Shown here: one piece after another, positions 1 to 45,973 of the stretch
Layout of the letters: every line of letters starts with the position of its first letter
How positions within the stretch are numbered: position 1 is the stretch's first letter
Assembly: GCA_048623335.1 (NCBI GenBank)
Contig: JBMCBU010000001.1
Span: 1-45,973 of the forward strand
Direction of reading: 5' to 3'
DNA length: 45,973 nucleotides
Source of the DNA: Halapricum sp.
GTDB taxonomy: Archaea; Halobacteriota; Halobacteria; Halobacteriales; Haloarculaceae
The notes under the pieces: model-generated
Databases searched by the model: none
Seen by the model: only the letters and a program-made list of their open reading frames with translations
Told to the model about the DNA's origin: nothing
Made by a program: the position numbers and the translations under genes

Positions 1-75
1 GATTCCTCTCGGGAAATCGATATTTATCACCCGATCGGGGGTGGGATTCGTCCGATCGGCTACGCGAATCACTAT
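1..75. mobile_element. MITE-like repeat family A, partial copy cut by the window edge
   Basis: Aligns with 10359-10432 (ctctcgggaa...atcacccgatcgg...gtgg...tccgatcggctacgc.aatc.ctat). Ends in a degenerate right TIR, ctacgcgaatcactat (60-75). Confidence 0.75.
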
Positions 76-252
76 CACTTCCAGCTCGATTATCAGGGGG
101 CAACAGTACAGCGATCGGAAGCCGAATTTCTCGAGATGCACCCGCTAAACGTGCTTGATCGGCGTCTCGACGAGTTCATTGGCAGTGCTCGACGCACTGA
201 CGTGGGAAGAAGGGATCCCATCGCTCCCGAACGAGGGCGTCCGATAAGATGG

Positions 253-1563
253 TCAGTCGATCACCAGCACCCGCAGGTCGTTGACGTTCGTTCCCGTCGG
301 TCCAGTCTCGATCAGCGCGTCGCGGTCTCCAAGCACCGATGCGGCGTCGTTCTCGACCAGCGCACGGCGGGCAGCCATCGGATCGTCGACGGTCTCGCTG
401 TCGACGATGGCCCCCGCGGTATCGGTCGCGCCGTCCGAGCCGTCGGTGTCGACGCTCGCACACACGACCCCATCAGGCAAGTCGATGCCCGCTCGCAGCG
501 CGAACTCGAGGTTCGGCCCGCCGTCGCCGTTTCCGAGGACGGTCACCGTCACTTCGCCACCCGAGAGGAGCACGGCTGGCGGCTCGACGGGGTTGCCGGT
601 CGCCAGACACTCCTCGGCGATGGCGACCTGGCTGAGCGCCGCTTCGGTGGCTTCGCCTCGGATCCGCGAGGAGAGGACGACCGACTCGTAGCCGGCGTCG
701 GCGGTCACGGCTTCGGCGGCCGAGAGTGCAGTCCACGCGTTCGCGAGGACGTGGTTGTCGACGTGTGGCAGGTCGTCGGCCGGCGTCTCGGCGTACTCCC
801 CGGCCACGCCGGCTTCCAGATGCGCGACGACCGGTCCCGAAGCGTCGACATCGTAGTGATCGAGGACGGCCAGTGCGTCCTCGTAGGTGGTCTCGTCAGG
901 GGCGGTCGGACCGGAGGCGATGGTCGCGGGGTCGTCGCCGACGACGTCCGAGAAGATCAATCCAACGACGCTCGCGGGCGCTGCCGCCTGTGCCAGCGCT
1001 CCACCCTTGATCGCCGAGAGGTGCTTGCGGACGGCGTTGATCTCTTCGATCGCCGCGCCGCTCTCGACGAGCGTCTCGGTGATCGCCTGCAGATCCGCCA
1101 GTCGCAGATCGCCCGCCGGCAAGGGTAACAGCGCGCTGCCACCGCCGGTGATCGCCACGAGCAACAGCGTCCGTTCGCCATGTTCGCGTGCTCGCTGCAT
1201 GATCTCGCGCGCTCCTTCCTGGGCCCGCTCGTCCGGCACGGGATGTGCGCCCTCGACGACCTCGACGGCGTCGGTCTCGACGGGATCGGTCGTGACGACC
1301 AGCCCGCGGTCGATCCGATCGTCGAGGACGTCTTCCAGTGCTCGCGCGACGACGTCGGCGGCCTTGCCGCCGCCCAGCAGGACGACCTCGTCGTACGCGG
1401 CGAGATCGTATCGACCGTCGCCGACCCGGAGCGTTCCGTCCTCGACGGCCACTTGCTCGGCGACGACACGCGCTGGCTGGGCGGCTTCGATCCCGGCCTC
1501 GATGCAGGACAGCGCGAGATCGCGTGCCGGCGTGCTCGCCAGCGAGTCACGGTTTCGGATCAT
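253..1563 (-). CDS. Glycerate 2-kinase (MOFRL/GckA family)
   Basis: Motifs GGGKAA, GAHPVPD, ITGGGSAL, INAVRKHLSAIKGG, SDVVGDD..IASGPT, GGEVTV, TDGSDG and TGPTGTNVNDL. ATG start placed at 1563. Confidence 0.92.
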   Translation of the reverse strand: MIRNRDSLASTPARDLALSCIEAGIEAAQPARVVAEQVAVEDGTLRVGDGRYDLAAYDEVVLLGGGKAADVVARALEDVLDDRIDRGLVVTTDPVETDAVEVVEGAHPVPDERAQEGAREIMQRAREHGERTLLLVAITGGGSALLPLPAGDLRLADLQAITETLVESGAAIEEINAVRKHLSAIKGGALAQAAAPASVVGLIFSDVVGDDPATIASGPTAPDETTYEDALAVLDHYDVDASGPVVAHLEAGVAGEYAETPADDLPHVDNHVLANAWTALSAAEAVTADAGYESVVLSSRIRGEATEAALSQVAIAEECLATGNPVEPPAVLLSGGEVTVTVLGNGDGGPNLEFALRAGIDLPDGVVCASVDTDGSDGATDTAGAIVDSETVDDPMAARRALVENDAASVLGDRDALIETGPTGTNVNDLRVLVID

Positions 1564-1576
1564 CGCCAGCACTCGA

Positions 1577-2407
1577 TCATCGCAGTGACGTCACCGTCCG
1601 GAGCAGTCCCCAGATCCGATCGCGCACGCGATCCGGGAGATACCGGGCGAGAGTGGCGGTCTTCGCGAGTCGACCGACTGGATAACGCGGATCAGGGTCG
1701 GTCACAGTCGCGGCATCCCGGATCGTCGCCGCCACCGCCTCGGGCGGCATACCGAAGGTGTCGCTGGCCTCGATCGCGGCGCGGTCGTCCTGGATCTCGT
1801 AGATCGTCTCGTAGGCCCCGGAGCGTTCCAGCCGGTCGCGGGAAGCCTCGACGCGCCGTTCGAACTCGGTCGCGACCGGGCCCGGCTCGACCAGCACGAC
1901 CTCGATACCGTACTGATCGACCTCGTTGCGAAGCGCGTCGCTCATGCCTTCGAGTGCGAACTTCGAGGCGCTGTAGGCCCCCTCGCCCGGCGTGGCGAGA
2001 AAGCCGGTGACGCTGGAGACGTTGACGATCCGCCCTTGCTCGCGGTGGCGCATGTGCGGCAGAACCGCCCGGATTAGTCGATGAGGGCCGTAGACGTTGA
2101 CGTCGAACTGCTCGCCGAGGGCGTCCGTCGGCACGTCTTCGAGCGGGCCGAACTGGGCTGTCCCCGCGTTGTTGACCAGACAGTCGATCCGTCCCTGTTC
2201 GTCGATGATTCTGTCGACGACGCGTTCGACCTCGCGAGCGTCCGTGACATCGAGCTCGGCGGTCTCACAGCCGGCCTCGGACAGGGCTGTGAGATCCGCG
2301 TGGTCGCGAGCGGTCGCGTAGACTGTCCACTCATCGTCGAGAAACGCCTCGGCGGTCGCACGCCCGATTCCCGAGGAAGAACCCGTGATCAGCACCGTCT
2401 TTGCCAT
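1577..2407 (-). CDS. Short-chain dehydrogenase/reductase
   Basis: TGSSSGIG Rossmann motif, NNAG, and catalytic YSASK. Confidence 0.93.
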   Translation of the reverse strand: MAKTVLITGSSSGIGRATAEAFLDDEWTVYATARDHADLTALSEAGCETAELDVTDAREVERVVDRIIDEQGRIDCLVNNAGTAQFGPLEDVPTDALGEQFDVNVYGPHRLIRAVLPHMRHREQGRIVNVSSVTGFLATPGEGAYSASKFALEGMSDALRNEVDQYGIEVVLVEPGPVATEFERRVEASRDRLERSGAYETIYEIQDDRAAIEASDTFGMPPEAVAATIRDAATVTDPDPRYPVGRLAKTATLARYLPDRVRDRIWGLLRTVTSLR

Positions 2408-2549
2408 ACGCTATCCCTCGAAGCGCTGGCAAGTAAGACCGTCGGCTCGTGTGGGCACTCGAAGCCGTGCGCGTTTGGCAGATCGCCGAATATACTGACG
2501 CCTCGCCGAAAGCAATGGTCTTACTTCGGTTCGCACCGCTATCGACAGT

Positions 2550-3629
2550 ATGGGTCGTCAGACGCCACTCTATCAGCGCCACGTCGACCGAGACGCGAGC
2601 TTCACCGACTTCGGGGGGTGGGAGATGCCGGTCGAGTTCGATTCGATCCGAACCGAACACGAGGCCGTTCGCGAGTCGGTCGGAAAGTTCGACGTCTCGC
2701 ATATGGGGCAGATCGAGATCACCGGATCGGACGCGAGGACGCTCGTCCAGCGACTCACTACTAACGACGTAACCGCGCTCGACCCCGGGGAGGCACAGTA
2801 CGCCGCGATCACTGACGAGAGCGGGATCATGCTCGAGGATACGGTCGTCTACCGCCTCCCAGACGGCGAGACGTACCTGTTCGTGCCGAACGCCGGCAAC
2901 GACGAGGCGATGGCCGAGCGGAGTCGGTGGCTCAGATCGGAGTTCGGCCTCGACGCCGAAATCGCCACCACGACCGAACAGTGGGCGATGATCGCGATCC
3001 AGGGTCCCGACGCGCCCGCTCAATTCGAGGCAGTGACCGACACGTCTTACACGCTCGAGCGGTTCGAAATCGAACGCATCGAGGTTGCCGGCGCGGACAC
3101 CCTCGTCGCGGCCACTGGCTACACCGGCGAGGAGGGGTTCGAAATTCTGGTCCCGCGGGCGGACGCGACCGCCGTTTGGGATGCCGTCGACGTCCAGCCG
3201 TGTGGGCTCGGGGCCAGAGACACCTTGCGCTTGGAGATGGGGTTTCTGCTCTCGGGCCAGGACTTCGATCCCGGAGACGAGCCCCGAACGCCCTACGAGG
3301 CGGGGATCGGGTTCGTGGTCAAACTCGACACGGAGTTTATCGGCCGCGACGCGCTCGAAGGGGTCGCCGCGGAGGGTCCCGAATCGAAACTCCGGGGTGT
3401 ACAACTGATCGACCGGGGCGTCCCGCGTCACGGCCAGACCGTGACAACGCTCGACGGCGACGAGATCGGCCACGTCACCAGCGGGACGATGAGTCCGACG
3501 CTCGACGAACCGGTCGGGCTGGCGTACATCGAAAGCGATCACGCCAACCCGGGCACCGTCGTCCGCGTGGTGGTCAGGGGCAAACCGAAGAAGGCACGTA
3601 TCAGGACGACCCCGTTTCTAGATAGATGA
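2550..3629 (+). CDS. gcvT: Glycine cleavage system aminomethyltransferase T
   Basis: TPLY...[38 protein letters not shown] and GHVTSG. Confidence 0.95.
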
Positions 3630-4012
3630 GCTTCGACATCCCCGAGGAGTTGCAGTATCTCGACTCCCACGAGTGGCTCCGCACGACCGACGACACCGCA
3701 CGCATCGGCATCTCGGATATCGCACAGGACGAACTCGGCGACATCGTCTTCGTCGAGTTGCCCGAGGAAGGTGCGGCGGTCGACGCCGGTGCGGACTTCG
3801 CCGTCGTCGAGAGCATCAAGGCCGTCTCAGACGTCTACGCGCCGGTCTCCGGCGAGGTGACGGCGGTCAACGATGGTTTGCTCGACCAGCCCGAACTGAT
3901 CAACGAAGATCCGTACGGCGACGGCTGGCTCGTCGAGATCGACCTGGCCGATTCCGACGAACTCGACGGGCTTCTCGACGCCGAGGCGTACGCCGAAACC
4001 ATCGAAACGTGA
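3626..4012 (+). CDS. gcvH: Glycine cleavage system H protein
   Basis: SHEW, lipoyl-lysine motif [18 protein letters not shown], and [14 protein letters not shown] overlap with gcvT. Confidence 0.96.
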
Positions 4013-4122
4013 CAGGGCCACACGCCGCACGCCGGCGGTTCGTCTCTTGACCGTTTCCCGCGCCAGACGTGCGAGCGTCTGACAAACGATTAAGTACGAG
4101 GAGTCGGGATATTCACACATCC

Positions 4123-4545
4123 ATGGGCAACAAGAACAAGACGATCTCCTTTCGGGTCAGCCAGGAGAAATTCGAGACGCTCCGTGACATCGCCGAGGAG
4201 CGCGATATCTCGCTGTCGGCGGTCTTCCGGGATTACGTCGACATGCTCGTCGCCCACGACGGCCAGGTGAAAGTCGTCCCGGAACACGAACTCAACGAGG
4301 AGAAAAGCGACAGTCAGAGCTTCCCGCCGAAGATCGAAGTTCCCAAGAGCTTCGTCCGCGAGCACGAACGACTCGAACTCGAGGCCGACCACCTCCGGGA
4401 GCAACTGGAAGAGTACAAACGGTACGCGACCGAACTCCGACAGCGACTCGACGAGAACGACCAGGAAGACGTCGTCTTGCTGGACGAACTCGACGGCGAC
4501 GAGGAGGATAAACCCTATCGGATCGGCGACTTCGAAGACCTGTAG
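4123..4545 (+). CDS. CopG/ribbon-helix-helix transcriptional regulator with C-terminal coiled coil
   Basis: KTISFRV beta ribbon followed by two helices (LRDIAEERDISLSAVFRDY) and a coiled-coil tail. TATA-like gattaagta about 30 nt upstream of ATG 4123. Confidence 0.8.
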   Translation: MGNKNKTISFRVSQEKFETLRDIAEERDISLSAVFRDYVDMLVAHDGQVKVVPEHELNEEKSDSQSFPPKIEVPKSFVREHERLELEADHLREQLEEYKRYATELRQRLDENDQEDVVLLDELDGDEEDKPYRIGDFEDL

Positions 4546-4666
4546 CTGAGTACACTTATAATTCGTAGCAAGGAGTTCGTCTGATCCGCCGACGTCGCAA
4601 CGCGGGAGGAATGAAGCGCGCGACGAGCGACACGCGGCTGCCCATGTCGACGCGCGCCGATCCGGA

Positions 4667-5338
4667 CTACGTTCGAGTGGATTCGACGATGTCGACGCCG
4701 GCGGAAGCACCGATTCGCGTCGCACCGGCCTCGACCATCTCCAGGGCTTCTTCAAAGGAGTGGATCCCGCCGGACGCTTTCACGCCTACGTCGGGACCGA
4801 TCGCCTCCCGGATCGCGCGGACCTCGGCGGGGTCACAGCCCCCCTCGTAACCCACTGCGGTCTTGACGAAGTCCGCACCGCCAGCTGCAACGAGTTCGGC
4901 GGCGGTCCGGATCTCGGCCGTCGAGAGGGTTGGCGACTCGATAATGCACTTCAGGGTCTTCTCGCCGACCGCCTCTGTTATCGCCCTGACGTCCTCGACG
5001 ACGTGTTCGTGGTCGTCGTTGGCGAAGGCAGTCCGGTTCATCACCATGTCCAGTTCGTCGGCGTGGTCCGAAAGCGCCTCCACTTCGGCCCGTTTTGCCC
5101 GCGTGTTCTGCACGCCGTACGGGAACCCGACCACGACGACGACGTTGGCCGCGTCGCCGACCAGTTCCGCCGCGAGTTCCGCGTGATAGGGTACCACGAC
5201 GGCCGAACAGAAGCCGTACTCGCGGACCTCCCGACAGAGTTCGTGGACGTCCGCTTCGGTCGCATCCGGTTCGACGTTCGTGTGATCGATGAGTGATGCG
5301 ACCTGCCCCGGATCAGCGCGTAGCTCGTCGGCGTCCAT
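4667..5338 (-). CDS. deoC: Deoxyribose-phosphate aldolase
   Basis: LIDHT, VVGFPYG, ADELDMV, KCIIES, ADFVKT, VKASGGI and GATRIGAS. Confidence 0.92.
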   Translation of the reverse strand: MDADELRADPGQVASLIDHTNVEPDATEADVHELCREVREYGFCSAVVVPYHAELAAELVGDAANVVVVVGFPYGVQNTRAKRAEVEALSDHADELDMVMNRTAFANDDHEHVVEDVRAITEAVGEKTLKCIIESPTLSTAEIRTAAELVAAGGADFVKTAVGYEGGCDPAEVRAIREAIGPDVGVKASGGIHSFEEALEMVEAGATRIGASAGVDIVESTRT

Positions 5339-5388
5339 GCGAATACAGTTCGTTTGCCTCGACCTTCGCTGTTTCGGGACCTGGAGCG

Positions 5389-5841
5389 TCACCGGAGCCG
5401 CTTTCGGGACTGTCGAGCTGCCTCGGCCGAATCGGGTTGCCCATCCACGTCAGCCAGTGTCTCGATCGCTTCGAGCTGTCTGATCGAATCGTCCAGAAAC
5501 GACCGGATGTCCCCCGGATAGGCATAGACCATGTACTCGTCGCTCATCACGTCGACCATCGCCTGGGGGCCGAGACCGGTCTCGCGCAGTTCCAGCAGGT
5601 AGGCGATGAACTTCCGTTCGGGATGGCCACAGTGCGGTGCCGCTTCACAGTCACAGTCCAGGAAGTCCTCGGCGAAATCGAGCACCCGATCACGGGTGGT
5701 GTCGTCGAGTTTCGCCAGGTTCTCTCCCTGAAAGAGTAGATCCAGCGTCGCACCCGAGAACGCCCCTTTCGGGAAGTTCGTCTCCATCTGTGAGGCGAGT
5801 TGTCGGTGATTCTTGACGTAGATCTTGTCCGTGATGGCCAC
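5389..5841 (-). CDS. Conserved haloarchaeal protein (DUF5814-like) with a Cys/His cluster
   Basis: GTG start (VAITDKIY...), acidic composition, motif [16 protein letters not shown] and YAYPGD. Confidence 0.7.
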
Positions 5842-5947
5842 GCGTGGCCGTTTGTTGGTCGCCAGCGAGGATAAACGTCTCGAACACCCGCCGGTGTCGT
5901 CACCGACGACCGGAACCCTCAACACGCCCCGACTCGCCGTGTTCAGC

Positions 5948-7087
5948 ATGGAGGTCACCGAGAAAATCGGACCCGTTCGCGCGTGGCTCGCGACGTTCGT
6001 CGCCAGCGTCGGCGCCCTCGTCGGCGGCTCGCTGCTCGCCCCGCGGCAGGTCTACGATGGGTTCATTTGGCAGTACTTCTGGGGACCAGTGTACGCCGAC
6101 GCGCACAACGCACAGTGTGCAGTCAACGACGGCGGTTCGGTCTCGATTCCGGAGAGCTGTGCCGGCGCGACCGATCAGGGGCTGATCGTCGCCGAACCCG
6201 GTTACACGATCGTCTCCGAAGTCGGGTACATGATCGTCATGCTGTTTTTCCTGGTCGGCATCTGGTTGTTGCTCAAGCGACTGCACCTGGGTCGCAACCG
6301 AAACCTGTTCTTCGGGCTGGTGCCGTTCATGTTGTTCGGTGGGGCCCTCCGGGTCGTCGAAGACGCAAACAACTGGCTCGCGGCACCCGAACACGGCGGC
6401 GAGCAGATCATCGGATACCCGCTGAACACGCTGTTTATCAGTCCACTGATCTACTTCACCGTCTTTTTCCTCACGCTCGCCGCGTTGCTCGCCAGCGTCT
6501 GGCTGTCCCGCAACGACTTCGTCGACTCGTATCCGACGGCTCTCGGGGCGATCGGAACGGCCCTGTTCGTCGTGACGTTTTCCGGGCTCGTCGTCGTCTC
6601 GATCCTCGAAGAGTCGGTCGAACAGTACCCCGCGTTCTTGCTGGTGACCGTCGGGCTGGCCACCGGGGTCGCCTACGCTCTGTATTGGCTCGCGGACCGG
6701 TTCGCCCCCGAGATCAACAGCGGGACCGGCTCTATCGGACTGGTCGTCCTCTGGGCGCACGCTATCGACGGCGTCGCGAACGTGCTCGCCTCTGACTGGT
6801 GGGACACCTTCGGGCTCCCCTTCCAGTACGTTCCCAAACACCCGGCCAACGAGATTATCATCTCGACGACAGAGACGGTGTTCCCGGCGTCAGTGACCAG
6901 CGTCATCGGCACGTCCTGGCCGTTCCTGTTGATCAAGATGGTCGTTGCGCTGGCTATCGTCTGGCTGTTCAACGACGAGTTCATCGACGAGAATCCACGG
7001 TATGCGATCGTCCTGCTGATGGCGATCGCCGCCGTCGGACTCGGGCCTGGGACGCGGGACATGATCCGTGCGACGTTCGGGATCTAG
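5948..7087 (+). CDS. DUF63-family multi-pass membrane protein
   Basis: Many hydrophobic segments, plus [30 protein letters not shown] and GLGPGTRD. Confidence 0.8.
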
Positions 7088-7099
7088 GCTTTCGGCTCG

Positions 7100-8806
7100 C
7101 TAGGGGAAGGGGTGATGTTCTCGGTCGAGGCGCGGTTCGAAGCCGAGCGACTCCGGGACGGTCGTGGCGCGCTCGCCGAAATACGCGTCGTCGAAGAAAA
7201 GCGGCTGTGCGCCCGGTACGAGCACGCGCACGGCTTCGAAACCGATCGATGCGACGTCGCGGGTCGTGATCCGGGTCGCGTACGCGTCGAGATCGGCCTC
7301 CGCGAGTCGGTCGAGGACCAGTTGGAGTTCGTCTTCCCCCGTCAGTAGTTCGGCCGGCCCCACGTCCGAGGCGGGCACCGATCGGTCGACGTCGATAAAC
7401 GCCCGAATTTCCTCGGGGAAGTCGGCGTACCAGCCGATCGCACCGCTCGCCGCTGCCGCTTGTTCGCGACCCATGCCGCTGAGTTCGAGCCAGTTCTGGA
7501 CGGCCTCCGCGAGTGCCGACCGGGCGGCCGCCTCGGCATCGATATCCGCGGCCGATCCGAGCGCGAACCGCGGCCACTCCGTCTCCCGATGGACGGCCAC
7601 GGCGACGACCGGCACGTCGATGTCCTGGGTCATCAAAAGCGGTGTCACCGACAGGTCCTCAGAGCGGGCGCGAGCTGACAGTTCGCCGAACCGCTCGTCA
7701 CTCACCCGCAGTCCCAGCGGTTCGAACGTGGAGTACCACGACAGCATCGCAGCGTCGCGCTCGACGATCTCGTACAGTCCTGCCAGTAATGCCCCGACCG
7801 TCGAGCGTTCGAGGCCGAGACCGGTCGTGATCGCCGGGCGGATGTCCCGTTCGTGTGGCGGATAGTAGACGAGTTCCGCCGGGAGCCAGGCGTCGTCGCC
7901 GCTCTGTAAGCGCTCGCCTGGCACCCACTGGCGTCGCGCGCCGTCGTCCGGCGTGTCGGGCGAGACGAAAAGCGACGGCGTGACTGCACCGTCGAGTTCG
8001 GCCGCCGTGGCCGCGGTGAACTCCTCGCGCCGGTAGACACCGGCGCAGTACCGTTCGAGTCCTTCCCCGACCGCCTTCATCAGCGCTTCGTTCCAGTCGT
8101 CGGAGACACCTGCGGCGTCCTGGTTGGCCGTCGCGTCGCTGAACCCGCTCGTGTCACAGACGTGTGCCAGGTAGTACGGAGCGGGATACGACTCGGCTTC
8201 GCCGACCTCGGTGACGATCCCCGTTCGCTCGTCGATCGCCTGCTCTGCCAGCTCGAGGGTCGATTCGAGATCACTCTCAACCACATCGCGTCCGACCTCC
8301 GGATGCGGGTCCGAGCCACACTCACAGCCGGGAAGTTCGAGCAGCGGATGTATCGCTCGTGGAATCGTCCGAACCTGTCCGAACAGTGGCGAGTCACCTC
8401 CGGTCACCGCCGTCGCCGCGGCGCGGCCCGCAATCGCGCCCGCGAACCGTTGGATCGGGACGGCGGGTGGGGCACTGGGCCGCGTGTCCGGATCGACAGT
8501 TGCCCCGACCCGACCCTGGAGACAGACATAGCATCCGCTGTCCGGATCGAACCCCGAAACCGCGGCGTCGACGACTGGGTAGCCGCCGATCCCCCCGAGT
8601 TCGACCGCGATCCACGGCGTGTTCGATTCGATCGCGTGGCTGTTCGCCCGTTCGAACACCCGATCACCCGCGATCGCGACGACGACACCGAGCTGTTCAC
8701 GTCCGAGCGCTGATGGATCGGTCTGAGTTACGGAGACGTCCACGTCGGCAACCGCGGCAGTTACGGCCTCGGCCGCCGGTCCCGATCCGACGAGACCTAC
8801 AGTCAT
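7100..8806 (-). CDS. YcaO-family cyclodehydratase fused to an N-terminal degenerate E1/ThiF-like domain
   Basis: YcaO ATP/Mg motifs KAVGEGLERY, TTGLG and LYEIVERDA. Pro-rich C-terminus EHHPFP. N-terminal GLVGSGP, PWIAVE, CYVCL..R and CEC. Confidence 0.88.
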   Translation of the reverse strand: MTVGLVGSGPAAEAVTAAVADVDVSVTQTDPSALGREQLGVVVAIAGDRVFERANSHAIESNTPWIAVELGGIGGYPVVDAAVSGFDPDSGCYVCLQGRVGATVDPDTRPSAPPAVPIQRFAGAIAGRAAATAVTGGDSPLFGQVRTIPRAIHPLLELPGCECGSDPHPEVGRDVVESDLESTLELAEQAIDERTGIVTEVGEAESYPAPYYLAHVCDTSGFSDATANQDAAGVSDDWNEALMKAVGEGLERYCAGVYRREEFTAATAAELDGAVTPSLFVSPDTPDDGARRQWVPGERLQSGDDAWLPAELVYYPPHERDIRPAITTGLGLERSTVGALLAGLYEIVERDAAMLSWYSTFEPLGLRVSDERFGELSARARSEDLSVTPLLMTQDIDVPVVAVAVHRETEWPRFALGSAADIDAEAAARSALAEAVQNWLELSGMGREQAAAASGAIGWYADFPEEIRAFIDVDRSVPASDVGPAELLTGEDELQLVLDRLAEADLDAYATRITTRDVASIGFEAVRVLVPGAQPLFFDDAYFGERATTVPESLGFEPRLDREHHPFP

Positions 8807-8886
8807 TACTGGGTGTCCAGACGCGGGCCGAAGGAAAAAACCCCGCGGCGTCGGTTCGCGTCGATCTCGCCCTCAGGAGGTGGCCG

Positions 8887-9708
8887 TCACTCTGCCTGAA
8901 GCAGATTCTGGGCGACGCTCGCCAGTTCGTCCGCACTGGCCTCGATGAGTTCGTCTGCGCCGAACTTCAGGCGGAGTCGTGGCCGTCCGACGTCGATCGG
9001 GACCTTCTCGGTGTCGATCAGTCCCTGGTCTTCGAGTTGTGTCTTCGTCCGCGAGAACGTGGCCTTGCTCGCGAGGCCGATGTCCTCGCCCCACTTGCTG
9101 ATGTCGTACAGCAGTTCGCCGTTCTTCGCGGCGACCAGTAGACTGATCGTCACTTCGTCGAGCCCGTCTCCGTTTCCTCGGGCTGTCTCGAGCGAATCGA
9201 GCACGTCGTTGAAATCGGCCACGACGTCTTCGCCGATGTCCCGTTCGAGCGTCTCCCGGACCCGCGAGATGGGGGGTGTCCGAAGCTTGAACCGCTTTGC
9301 GACCTCCCACTCACTGGTGTAATGATCGTATGCGTCCGTCACGAACGCTTCGTCCGTCGTCGCCAGGCCGGCGACCATCTCGTCCGCCGTGGCCAGTGAG
9401 ACGACAGAACCCCTCGAGACCAGCAGCGAGTTGACCGGTGGATCTTCGAGCACACGCAACGTGAGGGTATCCGCTTCGATCAGGTCGGCTGCGGCACTCG
9501 CGACGAGGAAATCGTCCATGACGTCTTTGAGTGTCCGTTCCTCTGCGAGCACGTTGACGACCGGTGTGTCGTCTAGCCCCCCCATCGACGAGACGAGCGC
9601 ACGGACTGTCTCGTGAGAGGGATTGACCACGACCAGGTCGTCAACGTCTGCAAGTGTGGTTTCGAGTATGCTTTCAACGTCCGACTCGAGGAGGTTTTGG
9701 CTGACCAT
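8887..9708 (-). CDS. tbsP: Transcriptional regulator TbsP (DUF5821-like)
   Basis: C-terminal wHTH LLYDISKWGEDIGLASKATFSRTKT.LED.GLIDTEKVPIDVGRPRLRL, characteristic of the haloarchaeal TbsP family. Confidence 0.75.
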   Translation of the reverse strand: MVSQNLLESDVESILETTLADVDDLVVVNPSHETVRALVSSMGGLDDTPVVNVLAEERTLKDVMDDFLVASAAADLIEADTLTLRVLEDPPVNSLLVSRGSVVSLATADEMVAGLATTDEAFVTDAYDHYTSEWEVAKRFKLRTPPISRVRETLERDIGEDVVADFNDVLDSLETARGNGDGLDEVTISLLVAAKNGELLYDISKWGEDIGLASKATFSRTKTQLEDQGLIDTEKVPIDVGRPRLRLKFGADELIEASADELASVAQNLLQAE

Positions 9709-9905
9709 ATCGTATTACTATGTATTTCATCCGTGCATTTAATTGTATCGGTACGATTAGATTTATTTCAATAAAATATAAGGACAACGAAGATTCGAGT
9801 TACAGGACGTATATCCGCATCCCTCTTGAAACCCACGAAAGTGGATAAATACTACCCATCAACTCTTCATTCAGTAGTTTATTGTGTTATAAATAGTGAT
9901 AGATA
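9709..9905. promoter_or_regulatory. AT-rich regulatory region upstream of tbsP
   Basis: Strongly AT-rich relative to the flanks. Minus-strand attaaa TATA-like element at ~9738-9743, about 30 nt upstream of the tbsP ATG. Confidence 0.6.
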
Positions 9906-10007
9906 ACGGCGGTTGCTGTCGGTTCCTTCCGGATCGACCACGCCATAGAGAGTGCTCACAGCGGTCGCTGTGAGATGCCTGGTGTCCTAGGATCGGACAC
10001 ACCGGGA

Positions 10008-10273
10008 CAAAATAGGGTCGTGCGTCGTGAGCGCGACCACACAACCCCTTCGGTGCCCGGCTGCAGGCCCCCTGCTATCGGGGTAACAGTTCCGGCTGAT
10101 TCGCCACGATCCCGTGCTGGTGTCGGTAGCGTGCTATCGCGACAGCCGGCGGAAGTTGGTCAGCCAGACGCCCCCTCCGGCTTGAGGTTCTGTGAGTCGC
10201 ATCTCTCCTCGAGTTCGCGGACGGATCGCTCGTTCGCACAGTACTGTCACCCCCCAGGTGACCATGCGTTTGC
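10008..10273 (-). ncRNA. Candidate large structured non-coding RNA of unknown class
   Basis: Minus-strand TATA (aaatataag, 10301-10293). Long-range helix 10243-10267/10063-10090 of ~22 bp and helix 10160-10168/10091-10099 of 9 bp, both with G-U pairs that form only on the minus strand. Several hairpins, and a 3' hairpin followed by a U-tract at ~10009-10012. Confidence 0.6.
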
Positions 10274-10301
10274 TACGTGAACTAGTCACGCACTTATATT
10301 T
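10274..10301 (-). promoter_or_regulatory. TATA box plus palindromic operator-like site TGCGTG-N7-CACGTA
   Basis: Minus strand reads aaatataag-tgcgtg-actagtt-cacgta. The same layout recurs at 22433-22461. Confidence 0.55.
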
Positions 10302-10333
10302 GTTGATCGCGTGGGGCTGTCGGACCCGTTCTG

Positions 10334-10432
10334 ATAGGGATTAGCGTAGAACTCCATAGATTTCTCTCGGGAAGCCGCTATCCATCACCCGATCGGAGGT
10401 GGATTTCTCCGATCGGCTACGCTAATCCCTAT
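10334..10432. mobile_element. MITE-like repeat family A, complete 99-bp copy
   Basis: Perfect 16-bp terminal inverted repeats atagggattagcgtag (10334-10349) and ctacgctaatccctat (10417-10432). Non-coding, with three other copies in the window. Confidence 0.85.
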
Positions 10433-10508
10433 GACAGGCACCCGTTTCGCATCGGTCGCTCGACTACCGGCGGTCGACCAACAGTCGAGATCGGCCCGTC
10501 GATGTCCG

Positions 10509-10564
10509 AACGCTCTCGTGGTATCCGCGTTGAACTAACGCTCTCGTGGTATCCGCGTTGAACT
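10509..10564. repeat. Perfect tandem duplication, 2 x 28 bp
   Basis: aacgctctcgtggtatccgcgttgaact occurs at 10509-10536 and 10537-10564. Confidence 0.95.
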
Positions 10565-10591
10565 AGTTGTACATACGCGAAGCCCACAATC

Positions 10592-11362
10592 TCAGCTCGG
10601 ATCTTCGACCCGCTCTTCGCCCTCGAAGTGCGCGGAGTTGTCCTGTGGGTCGTATCCCAACACGTCGCGGGCGCGCTCGATGGAGTAGTACTTGCGGTCG
10701 TTGTCGCTGATCCCGTAGACGATCTCGAAGTCGTAGTCCGCCTCCAGGGCACGCTGGTGGATGTGAGCACAGTCGGGATAGGAGAGCCACATGGCCTGGC
10801 CGCGCTCGTAGTCGATCGGCGGGTGCCCGCGGGTGAGGTTGCCGATCCGGATGTTACAGACGTCGATGCCGTATTCGTCGTGGTAGTACCGACCGAGGAT
10901 CTCGCCGGTGGCCTTCGAGACGCCGTAGAGGTTGCCGGGACGGGGGAGTTCGGTCCCATCCAGCAGGAAATCGTCGTCCTCCCGGTACATCTCGGGGGTA
11001 CGCTCGTCGGTCTCGAAAGCCCCGACGGCGTGGTTCGAGGACGCGTAGATGAACTTCTCGACGCCTTCGGCGACCGCGGCCTCGTACATGTTCTGCGTAC
11101 CGTCGATGTTGTTTTCCAGGACGCTGTCCCAGGAGGCCTCGGGACGGGGGTCGCCAGCGAGGTGGATGATCGCGGAGACGCCCTCAACGGCGGCCCGGAC
11201 GAGCGCCTCGTCGGTGACGTCGCCGATCATGTACTCGTGGTCCGGTTCCTCGTCCGGCGGGCTGTGCAATAGCAGTCGCCACTCGTATTCTTCGGCGAGT
11301 CCCTCGAGGATCGCCTCGCCGACGCGACCGCCAGCACCCGTGAGCAGAACGGGATCGTCCAT
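10592..11362 (-). CDS. azf: NAD-dependent glucose-6-phosphate dehydrogenase Azf (extended SDR/epimerase family)
   Basis: TGAGGRVG, IHLAGDPRP, ASSNHAVG, NLYGVSK and YGISDNDRKYYS. Confidence 0.8.
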   Translation of the reverse strand: MDDPVLLTGAGGRVGEAILEGLAEEYEWRLLLHSPPDEEPDHEYMIGDVTDEALVRAAVEGVSAIIHLAGDPRPEASWDSVLENNIDGTQNMYEAAVAEGVEKFIYASSNHAVGAFETDERTPEMYREDDDFLLDGTELPRPGNLYGVSKATGEILGRYYHDEYGIDVCNIRIGNLTRGHPPIDYERGQAMWLSYPDCAHIHQRALEADYDFEIVYGISDNDRKYYSIERARDVLGYDPQDNSAHFEGEERVEDPS

Positions 11363-11488
11363 CGAGTGTATCTGTGCGACCGGCCAGTAAGTAAGATGCG
11401 GTTCGCCTCGTCAACGATCCCTGCTGGCCGATCACACTCCGGCCCCCAGGCCGAAGCGCGTTTGGTCACGCCCCCCGAGTACACGGGT

Positions 11489-11830
11489 ATGCCCACCGAC
11501 GCCCAACAGGCGTGCTTCGAGGCCGGCATCAAGTTCGGATCGCTGTACCACCAGTTCGCCGGGACGCCAGTCAGCGCCGAGAGTGCCGACAGTCTCGCAG
11601 GAGCGATGGAGGAAGCGATCGAGAACCAGCCCTACTGTGCGTCCGTGACCGTCGAGATCCGGACCGATGTCCTCGCCGAGGAGATCGAGGCGGGCAGCGC
11701 CGAGTACACCGAACTCACCGGGCGGTTCCTCGACGTCGAAATCGAGATCGCCTACGAGGATCGGACTGTCCTCGCCAGCATGGAGATGGAAGACGGATAC
11801 CCGCTGATGCGCCTCGACCGCGTCGAGTGA
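11489..11830 (+). CDS. mptD: Archaeal dihydroneopterin aldolase
   Basis: ACFEAGIKFGSLYHQFAGTPVS, AIENQP, YTELTG and GYPLM. Confidence 0.88.
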   Translation: MPTDAQQACFEAGIKFGSLYHQFAGTPVSAESADSLAGAMEEAIENQPYCASVTVEIRTDVLAEEIEAGSAEYTELTGRFLDVEIEIAYEDRTVLASMEMEDGYPLMRLDRVE

Positions 11831-11866
11831 CGGTGGGTTTTTGATCGCTCCGGGAGGAGGCCACGT

Positions 11867-12928
11867 ATGGCACTGTATGCGACCGAGCGGATCGACGACG
11901 CGGTGTCGTTGACCCGGTCGTTGCTGTTCCCGTTCGATGCGGGACTGTGGGCGCGGCTCATCGTCGTCGTCTTCTTGCTCGGGCTGGGGTCCGGTGGAAA
12001 CGTCACGAGTCTGGGCTCGAACACGCCGTCGGCAGGTTCCTCAGCCGGGTCGACGGCCCCGGGTGCGGATGTGTCGATCGATCCCGGATCGGTCTCAATC
12101 GCGAGTGAAGCCGTGGTCGCGCTGGCGGCCATCGCGGTCGTGCTCGTGGTGATCTGGCTGGCGCTTGCCTGGCTGGGTGCGACGATGGAGTTCGTCTTCG
12201 TCGAGGGACTGTCGAACCGATCGGTGGCGATCCGCCGGGGACTGGGTCGCCACTGGGGTCGTGGCCTGCGACTGTTCGGCTTCCGGCTGGCACTGCTCGC
12301 GATCTCACTGGGTGTGTTCGCCGCGGCGACCCTCGCACTGTTCTGGGAACCGATCACGACCGCGCTCGGCGGCGGGTCGGTGGCGATCAGCGACACGCAA
12401 CTGTTCGTTGGGATCGGCACGCTCCTGCTCGTCGGGGCGATCGTGGGGCTGCCAGTCATCGCGATCCACTGGCTGACGACCGAACTCGTCGTGCCGATCA
12501 TGCTAGCCCGGGACCGCAACGTTCTGGCGTCCTGGCGGGGACTGCTCGCCTCGACCCGGACCCAGTGGAAGCAGTTCGGCACGTACGTACTCGTCGCTAT
12601 CGGGCTACGCATCGCGACGTCGGTCGCTGCCGGGATCGTGCTGGCGATCGTCGGCGTCGTGCTGGTGATTCCGTTTCTGATCGTCGGCCTCCTGGTGGGC
12701 CTGGGCGCGATCACGAGCGGTACGATCACGGCTCCGCTCGCTGTCGGGATCGTCCTGCTCGTCGTCGCGTTCGTGCTCGTGCTCGCGCTCGCGGGAGCAG
12801 TCGTGAACGTCCCGATCGAGTCGTTTCACCGCTACTTCGCGCTGCTCGTCGTCGGCGACCTCGAAGGCGACTTCGACGTGCTCGGTGGTATTCGCCCCCC
12901 GCTCTCGGACGATTCGTTCACAGCTTGA
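11867..12928 (+). CDS. Multi-pass membrane protein (conserved haloarchaeal hypothetical)
   Basis: Around 7-8 hydrophobic helices. SD-like ggagg upstream of the ATG. Confidence 0.8.
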   Translation: MALYATERIDDAVSLTRSLLFPFDAGLWARLIVVVFLLGLGSGGNVTSLGSNTPSAGSSAGSTAPGADVSIDPGSVSIASEAVVALAAIAVVLVVIWLALAWLGATMEFVFVEGLSNRSVAIRRGLGRHWGRGLRLFGFRLALLAISLGVFAAATLALFWEPITTALGGGSVAISDTQLFVGIGTLLLVGAIVGLPVIAIHWLTTELVVPIMLARDRNVLASWRGLLASTRTQWKQFGTYVLVAIGLRIATSVAAGIVLAIVGVVLVIPFLIVGLLVGLGAITSGTITAPLAVGIVLLVVAFVLVLALAGAVVNVPIESFHRYFALLVVGDLEGDFDVLGGIRPPLSDDSFTA

Positions 12929-12937
12929 GACGCCCGA

Positions 12938-12953
12938 TTTCACTTTCACTTTC
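12938..12953 (+). promoter_or_regulatory. TTTCACTTTCA(CTTTC) haloarchaeal UV/DNA-damage response-type motif
   Basis: tttcactttcactttc lies ~40-55 nt upstream of ATG 12993 and upstream of a TATA-like catttag. It matches the motif described upstream of radA and other UV-induced Halobacterium genes. Confidence 0.7.
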
Positions 12954-12992
12954 GGGCGTGCATTTAGGTTCCGTGGTGTCGAATCACACGGT

Positions 12993-13385
12993 ATGAGTCA
13001 GGCGACGTTCGACGACGACGAACTGTTCGACGAAGCGGCGACCGACATGCGTGCTGACGTCGAAGAGAGCCTCGAAGCCGCGCGCGAGGCGCTCCCGGAA
13101 GTCGAGGCGATCTGGGAGACCGACGCCGACAACACCCTCGGCGTGCTCAACGGGCTCAAGACGGCACTCGATGTCGGCGACGCGGAAGACGCGCTTCGAG
13201 ACGCCAAGAAGTGGTACACGATGGGCAAGCGAGCGGACGCCTTCGAAGACGCGGACGATCTCGAAGCGGCGATCACGGAGGTCGAAACGCTCATCACCGA
13301 CATCGAAGCGGCACACGATGCGGTCGGCGATCTCGCCGGGACGATTCCGACGATCAAAAGCGCCCTCGAAGACGACGAGAAGTAG
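12993..13385 (+). CDS. Conserved haloarchaeal acidic helical protein (DUF5790-like)
   Basis: MSQATFDDDELF..., LGVLNGLK and DAKKWYTMG.RADAF. Confidence 0.8.
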   Translation: MSQATFDDDELFDEAATDMRADVEESLEAAREALPEVEAIWETDADNTLGVLNGLKTALDVGDAEDALRDAKKWYTMGKRADAFEDADDLEAAITEVETLITDIEAAHDAVGDLAGTIPTIKSALEDDEK

Positions 13386-13396
13386 CGTCGCTCCCG

Positions 13397-14140
13397 TCAC
13401 CGGTGTGACGGCCGCGTCAGATCGCGCTCGGCGACCACGGCTAGGAGGTCGATCAGCGCCGTGGTCGCGTCCGCGAGCAGCCGTTCGCCCAGTTCTGCGT
13501 CGCCAGCTCCCGGATCGCCGATCGCCCCGCTCTCGCTGAACTCCGCGAAGTCGTAGGTCAGGTTCGTCCCCTGCTCGAACTCGCCGAACCCGTCGCCGGC
13601 ACCCGCCGCGGCCTCGTCGACGCGATCCTCGTGGACGAGGTCGGGACGGACTGCCTGGACGAACGCCGTCTCCGCTGGCCCACCGTGGCCCAGCTCGATC
13701 CCGTAGGCTTCGAAATCGAGGGCGTCGAACCACGTCCAGGGCACGGCGTAGGCGTCGCCGCTTCGGGTGATCGACCCGCAGACTTCCCGGAGTGCGTCGG
13801 TGTTGCCCCCGTGGCCGTTGACGACGACGATTCGGTCCCAGCCGTGGCTGGCGAGACTCTCGATCGTCTCCCTGACGTACGCCCGGAACGTGTCCTCGCT
13901 CACCCACAGCGAGCCGGTAAACTGGCGGTGCTCCTCCGAGATGCCGACGTTCACTGGCGGGGCGACGACGACCTCGCCGTCGGAGGCCTCGGCGGCCTCG
14001 GCGGCGATCGTTTCGGCGCTCAGGGCGTCGGTGCCCATCGGCGCGTGCGGGCCGTGCTGTTCGGTGCTCCCGGTCGGCAACACAGCCAGGTCGGTCTCGG
14101 CGGCGTCGGCGTCAGTCCAGGTCGTCTCCGCGAGGTGCAT
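13397..14140 (-). CDS. Creatininase/creatinine amidohydrolase family protein (possibly ArfB-type Fapy deformylase)
   Basis: LPTGSTEQHGPH..MGTD, GISEEH, VNGHGGN and GHGGPAET. Confidence 0.88.
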   Translation of the reverse strand: MHLAETTWTDADAAETDLAVLPTGSTEQHGPHAPMGTDALSAETIAAEAAEASDGEVVVAPPVNVGISEEHRQFTGSLWVSEDTFRAYVRETIESLASHGWDRIVVVNGHGGNTDALREVCGSITRSGDAYAVPWTWFDALDFEAYGIELGHGGPAETAFVQAVRPDLVHEDRVDEAAAGAGDGFGEFEQGTNLTYDFAEFSESGAIGDPGAGDAELGERLLADATTALIDLLAVVAERDLTRPSHR

Positions 14141-14270
14141 ACGTCGGCTACGCGTGCCGACGGGAAAGTCCGACCGGTCCGGAACTGGTGGGTCGCGACG
14201 GACGCGGTCGATCGGTCCTGTCGGACCGAGAGCGCGTCGCTTAAACGACTGAACCGCCTACCGGCGCACA

Positions 14271-15413
14271 ATGAGTCGATCCGGCGAATTCTGCCCGCGC
14301 TGTGGTGATCCCATCGAGCGCGACTCCGAGGTTCGTCTGCCGGACAGCGACGGTCAGCGCGATCCCGACCACGTCCTCTGTGACGCCTGTTATTTCGAGG
14401 AGTTCGACCTCGTGGACGCCCCCGATCGGGTCCAGGTGCGGGTCTGCTCGCAGTGTGGGGCCGTCCACCGGGGGAACCGGTGGGTCGACGTGGGTGCCGA
14501 AGCGTATACCGACGTGGCCGTCGATGCGGTCTCGGAGGCGCTTGGCGTGCACGTCGACGCCGAGAGCGTCTCCTGGCAGGTCGCCCCCGAGGAGGTCGAC
14601 GAGACGACGATCCGGATGCACTGCCAGTTCTCGGGCGTGATCCGCGAGACGCCAGTCGCCGAAGAGGTGGTCGTCCCCGTACGGATCAGCCGGGAGACCT
14701 GTGACCGATGCGGGAAGATCGCGGGCGGGTCGTTCGCCAGTGTCGTCCAGGTCCGGGCCGACAAGCGGGCTCCGACCGACGCGGAGATCGCCCGGGCACG
14801 GGAGATCGCCGAGTCTTACGTCGCCGCCCGCGAGGAGACGGGCGATCGAAACGCCTTCATCACGGAGGTCAACGAGGTCGAGGAGGGGCTGAACCTGAAG
14901 ATTTCGACGAACCAGCTCGGGCAGGGGATCGCCAAACGGATCGTCGACGAACTCGGTGGGTCATTCACCGATTCGGAACGGCTGATCTCCGAAGACAGCG
15001 ACGGCAACAAGCTCTATCGGGTGACCTACGCGGTCCGGCTGCCACGGTATCGGCCGGGCGAGATCATCGATCCGGAGGACGGTGACGGCCCCGTGCTGGT
15101 TACGAGCGTCCAGGGCAACCTCAAGGGGACTCGCCTGGCCAGTGGTGATCGCTACGAGGCGTCCTTCGAGGATGAGAACGCACCAGACGCCCGTCGGCTC
15201 GGCGAACGTGCGGACGGCGCGGAGACGACGCTCGTGGCTATCGAGGACGAACACGCCGTGCAGGTGCTCGATCCCGAAACCTACGAGACGAAGTCGATCC
15301 CGCGACCCGCGTTTCTCGATCCCGGCGCCGAGACAGTGTCGGTTCTGAAGAGCCGTTCGGGACTGCATCTCCTTCCCGAGCGTGGACACGCGAGCGGTGA
15401 GAGCGATGCTTGA
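14271..15413 (+). CDS. Archaeal NMD3 (ribosome export/biogenesis factor family)
   Basis: Four CxxC pairs (CPRC, CDAC, CSQC, CDRC), VVQVRA and LYRVTYAVRLP. TATA cttaaa about 30 nt upstream. Confidence 0.88.
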   Translation: MSRSGEFCPRCGDPIERDSEVRLPDSDGQRDPDHVLCDACYFEEFDLVDAPDRVQVRVCSQCGAVHRGNRWVDVGAEAYTDVAVDAVSEALGVHVDAESVSWQVAPEEVDETTIRMHCQFSGVIRETPVAEEVVVPVRISRETCDRCGKIAGGSFASVVQVRADKRAPTDAEIARAREIAESYVAAREETGDRNAFITEVNEVEEGLNLKISTNQLGQGIAKRIVDELGGSFTDSERLISEDSDGNKLYRVTYAVRLPRYRPGEIIDPEDGDGPVLVTSVQGNLKGTRLASGDRYEASFEDENAPDARRLGERADGAETTLVAIEDEHAVQVLDPETYETKSIPRPAFLDPGAETVSVLKSRSGLHLLPERGHASGESDA

Positions 15414-16482
15414 GGACCACGCCTCGGCCGGAAGTGACGATTCCCTCGCCGTTGTCGTCGCCAAGCCCCGTGCGCAGGAGGTTATCGACGGCCTGCAGGA
15501 TGAGGGCGTCTACGACACCGACCGGAGCGTCACCGAACACGACGATGACGCGGTCGCGATTCCCGTGACCGAACCGCCCCAGTCGGTCAACTACCGTGAC
15601 GTCGTCCGTCAAGTCGGCGAACCGCGCCTCCGGACGCTCGAAGACCACCTTCGCAAGCGTGGCTGGAGCGACGAAGAAATCGACGCTGCACCCGGCTCCT
15701 GGGCAGTTATCGGGTCGGTCGTTCTCGTCGAAATGGGCGATGCACCACGGCCCGGGGAAGTCGGCGACGCGTTGCTGAGGATGCACGGCGAGGCCGACAC
15801 CGTCCTCGCGCGCGGTCCCATCTCGGGTATGCACCGCGAACCGGACGTGACCGTCGTCGCCGGCGAGGGAGATACCCGGACCGTCCATCGCGAACATGGA
15901 ATCGAGTACGGACTCGACCTTTCGAAAGTGATGTTCTCACCCGGAAACAAGGCCGAGCGGGCACGGATGGGGACGATCGTGGAGCCGAACGAGCGGGTGC
16001 TCGACATGTTCGCGGGGATCGGCTACTTCACCCTCCCGATGGCCGACGCCGGCGCGGAGGTGATCGCGATCGAGCACAACCCGGCTGCCTTCGAGTTCCT
16101 GCTGGAAAACGCGATGCGCAACGGCGTCCACCAGCGGGTCCAGGCCTACCGTGCGGACAATCGCGACGTGCTCGCCGAGGGACTGGACGCCTTCGGCGAC
16201 GCGTCGACCGTCGACCGAATCGTGATGGGCTACTACGACGCGACCGAACAAGGCGAGGACGGCTACACCTATCTCGGCCCCGCGCTGGAGGCGCTCGCAC
16301 CCGGCGGGACGATCCACGTCCACGAGGCGACGCCCGAACCGCTGGCCTTCGATCGACCGATCGAGCGACTCGAAGACGCTGCCAGTTCCCAGGGACGGTC
16401 AGTCACGGTGCTCGATGCCCGCCGCGTCAAAGGCTACAGCGAGGGTGTCGTCCACGTCGTCGTGGACGCGCGAATCGAGTGA
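15406..16482 (+). CDS. Met-10+/Trm5/TYW2-family SAM-dependent tRNA-modifying enzyme
   Basis: LDLSKVMFSPGNKAERARM, VLDMFAGIGYFTLP and DRIVMGY. Overlaps the NMD3 stop. Confidence 0.82.
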   Translation: MLEDHASAGSDDSLAVVVAKPRAQEVIDGLQDEGVYDTDRSVTEHDDDAVAIPVTEPPQSVNYRDVVRQVGEPRLRTLEDHLRKRGWSDEEIDAAPGSWAVIGSVVLVEMGDAPRPGEVGDALLRMHGEADTVLARGPISGMHREPDVTVVAGEGDTRTVHREHGIEYGLDLSKVMFSPGNKAERARMGTIVEPNERVLDMFAGIGYFTLPMADAGAEVIAIEHNPAAFEFLLENAMRNGVHQRVQAYRADNRDVLAEGLDAFGDASTVDRIVMGYYDATEQGEDGYTYLGPALEALAPGGTIHVHEATPEPLAFDRPIERLEDAASSQGRSVTVLDARRVKGYSEGVVHVVVDARIE

Positions 16483-16525
16483 TCGTGACGAAAAGGCTAA
16501 TTGTGCCGCTGATCGACTAGCCGAT

Positions 16526-16612
16526 ATGAACAGACAACAGATCCTCGCGGTCATCCTCACCATCCTCATGATCGGTTCGTCGATCGCGTACGGTGCGGCG
16601 CTGATTTTCTAG
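16526..16612 (+). CDS. 28-aa single-helix membrane microprotein
   Basis: MNRQQILAVILTILMIGSSIAYGAALIF, with a TATA-like ggctaatt about 28 nt upstream of the ATG. Confidence 0.65.
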   Translation: MNRQQILAVILTILMIGSSIAYGAALIF

Positions 16613-16633
16613 CGTGGTTCGAACGACAGCTCG

Positions 16634-16770
16634 TAGTGATTATTGTCGGTCTGTTCCGGATCGACCGCACGACGTCGTCCTCGTGGATGGAACGAACGAG
16701 GGCTCGGAAGTCGAGCGCCGCGCGTCTTCCGGCGTGCGGTCGGACCGGTGAATCGCTACACTACTCACTA
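16634..16770. repeat. Palindromic REP/MITE-like repeat family B with a 61-nt insert in the central loop
   Basis: tagtga...tcacta termini, gtctgttccggatcgaccgcacg left arm and cgtgcggtcg right arm. Homologous to 35805-35883 and 45455-45534. Confidence 0.75.
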
Positions 16771-16772
16771 TC

Positions 16773-16864
16773 AGAGGAAGTAGCGTAGCCGATCGGGGGA
16801 CTAGCATCACCGGTCGGGTGACGGATATCGATTTCACTCCGTGCATTTGGACGCTGATCCCGAT
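16773..16864. mobile_element. MITE-like repeat family A, degenerate reverse copy
   Basis: tagcgtagccgatcgg...cgggtgacggatatcgatttc...acgctgatcccgat matches the reverse complement of 10334-10432. Confidence 0.65.
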
Positions 16865-17574
16865 CAGTTCGATTCGTCGTCGCTTTCGTACCGTTGCAGG
16901 GCCGTCTCGAAGCCGCGCTTGGCCTGCTCGTACGTCTCGCGGAGGTCGGCGATCGGCGTCTCGGTCGCGTCGACCCGCAGGTCGTCGTAGTAGGGGTCGA
17001 TCTCTCGGTGTTCGGTCGAGCGAACGAGTAGGGCAGCACTCTGGACCGGGAGGTCCTCGCGCTTGTCGCCGCCTTCGGCGTGACCGGCTTCGAGCGCGTC
17101 GATCAGCCGTGCTGCGAGTGGACGCTCCGGATCAGTATCCGGGTCGTCTGGCGCGGTAATCTCGTAGGCCGTCGCGGTCGCGTCGATGACCGACTCGCCG
17201 GTCAAGAGGTTGCCCGCGACGGTGTAGTTCTCGCCGACGCGATGTCCGTACCAGGGTTTGCACTCCTCGCCCGAGAAGACGAACTCCCCCTCGGTCCCGA
17301 CGCCGTGGAGCTGGCGCTGGTCGCGCCCCTCGTCGGCGTTGAGCAGTGCCTCGAGCGCGTCCTCGACGGCCAGCCCATCGTCCAGGTATTCGATGCCCTT
17401 CCGGCCGAGTTCGACGTTGACGAGGCTCTGGGTAGCGACCGCTCCGTTCTCGCTGGCGAACGGGCAAAGCGTCCCAACGCCGGGTAGTCTGGTCGTGACC
17501 GCGACGCCGAACCGGGTCTGTTCGGTGCCGTCCCCGTCGCGATAACGCTCGCGAACGCAGATACTGAACGTCAT
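16864..17574 (-). CDS. DUF1028 / Ntn-hydrolase-like family protein
   Basis: N-terminal MTFSI, GVAVTT, GAVATQS, AGNLL, GGDKR and DLRVD. Confidence 0.85.
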   Translation of the reverse strand: MTFSICVRERYRDGDGTEQTRFGVAVTTRLPGVGTLCPFASENGAVATQSLVNVELGRKGIEYLDDGLAVEDALEALLNADEGRDQRQLHGVGTEGEFVFSGEECKPWYGHRVGENYTVAGNLLTGESVIDATATAYEITAPDDPDTDPERPLAARLIDALEAGHAEGGDKREDLPVQSAALLVRSTEHREIDPYYDDLRVDATETPIADLRETYEQAKRGFETALQRYESDDESN

Positions 17575-17679
17575 GATTCGACAATCGAATGGCTGTGACG
17601 TTACTCTACCGGCTGTCGTCGCAGAGCGACAGCTGGGTTCCCACCTTCGATATGACCGGGACAACGACGTGGATCCCGA

Positions 17680-18429
17680 TCATCGCCGCCCGATAGCGTC
17701 CCGGCCGGCGGAGACGATCTGCATCGGCAGTCCTTCCGCATCCCGCGGCGGATCGTCCGGGAGCGTCCGGAACTCGCCGGCACCGCGTTTCGCAGTGAGA
17801 GCCAGGACCATCGCGTCGAGGAGGTCGTCTCGATTCGACTCGCCGATGCGTCGCGCCCAGGCCGGCTGTGCGTCCAGCGATGCCTCGAACCGCTCGTAGA
17901 CGCCCGCAATCGAATCGTCGAGACCTTCGAGTACTGCTCGTCGTGCCTCGATACCGTCATCGTCGTGCTTCGAGGGAAGCGACCCGCCGTCGTACAGCGC
18001 GGTGAAACAGACTTCCGGGTGCGATTCGAGAATCGTCGTCTCCGCGTCGACCCCGTCCCGGAGGAGCCGATCGACCTCCTGGATGTGCGGGATCAACCCC
18101 CACGCCTGACTCGAGAGACTGTCCCCGCGACAGTCCTCGTTGGCCTGTTTCGCCTGTTCGTAGGTGGGCGCCTCGACGGCCACACGACACGGCGTCCAGA
18201 AGACGCTACTCGAGCGGCTCCCGAGAAACTCCTTTGCCTGCCGGTCACATTCTCGACGCCGACTTTCGGGTAGCCCGATCGGCATGTCGACGAGGATCGC
18301 GTCCGCGTCGCGATGGGTGAACCACACGCTGTGCATCGAGGGGTGCATCCGCGCGGTCCAGTCGCCGCCGTCCGTTGCGACGACCAACCAGCCGCGTGAT
18401 GCCCAGTCGACGCCGACGTACCGAGCCAT
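17680..18429 (-). CDS. DUF429 predicted RNase H-fold nuclease
   Basis: YVGVDW...GW, ILVDMPIGL, R.CD, ESHPEV.F and DDLLDA. Confidence 0.85.
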   Translation of the reverse strand: MARYVGVDWASRGWLVVATDGGDWTARMHPSMHSVWFTHRDADAILVDMPIGLPESRRRECDRQAKEFLGSRSSSVFWTPCRVAVEAPTYEQAKQANEDCRGDSLSSQAWGLIPHIQEVDRLLRDGVDAETTILESHPEVCFTALYDGGSLPSKHDDDGIEARRAVLEGLDDSIAGVYERFEASLDAQPAWARRIGESNRDDLLDAMVLALTAKRGAGEFRTLPDDPPRDAEGLPMQIVSAGRDAIGRR

Positions 18430-18549
18430 GGTCCGGCATTGGTAGCCCGGAACAGTAAATCCCGGCAGTCGGCTAGAGGTCGCGACGGACGCGATCGTCT
18501 CTCGGTGGGTTTTACAGCGCACGCGTCCCGACAGAAGACGAGGGACACC

Positions 18550-19281
18550 GTGATCATCGTCGCTACGGCGGATTTCGAGGTCTATCATGGGGTCGTCCAG
18601 ACGTTGCGGGACCGCGGTGTCGAGTTCACAACGGTCGAACCCGACGAGCAACTGCCGGATCGCACGTCACTGGTGATCGTCGGCCCCGACGAGTCGGTCG
18701 ACGCACCGGCCGAGGTACCGGTCGTGACGGCCGACCCAGAGACGCCGCGCCGGGCGGTCGAAGAGGCACTCGCCCGACTCAGGGGCGGTCGCGGACGGAC
18801 GGTCGTCGGCATCGATCCCGGCGAGAAACCCGGAATCGCCGTCCTCACTGGAGGTATCGTCGCCGCAGCGTTCCAGGTGCCCGCGGCCGAAGCCGCCGAA
18901 GTCGTCGCTCGGGAACTCGAGGACGCGGTCGACCCGCTGGTACGCATCGGCGACGGCGCCAGGCTCGTCGGCGCGCGGATCATCGACGACATCGACGCGC
19001 CGATCGAGCTGGTCGACGAGACGGGCACGACCCCGTATCTCGGGACTGGCGCGCGCGGGATGGGTGACGTCTTGGCGGCAGCCAACATCGCCCGCATGGA
19101 GGGCGAACCAGTCGATTCCCGCGAGATCGAACCGACGGCCGGCGAGATCCAGCGGATCAAAGACCGCTCGCGGGAGGCGAGCGAGACGAACCGGGCGATC
19201 GACGAGACGCTCGCCCGGCAGGTGGCCGTCGGCGACCTCTCGATCGAGGAAGCGCTGGCCGAGCATCGCGAGAGGGACTGA
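18550..19281 (+). CDS. Hypothetical protein with a RuvC/YqgF-like RNase H-fold domain
   Basis: GTG start. VVGIDPG..PGIAV, VRIGDG, LVDETGTT and D..AA.NIA. Confidence 0.7.
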   Translation: MIIVATADFEVYHGVVQTLRDRGVEFTTVEPDEQLPDRTSLVIVGPDESVDAPAEVPVVTADPETPRRAVEEALARLRGGRGRTVVGIDPGEKPGIAVLTGGIVAAAFQVPAAEAAEVVARELEDAVDPLVRIGDGARLVGARIIDDIDAPIELVDETGTTPYLGTGARGMGDVLAAANIARMEGEPVDSREIEPTAGEIQRIKDRSREASETNRAIDETLARQVAVGDLSIEEALAEHRERD

Positions 19282-19406
19282 CGGTCGATCGCTTAGCGAG
19301 AGTGACGGCCGACCGGGGAGACGAAACATTTTGTCAGTTGCCAACGAACGACGGGATAGCAGTCGCTCGATCGACGGGGTACCGTCGGTCAGCGAACGCT
19401 CGACCA

Positions 19407-19757
19407 ATGACGCGCTACGAGACGTTCGTCGAAGACGGGACCGTGTTCGTCGGCTACGAGGAGCGCCTGGAGATCGGCTCCGTCGAGGACATCGTGGATC
19501 TCGTGGGCGGGCCGGCCTGGACGATCCAGTACACAGAGGCAGAAAAGCAGCGCCATCCGGAGATGGACACCTCCGATGAGGGACTGACCGTCGACGTCGT
19601 GGACATGCTCCAGACGATGACCCACGGCGAGCGATTCGTCGAGATGCTGGCCACCCATCCTCCGAAGGCCCTGTCCGACGAACCCGACGCGATCCCGCCA
19701 CGGATGGGACTGTTCGTGGGCAAACTGCTCGAAAACCTCGAAAACGGACTGGACTAG
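19407..19757 (+). CDS. Acidic hypothetical protein
   Basis: Acidic halophilic composition and GC-biased third codon positions. Confidence 0.7.
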   Translation: MTRYETFVEDGTVFVGYEERLEIGSVEDIVDLVGGPAWTIQYTEAEKQRHPEMDTSDEGLTVDVVDMLQTMTHGERFVEMLATHPPKALSDEPDAIPPRMGLFVGKLLENLENGLD

Positions 19758-19838
19758 CCGCTGGCTGTTCGGGCCAGCGAGTGCAAAAATTGGATCGAAC
19801 CCGAGACACATTTATCGCCAGCCCTGAAACCACGTGGC

Positions 19839-20960
19839 ATGACTGGAGTCAACCGGGGGCTCGACGGTGTTGCCGTCGCAGAGACGCGTCTGAGTCGGAT
19901 GGACGGCGAGGCCGGTGAACTGATCATCGGAGGGTTCCCCGTCGAGGAACTGGCGGAAAACGCCATCTTCGAGGAGACGCTGTATCTGCTCTTTTACGGC
20001 CGGCTCCCGGACGCAGAGGAACTGTCCGCGTTCCGCGCCGAGCTGGCCGAACGCCGGGCGATCGGCGACGAGGTACTGGCGGTGTTGCGACGGGCCGCCG
20101 AGGAGGAAGAGCCTGCGATGGACGCGCTCCGGATGGGGGCCGCGGCGGCGAACCTCGGCACCGAGGACGGTGATCCCGAGTCCGACGCCCTGCGAGTCGT
20201 CGCCACGTTCCCGACGATCGTCGCCGCATACTGGCGGTATCGTGTGGGTGAGGCGCCTGTCGAACCCGATCTCGACCTCCGTCACGCGGCGAACTATCTC
20301 TACATGCTGACCGGTGAGCGTCCGGACGAGCGTGCGGTTTGTGGGCTCGAAGCGTATCTCAACGCCGTCGTCGATCACGGACTCAACGCCTCGACGTTTA
20401 CCGCACGAGTGGTCGTCTCGACGGAGTCCGACGTGGTCTCGGCGGCGACGGCCGCGGTCGGGACGCTGAAAGGCCCGCTCCACGGCGGCGCGCCGGGGCC
20501 CGTGCTGGACATGCTCAAGGAAGTCCACGAGTCAGACGACCCCGAAACGTACGTCAGCGAGAAACTCGAAGCCGGCGAGCGTCTGATGGGATTCGGCCAC
20601 CGGATCTACCGGGTGCGTGACCCGCGCGCGTCTGTCCTCTCGGCTGCCGCCGAGCAGTTCTACGACGAGGACGACGGGTTCTTCGAGACGATTACCGACT
20701 TCGAAGACGTCGCCGTCGACCGTCTCACCGAGCACAAGCCCGACCGCGATCTGGAGACGAACGTCGAGTTCTACACGGCGGCGCTGTTATATGGTGTCGG
20801 CGTTCCCCAGGAGCTGTTCCCCGCGACGTTCGGTGTCTCTCGGGTCGGTGGCTGGATGGCCCACGCGCTGGAACAACTCGATAACAACCGACTCATCCGT
20901 CCCGAGTCGGAGTACAGCGGCGAGGTCGACCGCTCGTGGACGCCGATCGACGAGCGGTGA
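19839..20960 (+). CDS. Citrate synthase / 2-methylcitrate synthase
   Basis: DHGLNASTFTAR, LKGPLHGGA, LMGFGHRIYRVRDPR, NVEFY and LIRP. Confidence 0.95.
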   Translation: MTGVNRGLDGVAVAETRLSRMDGEAGELIIGGFPVEELAENAIFEETLYLLFYGRLPDAEELSAFRAELAERRAIGDEVLAVLRRAAEEEEPAMDALRMGAAAANLGTEDGDPESDALRVVATFPTIVAAYWRYRVGEAPVEPDLDLRHAANYLYMLTGERPDERAVCGLEAYLNAVVDHGLNASTFTARVVVSTESDVVSAATAAVGTLKGPLHGGAPGPVLDMLKEVHESDDPETYVSEKLEAGERLMGFGHRIYRVRDPRASVLSAAAEQFYDEDDGFFETITDFEDVAVDRLTEHKPDRDLETNVEFYTAALLYGVGVPQELFPATFGVSRVGGWMAHALEQLDNNRLIRPESEYSGEVDRSWTPIDER

Positions 20961-20980
20961 CGGCGTCGAAACGGAACCGA

Positions 20981-22228
20981 TCAGCGGAAGTCAGCCAGCG
21001 TCAACTGACCACCCTCTCGCGTCTCGACTGGACCGCGATCGGACTGTTCGGGCCCGTCCCAGTCGTTTGTGTCGGTTCCGTCGTCGAACTCGTCGAGGCT
21101 GATCTGCTCGCGATCGGTGAAAGATAGCTTCGAGACGCGGACGCCGACCTTGCGGACACGCGCGTCGTCGAACTCCGCGAGCAGATCCGTCGCGATCGCC
21201 TCGACCAGTTCGGGGTCGTCTACCGGACCGGAGAGTGATCGTGCCCGCGTCTGCACGTCGTAGGGTGGGGTGACGATCTTGATCCCGATCGTCTGATAGA
21301 GCGCGTTCTCGCGGCGCGCACGCGCTGCCACGGCAGTCGCGAGCGTCCGGACGCGCTCGCAGACTCGATCGGTTTCGTCGACCGGGTCGGTGAACGCAGA
21401 TTCCCGCGAGAAACTCTTGGGGTCATCGCGAGGTGTGACCGCGCGAGCGTCCTCACCGCGGGCGAACCGGTAGACCTCCCGGCCGCGCTCGCCGAAGCGA
21501 TCCGCCAGGCGGTCGGGATCGGCTGTGGCGAGATCGCCAGCCGTCTCGATCCCCATCTCGCGAAGCTCGCGCGCGGTGACGGGGCCGACGTTGTGGACGG
21601 CTTCGACGTTCATCGGTGCGAGAAATTCTCGAACCTCGCCCGGTTCGACGACCACCAGCCCGTCGGGTTTGTCGGCGTCGCTTGCGATCTTCGCGGCGCT
21701 CATCGTCGGTGCGACGCCGACGCTCGCTGTGACTCCTACCTCCGACTCGATTCGGTCTTTCAGCCCGCGAGCAACGTCTTCGACGCCCGTCCAGTCGGTA
21801 CGGTCGGTCACGTCGAGGTAGGCCTCGTCGATGCTGACTCTCCGAACCACGTCCGCACTGTCCCGGAGGATCGCCTGTACGTCGTCGCTGACGGACTCGT
21901 AGTAGTCCATATCGACTGGCCGGTACCAGCCCGTTTCGTCGATGTCCTCACCGTTCGCGTCCGCCCCGTCCCGTCGCGGGAGTCGCTCCAGGGCTTCCGA
22001 GATCGCCATCGCGCTCTCGACACCGAATTCGCGTGCCTCGTAGCTCGCCGTGGCCACGGCACCGTGATCCGCGCCGTCCTCGTAGCCCATGCCGACGACC
22101 ACCGGTTCGCCCCGGAGTTCGGGCTCGCGCAACCGCTCGCAGGCCGCGTAGAAGCAGTCCATGTCCACGTGACAGACCACCTGCTCGGGACGCCGCTCGA
22201 TCCCGGGCAGGCGCGCACGCTCGGGCAT
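20981..22228 (-). CDS. dinB: Y-family DNA polymerase IV (DinB/PolY)
   Basis: HVDMDCFYAACE, VATASYEAR.FGV.SAM, SIDEAYLD, AKIASD..KPDG and GVRV. Confidence 0.95.
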   Translation of the reverse strand: MPERARLPGIERRPEQVVCHVDMDCFYAACERLREPELRGEPVVVGMGYEDGADHGAVATASYEAREFGVESAMAISEALERLPRRDGADANGEDIDETGWYRPVDMDYYESVSDDVQAILRDSADVVRRVSIDEAYLDVTDRTDWTGVEDVARGLKDRIESEVGVTASVGVAPTMSAAKIASDADKPDGLVVVEPGEVREFLAPMNVEAVHNVGPVTARELREMGIETAGDLATADPDRLADRFGERGREVYRFARGEDARAVTPRDDPKSFSRESAFTDPVDETDRVCERVRTLATAVAARARRENALYQTIGIKIVTPPYDVQTRARSLSGPVDDPELVEAIATDLLAEFDDARVRKVGVRVSKLSFTDREQISLDEFDDGTDTNDWDGPEQSDRGPVETREGGQLTLADFR

Positions 22229-22274
22229 ACACGCCACTACGACTCCAGGGGCCGTTACCGTTGCGACAGCGGCG

Positions 22275-22432
22275 GGAGAAACGGACCACCCGCTGGCGAG
22301 CGTGGTTTTCCGAGAAGCCCGGCGGTGCGGTGGCCAATCCACCGCCGGGACCGCGCGGTTCGTCGGCGATGCCAATTCCGGACGTTCACGACGGTGGTTC
22401 CCGTCGGGAACCTCACGGAACGAGGTTCCACG
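22275..22432 (-). ncRNA. Candidate structured sRNA or dinB 5' leader (string of hairpins)
   Basis: Perfect stems 22407-22414/22422-22429 (8 bp), 22389-22394/22401-22406 (6 bp) and 22318-22327/22340-22349 (10 bp), downstream of a minus-strand TATA (atttatg, 22460-22454). Confidence 0.4.
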
Positions 22433-22461
22433 TGCGTGTAACTCCCACGCACACATAAATC
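22433..22461 (-). promoter_or_regulatory. TATA box plus palindromic operator-like site TGCGTG-N7-CACGCA
   Basis: Minus strand reads gatttatgtg-tgcgtg-ggagtta-cacgca. Same layout as 10274-10301. Confidence 0.5.
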
Positions 22462-22525
22462 TACCGGCGGGCTCTCGGACGGTCGAAAAACGCGAGTCGA
22501 AAACCGGCGACGGTTCGAGAACCGT

Positions 22526-23173
22526 TCAGACCAGCGGGTCGACGAGGTCTTCGAGAACGGCACGGGGGTCGTCGGCCTTGGCGACGCCGCTGGCCAGCAG
22601 GACGCCGCTGGCACCGAGGTCACCGGCGGCGTCGACGTCGTCGCCGCTGGAGATGCCGGCCCCACAGAACACGTCGACGTCCTCGTCGACGTTGGCAGCG
22701 GCGTCGACGGCATCAGTGACGATGTCGGGATCAGCCGTCGCGACCGAGACGTCACCACCGATCAGTTCCGGCGGTTCGACGGCGACGGCGTCAGGTCCGA
22801 GTGCCGTCACCGCACCGATCTGTTCGGGGTTGTTGGCACAGACGACTGTCTCCAGCCCGGCCCGCTCGGCGGCTTCGACCGATCCGTCGATGTCGGCGAG
22901 TTTCAGCCGGTGCTCGGAGTGGTTGATCAGCGTCCCGTCCGCCCCGGCCTCCGCGACGCTTTCCGCGAGCGTGTGGCCGGTGTTGCTCCCGTAGTCGATT
23001 GGATCTACGTGCTGGGCCCAGGTCTCGACGCCGGTCTCGGCGACGGCCTCGAGGTGTGCGGCCTGGGGTGCGACACCGACTCGGACGCCACTGTCGTCGG
23101 CGACGTCGGCGGCGGCCTGTGCCACTTCGATCGGATCGCACGGGTACGTCTTTAGATTGACAAGAACGAACAT
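22526..23173 (-). CDS. tpiA: Triosephosphate isomerase (archaeal type)
   Basis: [31 protein letters not shown] and GVLLASG. Confidence 0.96.
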
Positions 23174-23280
23174 TCCGAATGGATCTTCTCAGGCCTGTGG
23201 AAAATAGATTTCGAGTTTTCTCTGGAACTGCGAAGGAAAGGTTAACGAGCGAACGACCTCAACGTTCGTCCGGTGAACTC

Positions 23281-23841
23281 GTGAGCACTGCGCCCGCGGA
23301 ACGAGGGACGGTACTGGTCGTCGAAGACGAGCAGCATCTCGCCGACCTCTATACGGAGTATCTCGGCGACCGTTACGAGGTTCGGACGGCATACGGTGGT
23401 CGGGAAGGGATCGAGATGCTCGCGGAGGATATCGACGTCGTCCTGCTCGACCGGCGGATGCCGGTCGTCTCGGGCAACGAGGTCCTCGCGGCGATCGAGG
23501 AGAACGGCTACGATCCCCGGATCGCGATGGTAACGGCCGTCGACCCGGACTTCGACATCATCGACCTCGGTGTAGACGACTACCTGGTCAAGCCGGTCAG
23601 CAAGAACGCGTTGGTGAACGTCGTCGATCGGCTAGTGACGATCACCGAGTACAGCGAGCGCTTACAGGAGTTGACCTCGAAAAAGCTCAAGCGCAACGTA
23701 CTCCAGATAGAAAAGCCGAAGTCGGAGCTACGCGAGAGTGATCGCTACGCCGACCTCGAAGCCGAGATCGACCGCCTCGAAGCAGAGCTAGACGAGCTCT
23801 CTGCGGACCTATCCGAAGACGACCTGTTCAGAGAGCACTGA
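23281..23841 (+). CDS. Response regulator receiver protein with a HalX-type coiled coil
   Basis: VLVVEDE, VLLDRRMP (phospho-Asp), MVTAV, DDYLVKP and a C-terminal coiled coil. No cognate kinase adjacent. Confidence 0.9.
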   Translation: MSTAPAERGTVLVVEDEQHLADLYTEYLGDRYEVRTAYGGREGIEMLAEDIDVVLLDRRMPVVSGNEVLAAIEENGYDPRIAMVTAVDPDFDIIDLGVDDYLVKPVSKNALVNVVDRLVTITEYSERLQELTSKKLKRNVLQIEKPKSELRESDRYADLEAEIDRLEAELDELSADLSEDDLFREH

Positions 23842-24390
23842 TCAGTCCTTTCGCTCGACGACGTCGCCGAGCGTGTACTCACCGCTCGCGGAACCGCCTT
23901 CCCATTCGGTGTCTTCGTCGGGGGTCGATCCCGCCGAGAGGTCGATCCCGAGTTCGCGTTCGAGCTTTCGCTGTACGTCGTCGCTGGGAAGGACCTCACC
24001 GTGTTCGAGCTTGCGGATCAGACTCGCCTTCTCGTTGAGGTCTTTCGCGAGGTCTTCCTGGCTGATCCCGGCCGATTCGCGAGCCGATCGGATGCGCTCG
24101 TCGTAATCCTGTGCGACCTCGTCCATCTCGTCGAACATGTCGCGGCGACGCCCGCCGCCTGAGCTCTGCGAGCTCGACGTGCTCGCTCCGCCGCTCGAAC
24201 TGGCCGTCGAACCGCCCGAACCGCTCGATCCGGACGAGCTGGTCGAGTATTTCGTGCTCGTACTCGACTGCTGAGTCTTCACTTCGGTCCCGAACTCCGC
24301 ACACTCGTCGCAGACCTGGAGTTCCGCGCCCTCGATCTTGACGGTGTTCGGTGAATTCGTCTCCTTCCCGCACATCTCACACTGGACCAT
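23842..24390 (-). CDS. Archaeal multiprotein bridging factor aMBF1
   Basis: CEMCG...VC.EC Zn ribbon, Ser/Gly linker, XRE-HTH (IRSARE..GISQEDLA) and C-terminal TLGDVV. Confidence 0.92.
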   Translation of the reverse strand: MVQCEMCGKETNSPNTVKIEGAELQVCDECAEFGTEVKTQQSSTSTKYSTSSSGSSGSGGSTASSSGGASTSSSQSSGGGRRRDMFDEMDEVAQDYDERIRSARESAGISQEDLAKDLNEKASLIRKLEHGEVLPSDDVQRKLERELGIDLSAGSTPDEDTEWEGGSASGEYTLGDVVERKD

Positions 24391-24470
24391 GTTGAGCTAT
24401 AACTCGCGCCTCGGCATAAAACGTACGCCGTCGATTGTGGTTGCAGTGTCGACGGTCCCCGGTCCAGGTG

Positions 24471-25097
24471 CTACCGGTGTGCCTTGATGACGACGAACGA
24501 TCCATCGCCGTGTCCCGGTTTGACCGGCTCGGGCTCGTCGATCTCGTCGATCCACTGGAAGACGGTCTGGACGGTTTCGAGGTCGGTGAATCCCGCATCG
24601 AGCAGTTCGTCCCGAAGCCGGTCGGTCGAGACGAACGTCGCGTCCCTGTAGAACGGGTTCTCCGCTTTGTGTTCCTCGTATATTTCGCCGACTGGACTGT
24701 GTCTGTCGACGTAGCCGATGAGAATCGCACCGTCCGAATCGAGCACCCGCCGCGCTTGCGCAAGCGTCGCCGGGATGTCGTCGACGAAACAGATCGTCGT
24801 CACGAGCAACACGGTCTCGAACGTGTTCTCTTCGAACGGCAATTGCTCGGCGACGCCACGGACGACGTCGATCCCACGTTGTCGCGCGAGCTGGAGCATC
24901 TCACCGGCGGGATCGACACCCACGTCGATTCCGAGCGGCGCGCCGAACCGGCCGCTGCCGACGCCGACCTCGAGTGCCCGTCCGTCGCCGAGCAACTGGT
25001 CGATGGCGTTCAGCTCGGACTCATACACCGCGTCGTACTCGTCGAACCACGCTTCATACGTGTCGGTGTGTTCCTCGAACGGCGTTGCGTTGGGCAT
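24471..25097 (-). CDS. Class I SAM-dependent methyltransferase
   Basis: LEVGVGSGRF, GVDP, AEQLPF and TTICFVDD. Confidence 0.9.
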   Translation of the reverse strand: MPNATPFEEHTDTYEAWFDEYDAVYESELNAIDQLLGDGRALEVGVGSGRFGAPLGIDVGVDPAGEMLQLARQRGIDVVRGVAEQLPFEENTFETVLLVTTICFVDDIPATLAQARRVLDSDGAILIGYVDRHSPVGEIYEEHKAENPFYRDATFVSTDRLRDELLDAGFTDLETVQTVFQWIDEIDEPEPVKPGHGDGSFVVIKAHR

Positions 25098-25281
25098 ACT
25101 CCCGTGTTCGGGTGTCGAATATACCAGCGTTTGGATATCCGCTGTGTTCGGCTGTCCGACCGACTCGCCAACCGCCTCGGGGTCAAGTGGTTCGAACGGT
25201 CGAGAGTGGCCCCTCTCGATGGTTCCGAGTGACACCCCGAAGATCCGAACGAGATATATCTGTGCGAAACGAGTGAAAACC

Positions 25282-25563
25282 ATGGCCAGAACCAACAAAC
25301 AGGCAACAGAATCGCCGATTGAGCGAGATATCCCTTCAAAGGGGGTGCTATTTTGTCCGAATTGCGGCCACCGGAGTCAGTGGGACGGCGACTGGGATAT
25401 CGTCAAGAGTGGGTTGGGCTCTCGCTACCGTTGTCCGGACTGTCGAACAGCAGTCGTGTCCCAGCCATCCCCGGAGACGCCCCGTTCCCCGTTCGATAAC
25501 GCTGATCCCTGGCAGATCTGGTGGACCAATATTCGGCTGGCTCGGAAGCTATTCTGGATGTAG
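25282..25563 (+). CDS. Small CPxCG zinc-ribbon protein
   Basis: LFCPNCGH...DGDW...YRCPDC, typical of haloarchaeal one-domain Zn-finger proteins. Confidence 0.7.
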   Translation: MARTNKQATESPIERDIPSKGVLFCPNCGHRSQWDGDWDIVKSGLGSRYRCPDCRTAVVSQPSPETPRSPFDNADPWQIWWTNIRLARKLFWM

Positions 25564-25660
25564 CGAGACAGTTTTCGCTCATTCGACAAGACCTGCCGAT
25601 CAACAGGATGTGATTGCCGGTTCCAGTACGCATCTATCGTCCGAGTCGAAAGCGCGCCCA

Positions 25661-26170
25661 ATGGCAACGACTGCTGGCGATACAACTGTCGATCAGTTCA
25701 CGGCGGCCCTCGAGGAACTCGACGTCGGCTGGACACTGACGACACCCTCCGACCTTCCCGATGAACTGGAACGGTTCGCAGAACCGATTGTCGGCGCGTC
25801 TTTTCCCTTCGAGACCCCTTCACTCCCCGATTCGATCCCACGAGCGACACGGTCTGACGACCTCACGGCGGCCAACACCGGCGTCACAGCCGCCACGCTC
25901 GCGATCGCGGCGTACGGGAGTGTCGTGATCGGGTCGGACCCGCCCGAAACCGAACCAGTGAGCCTCTATGCCGACACGCACGTCGCTGTCGTCCGCTCTG
26001 CGGACATCGTCGACTCGATGAGCGACGCGTTCGCCGAACTCGGGCCGCAACTGCGAGAGACGGGCGGAAACGCGATCATCGCGACCGGGCCGAGCGCGAC
26101 CGCCGACATGGGTGCGCTGGTCCGCGGTGTCCACGGGCCGAGTGACGTCCACGTGGTGATCGTCCGATGA
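25661..26170 (+). CDS. LUD-domain protein (LutC-like, lactate utilisation)
   Basis: TGVT.A.LAIA.YGSVV and ATGPSATADM..LVRGVHGP. Confidence 0.88.
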   Translation: MATTAGDTTVDQFTAALEELDVGWTLTTPSDLPDELERFAEPIVGASFPFETPSLPDSIPRATRSDDLTAANTGVTAATLAIAAYGSVVIGSDPPETEPVSLYADTHVAVVRSADIVDSMSDAFAELGPQLRETGGNAIIATGPSATADMGALVRGVHGPSDVHVVIVR

Positions 26171-28356
26171 GCCGGGAATCCAAGCGAGCCAAGGCCGCGC
26201 AGATCCGCCAGACGATGGCCGCCGAGGGTGCGGCCGTCCGGGAGAACACCCAAGGATTCAACCAGGGTCGCTACGACTCGGTCGCCGATCTATCGGACTA
26301 CCAGGGCCTGAAAGACGAGGCGCGCCGGATCAAAGAAGACGCCATCGAACGACTCCCGGAGCTGATCGATCAGCTCACCGAAACCATCGAAGCGAACGGT
26401 GGAACGGTCTATCTCGCCGAGGACGAGGCCGACGCGAACGAGTACATCGCGTCGCTTGTCGAGTCCGAAGAGACCGTCGTCAAGAGCAAGTCGATGACCA
26501 GCGAGGAGCTCGAGGTCAACGAACACCTCGAAGCTGCGGGTGCGAACGTCGTCGAGACCGATCTCGGGGAGTGGGTCCTGCAGGTCGCCGAGGAGGCACC
26601 GAGCCACCTCGTGGCGCCGGCGATCCACAAGTCGCGCGAGTCCATCGCCGAGCTGCTTCGTGAACGGTTCGATCCCGATCGACCGCTGGAGACGCCGGAG
26701 GATCTCACGGCCTTCGCCAGCGAGTACCTGGCCGACGCCTTCGAGGAGGCTGATGTCGGCATGACCGGCGCGAACTTCCTCACTGCCGACAACGGGACGA
26801 TGCTGCTGGTCACCAGCGAGGGCAACGCCCGTAAGACCGTCGCCGCCACAGACCGCCACGTCGCGGTCGCCGGCGTCGAGAAGATCGTCCCCAGCCTCGA
26901 GGACCTCCAGCCGTTCGTCGAGTTGATCGGCCGGTCGGGTACCGGTCAGGACATCACCGCCTACGTCTCCCTGCTTACGCCCCCGGTCGAGACGGCGACG
27001 TTCGGCGAGACAGACGTCGAAGGCAGCGACGACCGCGAGTTCCACCTGGTGTTGATCGACAACGGCCGCATGGCCATGCGCGAGGACGACCAGCTTCGCG
27101 AGACGCTGTACTGCATTCGGTGCTCGGCGTGTGCCAACACGTGTGCGAACTTCCAGCAGGTCGGCGGCCACGAATTCGGCGGCGAGACCTACACCGGCGG
27201 GATCGCCGGCGGCTGGGAGACCGGCGTCCACGGTCTCGACAGCAGCGAAGAGTTCGTCGACCTCTGTACTGGCTGTTCGCGCTGTGTCGAGGCCTGTCCG
27301 GTCGGGATCGACATCCCGTGGATCAACACGGTCGTCCGCGATCGGATCAACCGCGGTGCCGACGGTCACACCTACGACTTCCTGGTCGACGGGTTGACCC
27401 CTGACGCCGAACAGGGCGGGATGAGCCTCCAGAAGCGCTTTTTCGGCAACTTCGTCACGGTCGCGAAGCTCGGGAGCGCTTTCGCGCCGGTCTCGAACTG
27501 GCTGGCGAGCTTCGGCCCCAACCGCTGGATCGCCGAGCGACTGCTGGGCGTCGATCGTCGCCGCGACATGCCTCAGTTCAGCCGCGAGACGCTCAAGGGA
27601 TGGGCCAGCGACCGGAACGGGCCGGCAGATCCCGACCGCGAGGTCGTCTTCGTGGCCGATACGTACACCAACTACATGCACGTCGAGCGCGGGAAAGCCG
27701 CGATCCGGACGCTGGAGGCGCTGAACGTCGACGTGACGGTCGCCGACGTGACCGAGAGTGGCCGCGCCGCCCTCTCACAGGGGATGGTCGCGACCGCGAC
27801 GCGCCACGGCGAGCGCGTCGCCGAGGAGTTGCTCCCCCACGTCGAGGCCGGCCGAGACGTGGTGATGGTCGAGCCGAGCGACCTGGCGATGCTTCGGGAC
27901 GACTACGGACAGTTGCTCGACCGGACAACCTACGAACAGCTTTCGGCGAACAGCTACGAGATACTGGAGTACGTCTACGGGCTGCTGGAGAACGGTGCCG
28001 ACGCCGACGCCCTGCGGAACGGCGACGGCGCGGAACTCGCCTACCACGGCCACTGCCAGCAGCGGACGCTCGGGCTGGCCGCTCACACCGAGGCCGTCCT
28101 CGAGAAACTCGGTTACGATCTCATCACCTCCGACGTCGAGTGCTGTGGCATGGCCGGTTCGTTCGGCTTCAAACAGCAGTATTACGACGTGAGCATGGCT
28201 GTCGGCGAGGATTTGCGCGAGCAGTTCTCGACGCCGGAAGCCGAGGGTCGGACGATCGTCGCCAGCGGCACGTCCTGTCACGATCAGTTGACCGATCTCA
28301 TGACACAGGAGGTGCCACATCCGATCGAACTGGTAGCACCTTCGGAGCGTGCTTAA
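26167..28356 (+). CDS. LutB-like LUD/4Fe-4S protein fused to a LutA/GlpC-like cysteine-rich (CCG) domain
   Basis: KSKSMTSEE, ETDLGE, PSHLVAPAIH, CIRCSACANTC, CTGCSRCVEACP, YHGHC, CCGMAGSFG and SGTSC. Confidence 0.9.
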   Translation: MSRESKRAKAAQIRQTMAAEGAAVRENTQGFNQGRYDSVADLSDYQGLKDEARRIKEDAIERLPELIDQLTETIEANGGTVYLAEDEADANEYIASLVESEETVVKSKSMTSEELEVNEHLEAAGANVVETDLGEWVLQVAEEAPSHLVAPAIHKSRESIAELLRERFDPDRPLETPEDLTAFASEYLADAFEEADVGMTGANFLTADNGTMLLVTSEGNARKTVAATDRHVAVAGVEKIVPSLEDLQPFVELIGRSGTGQDITAYVSLLTPPVETATFGETDVEGSDDREFHLVLIDNGRMAMREDDQLRETLYCIRCSACANTCANFQQVGGHEFGGETYTGGIAGGWETGVHGLDSSEEFVDLCTGCSRCVEACPVGIDIPWINTVVRDRINRGADGHTYDFLVDGLTPDAEQGGMSLQKRFFGNFVTVAKLGSAFAPVSNWLASFGPNRWIAERLLGVDRRRDMPQFSRETLKGWASDRNGPADPDREVVFVADTYTNYMHVERGKAAIRTLEALNVDVTVADVTESGRAALSQGMVATATRHGERVAEELLPHVEAGRDVVMVEPSDLAMLRDDYGQLLDRTTYEQLSANSYEILEYVYGLLENGADADALRNGDGAELAYHGHCQQRTLGLAAHTEAVLEKLGYDLITSDVECCGMAGSFGFKQQYYDVSMAVGEDLREQFSTPEAEGRTIVASGTSCHDQLTDLMTQEVPHPIELVAPSERA

Positions 28357-28380
28357 GGGTATCCAGCACATATGCGCCCT

Positions 28381-29508
28381 ATGACGACGTTTCGCGAGAG
28401 ATACAGACGGTCAGGACTGGTCCTGGCAGTCCTCGTGCTACTGTGGACAGCCGTTCGTCCCGCCGCTGCCCACGTCAGATACGTCACCGAAAACCCGCCC
28501 GACGACGGTCTGGAATTCACGATCGAGGTGCTCACCGAGCCGGCGAACGCCCTCCTGTTCGGCGGGACGGGGTTGATCGCCGTCACCGGCGTCGGCGCGT
28601 ACCTGTGGGTTCGACCGACGGTCCCGGACTTCGAGGTGCTTCGATCGGCGCTCCGTGAGTATCTCACGTACATCCCCTGGATGCTCCGGCTGAGCCTCGG
28701 CCTTCCACTGGTCGGAGCGGGCTTCATCGGGTATCTCTTCAGCCCGAGCGTTCGGACGGCCGACCTGCTCGGCCCGGCCCTACAGGCCGAAGCCCGGATC
28801 CTGCTGATCGGGATCGGCTTTTTCCTGCTTTTCGGGCTGGCGACGCGGGTGGTCGCGCTGGTTGGGCTCGCGACCTACGTCGGATCCGTGATCGCGTTCC
28901 CGACGGCGATCCTCGCGATCGAGTACGTGCCAGGATTTCTTGCGATCGCGCTGCTCGGGAGCGGCCGGCCGAGCGCCGACCACCTCCTCAGCCGCGTCGC
29001 CGGCGCATCCGGGACCTACTATAGCCGAGTCGACCCGGTCCACCGATGGGCCGGCCGTTTCCAGCAGCGGTTCGACCCCTACACCGCCTACGTTCCGACG
29101 ATCCTTCGGATCGGTCTCGGGGCGACGTTCGTATTGTTGGGGCTGGGCGAGAAACTCCTCCGTCCTGGGCCGGGACTGGCGGTCGTCGACAAGTACAACC
29201 TCACCGCGGTCGTCCCGGTCGATCCTGGCGTGTGGGTCGTCGGCGCGGGACTGGCCGAGATCGCGTTCGGGATCGCGCTGCTGGTCGGGCTGTTGACCCG
29301 CGCGACCGCGGCGGGGGCGTTCGTCCTCTTTACGATCACGCTTTTCGCCCTGCCCGACGATCCCGTGTTGGCCCACATCACGATGTTCGGCCTCGCTTCC
29401 GCGGTGTTCACGCTCGGCAGTGGACCGCTGTCGATCGACGCCTGGCTCGAATCGTCCCCCAAATCCGATCGACGGTCCCGAGCCGAGTCGAGCAGTGTCC
29501 GCTCGTGA
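28381..29508 (+). CDS. DoxX-family duplicated membrane protein
   Basis: Two DoxX-like halves (LR..LG...GL.TR...G.G..S.D) and a signal-like N-terminus (AAAHVRYV). Confidence 0.78.
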   Translation: MTTFRERYRRSGLVLAVLVLLWTAVRPAAAHVRYVTENPPDDGLEFTIEVLTEPANALLFGGTGLIAVTGVGAYLWVRPTVPDFEVLRSALREYLTYIPWMLRLSLGLPLVGAGFIGYLFSPSVRTADLLGPALQAEARILLIGIGFFLLFGLATRVVALVGLATYVGSVIAFPTAILAIEYVPGFLAIALLGSGRPSADHLLSRVAGASGTYYSRVDPVHRWAGRFQQRFDPYTAYVPTILRIGLGATFVLLGLGEKLLRPGPGLAVVDKYNLTAVVPVDPGVWVVGAGLAEIAFGIALLVGLLTRATAAGAFVLFTITLFALPDDPVLAHITMFGLASAVFTLGSGPLSIDAWLESSPKSDRRSRAESSSVRS

Positions 29509-29551
29509 TCGCTGGGAACCTTTCTTTGTCCTGGCGCGTCGATATCTAGGT

Positions 29552-31012
29552 ATGACGACCTACGAGGCAGGGGATATCAGCCTGACGCAGATCCGCGAGT
29601 ACGTCTGGGAGATTCCCCGCGAAGGCGAGATGAACGTCCCCGCACGAGTGCTGGCCAGCGAGTCGCTACTGGAAGAGATCAGCGAAGACAAGACGCTCGA
29701 ACAGCTGAAAAACACGACGCAGCTTCCCGGTATCCGGAAGTACGCCGTCTGTATGCCCGACGGCCACCAGGGGTACGGCTTCCCGGTCGGCGGGGTCGCC
29801 GGTATCGACGCCGAGAACGGCTGTATCTCGCCGGGTGCGGTTGGGTACGATATAAATTGTGGCGTGAGGTTAGTGAAAACGAATTTGCGATACGAGGACG
29901 TTCGGGGCCGTGAAGAGGAACTCGTCGGCGCCCTGTTCGAGGCAATCCCCTCTGGCCTCGGCGGTGGCGGGATCTTCGAGGGCACGAGAGACGACATCGA
30001 GGCGATCCTCGAAGAGGGCATGGAGTGGGCGTTGGCCAACGGCTATGCGGTGCCCGAGGACCTCGAACACTGCGAGGACGAGGGCAGGCGTCCCGAGGCC
30101 GATCCGGAGGCGGTCTCACAGAAGGCAAAAGACCGCGGGAAAGCGCAGGTCGGATCGCTCGGATCGGGCAACCACTTCCTGGAGGTCCAGCGCGTGACGG
30201 ACGTCTTTCGGGAAGACGTCGCCGAGGAGTTCGGGCTTCGAACGGACCAGATAGTCGTGATGATCCACTGTGGGTCGCGGGGGCTGGGTCATCAGGTCTG
30301 TACGGACTACCTCCGGGAGATCGAACGGGCCCACCAGGGGCTGCTCGATCGCCTGCCGGACAGGGAGTTGGCCGCCGCGCCCGCCGGCTCGCACCTGGCC
30401 GAGGAGTACTACGGGGCGATGTGTGCGGCGATCAACTTCGCGTGGGTCAACCGACAGTTGATCATGCACAGAACCCGCGAGGTCTTCGAGGACGTCTTCG
30501 ACCGGTCGTGGGAAGCGCTGGAGATGGAGTTGCTGTACGACGTGGCACACAACATCGCCAAAAAGGAGGTCCACGAGGTCGACGGCGAGGATCGGGACCT
30601 GTACGTCCACCGCAAGGGCGCGACGCGGGCGTTCCCGGCCGGTCGACCGGAACTCCCCCCGGCGTACGCAGACGTCGGCCAGCCGATTCTCATCCCTGGG
30701 AGCATGGGGTCGGGGAGTTACGTGCTCCGCGGGGGCGAACGATCGCTCGAAGAGACGTTCGGCTCGACCGCTCACGGCGCGGGTCGACTGATGTCACGCA
30801 CGGAAGCGAAAAACACCTACTGGGGCGAGGACGTGCAAGACGAACTGCGCGACCAACAGCACGTCTACGTCAAGGCAAACAGCGGTGCGACCGTCGCCGA
30901 GGAAGCACCGGGCGTCTACAAGGACGTCGATGAAGTCGTGAACGTCTCGGACGCGCTCGGGATCGGTGACAAGGTCGCCCGGACGTATCCAGTCTGTAAC
31001 ATCAAAGGCTAG
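29552..31012 (+). CDS. rtcB: tRNA-splicing ligase RtcB
   Basis: MPDGHQGYGFPVG, GYDINCG, GSGNHFLE, HCGSRG, HNIAK, HRKGATRA, STAHGAGR and EEAP..YKD. 486 aa, no intein. Confidence 0.97.
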   Translation: MTTYEAGDISLTQIREYVWEIPREGEMNVPARVLASESLLEEISEDKTLEQLKNTTQLPGIRKYAVCMPDGHQGYGFPVGGVAGIDAENGCISPGAVGYDINCGVRLVKTNLRYEDVRGREEELVGALFEAIPSGLGGGGIFEGTRDDIEAILEEGMEWALANGYAVPEDLEHCEDEGRRPEADPEAVSQKAKDRGKAQVGSLGSGNHFLEVQRVTDVFREDVAEEFGLRTDQIVVMIHCGSRGLGHQVCTDYLREIERAHQGLLDRLPDRELAAAPAGSHLAEEYYGAMCAAINFAWVNRQLIMHRTREVFEDVFDRSWEALEMELLYDVAHNIAKKEVHEVDGEDRDLYVHRKGATRAFPAGRPELPPAYADVGQPILIPGSMGSGSYVLRGGERSLEETFGSTAHGAGRLMSRTEAKNTYWGEDVQDELRDQQHVYVKANSGATVAEEAPGVYKDVDEVVNVSDALGIGDKVARTYPVCNIKG

Positions 31013-31455
31013 AACGGGTTCGTCCCGTTCCACTGATCGAGCACGGTCGCCGAGCCGGTCTCGGGACCGATATAAACGACCCGGATCGAGTCCTCCGAAC
31101 CGACTGATTGCCCGTACGCACCGCCTTCGCCGACCGGGACCGTCTCACCCTGCTCGATGGTCGCGGATGGCTCTGCTCCGGCCAGTTCTGACCAGCGCGC
31201 CGACGCGTCGTTCGGTCCCTGGATGGAGACGTTACCGGCCTCGAACGTGTCGCCGCCCTCGTAGGTCACCAGCAGGCGCTGGCTGTCGTCCCTGTAGTCG
31301 AAGCCGAACTGTCCTGACGGTCCCGAATCGCGCTCTTCGAGAAAGACGACGCTCGACCCGATCGCGGCGACGATCAGGAGGGTAACCCCGACGAGGGCGA
31401 GGGCGCTGGTGAGTTCTGACACCGCACGGTCTGACCCAGCGCCTGCCGGTGGCAT
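31009..31455 (-). CDS. Type IV pilin-like protein (class III signal peptide)
   Basis: DRA|VSE followed by a hydrophobic H-domain, then a beta-rich domain with TYEGGD. Confidence 0.75.
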   Translation of the reverse strand: MPPAGAGSDRAVSELTSALALVGVTLLIVAAIGSSVVFLEERDSGPSGQFGFDYRDDSQRLLVTYEGGDTFEAGNVSIQGPNDASARWSELAGAEPSATIEQGETVPVGEGGAYGQSVGSEDSIRVVYIGPETGSATVLDQWNGTNPF

Positions 31456-31564
31456 GTTCCGGACGTTCGGTATCCTGGTATATAACATCCACCCCCGCCT
31501 ATTCGATATCCAAGCTATTGATGTCGGTGCCGTTAAACCGGTGAGTGTCGTATGGTTGGGTGAA

Positions 31565-31942
31565 ATGGTCCGTGACCCGTTCGCGGACGAGGACGCTCCC
31601 GACCTTCAGGACGTGCTCGATGCACTCGACGACCCCGAATGTAGGGCGATCATCAGCGAGCTCGACGAGCCGATGACCGCCAGCGAGATCTCCGACGCCA
31701 GCGATATCCCGCTCTCTACGACCTATCGGAAGCTCGAGTTGCTGACCGAGGCGTCCTTGCTCAGCGAGGGTGTCGAGATCCGCCCGGACGGTCAGCACGC
31801 GAGCACGTACGAACTCGATTTCAAGGAGGTCGTCATCGGGGTGACCGACGAGTTCGAGTTCGACGTCTCGATCGCCCGTCGTGCGCGAACAGCCGACGAG
31901 CGTCTGGAGAATCTCTGGTCTGAGGTGCGCAAAGAAACATGA
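31565..31942 (+). CDS. Winged helix-turn-helix (ArsR/HTH_20-like) regulator
   Basis: VLDALDDPECRAII...PMTASEIS....IPLSTTYRKLELL. Confidence 0.88.
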   Translation: MVRDPFADEDAPDLQDVLDALDDPECRAIISELDEPMTASEISDASDIPLSTTYRKLELLTEASLLSEGVEIRPDGQHASTYELDFKEVVIGVTDEFEFDVSIARRARTADERLENLWSEVRKET

Positions 31943-32232
31943 GCCCACACACGTTCACACTCCCGCCCAGCGCGATCGCGTTCAAGACGTTGACGTTGCT
32001 TCTGGGCGGACTCATCACGTATCTGTCGTATCGCGCGTACAGGCGAACCGGTTCTCCAGCACTCCGAGCGCTGGCCATCGGCTTCGGACTCGTGACGACT
32101 GGGTCGTTGCTTGCAGGCGTGACAAACCTCTTCTTCCACGACATCTCTATCGGCGTGAGCCTGGCTATCGAGAGTGGCCTCACAACGGCGGGATTCGCCG
32201 TCATCGTCTACTCGCTGTATACCCAGGGTTGA
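31939..32232 (+). CDS. Small 3-TM membrane protein (DUF7521-like)
   Basis: LSYRAYRRTGSPALRALAIGF...GFAVIVYSLY. ATGA overlap with the wHTH gene. Confidence 0.8.
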   Translation: MSPHTFTLPPSAIAFKTLTLLLGGLITYLSYRAYRRTGSPALRALAIGFGLVTTGSLLAGVTNLFFHDISIGVSLAIESGLTTAGFAVIVYSLYTQG

Positions 32233-32342
32233 CCTCCCGTGGGCGGACACACGAGGGCGCACGCGGCTGTCGGGATTCTCGTTTCGTGGTAATACGATTA
32301 GTATATATTGTCGCTCGAATCCTACACCGAGACGGCTAGGAT

Positions 32343-32639
32343 ATGTACGAAAGTACGTCGCTGTTGGTCGCAGCCGAGACTGTTATTTTCGTCTGTAGCG
32401 GGGTACTCGCCTCGCTGTCGTACCGGGCCTACCGGCGACGACAGTCACGCTCGCTCGGGGCGCTTTTCGGCGGACTCACACTCGTGACTGTCGGCGCACT
32501 GCTCGGTGGCGTGCTCATCGCGCTGGGTATCGGGAATGTGGTTCACGCTGCCAGCACCAGTGCGGCACTCGTCGCGGCCGGGTTCGTGGGCGTTACCTAC
32601 TCGATGTACGCCGGGACGCCGTCTTCGCTGTCGTCGTGA
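32343..32639 (+). CDS. Small 3-TM membrane protein, paralog of 31939-32232
   Basis: LSYRAYRRRQSRSL...GFVGVTYSMY. Confidence 0.78.
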   Translation: MYESTSLLVAAETVIFVCSGVLASLSYRAYRRRQSRSLGALFGGLTLVTVGALLGGVLIALGIGNVVHAASTSAALVAAGFVGVTYSMYAGTPSSLSS

Positions 32640-32721
32640 ATGGCAGCACCCGAAAGCCATAATCGGACGTGCACCCAAATACTCATACGCTGGTCGATCC
32701 GACGCGATCGATCGTCTTGCC

Positions 32722-33582
32722 ATGAGCGAGGGTGAACGCAAACTCTACGACGAGCGCGGGAAGTTCATGCACGCCGTCACGGACGGTCGTGAGATCCGCG
32801 ACGCCGACTGGAGCGCCTGTCGTGTCGTCCTGACGACAGCGCGAGTCGTGTTGATCAGCGACGAGAAGCGATCGATCGACATCGACGCCCTCGAGCAGGT
32901 CAACGACCGCTTCGACGTCAACCAGACCGCGGCCGTAGAGGGGAGTTACACGGCTCTCCGGACCGAGGGGACGGTCTTTCTCGTCTCGACACCCGATCAG
33001 GACACCTTCGAGACCGCCCTGTATAAGGCCTCGCTCAACAACGGAATACTGCTCGTCCAGCACCCGGCGGTCGAGGGCGGGGTCGTCCAGAACGTCGAGT
33101 GGACCAAGGCGAAAGTCAAAATCTCCGACGACGCGATCCAGTTCGCCATGGCCGACGGACAGCGAGTGGTGATCGACCGGAACGACATCGGCGATGTCGA
33201 GACCGACGAACGGACGATCGACGGCCAGGATCGAACCGTCTACGAGGTCGAGCACACTGAAGACGACCGCAGCGTCGAGACACATCTCACCGGTGAGCCA
33301 CATCACACGGCGGTGATGGGTGCGCTCCTGGAGGAAGGCGTCGAACGCCACCGCGCGAACCTCGATCTGGACGGCGTCGAAAAGCGAGTCATCATGGCGC
33401 TACACTCGGGCGTCTCGCCGTTCGATATCCCGGAGTTCGTCGATCGCGACGTCGAGCGCGTCGAGGAGATCTTCGACCGACTGATCGAGTACGACGTCAT
33501 CGAGGTCGAGCGCGAGCGAACCGAGGTCGCATTGACCCCCGAAGGCCGGCAAGTCGCCGGCGAGACGATCGGCGATCGGTGA
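32722..33582 (+). CDS. cheF: CheF-family (DUF439) taxis adaptor protein
   Basis: MSEGERKL...GKF, RVVLT, HPAVEGGVV...W, EVEH....SVETHL, IMALHSGVS.F.IP.F and a C-terminal wHTH. Confidence 0.82.
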   Translation: MSEGERKLYDERGKFMHAVTDGREIRDADWSACRVVLTTARVVLISDEKRSIDIDALEQVNDRFDVNQTAAVEGSYTALRTEGTVFLVSTPDQDTFETALYKASLNNGILLVQHPAVEGGVVQNVEWTKAKVKISDDAIQFAMADGQRVVIDRNDIGDVETDERTIDGQDRTVYEVEHTEDDRSVETHLTGEPHHTAVMGALLEEGVERHRANLDLDGVEKRVIMALHSGVSPFDIPEFVDRDVERVEEIFDRLIEYDVIEVERERTEVALTPEGRQVAGETIGDR

Positions 33583-33598
33583 CTGATCTGTCGGCGAT

Positions 33599-34216
33599 CT
33601 AGACGTTCCGAAGATACCGCAGCACGTGTAGCAACTGCCTGGCGTGCCCCCAGGCGATCGACCGCTGCTTGTCGATCTCGCGGGTCTCGATGGGGACCTC
33701 ACCGATGCGTGCGCCCTTCGCGGTCGCTTCGAGGACGAGCGTCCCGCAGGTACAGACGGTGTCGAGTTCGAGTTCGACCGCGAGGTCGCGCCGGAGGGCC
33801 CGCAGTCCAGTCCCGGAGTCAGTCACGTCGACTCTGAGCCGCGTGAGTCGGTTGAGCAGCCGCTCGGAAGGGCGTGGGACCCGCGAACGGGTGCCCAACA
33901 CGAGGTCGAGATTGTGTGTCCCGATCGGCTCGGCGACCCGTCGCACGTGTTCCGGTCGGTGCTCGCCATCGGCGTCGTAGGTCACCACAATGGCGGTCTC
34001 GGCCTCCCGAAAACCACGCTTCAGTGCCGCGATATAGCCCCGGTTGACCGGTTGTTCGACAACCGTTGCACCCGCCTCGCAGGCTTCGGTCGCTGTCCTA
34101 TCGGTCGAGCCGTCGTCGACAACCAGCACGCGATAGGTCCCGGTCAGTTCTTCGACGACTGGGCCGATTCGCCCCTCCTCGTTGTAGGCGGGGACGACGA
34201 CTGTCACGTCCTGCAT
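33599..34216 (-). CDS. Glycosyltransferase family 2 (Dol-P-Man synthase-like)
   Basis: VVVPAYNEE, VVDDGSTD.T, DADGEH and TDSGTG.R. Confidence 0.9.
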   Translation of the reverse strand: MQDVTVVVPAYNEEGRIGPVVEELTGTYRVLVVDDGSTDRTATEACEAGATVVEQPVNRGYIAALKRGFREAETAIVVTYDADGEHRPEHVRRVAEPIGTHNLDLVLGTRSRVPRPSERLLNRLTRLRVDVTDSGTGLRALRRDLAVELELDTVCTCGTLVLEATAKGARIGEVPIETREIDKQRSIAWGHARQLLHVLRYLRNV

Positions 34217-34304
34217 GCGTGCGTGTACACGTTCCCGAACCCTGGTAGTGACGGTTTTGTGCCGGTGAGGGCCGTTCAACCGGTCCGCTGTCGGCTGTTC
34301 GTTG

Positions 34305-35744
34305 CTACGAGGGGCTCTCGAAGTGCGCGGTCGGATCGACCAGTGGCTCCGGGTAATCGACACCCACTTCGACGCCGTAACGGGCCTGCTCGTCGCTGTT
34401 CATTCGCCAGGGTTCGTGGGCGTAACGTGGCGGGAGATCGGCCAGTTCGGGCACCCAGCTACGGACGTACGCGGCGTCGGGATCGTAGTTGTGAGCCTGC
34501 CAGAGCACGTCGAACGATCGCTCTCGCGAGTCGGTACCGACGCCGGCGATGTACGCCCAGTTGCCGTAATTCGAGGCGACATCGTAGTCCAGCAGCCGCG
34601 ATTCGTAGTAGGCGGCCCCCCACCGCCAGTCGATCCGAAGCGTGTTCGCCAGGAAGGACGCAGCGTTCTGTCGGGCACGGTTGCTCTGATAGCCCGTCGC
34701 TGCCAGTTCTCGCATCGCCGCATCGACGAACGGAAAGCCGGTCTCGCCGTCGACCCACCGCCTGAAGTCGGATTCATCGCGCTGCCACGCGATCTCGCGG
34801 CCCTGGATCCCGCCCGGTCGGAAATAGCGATCGCCGTGTTTCGCGAGCTGAAACTGGAAGAAGTCCCGCCAGCGCAACTCGAAGCTCAGCCAGTACGTCG
34901 AATCGTTGGCGATTCGTTGCTGTTCGTATCGATCGACAGCCTGCTTGATCCGGCGCGGCGAGAGACAGCCCTGGGCCAGCCACGGCGAGAACTTCGAGGA
35001 GAAATCCATCCCGAGCAGGCCGTTTCGCGTCTCGCGGTACTCCCGGAGCCGATCGCGCTCGAAGACGTAGGTCTGCAGTCGATCCAGTGCCGCCGACTCC
35101 CCGCCAGCAACGGGCATGGGGGTATCATCCCCGTCGTCCGTCCAGTCGACGTCGTAGCCCAGTTCTGACAGCGTCGGGATCGAACCCGCCTCGAGATCAG
35201 GTGTCGGGACGGACGCCGGCGGATCCAGCGGAGCACGGACCCGGGAGTTCGCCTCGACGCTGTCTTTCCAGGGCGTGAAGGTGTCCTGAACGTCCTCGAC
35301 GGCCATCGGCAGGTCCTCGATCGCGTGCAGGGTGTGTGTCCAGTGGGTGATCAAATCGACGTCACGCGAATCCAGACGGTCTCCGACAGCTGTTTCGGTC
35401 GCACGCTCGTCGGTGCCGGGGAGCCGCTGGGCGTGGACCACGTCGGCCTCGACCGCGTCGGCGACCGCCGGGACGACCGACGACGGATCGCCCCGCCGGA
35501 CGAGCAACGAACCCCCTCGTTCCTGCAATCGCTCTCGAAGGTCCCGAACGCTCTCGCGGACGAACTGTGCTCGACGCGCGCCGACCCGCGGTTCGTCGAT
35601 CCACCGACTGCGCGCTCCGAAACGCCGGGTGTCGAAGACATACAGCGCAACGACGCGGTCGCGTTCTGCAAGTGCCTCCCGGAGCGTCGGGTTGTCGTGG
35701 ACGCGCAGATCCCGTCGGAACCACACGAGTGCCGTATCCGTCAT
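34305..35744 (-). CDS. DASH-family cryptochrome
   Basis: WFRRDLRVHDN, Y.ETRNGLLG.DFSSKFSPWLA.GCLSPR, STYWL.FEL.WRDFF, SNR.RQN.ASFL and DYDVASNYGNW. Confidence 0.92.
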   Translation of the reverse strand: MTDTALVWFRRDLRVHDNPTLREALAERDRVVALYVFDTRRFGARSRWIDEPRVGARRAQFVRESVRDLRERLQERGGSLLVRRGDPSSVVPAVADAVEADVVHAQRLPGTDERATETAVGDRLDSRDVDLITHWTHTLHAIEDLPMAVEDVQDTFTPWKDSVEANSRVRAPLDPPASVPTPDLEAGSIPTLSELGYDVDWTDDGDDTPMPVAGGESAALDRLQTYVFERDRLREYRETRNGLLGMDFSSKFSPWLAQGCLSPRRIKQAVDRYEQQRIANDSTYWLSFELRWRDFFQFQLAKHGDRYFRPGGIQGREIAWQRDESDFRRWVDGETGFPFVDAAMRELAATGYQSNRARQNAASFLANTLRIDWRWGAAYYESRLLDYDVASNYGNWAYIAGVGTDSRERSFDVLWQAHNYDPDAAYVRSWVPELADLPPRYAHEPWRMNSDEQARYGVEVGVDYPEPLVDPTAHFESPS

Positions 35745-35804
35745 AGCTTGCCCTGGGACTGCAGCTACTTCACTCCGGAGTCGATCGTCTCGGCGAGAAG
35801 CCCA

Positions 35805-35883
35805 TCGTGATCGGTGTACGTCTGTTCCGGATCGACCGAACGCACTCGTGCGGTTGCCCGGTACATCGTCACGACGACCACGA
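35805..35883. repeat. Palindromic repeat family B copy
   Basis: tcgtgatcggtgtacgtctgttccggatcgaccgaacg...cgtgcggt...ccggtacatcgtcacgacgaccacga, homologous to 45455-45534. Confidence 0.75.
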
Positions 35884-35950
35884 TCAATCGGCGTTCGATC
35901 TCGAGTCCCGGTACGGCAAGGCGGGAACCCCGTCGTTGCTCGCGATAGCG

Positions 35951-37726
35951 TCACCGCCCGACGAGCACGTCGATCGTGGCCTCGTCGACTGGCTGGGACT
36001 CGCGTCCGGCGGCGTAGGCTTTCGCCAGCGCGATCGCGGCACCGGTCTCGGAGTCACCGAACTCCGGGGAGAGTTCAGACTCCAGCAGGTCGGTCGTCCA
36101 AGCGGTCTCCTCGTAGTCGATGTCCTCCTGAACGAGGCCGAGACACAGCGAGACGAGCACGGAGTTGGTCGCCTCGGAAACGAATTCGGGGTCGGCACCG
36201 CTGGCCGCTGCGAGGTCGTCCGGGTCGGCGCTCACCCCTCTCACGGTCGCCGCGAAGACGGTCGCGCCGGCGGCCAGCTCCGGCGGCGTGTACGCGGGGT
36301 CGTCCCGTCGGGGTTCGTACTGTTCGAGCACGCGCAGGCTCTCCTCGCGAACGCCCTCCTCGAGACCGAGCGCGTCGGCCAGTCGATCGACGTACGTCTC
36401 GGCGTCCGCGGTCGGAATGTCGACGTCGACGGCCGCATCGAGCGTCTCGAGCCAGTCGTACAGCACTCGACTCCGGAACTCACCGGCGGCGGCGATCTCG
36501 GCCGCAGCCACGTCGACGTCGTTGACCCGACAGGCTGCAAGCAGTGCCGCGCCGCCGAGTTCGCCCGCGTCTTCGACGTCGACGTCCTCGACGACGTCGC
36601 TGACGAGCCCACGGGCGAACAGTCGAACCGACGCGTCGACATCGAGTTCGTCGGCGATCTCGTCGACCTCACGCTGGACGGCGTCTTCGGTGAGATCCGG
36701 TCCGAGCGCGTCCCGATCGCCGGGCAGCCAGACGTCCGTCGAGCCCGCTTGCTTGCGTTCGACTGCCCCCTCGTCGGCGAGGGCGTCCAGCTCGGACGCG
36801 ATCGCGTCCGGATCGGCGTTGAGTTCCTCGGCGACGCGGTCGGTCGTCGGCAACTCGTCGGGGAACAGCGTCGTCACGGCTTCGAGGAGATGCCTTTCTC
36901 GCCCGTCTCGCTCGTCGCCTTCGTCGGCGTCAGTCGTGCTCGAGTCCTCGGGGTCTCCCTGCTCGGTCGTCTCGACCGTCCCAGGGCCGCTGTCGTCGCC
37001 GCTCGACGCGGCTGTCCCGTCCGTGTCGGCGACGGTTTCTGCGTCCGGCCCGCTGCTGGTCGCCATCGGCGCACCCGTGTCGGGATCGAGCTGGTATCGC
37101 TGTGCCGTCTCCAGGTGGTCCTCGCCGATCAGCTCGCGCAACTCCTTGTAGCGGTTCCTGACTGTGACCTGGCTCGTCCCGGAGACGTCCCCGAGCACGT
37201 CCTCGTCGGCACCATCGACACCGTTGACGTCCGCAGCGAGATAGAGGACGGCACCGGCAGTGCCGGCCGGGGAGGTTCCGCCAGCGATCGTCTGGGGGTC
37301 GGCCTCGAAGGCGTCTTCGAGGATTCGCTTGGCCACGACGACGATCCCGTCTGGCAACTCCAGTTCCGTCCCGAAACGTTCGATCAGCGCCCGAGGTTCC
37401 GGCGGGACGCCGTCGATGTCGAGGTTGGATGCGACGTCCTCGAACAGCGCCGTCATCGCACCCGGATCGATCGTCGTGTCCTCGAGCGTCTCCGACCACG
37501 CGTCGGCGACGTCCGAGACTGTCACCGGTAGCCCGTCCTCGCGCGCGGACAGCGCCAGCGTCGTCGCGCCGACGATCGACAGCGAACTGTCCTCGATGTC
37601 GGGTTCGGATCCCAGCTGGTTGAGCCGAACTCGAGTGATCTGGACGGTACTACTCGGCAACGCGAGCGTTTCGGCGACGGTCGTGAGTTGCTCTTCGACG
37701 TTATCGCGCTCGGCTGCGTTCGACAT
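35951..37726 (-). CDS. TFB (TFIIB)-derived protein: two cyclin-fold TFB cores flanking a wHTH, no Zn ribbon
   Basis: G.SPAG.AGAVLYLA and SQVTVRNRYKEL (TFB repeat 2 signature). Second degenerate core with ETYVDRLADALGL and PPELAAGA. Central wHTH PTTDRVAEEL...LDALADEGAVERKQAG...VW. Confidence 0.75.
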   Translation of the reverse strand: MSNAAERDNVEEQLTTVAETLALPSSTVQITRVRLNQLGSEPDIEDSSLSIVGATTLALSAREDGLPVTVSDVADAWSETLEDTTIDPGAMTALFEDVASNLDIDGVPPEPRALIERFGTELELPDGIVVVAKRILEDAFEADPQTIAGGTSPAGTAGAVLYLAADVNGVDGADEDVLGDVSGTSQVTVRNRYKELRELIGEDHLETAQRYQLDPDTGAPMATSSGPDAETVADTDGTAASSGDDSGPGTVETTEQGDPEDSSTTDADEGDERDGRERHLLEAVTTLFPDELPTTDRVAEELNADPDAIASELDALADEGAVERKQAGSTDVWLPGDRDALGPDLTEDAVQREVDEIADELDVDASVRLFARGLVSDVVEDVDVEDAGELGGAALLAACRVNDVDVAAAEIAAAGEFRSRVLYDWLETLDAAVDVDIPTADAETYVDRLADALGLEEGVREESLRVLEQYEPRRDDPAYTPPELAAGATVFAATVRGVSADPDDLAAASGADPEFVSEATNSVLVSLCLGLVQEDIDYEETAWTTDLLESELSPEFGDSETGAAIALAKAYAAGRESQPVDEATIDVLVGR

Positions 37727-37900
37727 TACTCTTATATCCCTTGAGTAGGGTCTTAATGTTCACTCTCGTTCATCAATTTTGATATTGTCGCGGCGGGACG
37801 ATCCGGTGAAATCGGTATCCGTCACCCGGTCGGACGTGGATACGCCTCCGATCGACGTCCTAATCCTAACTGTTAGGCCGGACCGGCCCGTTCGACCGAC

Positions 37901-38857
37901 ATGGACGTTCAGGACGCGTCGCTGGCCTGTCGGAACGTGCTCGAACGGGTGGGCGAGGCCGTCGTCGCCGACGAACAGTTTCTGGAGACCGTCTTGATCG
38001 GTGTGCTCGCTCGCGGACACGTGCTGCTCGAGGACGTCCCGGGCACGGGCAAGACGCTGACGGCTCGAAGCTTCGCGAACGCGCTCGGACTGTCCTTCCG
38101 GCGGGTGCAGTTCACGCCGGATCTCCTGCCGGCGGACATCACCGGATCGAGCATCTACGACAAGTCGACCGGTGACTTCGAGTTCTCGCCCGGCCCGGTA
38201 TTCGCCAACGTCGTCCTGGCCGACGAGATCAACCGTGCGCCCCCCAAGACGCAGGCGGCACTGCTCGAAGCGATGGGCGAAGGCCAGGTCACTGTCGACG
38301 GCGAGACACGCGACTTGCCAGAGCCGTTTTTCGTCATCGCGACACAGAACCCGATCGAACAGGAGGGGACATTCGCACTCCCGGAGGCCCAGCGTGACCG
38401 CTTCGCCGTCAAGACCGAACTCGGCTATCCCGATCGGATCGGCGAGCGCGAACTCATCGACCGGCGAGCCGACCGCGACACCAAGATGCCGAGCGTGCGG
38501 CCCGTGCTCGAAGAGCGAGCTGTCCCGGATCTGCAGGCCGTCCCCGAGACGATCCGCGTCGACGAGAAAATCCGAGACTACGTCGTCGACCTGGGTCGGG
38601 CGACTCGCGAGGACGCGCGCGTCGAGGTCGGCGTCTCCCCGCGTGGCGTCCAGCGACTGTTCGAGACGGCCCGTGCGAGCGCGGTCCTCGCCGGGCGCGA
38701 GTACGTCGTCCCCGACGACGTCAAGCGCGTCGCCGGGCCGACGCTCCGGCATCGGCTCGTACTCACCTCCGAGGCCAGCGTCAGGGGCGTCGATCCCGAC
38801 GACGTACTCACCGACGCGCTCGATGACGTCCCGGTCCCGGCCGTCGCCGACGAGTGA
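37901..38857 (+). CDS. moxR: MoxR-family AAA+ ATPase
   Basis: GHVLLEDVPGTGKT, RVQFTPDLLPADITG, LADEINRAPPKTQAALLEAM, ATQNPIE and LPEAQRDRF. Confidence 0.95.
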   Translation: MDVQDASLACRNVLERVGEAVVADEQFLETVLIGVLARGHVLLEDVPGTGKTLTARSFANALGLSFRRVQFTPDLLPADITGSSIYDKSTGDFEFSPGPVFANVVLADEINRAPPKTQAALLEAMGEGQVTVDGETRDLPEPFFVIATQNPIEQEGTFALPEAQRDRFAVKTELGYPDRIGERELIDRRADRDTKMPSVRPVLEERAVPDLQAVPETIRVDEKIRDYVVDLGRATREDARVEVGVSPRGVQRLFETARASAVLAGREYVVPDDVKRVAGPTLRHRLVLTSEASVRGVDPDDVLTDALDDVPVPAVADE

Positions 38858-38870
38858 CGACAGCCATCGA

Positions 38871-40388
38871 TCAGCGGCTCGCGATCACGAGCAACAGCAG
38901 CCCGGCGACCGCACCGACCAGCGCCGGGACGCCCAGGGCGCTGTCCACGGCGGCCGCGTCGGTCGCGCGTTCGATCGCGAGCGCGACGCCGACCGCGACC
39001 GCACCGACCAACACCGTGCCACCGGCGTGGACCAGTTCGATCCGGATCGTACTCGCTCGCGTGCCGAGTTCGTCGCCGAGACCGACGCCGAACGTCCCGA
39101 CATCCCAGGCGACGAACGCCGCGACCGTCCCGACGAGTGCGAGCCGGAGGTCGATCCCCATCGTCGCGGCGAACGCCGTCACGACGACGGTGCCGCTGGC
39201 CGCCAGTGCTACCCCACTCCCTCGATCCGCGAGCAGACCGAGAACAGCGCTCACGAACAGACCTGAGAGGATCGCCAGCGTCAGCCCGGACAGCCCGGTC
39301 GTGATCATGAGCGCGAGAGCGGTCTCACCGTAGACGGCAGTCACCTGGGAGGATAGCTCTTCGAACGGGCCGGCGAGTTGCGCCGGCAACCGGCGGGAGA
39401 GCTCCTCGATCAGCGTCGAGACGAGCGGTTCCCGGTAGCTGACGACCGCCGCGACGACCGCGCCGCCGCTCACATACGGCACGACAGCGAGCAGTGCCGC
39501 TCGCCCGGAGCCGCGATAGGCCCGCTTGAGCGCCCCAGTGAGAGCGAGTAACACGCCGTCGACCGCCAGCACGGCGACGAACAACCGGCGGAGCGCCGTC
39601 GCGCCAGTCAGCGCCCCCAACGCGTCTCGAAGGCCGTCGGGGAGCCAGGCGTACGGCGTCTCAGCGCTTGCGTCCAGCAACAGTGTCCCGAGAGCCACCG
39701 CGACGAGCGGGAGTGCAGCGATCTTGAGCGCGCGATCGAGCGCCGACAGCGTCTCGCGAACGTCGGCGAGTCGATCACCGAGTAGCGCCGCGAGCGGGAG
39801 CGCAATGACGGTCTCTCGTGTCAGGTACAACACGGCGATCGAGAGTAACACGAACGACGCGAGCGGGACCGACGCGGTCGGATCGAACACCCACGCACCG
39901 AACCCGCCGAGAACTGTCGCGGCTTCGGATCGCAAGGGCGCGAACCGAATCGCCAGCGCGGCCGCCATCCCCAGCCCCACGACGACAGTCGTCCGCGCTC
40001 CGGTCGCGACCCCACGAGACAGCACGTCCCGCGAGAGGGGATCCCGGATCGACAGGGCGGTACCGAACGCCGTCAGGCTCGCGCCGACGACCACGAACAC
40101 GGAACCGATCGGGAGTGTGTTGCGCAGTTGGCCGGCGAGCGCAAGCCCAGCGCCGGCGATCACGGCAGCACTGACGGCGGGAAGCGCGGGGCCAGCGAGC
40201 GCGACACCGACCGGCCTGAGACGGTCGCTAGCGAGCAACCCGAGCACGACAGCGAGCGTGACTGCACCGATCGCCGCGTACGCAGCGTCCCGTTCCAGCC
40301 CGACTGCGCGGACGAGTGTGCCGGTCGCGACGGCCGTGGCCGCCACGGCGACAGTCGTGCCGAACCGCGTCGGGCGCTGCTCGATCAC
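38871..40388 (-). CDS. Multi-pass membrane protein of the DUF58/transglutaminase operon
   Basis: GTG start overlapping the DUF58 stop, more than 10 hydrophobic helices, and a C-terminal AWDVG...LG.ELG....RIELVH motif. Confidence 0.75.
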   Translation of the reverse strand: MIEQRPTRFGTTVAVAATAVATGTLVRAVGLERDAAYAAIGAVTLAVVLGLLASDRLRPVGVALAGPALPAVSAAVIAGAGLALAGQLRNTLPIGSVFVVVGASLTAFGTALSIRDPLSRDVLSRGVATGARTTVVVGLGMAAALAIRFAPLRSEAATVLGGFGAWVFDPTASVPLASFVLLSIAVLYLTRETVIALPLAALLGDRLADVRETLSALDRALKIAALPLVAVALGTLLLDASAETPYAWLPDGLRDALGALTGATALRRLFVAVLAVDGVLLALTGALKRAYRGSGRAALLAVVPYVSGGAVVAAVVSYREPLVSTLIEELSRRLPAQLAGPFEELSSQVTAVYGETALALMITTGLSGLTLAILSGLFVSAVLGLLADRGSGVALAASGTVVVTAFAATMGIDLRLALVGTVAAFVAWDVGTFGVGLGDELGTRASTIRIELVHAGGTVLVGAVAVGVALAIERATDAAAVDSALGVPALVGAVAGLLLLVIASR

Positions 40389-41743
40389 GGAATCACTCCA
40401 GCGAGCGACCGATCGAGAACGACCTCCAAAGACTCGTCCGGGGGCCACTCGATGACGGTCACGCCGCGGAACTGCAACGCCGTGACCGTGTTCTGACGAC
40501 GGATCGCCACGACGCGTCCGCCCGGTGATTCGGAAACAGTCACGTCCGGGCTCAGCAGCGTCACGGGCACACCGTGCGTTCGCAGCGTCCCCGTCAGAGC
40601 AAGCGGTTCCTCGTCGAGCAGCGGTGACACCAGCAGAACCTGCGCGCCTGGCGGGAGCCGGGCCAGCAATCGCTCGGCGTAGTCGCTTTCGACTGTCCCG
40701 TTGCTTTCGACCGCCTGATCGCTTTGAGCCGGGCCAGCGGCCCGCATCGCCGGATCGGGAATCGCACTGGCGTCGCGTTCGACACCGGCGGCCGCCTCGA
40801 ACAGCGCTCTCGCGGCCGCGGCTGAACCGCCCTCTGCCGGTGGTTCGACCCACGGCAGTTCCGACTCACCGCGTTCGGAGAGGTCGGCGTCGTCGAGCCC
40901 GAGGACCGTCACGCCGACCTGATGGCCGCCGGACAGCAGTGCCTCGTAGACTCGCTCGCCCGCGTAGGCTGCGAGTCCGGCTCCGGTCGGATAGCCGGGA
41001 CGGGGAGCGACCCTGGCCGGCGGGCGCGCGTCGACGACGACGATCAGACGCGTGGCCTGCTCCTGGCGGAAGTTGATCGTCGAGAGTTCGTCGGTTCTGG
41101 CGAGTCGCCGCCAGTCCAGCCGGTTGATCGGATCGCCCGGCCTGTACTCCCTCGTCGAATAGAACTCCAGGCCCGGTCCGCCGGAGTCGGTCGGCAGGGT
41201 GCCGGTCCGGCGGTGGGCCGTCCGGTCGAGGGGCGTCCGGTCGACGGTCGTCGAACAGGACAACGTCGTCTCACCGCCGGGTTCGACGCTCGTCGTGACG
41301 ATCCGCGAGCCGCTGATCGACCGCGCCCGAACGACCGGCGAGTCGAAGGCGTACTCGCCGCGCTTTGCCATCACCGCGTAGGTGAACGCACGCGACTCCC
41401 CGGCAGGGGTCGTCAGTCCCGCCCGCGGCGTCCCATCGGTGACGGCAAGTTCGTCCGGGACGCCGTCGACGACCCGCAGATCCGGCAGGGTTCGATCGCC
41501 GCTGTTGGTGACCGTTACTGTCACCTCCACGGTCGAACCGGGTGTCGGAGCTGACGGCGACAGCGAACGCTCGATCTCGACAGTCGGCTCCGGATAGCGC
41601 GAGAACGCACCGTAGGCGACGTACGAAAGCGGGACGACCGCGAGCAGGAACGGTGCTGACGAGCCGTACAGGAGCCCGACGCTCACCAGCAGTAGCGTGC
41701 CGGCCAGACCGACGCTCCACCGGTGATGGCTGTGCCGTGTCAC
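40385..41743 (-). CDS. DUF58 / vWA-like protein
   Basis: N-terminal TM segments, Ig-like domain, G.GLEFYSTREYRPGDP.NRLDWRRLART and VVVDAR. Confidence 0.9.
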   Translation of the reverse strand: MTRHSHHRWSVGLAGTLLLVSVGLLYGSSAPFLLAVVPLSYVAYGAFSRYPEPTVEIERSLSPSAPTPGSTVEVTVTVTNSGDRTLPDLRVVDGVPDELAVTDGTPRAGLTTPAGESRAFTYAVMAKRGEYAFDSPVVRARSISGSRIVTTSVEPGGETTLSCSTTVDRTPLDRTAHRRTGTLPTDSGGPGLEFYSTREYRPGDPINRLDWRRLARTDELSTINFRQEQATRLIVVVDARPPARVAPRPGYPTGAGLAAYAGERVYEALLSGGHQVGVTVLGLDDADLSERGESELPWVEPPAEGGSAAAARALFEAAAGVERDASAIPDPAMRAAGPAQSDQAVESNGTVESDYAERLLARLPPGAQVLLVSPLLDEEPLALTGTLRTHGVPVTLLSPDVTVSESPGGRVVAIRRQNTVTALQFRGVTVIEWPPDESLEVVLDRSLAGVIP

Positions 41744-42336
41744 TGTTGAACCTGCGCTATCGCTTCGATCGTTCGGTTCACCCGCCGTCTCCGCTCGCGC
41801 TCGGGATCGAGCCAGCGGCGCAGTCGCGCGCCGAGCGGCTGCGTGGGCGACCCGAGAAAGGCCGCGGCGACCCGATCCGCTGTCCAGTAGCCGCGTTCGA
41901 CGGCCGCACGTGCCTCTCCGTGTTCCACTCCACGCTGTCGGACGAGCGTCTCGATCGCCGTCTCCCGCAGGGCGTCTCGGACGTTTCGGTCGGTACCGCC
42001 CTCCTCAGCCTCGCTGGTGTCGACATCCCCGTCGAGATGCCGATCGAACGCTTGGCCGGGCCGGGACGGCATCCGCGCGGTGACGGCTTCCGGTGGCCGA
42101 TCGATCATCGATCCGGCGCGTCCGTCCCCGCTCACCGAGAAGGCGAGCGTCGCCGCGCCGAGGCCGACGACCGCTCCCAACCCGGTCAACAGAAGCTCAG
42201 GACTCTCGGTCGGGAACGTCTCGGTCAGCACCCCGATCGGGCGGATCGACGAGACGGGTGCCGGTGCGATGACAAGTCCCAGGGCGAGGAGCGCACCGAG
42301 CAGACCCACAGTCCCGACGACACCCCGAAGCGTCAT
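41740..42336 (-). CDS. Membrane-anchored hypothetical protein (DUF7269-like)
   Basis: Two TM segments and A.ERG.WT.D.VAAAFL. Translationally coupled on both sides. Confidence 0.78.
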   Translation of the reverse strand: MTLRGVVGTVGLLGALLALGLVIAPAPVSSIRPIGVLTETFPTESPELLLTGLGAVVGLGAATLAFSVSGDGRAGSMIDRPPEAVTARMPSRPGQAFDRHLDGDVDTSEAEEGGTDRNVRDALRETAIETLVRQRGVEHGEARAAVERGYWTADRVAAAFLGSPTQPLGARLRRWLDPERERRRRVNRTIEAIAQVQQ

Positions 42337-45122
42337 GCTTCGTCACCTCCGTCCTGTTCGGACCGCGTTCGATCGAGCCGTTCGAGTGCCGACCGGACAG
42401 CCGGAAGCTGTTCGGCGGGCGTGTGCGCGCCGTATTCGACCGCCCGAAACGCGTCTCGAAGAGTCGCCACCGCGTCAGCCGGTAGTCCGTCCGTCTCGAT
42501 CGCGTGCACGGCGAGTTCGCCCGGCGTCTTCGTTTCGGGCTCGGTGACCGACACCTGCTCCAGGAACCGTTCCCAGCCTTCCCGGATCGTCGCTCGCGCC
42601 GTCGAAACGTCTGTCTCTGCTGAGCTATTGGCCTCCGACCACGGCGATCGAACCCCGTCAAACCAGTCTTCGAGCCGAGCAACTCGCCGTCTGACAACCG
42701 CCAGCAGCGCGTCTCGCGTCAGGTTCCCGGCCCACAACTCGCGCAGCGTTGTGACCGCCTGCTGGAACGCGTTGCTGGCGGCCTGGACGACTCTGTCGGT
42801 GGCCATGACGAGCCAGAACAGCAGGTACTGGGGGATCGCGAAGACGCCAGCGACGAGCCGATCGAGGACGAGGCCCGGACGGATCCCACGCCGACGTGCC
42901 ACGGCGGCGGCCCCGATCGGTCCCACGCCGATTGCGGCCAGGACGAGTGCCAGGTTCGCCCACAGGCCCGTAACGGACGCGGTCGCACGCTGGTCGTACA
43001 CCGTGGCAACGAGCGACGCGCTGTCAGCGAGTGGCAGTGTCGCAGACAGCGTCCCGTCGACGCCGGTCGTGCCGACACGCTCGCCGCCCATCGATACCGG
43101 GACGCCCGAGACCGTCTCGTTGCCGAGCTCGGCCGTCACTGTCACGCCTGTCCAGGGGAGCGCGACCGGAAGCTGTGGTTCGGCGTCGAGTACGAGTTCG
43201 TGCAACTGCAGCGTCCGGTTCCCGGAGACTTCGCCCCGCTGGACCGATAGTGTCGTCGTTCCGGGATCGGTCGGGAGCGTGATGTCGAGTCGCCCGGCCC
43301 CGTCGGTCGTGCCGATCGGCTCGCCGTCGTGTCGGACTGTCGCGTTCGGAATCGCCTGGCCCTCGACAGTCGCCGTCAGCGTGACCGTCCGTCCGGTCGC
43401 GACGGTCCCTGACACCGACAGCGTCGCGTTCGTCGGTACGTCGTAGCTCGAGTTCGTGACCGTCTGCGACGGGGCCTGGCTCGCCGACAGCCGGGCCGAT
43501 CGACCGGCGTACTGGCGGTCGTCACTCGCGACCCCGGCCGACAGGCCACCGAGCGTGTCTTCCCGGCCGACCGCGACCGCCTCTTGGTTTTGAATCGTCA
43601 CGTTGAGTCGTCGCTCGTAGGGAACTTCGCCGATGACTGTCCCGTCGGAGTCTGTCTCGCCGACCGGCTCGCCGTTGAACAGCACGACGACCCCCGAAAC
43701 GGCCGAGCCGTCGCGGGTGACCCGAACCGTCACGTTCCTGCCCGGCACGGGACGGTCCGAAAGCGACACATCGTAGGCGGAGCGTGGGTCGTCGGCGTCC
43801 GGATCCTGGCGGTCTTCGTCCGGGTCGGTCTCGTTTGCCGACCCATCGTCCTCGTCGGGGTCGGTCTCGTTTGCCTGTCTGTCAGTTTCCGACCCGTCGC
43901 TTCCGTTGAGATCGTCGCGCTCGTCCGTGTCAGCCCCCTGCTCTGTGGACGTCGGTTCGGCCACGGCTCCGGATTCGTTAGGACTGAACTGCTCGCCCGG
44001 ACTCCCCGTCTCGGTATGGTCGTACTCGTCGGCGTCGGGGTTCTGCTGTTGGAGTGCGTCCTCTTCGGCCTGCATGCGTTCCTGACCCGGCGTCGGGTCG
44101 AACTGCACCCAGCCCACGTCGGGGAAGTAGACCTCCACCCAGGCGTGAGCGTTCATCCCCCGGACAGTGTAGGTATTCTCGCCGGCGAGCTGGCCGGTCG
44201 AGTAGCCGACGGCGTAGCGGGCGGGGATCCCCTGGGTGCGTAACATCGTGACCATCGCGGTCGCGAAGTATTCACAGTAGCCCTCTTCCATCTCGAAGAC
44301 GAAGTCGCTGGCGACGGTGTCGCCGCCCGGATCGGAGACGTTCAGCGAGTAGGACTTGTTGGTCTCCAGCCACCGTTCGATCCGCACCGCAGTCTCGTAG
44401 GGCGTCCGGGCGTCATCGGTCAGCTGGCCGGTAAACTGCCACAGCCGGTCGGGCGTCGAACCGGGCAACTGGGTGTAGCGGTCTTCGATCGCCGTCGGAT
44501 AGTCGTCCCCGGCAGCCTCGAGTGTCTCCGGATCCTGAGGCGGGCGGACGCTCGTGGCCTCGTAGGCTGTTCCGGACTCGACGACTCGCGACCCGGCGAT
44601 CGATCGCTGGTCGGTCACCGTTATCTGGGTGTCGGTTTCGACCGTCCGTGGTCGCCACACCGTCGGGAGCGCGCTCGCCGAGCGGTTCAACTCCACACGG
44701 TAGGAGATCTGCCGGTCGACGAGACCCTCCGTCTCGATCGGTCCGTCGTACGACTTCGCGTCGTCGGAGCGATCCCACCCACCGCCGGTGTAGGTCTCGT
44801 AGGCCCCCGTACGCCAGTAGGCGGCCTCCGTCGACTCGACGACGAAGTGCGTCTCAGCGCTCTGGGAGCGCAGTGCGGACGTCTCGTTCTCGTCGAGACC
44901 GCCGACCGTCGTCGAATCGCCCGGATCGAGTGCTCCGAGCGCCCCGCTTGAACCACCACCGTCCCCCTGCTGTGGCACCAGCAGCGATTCGAGTGGCGCT
45001 GGCCCGAACGAGCCAACCAGCGTCGGGAGCAACAGCCCCGCCAGCACGACTGCTAGCACGCCACCGAGGACGAACACGGCACGACCGTACTCGCGACCGC
45101 TCGGGACGGCATCGGTCGTCAT
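42333..45122 (-). CDS. Membrane-anchored transglutaminase-like (TgpA) protein with Ig-like repeats and a DUF4129-like tail
   Basis: Catalytic triad GYCEYFA / HAWVEVY / FDPTP, YWR..AY..Y.G.GW, acidic linker, GxTD.DG repeats, and TPGE...F.AVEYG. Confidence 0.9.
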   Translation of the reverse strand: MTTDAVPSGREYGRAVFVLGGVLAVVLAGLLLPTLVGSFGPAPLESLLVPQQGDGGGSSGALGALDPGDSTTVGGLDENETSALRSQSAETHFVVESTEAAYWRTGAYETYTGGGWDRSDDAKSYDGPIETEGLVDRQISYRVELNRSASALPTVWRPRTVETDTQITVTDQRSIAGSRVVESGTAYEATSVRPPQDPETLEAAGDDYPTAIEDRYTQLPGSTPDRLWQFTGQLTDDARTPYETAVRIERWLETNKSYSLNVSDPGGDTVASDFVFEMEEGYCEYFATAMVTMLRTQGIPARYAVGYSTGQLAGENTYTVRGMNAHAWVEVYFPDVGWVQFDPTPGQERMQAEEDALQQQNPDADEYDHTETGSPGEQFSPNESGAVAEPTSTEQGADTDERDDLNGSDGSETDRQANETDPDEDDGSANETDPDEDRQDPDADDPRSAYDVSLSDRPVPGRNVTVRVTRDGSAVSGVVVLFNGEPVGETDSDGTVIGEVPYERRLNVTIQNQEAVAVGREDTLGGLSAGVASDDRQYAGRSARLSASQAPSQTVTNSSYDVPTNATLSVSGTVATGRTVTLTATVEGQAIPNATVRHDGEPIGTTDGAGRLDITLPTDPGTTTLSVQRGEVSGNRTLQLHELVLDAEPQLPVALPWTGVTVTAELGNETVSGVPVSMGGERVGTTGVDGTLSATLPLADSASLVATVYDQRATASVTGLWANLALVLAAIGVGPIGAAAVARRRGIRPGLVLDRLVAGVFAIPQYLLFWLVMATDRVVQAASNAFQQAVTTLRELWAGNLTRDALLAVVRRRVARLEDWFDGVRSPWSEANSSAETDVSTARATIREGWERFLEQVSVTEPETKTPGELAVHAIETDGLPADAVATLRDAFRAVEYGAHTPAEQLPAVRSALERLDRTRSEQDGGDEA

Positions 45123-45167
45123 CTGTCGTTCTCAGCGAGGGTGCGTGCGTACAAAACAGCTACGCTC

Positions 45168-45375
45168 ATCGGGGTGAGCGTAGCCGATCGGAGGAATGAG
45201 TGGTCAGCGTTACTTCTGAACGTCGAGTTTGTCGATTCCGGGTCACCGGTGTCCGTTTCTAGCTATGCAATGGACACCGAACGTGCAAACGTTGTGCAGA
45301 CCACTCCCACCTCCGATCGGGTGATGGATATCGACTTCCCGAGAGAAATCTATGGATTTCTACGCTAATCCCTCT
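45168..45375. mobile_element. MITE-like repeat family A, reverse copy interrupted by a 109-bp insert
   Basis: Left part gagcgtagccgatcggaggaat and right part ccacctccgatcgggtgatggata...ctacgctaatccct match the reverse complement of 10334-10432. Confidence 0.8.
45198..45306. mobile_element. Nested 109-bp element with its own terminal inverted repeats
   Basis: gagtggtc (45198-45205) and gaccactc (45299-45306), 10/11 match when extended. Internal hairpin cggtgtcc/ggacaccg. Absent from the other family A copies. Confidence 0.6.
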
Positions 45376-45398
45376 CAGCCGCCGACAGCGCGACGTAA

Positions 45399-45482
45399 TA
45401 GTGATCGGTGTGAGTCTGTTCCAGGTTAGTGATCGGTATGGGTCTGTTCCAGGTTAGTGATCGGTGTGAGTCTGTTCCGGGT
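45399..45482. repeat. Tandem triplication, 3 x 28 bp, of the family B left arm
   Basis: tagtgatcggt(g/a)tg(a/g)gtctgttcc(a/g)ggt at 45399, 45427 and 45455, with no spacers. Confidence 0.92.
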
Positions 45483-45534
45483 CGACCGCACGACTCCGTG
45501 CGGTCACACCGGTAGATCGCTACAACGAGCGCTA
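45455..45534. repeat. Palindromic repeat family B copy
   Basis: Central gaccgcacg-actc-cgtgcggtc hairpin, with arms homologous to 16634-16770 and 35805-35883. Confidence 0.8.
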
Positions 45535-45582
45535 TCAGCCTGGCAGAATTACTTTACCTCCGTCGCGAGAACCGGATTGTCG

Positions 45583-45939
45583 ATGGGCTATACCGACGCC
45601 GTACTCTCGACCGCCGCCGGGATCGCCGTCTTCGCACTCGTGTTCGTGGTGACCGTCCCGTTGATCGGATCGACGTTCCCGAACCCCGAGCAGGTGAGCA
45701 TGCCGGTCGCGCTCGGGTTCGGGATGGCTGCGATGACGGGGACGTACATGGGGCTGGCTGGACGAACACGTAGCCGGGAGTACCGACTCGCCTTCGCCAG
45801 TGGGGCCTTCGGTACGACCGTTCTCGGCGTGTTTCTCGTCGGCTACGGCGCGAGCGGTGACCCCCAGTTCGCGCTAGCGGCGGGCGCGGTCGCCGGGGCG
45901 CTGGCCGGGGTGGGCGTGCTCGTCGTGACACGCCGATAA
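45583..45939 (+). CDS. Small 4-TM membrane protein
   Basis: Hydrophobic ORF beginning MGYTDAVL..., with a TATA-like ctttac about 30 nt upstream. Confidence 0.65.
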   Translation: MGYTDAVLSTAAGIAVFALVFVVTVPLIGSTFPNPEQVSMPVALGFGMAAMTGTYMGLAGRTRSREYRLAFASGAFGTTVLGVFLVGYGASGDPQFALAAGAVAGALAGVGVLVVTRR

Positions 45940-45973
45940 TCGCGTGTGTCGAGGATGCCAACTCGACGAGCTC

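Follow-up and report, generated by a model that had tools for sequence, protein, structure and literature searches.

What kind of sequence lies on the minus strand between azf and tbsP of this Halapricum genome, and why has it been kept? The window analysed here is the whole 45,973-nt stretch of contig JBMCBU010000001.1, in which the region in question is bounded by azf (glucose-6-phosphate dehydrogenase; 11362–10592; NF041293) on the upstream side and by tbsP (9708–8887; NF047393), followed by a YcaO-family gene, on the downstream side. The original prediction placed here an unannotated structured RNA of about 260 nt with its own promoter, either trans-acting or regulating tbsP and ycaO. The comparative data support a conserved, unannotated, structured RNA with its own promoter on the minus strand, the transcript itself being predicted, but its conserved core (10267–10063) is 205 nt long and it did not arise on its own: it is the 5' end of a deleted gene for a CHAT/caspase-like protein.

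The layout with the gene in place is seen in the Halapricum genome G003 and in other genera, where glyA and a CHAT-like gene are transcribed divergently and the latter is followed by tbsP and ycaO. In the window genome glyA is found on another contig (C51), and azf stands where relatives have it. The interval between the azf stop and the RNA promoter contains repeats, namely a perfect inverted repeat of 16 bp that encloses another of 10 bp, and a tandem repeat of 28 nt (10334–10432 and 10500–10555), probably representing the junction of the azf-for-glyA replacement or the azf terminator region.

A DNA search in 41 relatives gave matches in 7 other genomes. Pattern searches returned 54 hits in genomes, 10 of them at this locus, and 19 hits in metagenomes, 11 of them at the locus; the remaining hits were dropped because they had no glyA, tbsP or CHAT match. 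The conserved 5' motif is the start (MVTWGVT) of a frame of 687–689 residues in G003 and G018. The matches of this parent protein to PF12770 are weak (E values of 0.006 and 0.001, below the cut-off) and no family was found in NCBIfam, and the frame carries HYIGHC and LNACGS, His and Cys motifs typical of a caspase-like fold. By homology, the element is the promoter-proximal remnant of this gene of about 690 codons, which occupies the glyA–tbsP interval in Haloarculaceae. It corresponds to codons 1–124 of the intact G003 gene, and overall it shares the promoter and the first 124–150 codons of the parent upstream of tbsP; neither a reading frame nor the catalytic domain survives at the window locus. 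A CHAT-like paralogue (33–36% identical) is present elsewhere in the other genus genomes searched, with no H2 match there (H2 is the hairpin described below). In some genera, at the loci L118 (1800–3465) and L119, the CHAT-like gene lacks the whole N-terminal part of about 150 residues, which is the region forming the RNA in Halapricum.

tbsP is present in all 9 Halapricum genomes, and the coding region of the CHAT-like gene is missing at the locus in 7 of them (G000, G001, G002, G004, G005, G007 and G008), as it is in the metagenome locus L095. The gene is intact in G003 and in the loci L089 and L090. In G006 (L022, L018) it is frameshifted and split over two contigs in the assembly, and the 5' hairpin H1 is kept there without H2 and without the closing helix P1. 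Among 20 family loci picked by tbsP alone, the gene was found in 14, glyA adjoining tbsP without a remnant in 4, and neither in 2, and in a related genus the gene was lost with no remnant left (L107, L114, L115 and L120). In an unrooted tbsP tree of 9 sequences, the non-coding G004 is sister to the coding G003 with a support of 1.0, apart from the other non-coding copies. Given that the gene is ancestral according to the other genera, this grouping indicates that the coding region was lost at least two separate times.

In order to find what had survived these losses, we compared 11 distinct Halapricum sequences, which are mutually related. The TATA block, the 5' motif, H2 and the 3' strands of the helices P2 and P1 are kept across them, with exceptions for P1 in G001 and G004, and no part other than H2 and the 5' motif is shared by every copy. 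The TATA box (aaatataag; 10301–10293) is correctly placed in the original prediction, and it belongs to the promoter of the ancestral CHAT-like gene, now presumably serving the RNA. In 10 of the 11 aligned sequences an identical, gap-free distance separates the TA(T/C)AA block from GCAUG, and in G004 the block is 3 nt nearer; the spacing from TATA to AUG is 33 nt, matching the 34 nt of the tbsP promoter.

The window copy is the shortest, and the copies with P1 in other genomes span 322–454 nt. The interiors of the non-coding copies range from 205 to 371 nt, the window copy being the most deleted, and they fold into clade-specific arms. Conservation stops after 10063, and beyond P1 alignment fails up to a point some 130 nt short of tbsP. 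A DNA profile built from the intact genes gave 14 weak hits, 12 of which fall inside the 5' domain and 2 of which are marginal hits beyond it (E values of 0.045 and 0.85). No conserved terminator was found. The predicted 3' hairpin with its U tract (10048–10009; minimum-free-energy hairpin 10048–10014 and UUUU at 10012–10009) is present in the sequence, but it is particular to the window genome and not conserved in the 7 other non-coding copies; it is a possible 3' end in this genome, to judge from its predicted fold.

The longest helix joins the two ends of the core. P1 pairs GCA-U-GGUC-A-CCUG (10267–10255), which holds the former start codon (10265–10263), with CAGG-G-GGCC-UGC (10074–10063), which is where the intact gene has its F-x-G-P-A codons, and P2 pairs GGGGUGACAGU (10253–10243) with ACUGUUACCCC (10090–10080). 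This helix had been predicted with the right coordinates and is kept in 9 of the 11 sequences, with 92.4% of cells paired versus 35–46% with slid partners, but its covariation is not significant: none of 16 counted pairs has a two-sided change, 11 of the 16 vary on one side, and the shuffle control was not beaten (121 of 500), while one two-sided change in P1 was left out of the 16-pair count. Two of the 8 non-coding copies, G001 and G004, no longer have P1, and the local hairpin H1 is predicted there instead. H1 (GUCACC-UGGGG-GGUGAC; 10262–10246) excludes P1/P2. It is paired in 65 of 66 cells over the 11 sequences, and it is also found at the gene start in the intact genes of other genera, and is older. 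In the window copy the two folds are near balance, with pairing probabilities of 0.32 for H1 versus 0.35 and 0.62 for P1 and P2, and they are nearly isoenergetic (−94.2 versus −94.7 kcal/mol).

The hairpin H2 (10182–10144) has a variable, covarying outer stem, a small internal loop and the tip GUC-UGGCU-GAC-C (10169–10158). In 10 sequences, 11 of the 12 tip positions are invariant. For scale, the mean identity of tbsP four-fold sites is 0.53 and of 99 columns only 14 do not vary, with neither A nor T among them; these sites are nearly saturated, while the H2 tip is near-invariant. The pairing of the H2 stem is 88.8% versus 77.1% in shuffled alignments (reached by 0 of 500) and 17–48% in slid controls, and two-sided changes occur in 4 of the 8 pairs counted, or in 6 of 10 when the predicted pairs are taken, counts that overstate the covariation because the 11 sequences are related and come from one genus. 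The predicted pairing probability of the tip is 0.71–1.00 in 11 of 11 sequences.

H2 replaces several parts of the structure proposed originally. The 9-bp helix UCUGGCUGA/UCAGCCGGA is indeed complementary, but its mean pairing probability is 0.01; it uses the invariant H2 tip and competes with H2, which is kept in 11 of 11 sequences, and a partial counterpart exists only in G001, G002 and G005. The CCUC/GAGG stem gives way to H2 pairing, and the supposed pseudoknot AGCCGG/CCGGCU is in fact the nested base of H2. No conserved pseudoknot partner was found for the H2 loop, the best partners differing in place from copy to copy.

The fold of the window copy proves little by itself. The minus strand folds better than its shuffles (z −2.36, versus −0.15 for the plus strand), but this is unremarkable, since about 5% of random 205-nt windows of the same genome fold as well (12 of 229 reach z ≤ −2.4; the 205-nt core has −2.21). 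Reverse strands also fold well in several copies. In the anchored helices, G-U pairs outnumber A-C (37 versus 7) on the minus strand, on which the helices were defined. The sub-clade folds have large variable arms with two-sided changes in 17 of 103 and 9 of 64 pairs, and new compensatory changes arose inside the non-coding sub-clades.

These folds might instead be by-products of DNA-level sites, with H1 and the H2 tip serving as palindromic operators for transcription factors. The palindrome GTCACC-N-GGTGAC at the start site would suit an operator, as would the good folding of reverse strands and the fact that G001 and G004 keep nothing but H1 and H2. But the spacer of H1 varies between 4 and 6 nt, H2 lies 98–321 nt from the start, its flanks covary as a stem with G-U pairs, H1 is single-copy in the window genome, and the other occurrences of the H2 12-mer are codons for VWLT, VSQT or LADR, so we regard operators as quite unlikely. 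A multi-copy repeat or operator was rejected as well, because the excess of the H2 12-mer (35 versus 11 for the control) consists of codon strings in protein genes.

The intact genes are predicted to carry the same structure. The z values for the fold of the domain are −4.7, −7.8 and −8.6 in the three Halapricum genes that are intact; in fixed 300-nt windows G003 reaches only −1.8 and L090 −8.1. The synonymous divergence pS is 0.20, 0.25 and 0.06 in the domain versus 0.43, 0.44 and 0.25 over the rest of these genes (Fisher p of about 1e-5, 5e-4 and 4e-7, for pairs that are not independent). Seven pairs from other genera gave no consistent drop of pS (p 0.35–1.0 in the 4 tested). The downstream pN of 0.05–0.10 indicates that the CHAT-like protein is under purifying selection too. 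Across the whole coding region, the 5' end finds its best duplex at the F-x-G-P-A site in 3 of 3 intact Halapricum genes, and in none of the 18 other genes compared, whether intact or broken. From these comparisons, the constraint at the nucleotide level predates the loss of the gene, and the modelled folds suggest that the structure does as well. In L089 (2571–3024) and L090 (3000–3450) there is an in-frame insertion of about 27 codons compared with G003, folding as one long hairpin arm, which suggests that the RNA fold may shape the N-terminal sequence of the protein.

In species with the gene, P1 is predicted to pair the A and G of AUG with a probability near 1 and would thus bury the leaderless start codon, while the H1 fold would leave it free; the two are mutually exclusive over AUG, and an intact gene would make a dual-function transcript. 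The non-coding copies lack the controlled gene. The element could be a cis translation switch of the CHAT-like mRNA, open with H1 and closed with P1, that decays slowly as a leftover where the gene is gone; the burial of AUG, the loss of P1 in 2 of 8 non-coding copies, the uneven interiors and the heavily deleted window copy agree with it. Against a leftover, the H2 tip and the 5' motif are near-invariant in 8 of 8 non-coding copies despite near-saturated four-fold sites, fresh compensatory changes appear within non-coding sub-clades, and the sequence directly past P1 cannot be aligned. We consider this account unlikely, and prefer a stand-alone regulatory RNA, since the loss of the protein code left the predicted hairpins conserved.

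Could the non-coding copies still encode a protein? The 43-codon ORF (10265–10134) mentioned in the original prediction is correctly placed but not conserved. A small-protein gene would account for the AUG retained in 7 of 8 non-coding copies, but the retention of its A and G is explained by P1 pairing, there is no AUG in G004, the frames measure 43, 5, 5, 24, 5, 78 and 89 codons, and changes in the length of a G run shift the frame. This possibility is largely refuted by the frame loss, and we hold it to be most improbable.

A role as leader or attenuator on read-through into tbsP and ycaO, toggling between H1 and P1/P2, is another candidate. In every case the element precedes tbsP on its strand, and it stayed with tbsP when glyA moved; the energies of the two folds almost coincide in the window copy, and no conserved terminator was found. 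However, tbsP has its own conserved promoter, a separate feature at 9780–9737 with ACAATTAAAT at 9746–9737 and an upstream TGAAATAAA block at 9770–9762, and the TTACAT...TGAAATAAA block is found in this promoter region (minus strand, window 9790–9737) in 10 of 10 Halapricum sequences. Moreover, the spacer is unconserved over 270–450 nt, and about 1.9 kb separate P1 from tbsP in intact loci. There is no evidence for the proposed tie to tbsP or ycaO, and a leader function seems rather unlikely. The TGAAATAAA block resembles the motif WGAAATWAASTC published in a paper that describes TbsP (PMC11023807), which suggests autoregulation of tbsP by its product, as read from the sequence. A TbsP site within the element was rejected, because the motif as published there is AT-rich, unlike H1 and H2 (PMC11023807).

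How would the retained RNA work? Its function is most likely exerted in trans, since the element persists where the gene open to its cis control is gone, did not follow glyA to its new place, and has unconserved DNA and a second promoter between itself and tbsP. H2 is the likely active site, as only H2 and the 5' motif are common to all copies. One possibility is that H2 is a base-pairing seed, whose weak 3-bp tip opens so that 12–13 nt pair with an mRNA in the style of a classical sRNA. The invariance does run through the tip stem, and the mRNA of an HTH regulator (PF01381; G000, C9:505–516, L190; orthologues L186–L192) has a complementary site of 10–13 nt in 7 of 7 genomes compared, with duplexes of −15.6 to −28.9 kcal/mol. 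But this site consists of the codons for (V/I)SQT, the differences seen in G001 and G002 weaken the duplex instead of compensating, a control 12-mer occurs by chance about once per genome (11 in 9 genomes), and a 9-nt match to 23S rRNA in G002 is absent in G003. A seed is therefore doubtful. Searches of rRNA gave no conserved RNA target, and the one mRNA candidate is not compensatory, which is why we prefer a protein as partner.

We therefore favour, with a probability of roughly 45%, that the element is the retained 5' end of the deleted CHAT-like gene, transcribed from the old promoter and acting in trans through H2, with a protein as the most likely partner. A structured non-coding RNA would probably be transcribed from the promoter of the former gene; P1/P2 is predicted to close its 5' end onto the 3' boundary and to stabilise it, P1 perhaps acting as a protective clamp with a discrete 3' end nearby, and the near-invariant loop of H2 would be presented to the partner. 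The homology to the CHAT-like gene, the frame loss, the survival of promoter, H1 and H2 across two or more separate deletions and the constraint already present in intact genes are observed, and the loss of P1 in G001 and G004 and the absence of H2 in G006 are counterpoints. All readings taken together, it is likely that the element is a functional RNA of some kind.

Known RNA classes were searched for at the element. Rfam 15 gave one chance hit inside azf and none at the element (window 9000–11500, E ≤ 10), and among 9 homologous loci (E ≤ 1) a single hit, below threshold and outside the element (sot0042 at L027:1255–1388; 44.9 bits versus a cut-off of 88); ARAGORN found 0 genes. Box H/ACA guide RNAs, which have a K-turn or K-loop hairpin with a pseudouridylation pocket and a 3' ACA, were covered indirectly, by these Rfam scans. 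As the original prediction had stated, hallmarks of SRP RNA, RNase P RNA and tRNA are lacking: the helix-8 motif of SRP RNA, GAGGAANNUC and AACAGAA of RNase P RNA, and the T-loop and cloverleaf occur in 0 of 11 sequences, by which tmRNA was excluded as well. SRP RNA and RNase P RNA do share with the element a terminal helix between 5' and 3' ends and a multi-branch interior of similar size (predicted for the element), but they differ from it in their sequence hallmarks, and the element has no Rfam match and is restricted to one genus. Box C/D guide RNAs have conserved boxes C and D and a guide of 9–12 nt complementary to rRNA; here, box C-like sequences are found in 5 of 11 sequences at unrelated places, the best rRNA match is the 9-nt one in 23S rRNA of G002, absent in G003, and no conserved match supports an rRNA guide or mimic. 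In archaeal BHB introns a 4-bp helix is flanked by two bulges of 3 nt, one on each strand, and here there is one bulge of 3–5 nt on the 3' strand, with single-base bulges on the 5' strand and a helix of 4–6 bp between, so that this class was rejected too.

Outside the genus the element was not recovered in the genomes searched. An H2 model run over 141 family genomes, with no more than 40 candidates scored per genome, returned the 8 genus loci used to build it and 5 weak hits (E values from 8e-4 to 0.035) that fall inside unrelated reading frames, and nothing below E 0.57 was found in 22 loci without the H2 motif (G006 and other genera). The H1 pattern matched in 27 of 401 order genomes; among 20 new loci checked, 2 are starts of CHAT genes and none has the H2 12-mer. 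The search of viral contigs gave 0 matches. The conservation expected in the original prediction was thus found within Halapricum but not beyond it, and the element appears genus-restricted in the genomes searched.

Three of four features of an mRNA-derived non-coding RNA were found, namely homology to a syntenic coding gene, frame loss with the promoter kept, and constraint at the nucleotide level beyond what neutrality predicts. By analogy, the closest kind is that of mRNA-derived sRNAs of the StyR-3/OxyS type, such as the bacterial StyR-3, which has no sequence relationship to the element. StyR-3 is described as an sRNA derived from an mRNA 5' end, in a study giving a genus-level age for 61% of its sRNAs (PMC8825220). 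Like it, the element is non-coding, lies at the syntenic place of a decayed gene, is homologous to one gene end, keeps the promoter and has a genus-level age (PMC8825220). Unlike it, the element is archaeal, has a predicted multi-branch fold of 205–454 nt whose long-range closing helix covers the start codon, coexists in Halapricum with intact coding forms that show synonymous suppression, and went through at least two separate losses.

No description of the element's RNA was found in the literature covered, that outside subscription journals. STRG.86294.1, a 281-nt intergenic RNA of Halapricum salinum from a halite metatranscriptome, is called conserved and structured (PMC7002113). It resembles the element in genus label, length and this description, a comparison by description and not by sequence (PMC7002113). 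The element's motifs do not occur in two supplements of that paper, the sequence of STRG.86294.1 itself being in Data Set S1. Structure models were made there only from 14 or more database alignments, a requirement that suits a family broader than the element's (PMC7002113).

On our best reading, what is new is a genus-restricted candidate non-coding RNA, taken over from the 5' end of an mRNA and likely trans-acting through H2. Its reach is limited by the restriction to one genus, and the locus offers a rare natural series for the birth of an archaeal non-coding RNA gene, from a 5' hairpin only in other genera, through intact Halapricum genes with the full fold and the protein, to seven genomes with the RNA domain only. 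This makes the route of structure first and gene loss later directly testable, and it adds a new conserved RNA motif, H2, and perhaps a means by which a haloarchaeal caspase-like protein is controlled through the hiding of its start codon.

The UGGN bulge of bacterial T-boxes binds the 3' NCCA end of uncharged tRNA. It is conceivable, as a long shot, that the UGGC loop of H2 likewise binds a partner, for example such a tRNA end, and tips the balance of H1 and P1 over the AUG of the protease, as a ligand-gated switch in an archaeal coding region whose sensor outlived its gene twice in trans.

Within H1, GGGGGGUGA (10255–10247, minus strand) is Shine-Dalgarno-like, with a 9-nt pairing to the 16S 3' end of G002, and G001 carries the canonical GGAGGUGA at this position. 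It may be an internal Shine-Dalgarno-like motif just past the leaderless start, and a Gly codon GGG is kept at its place in the intact genes of other genera.
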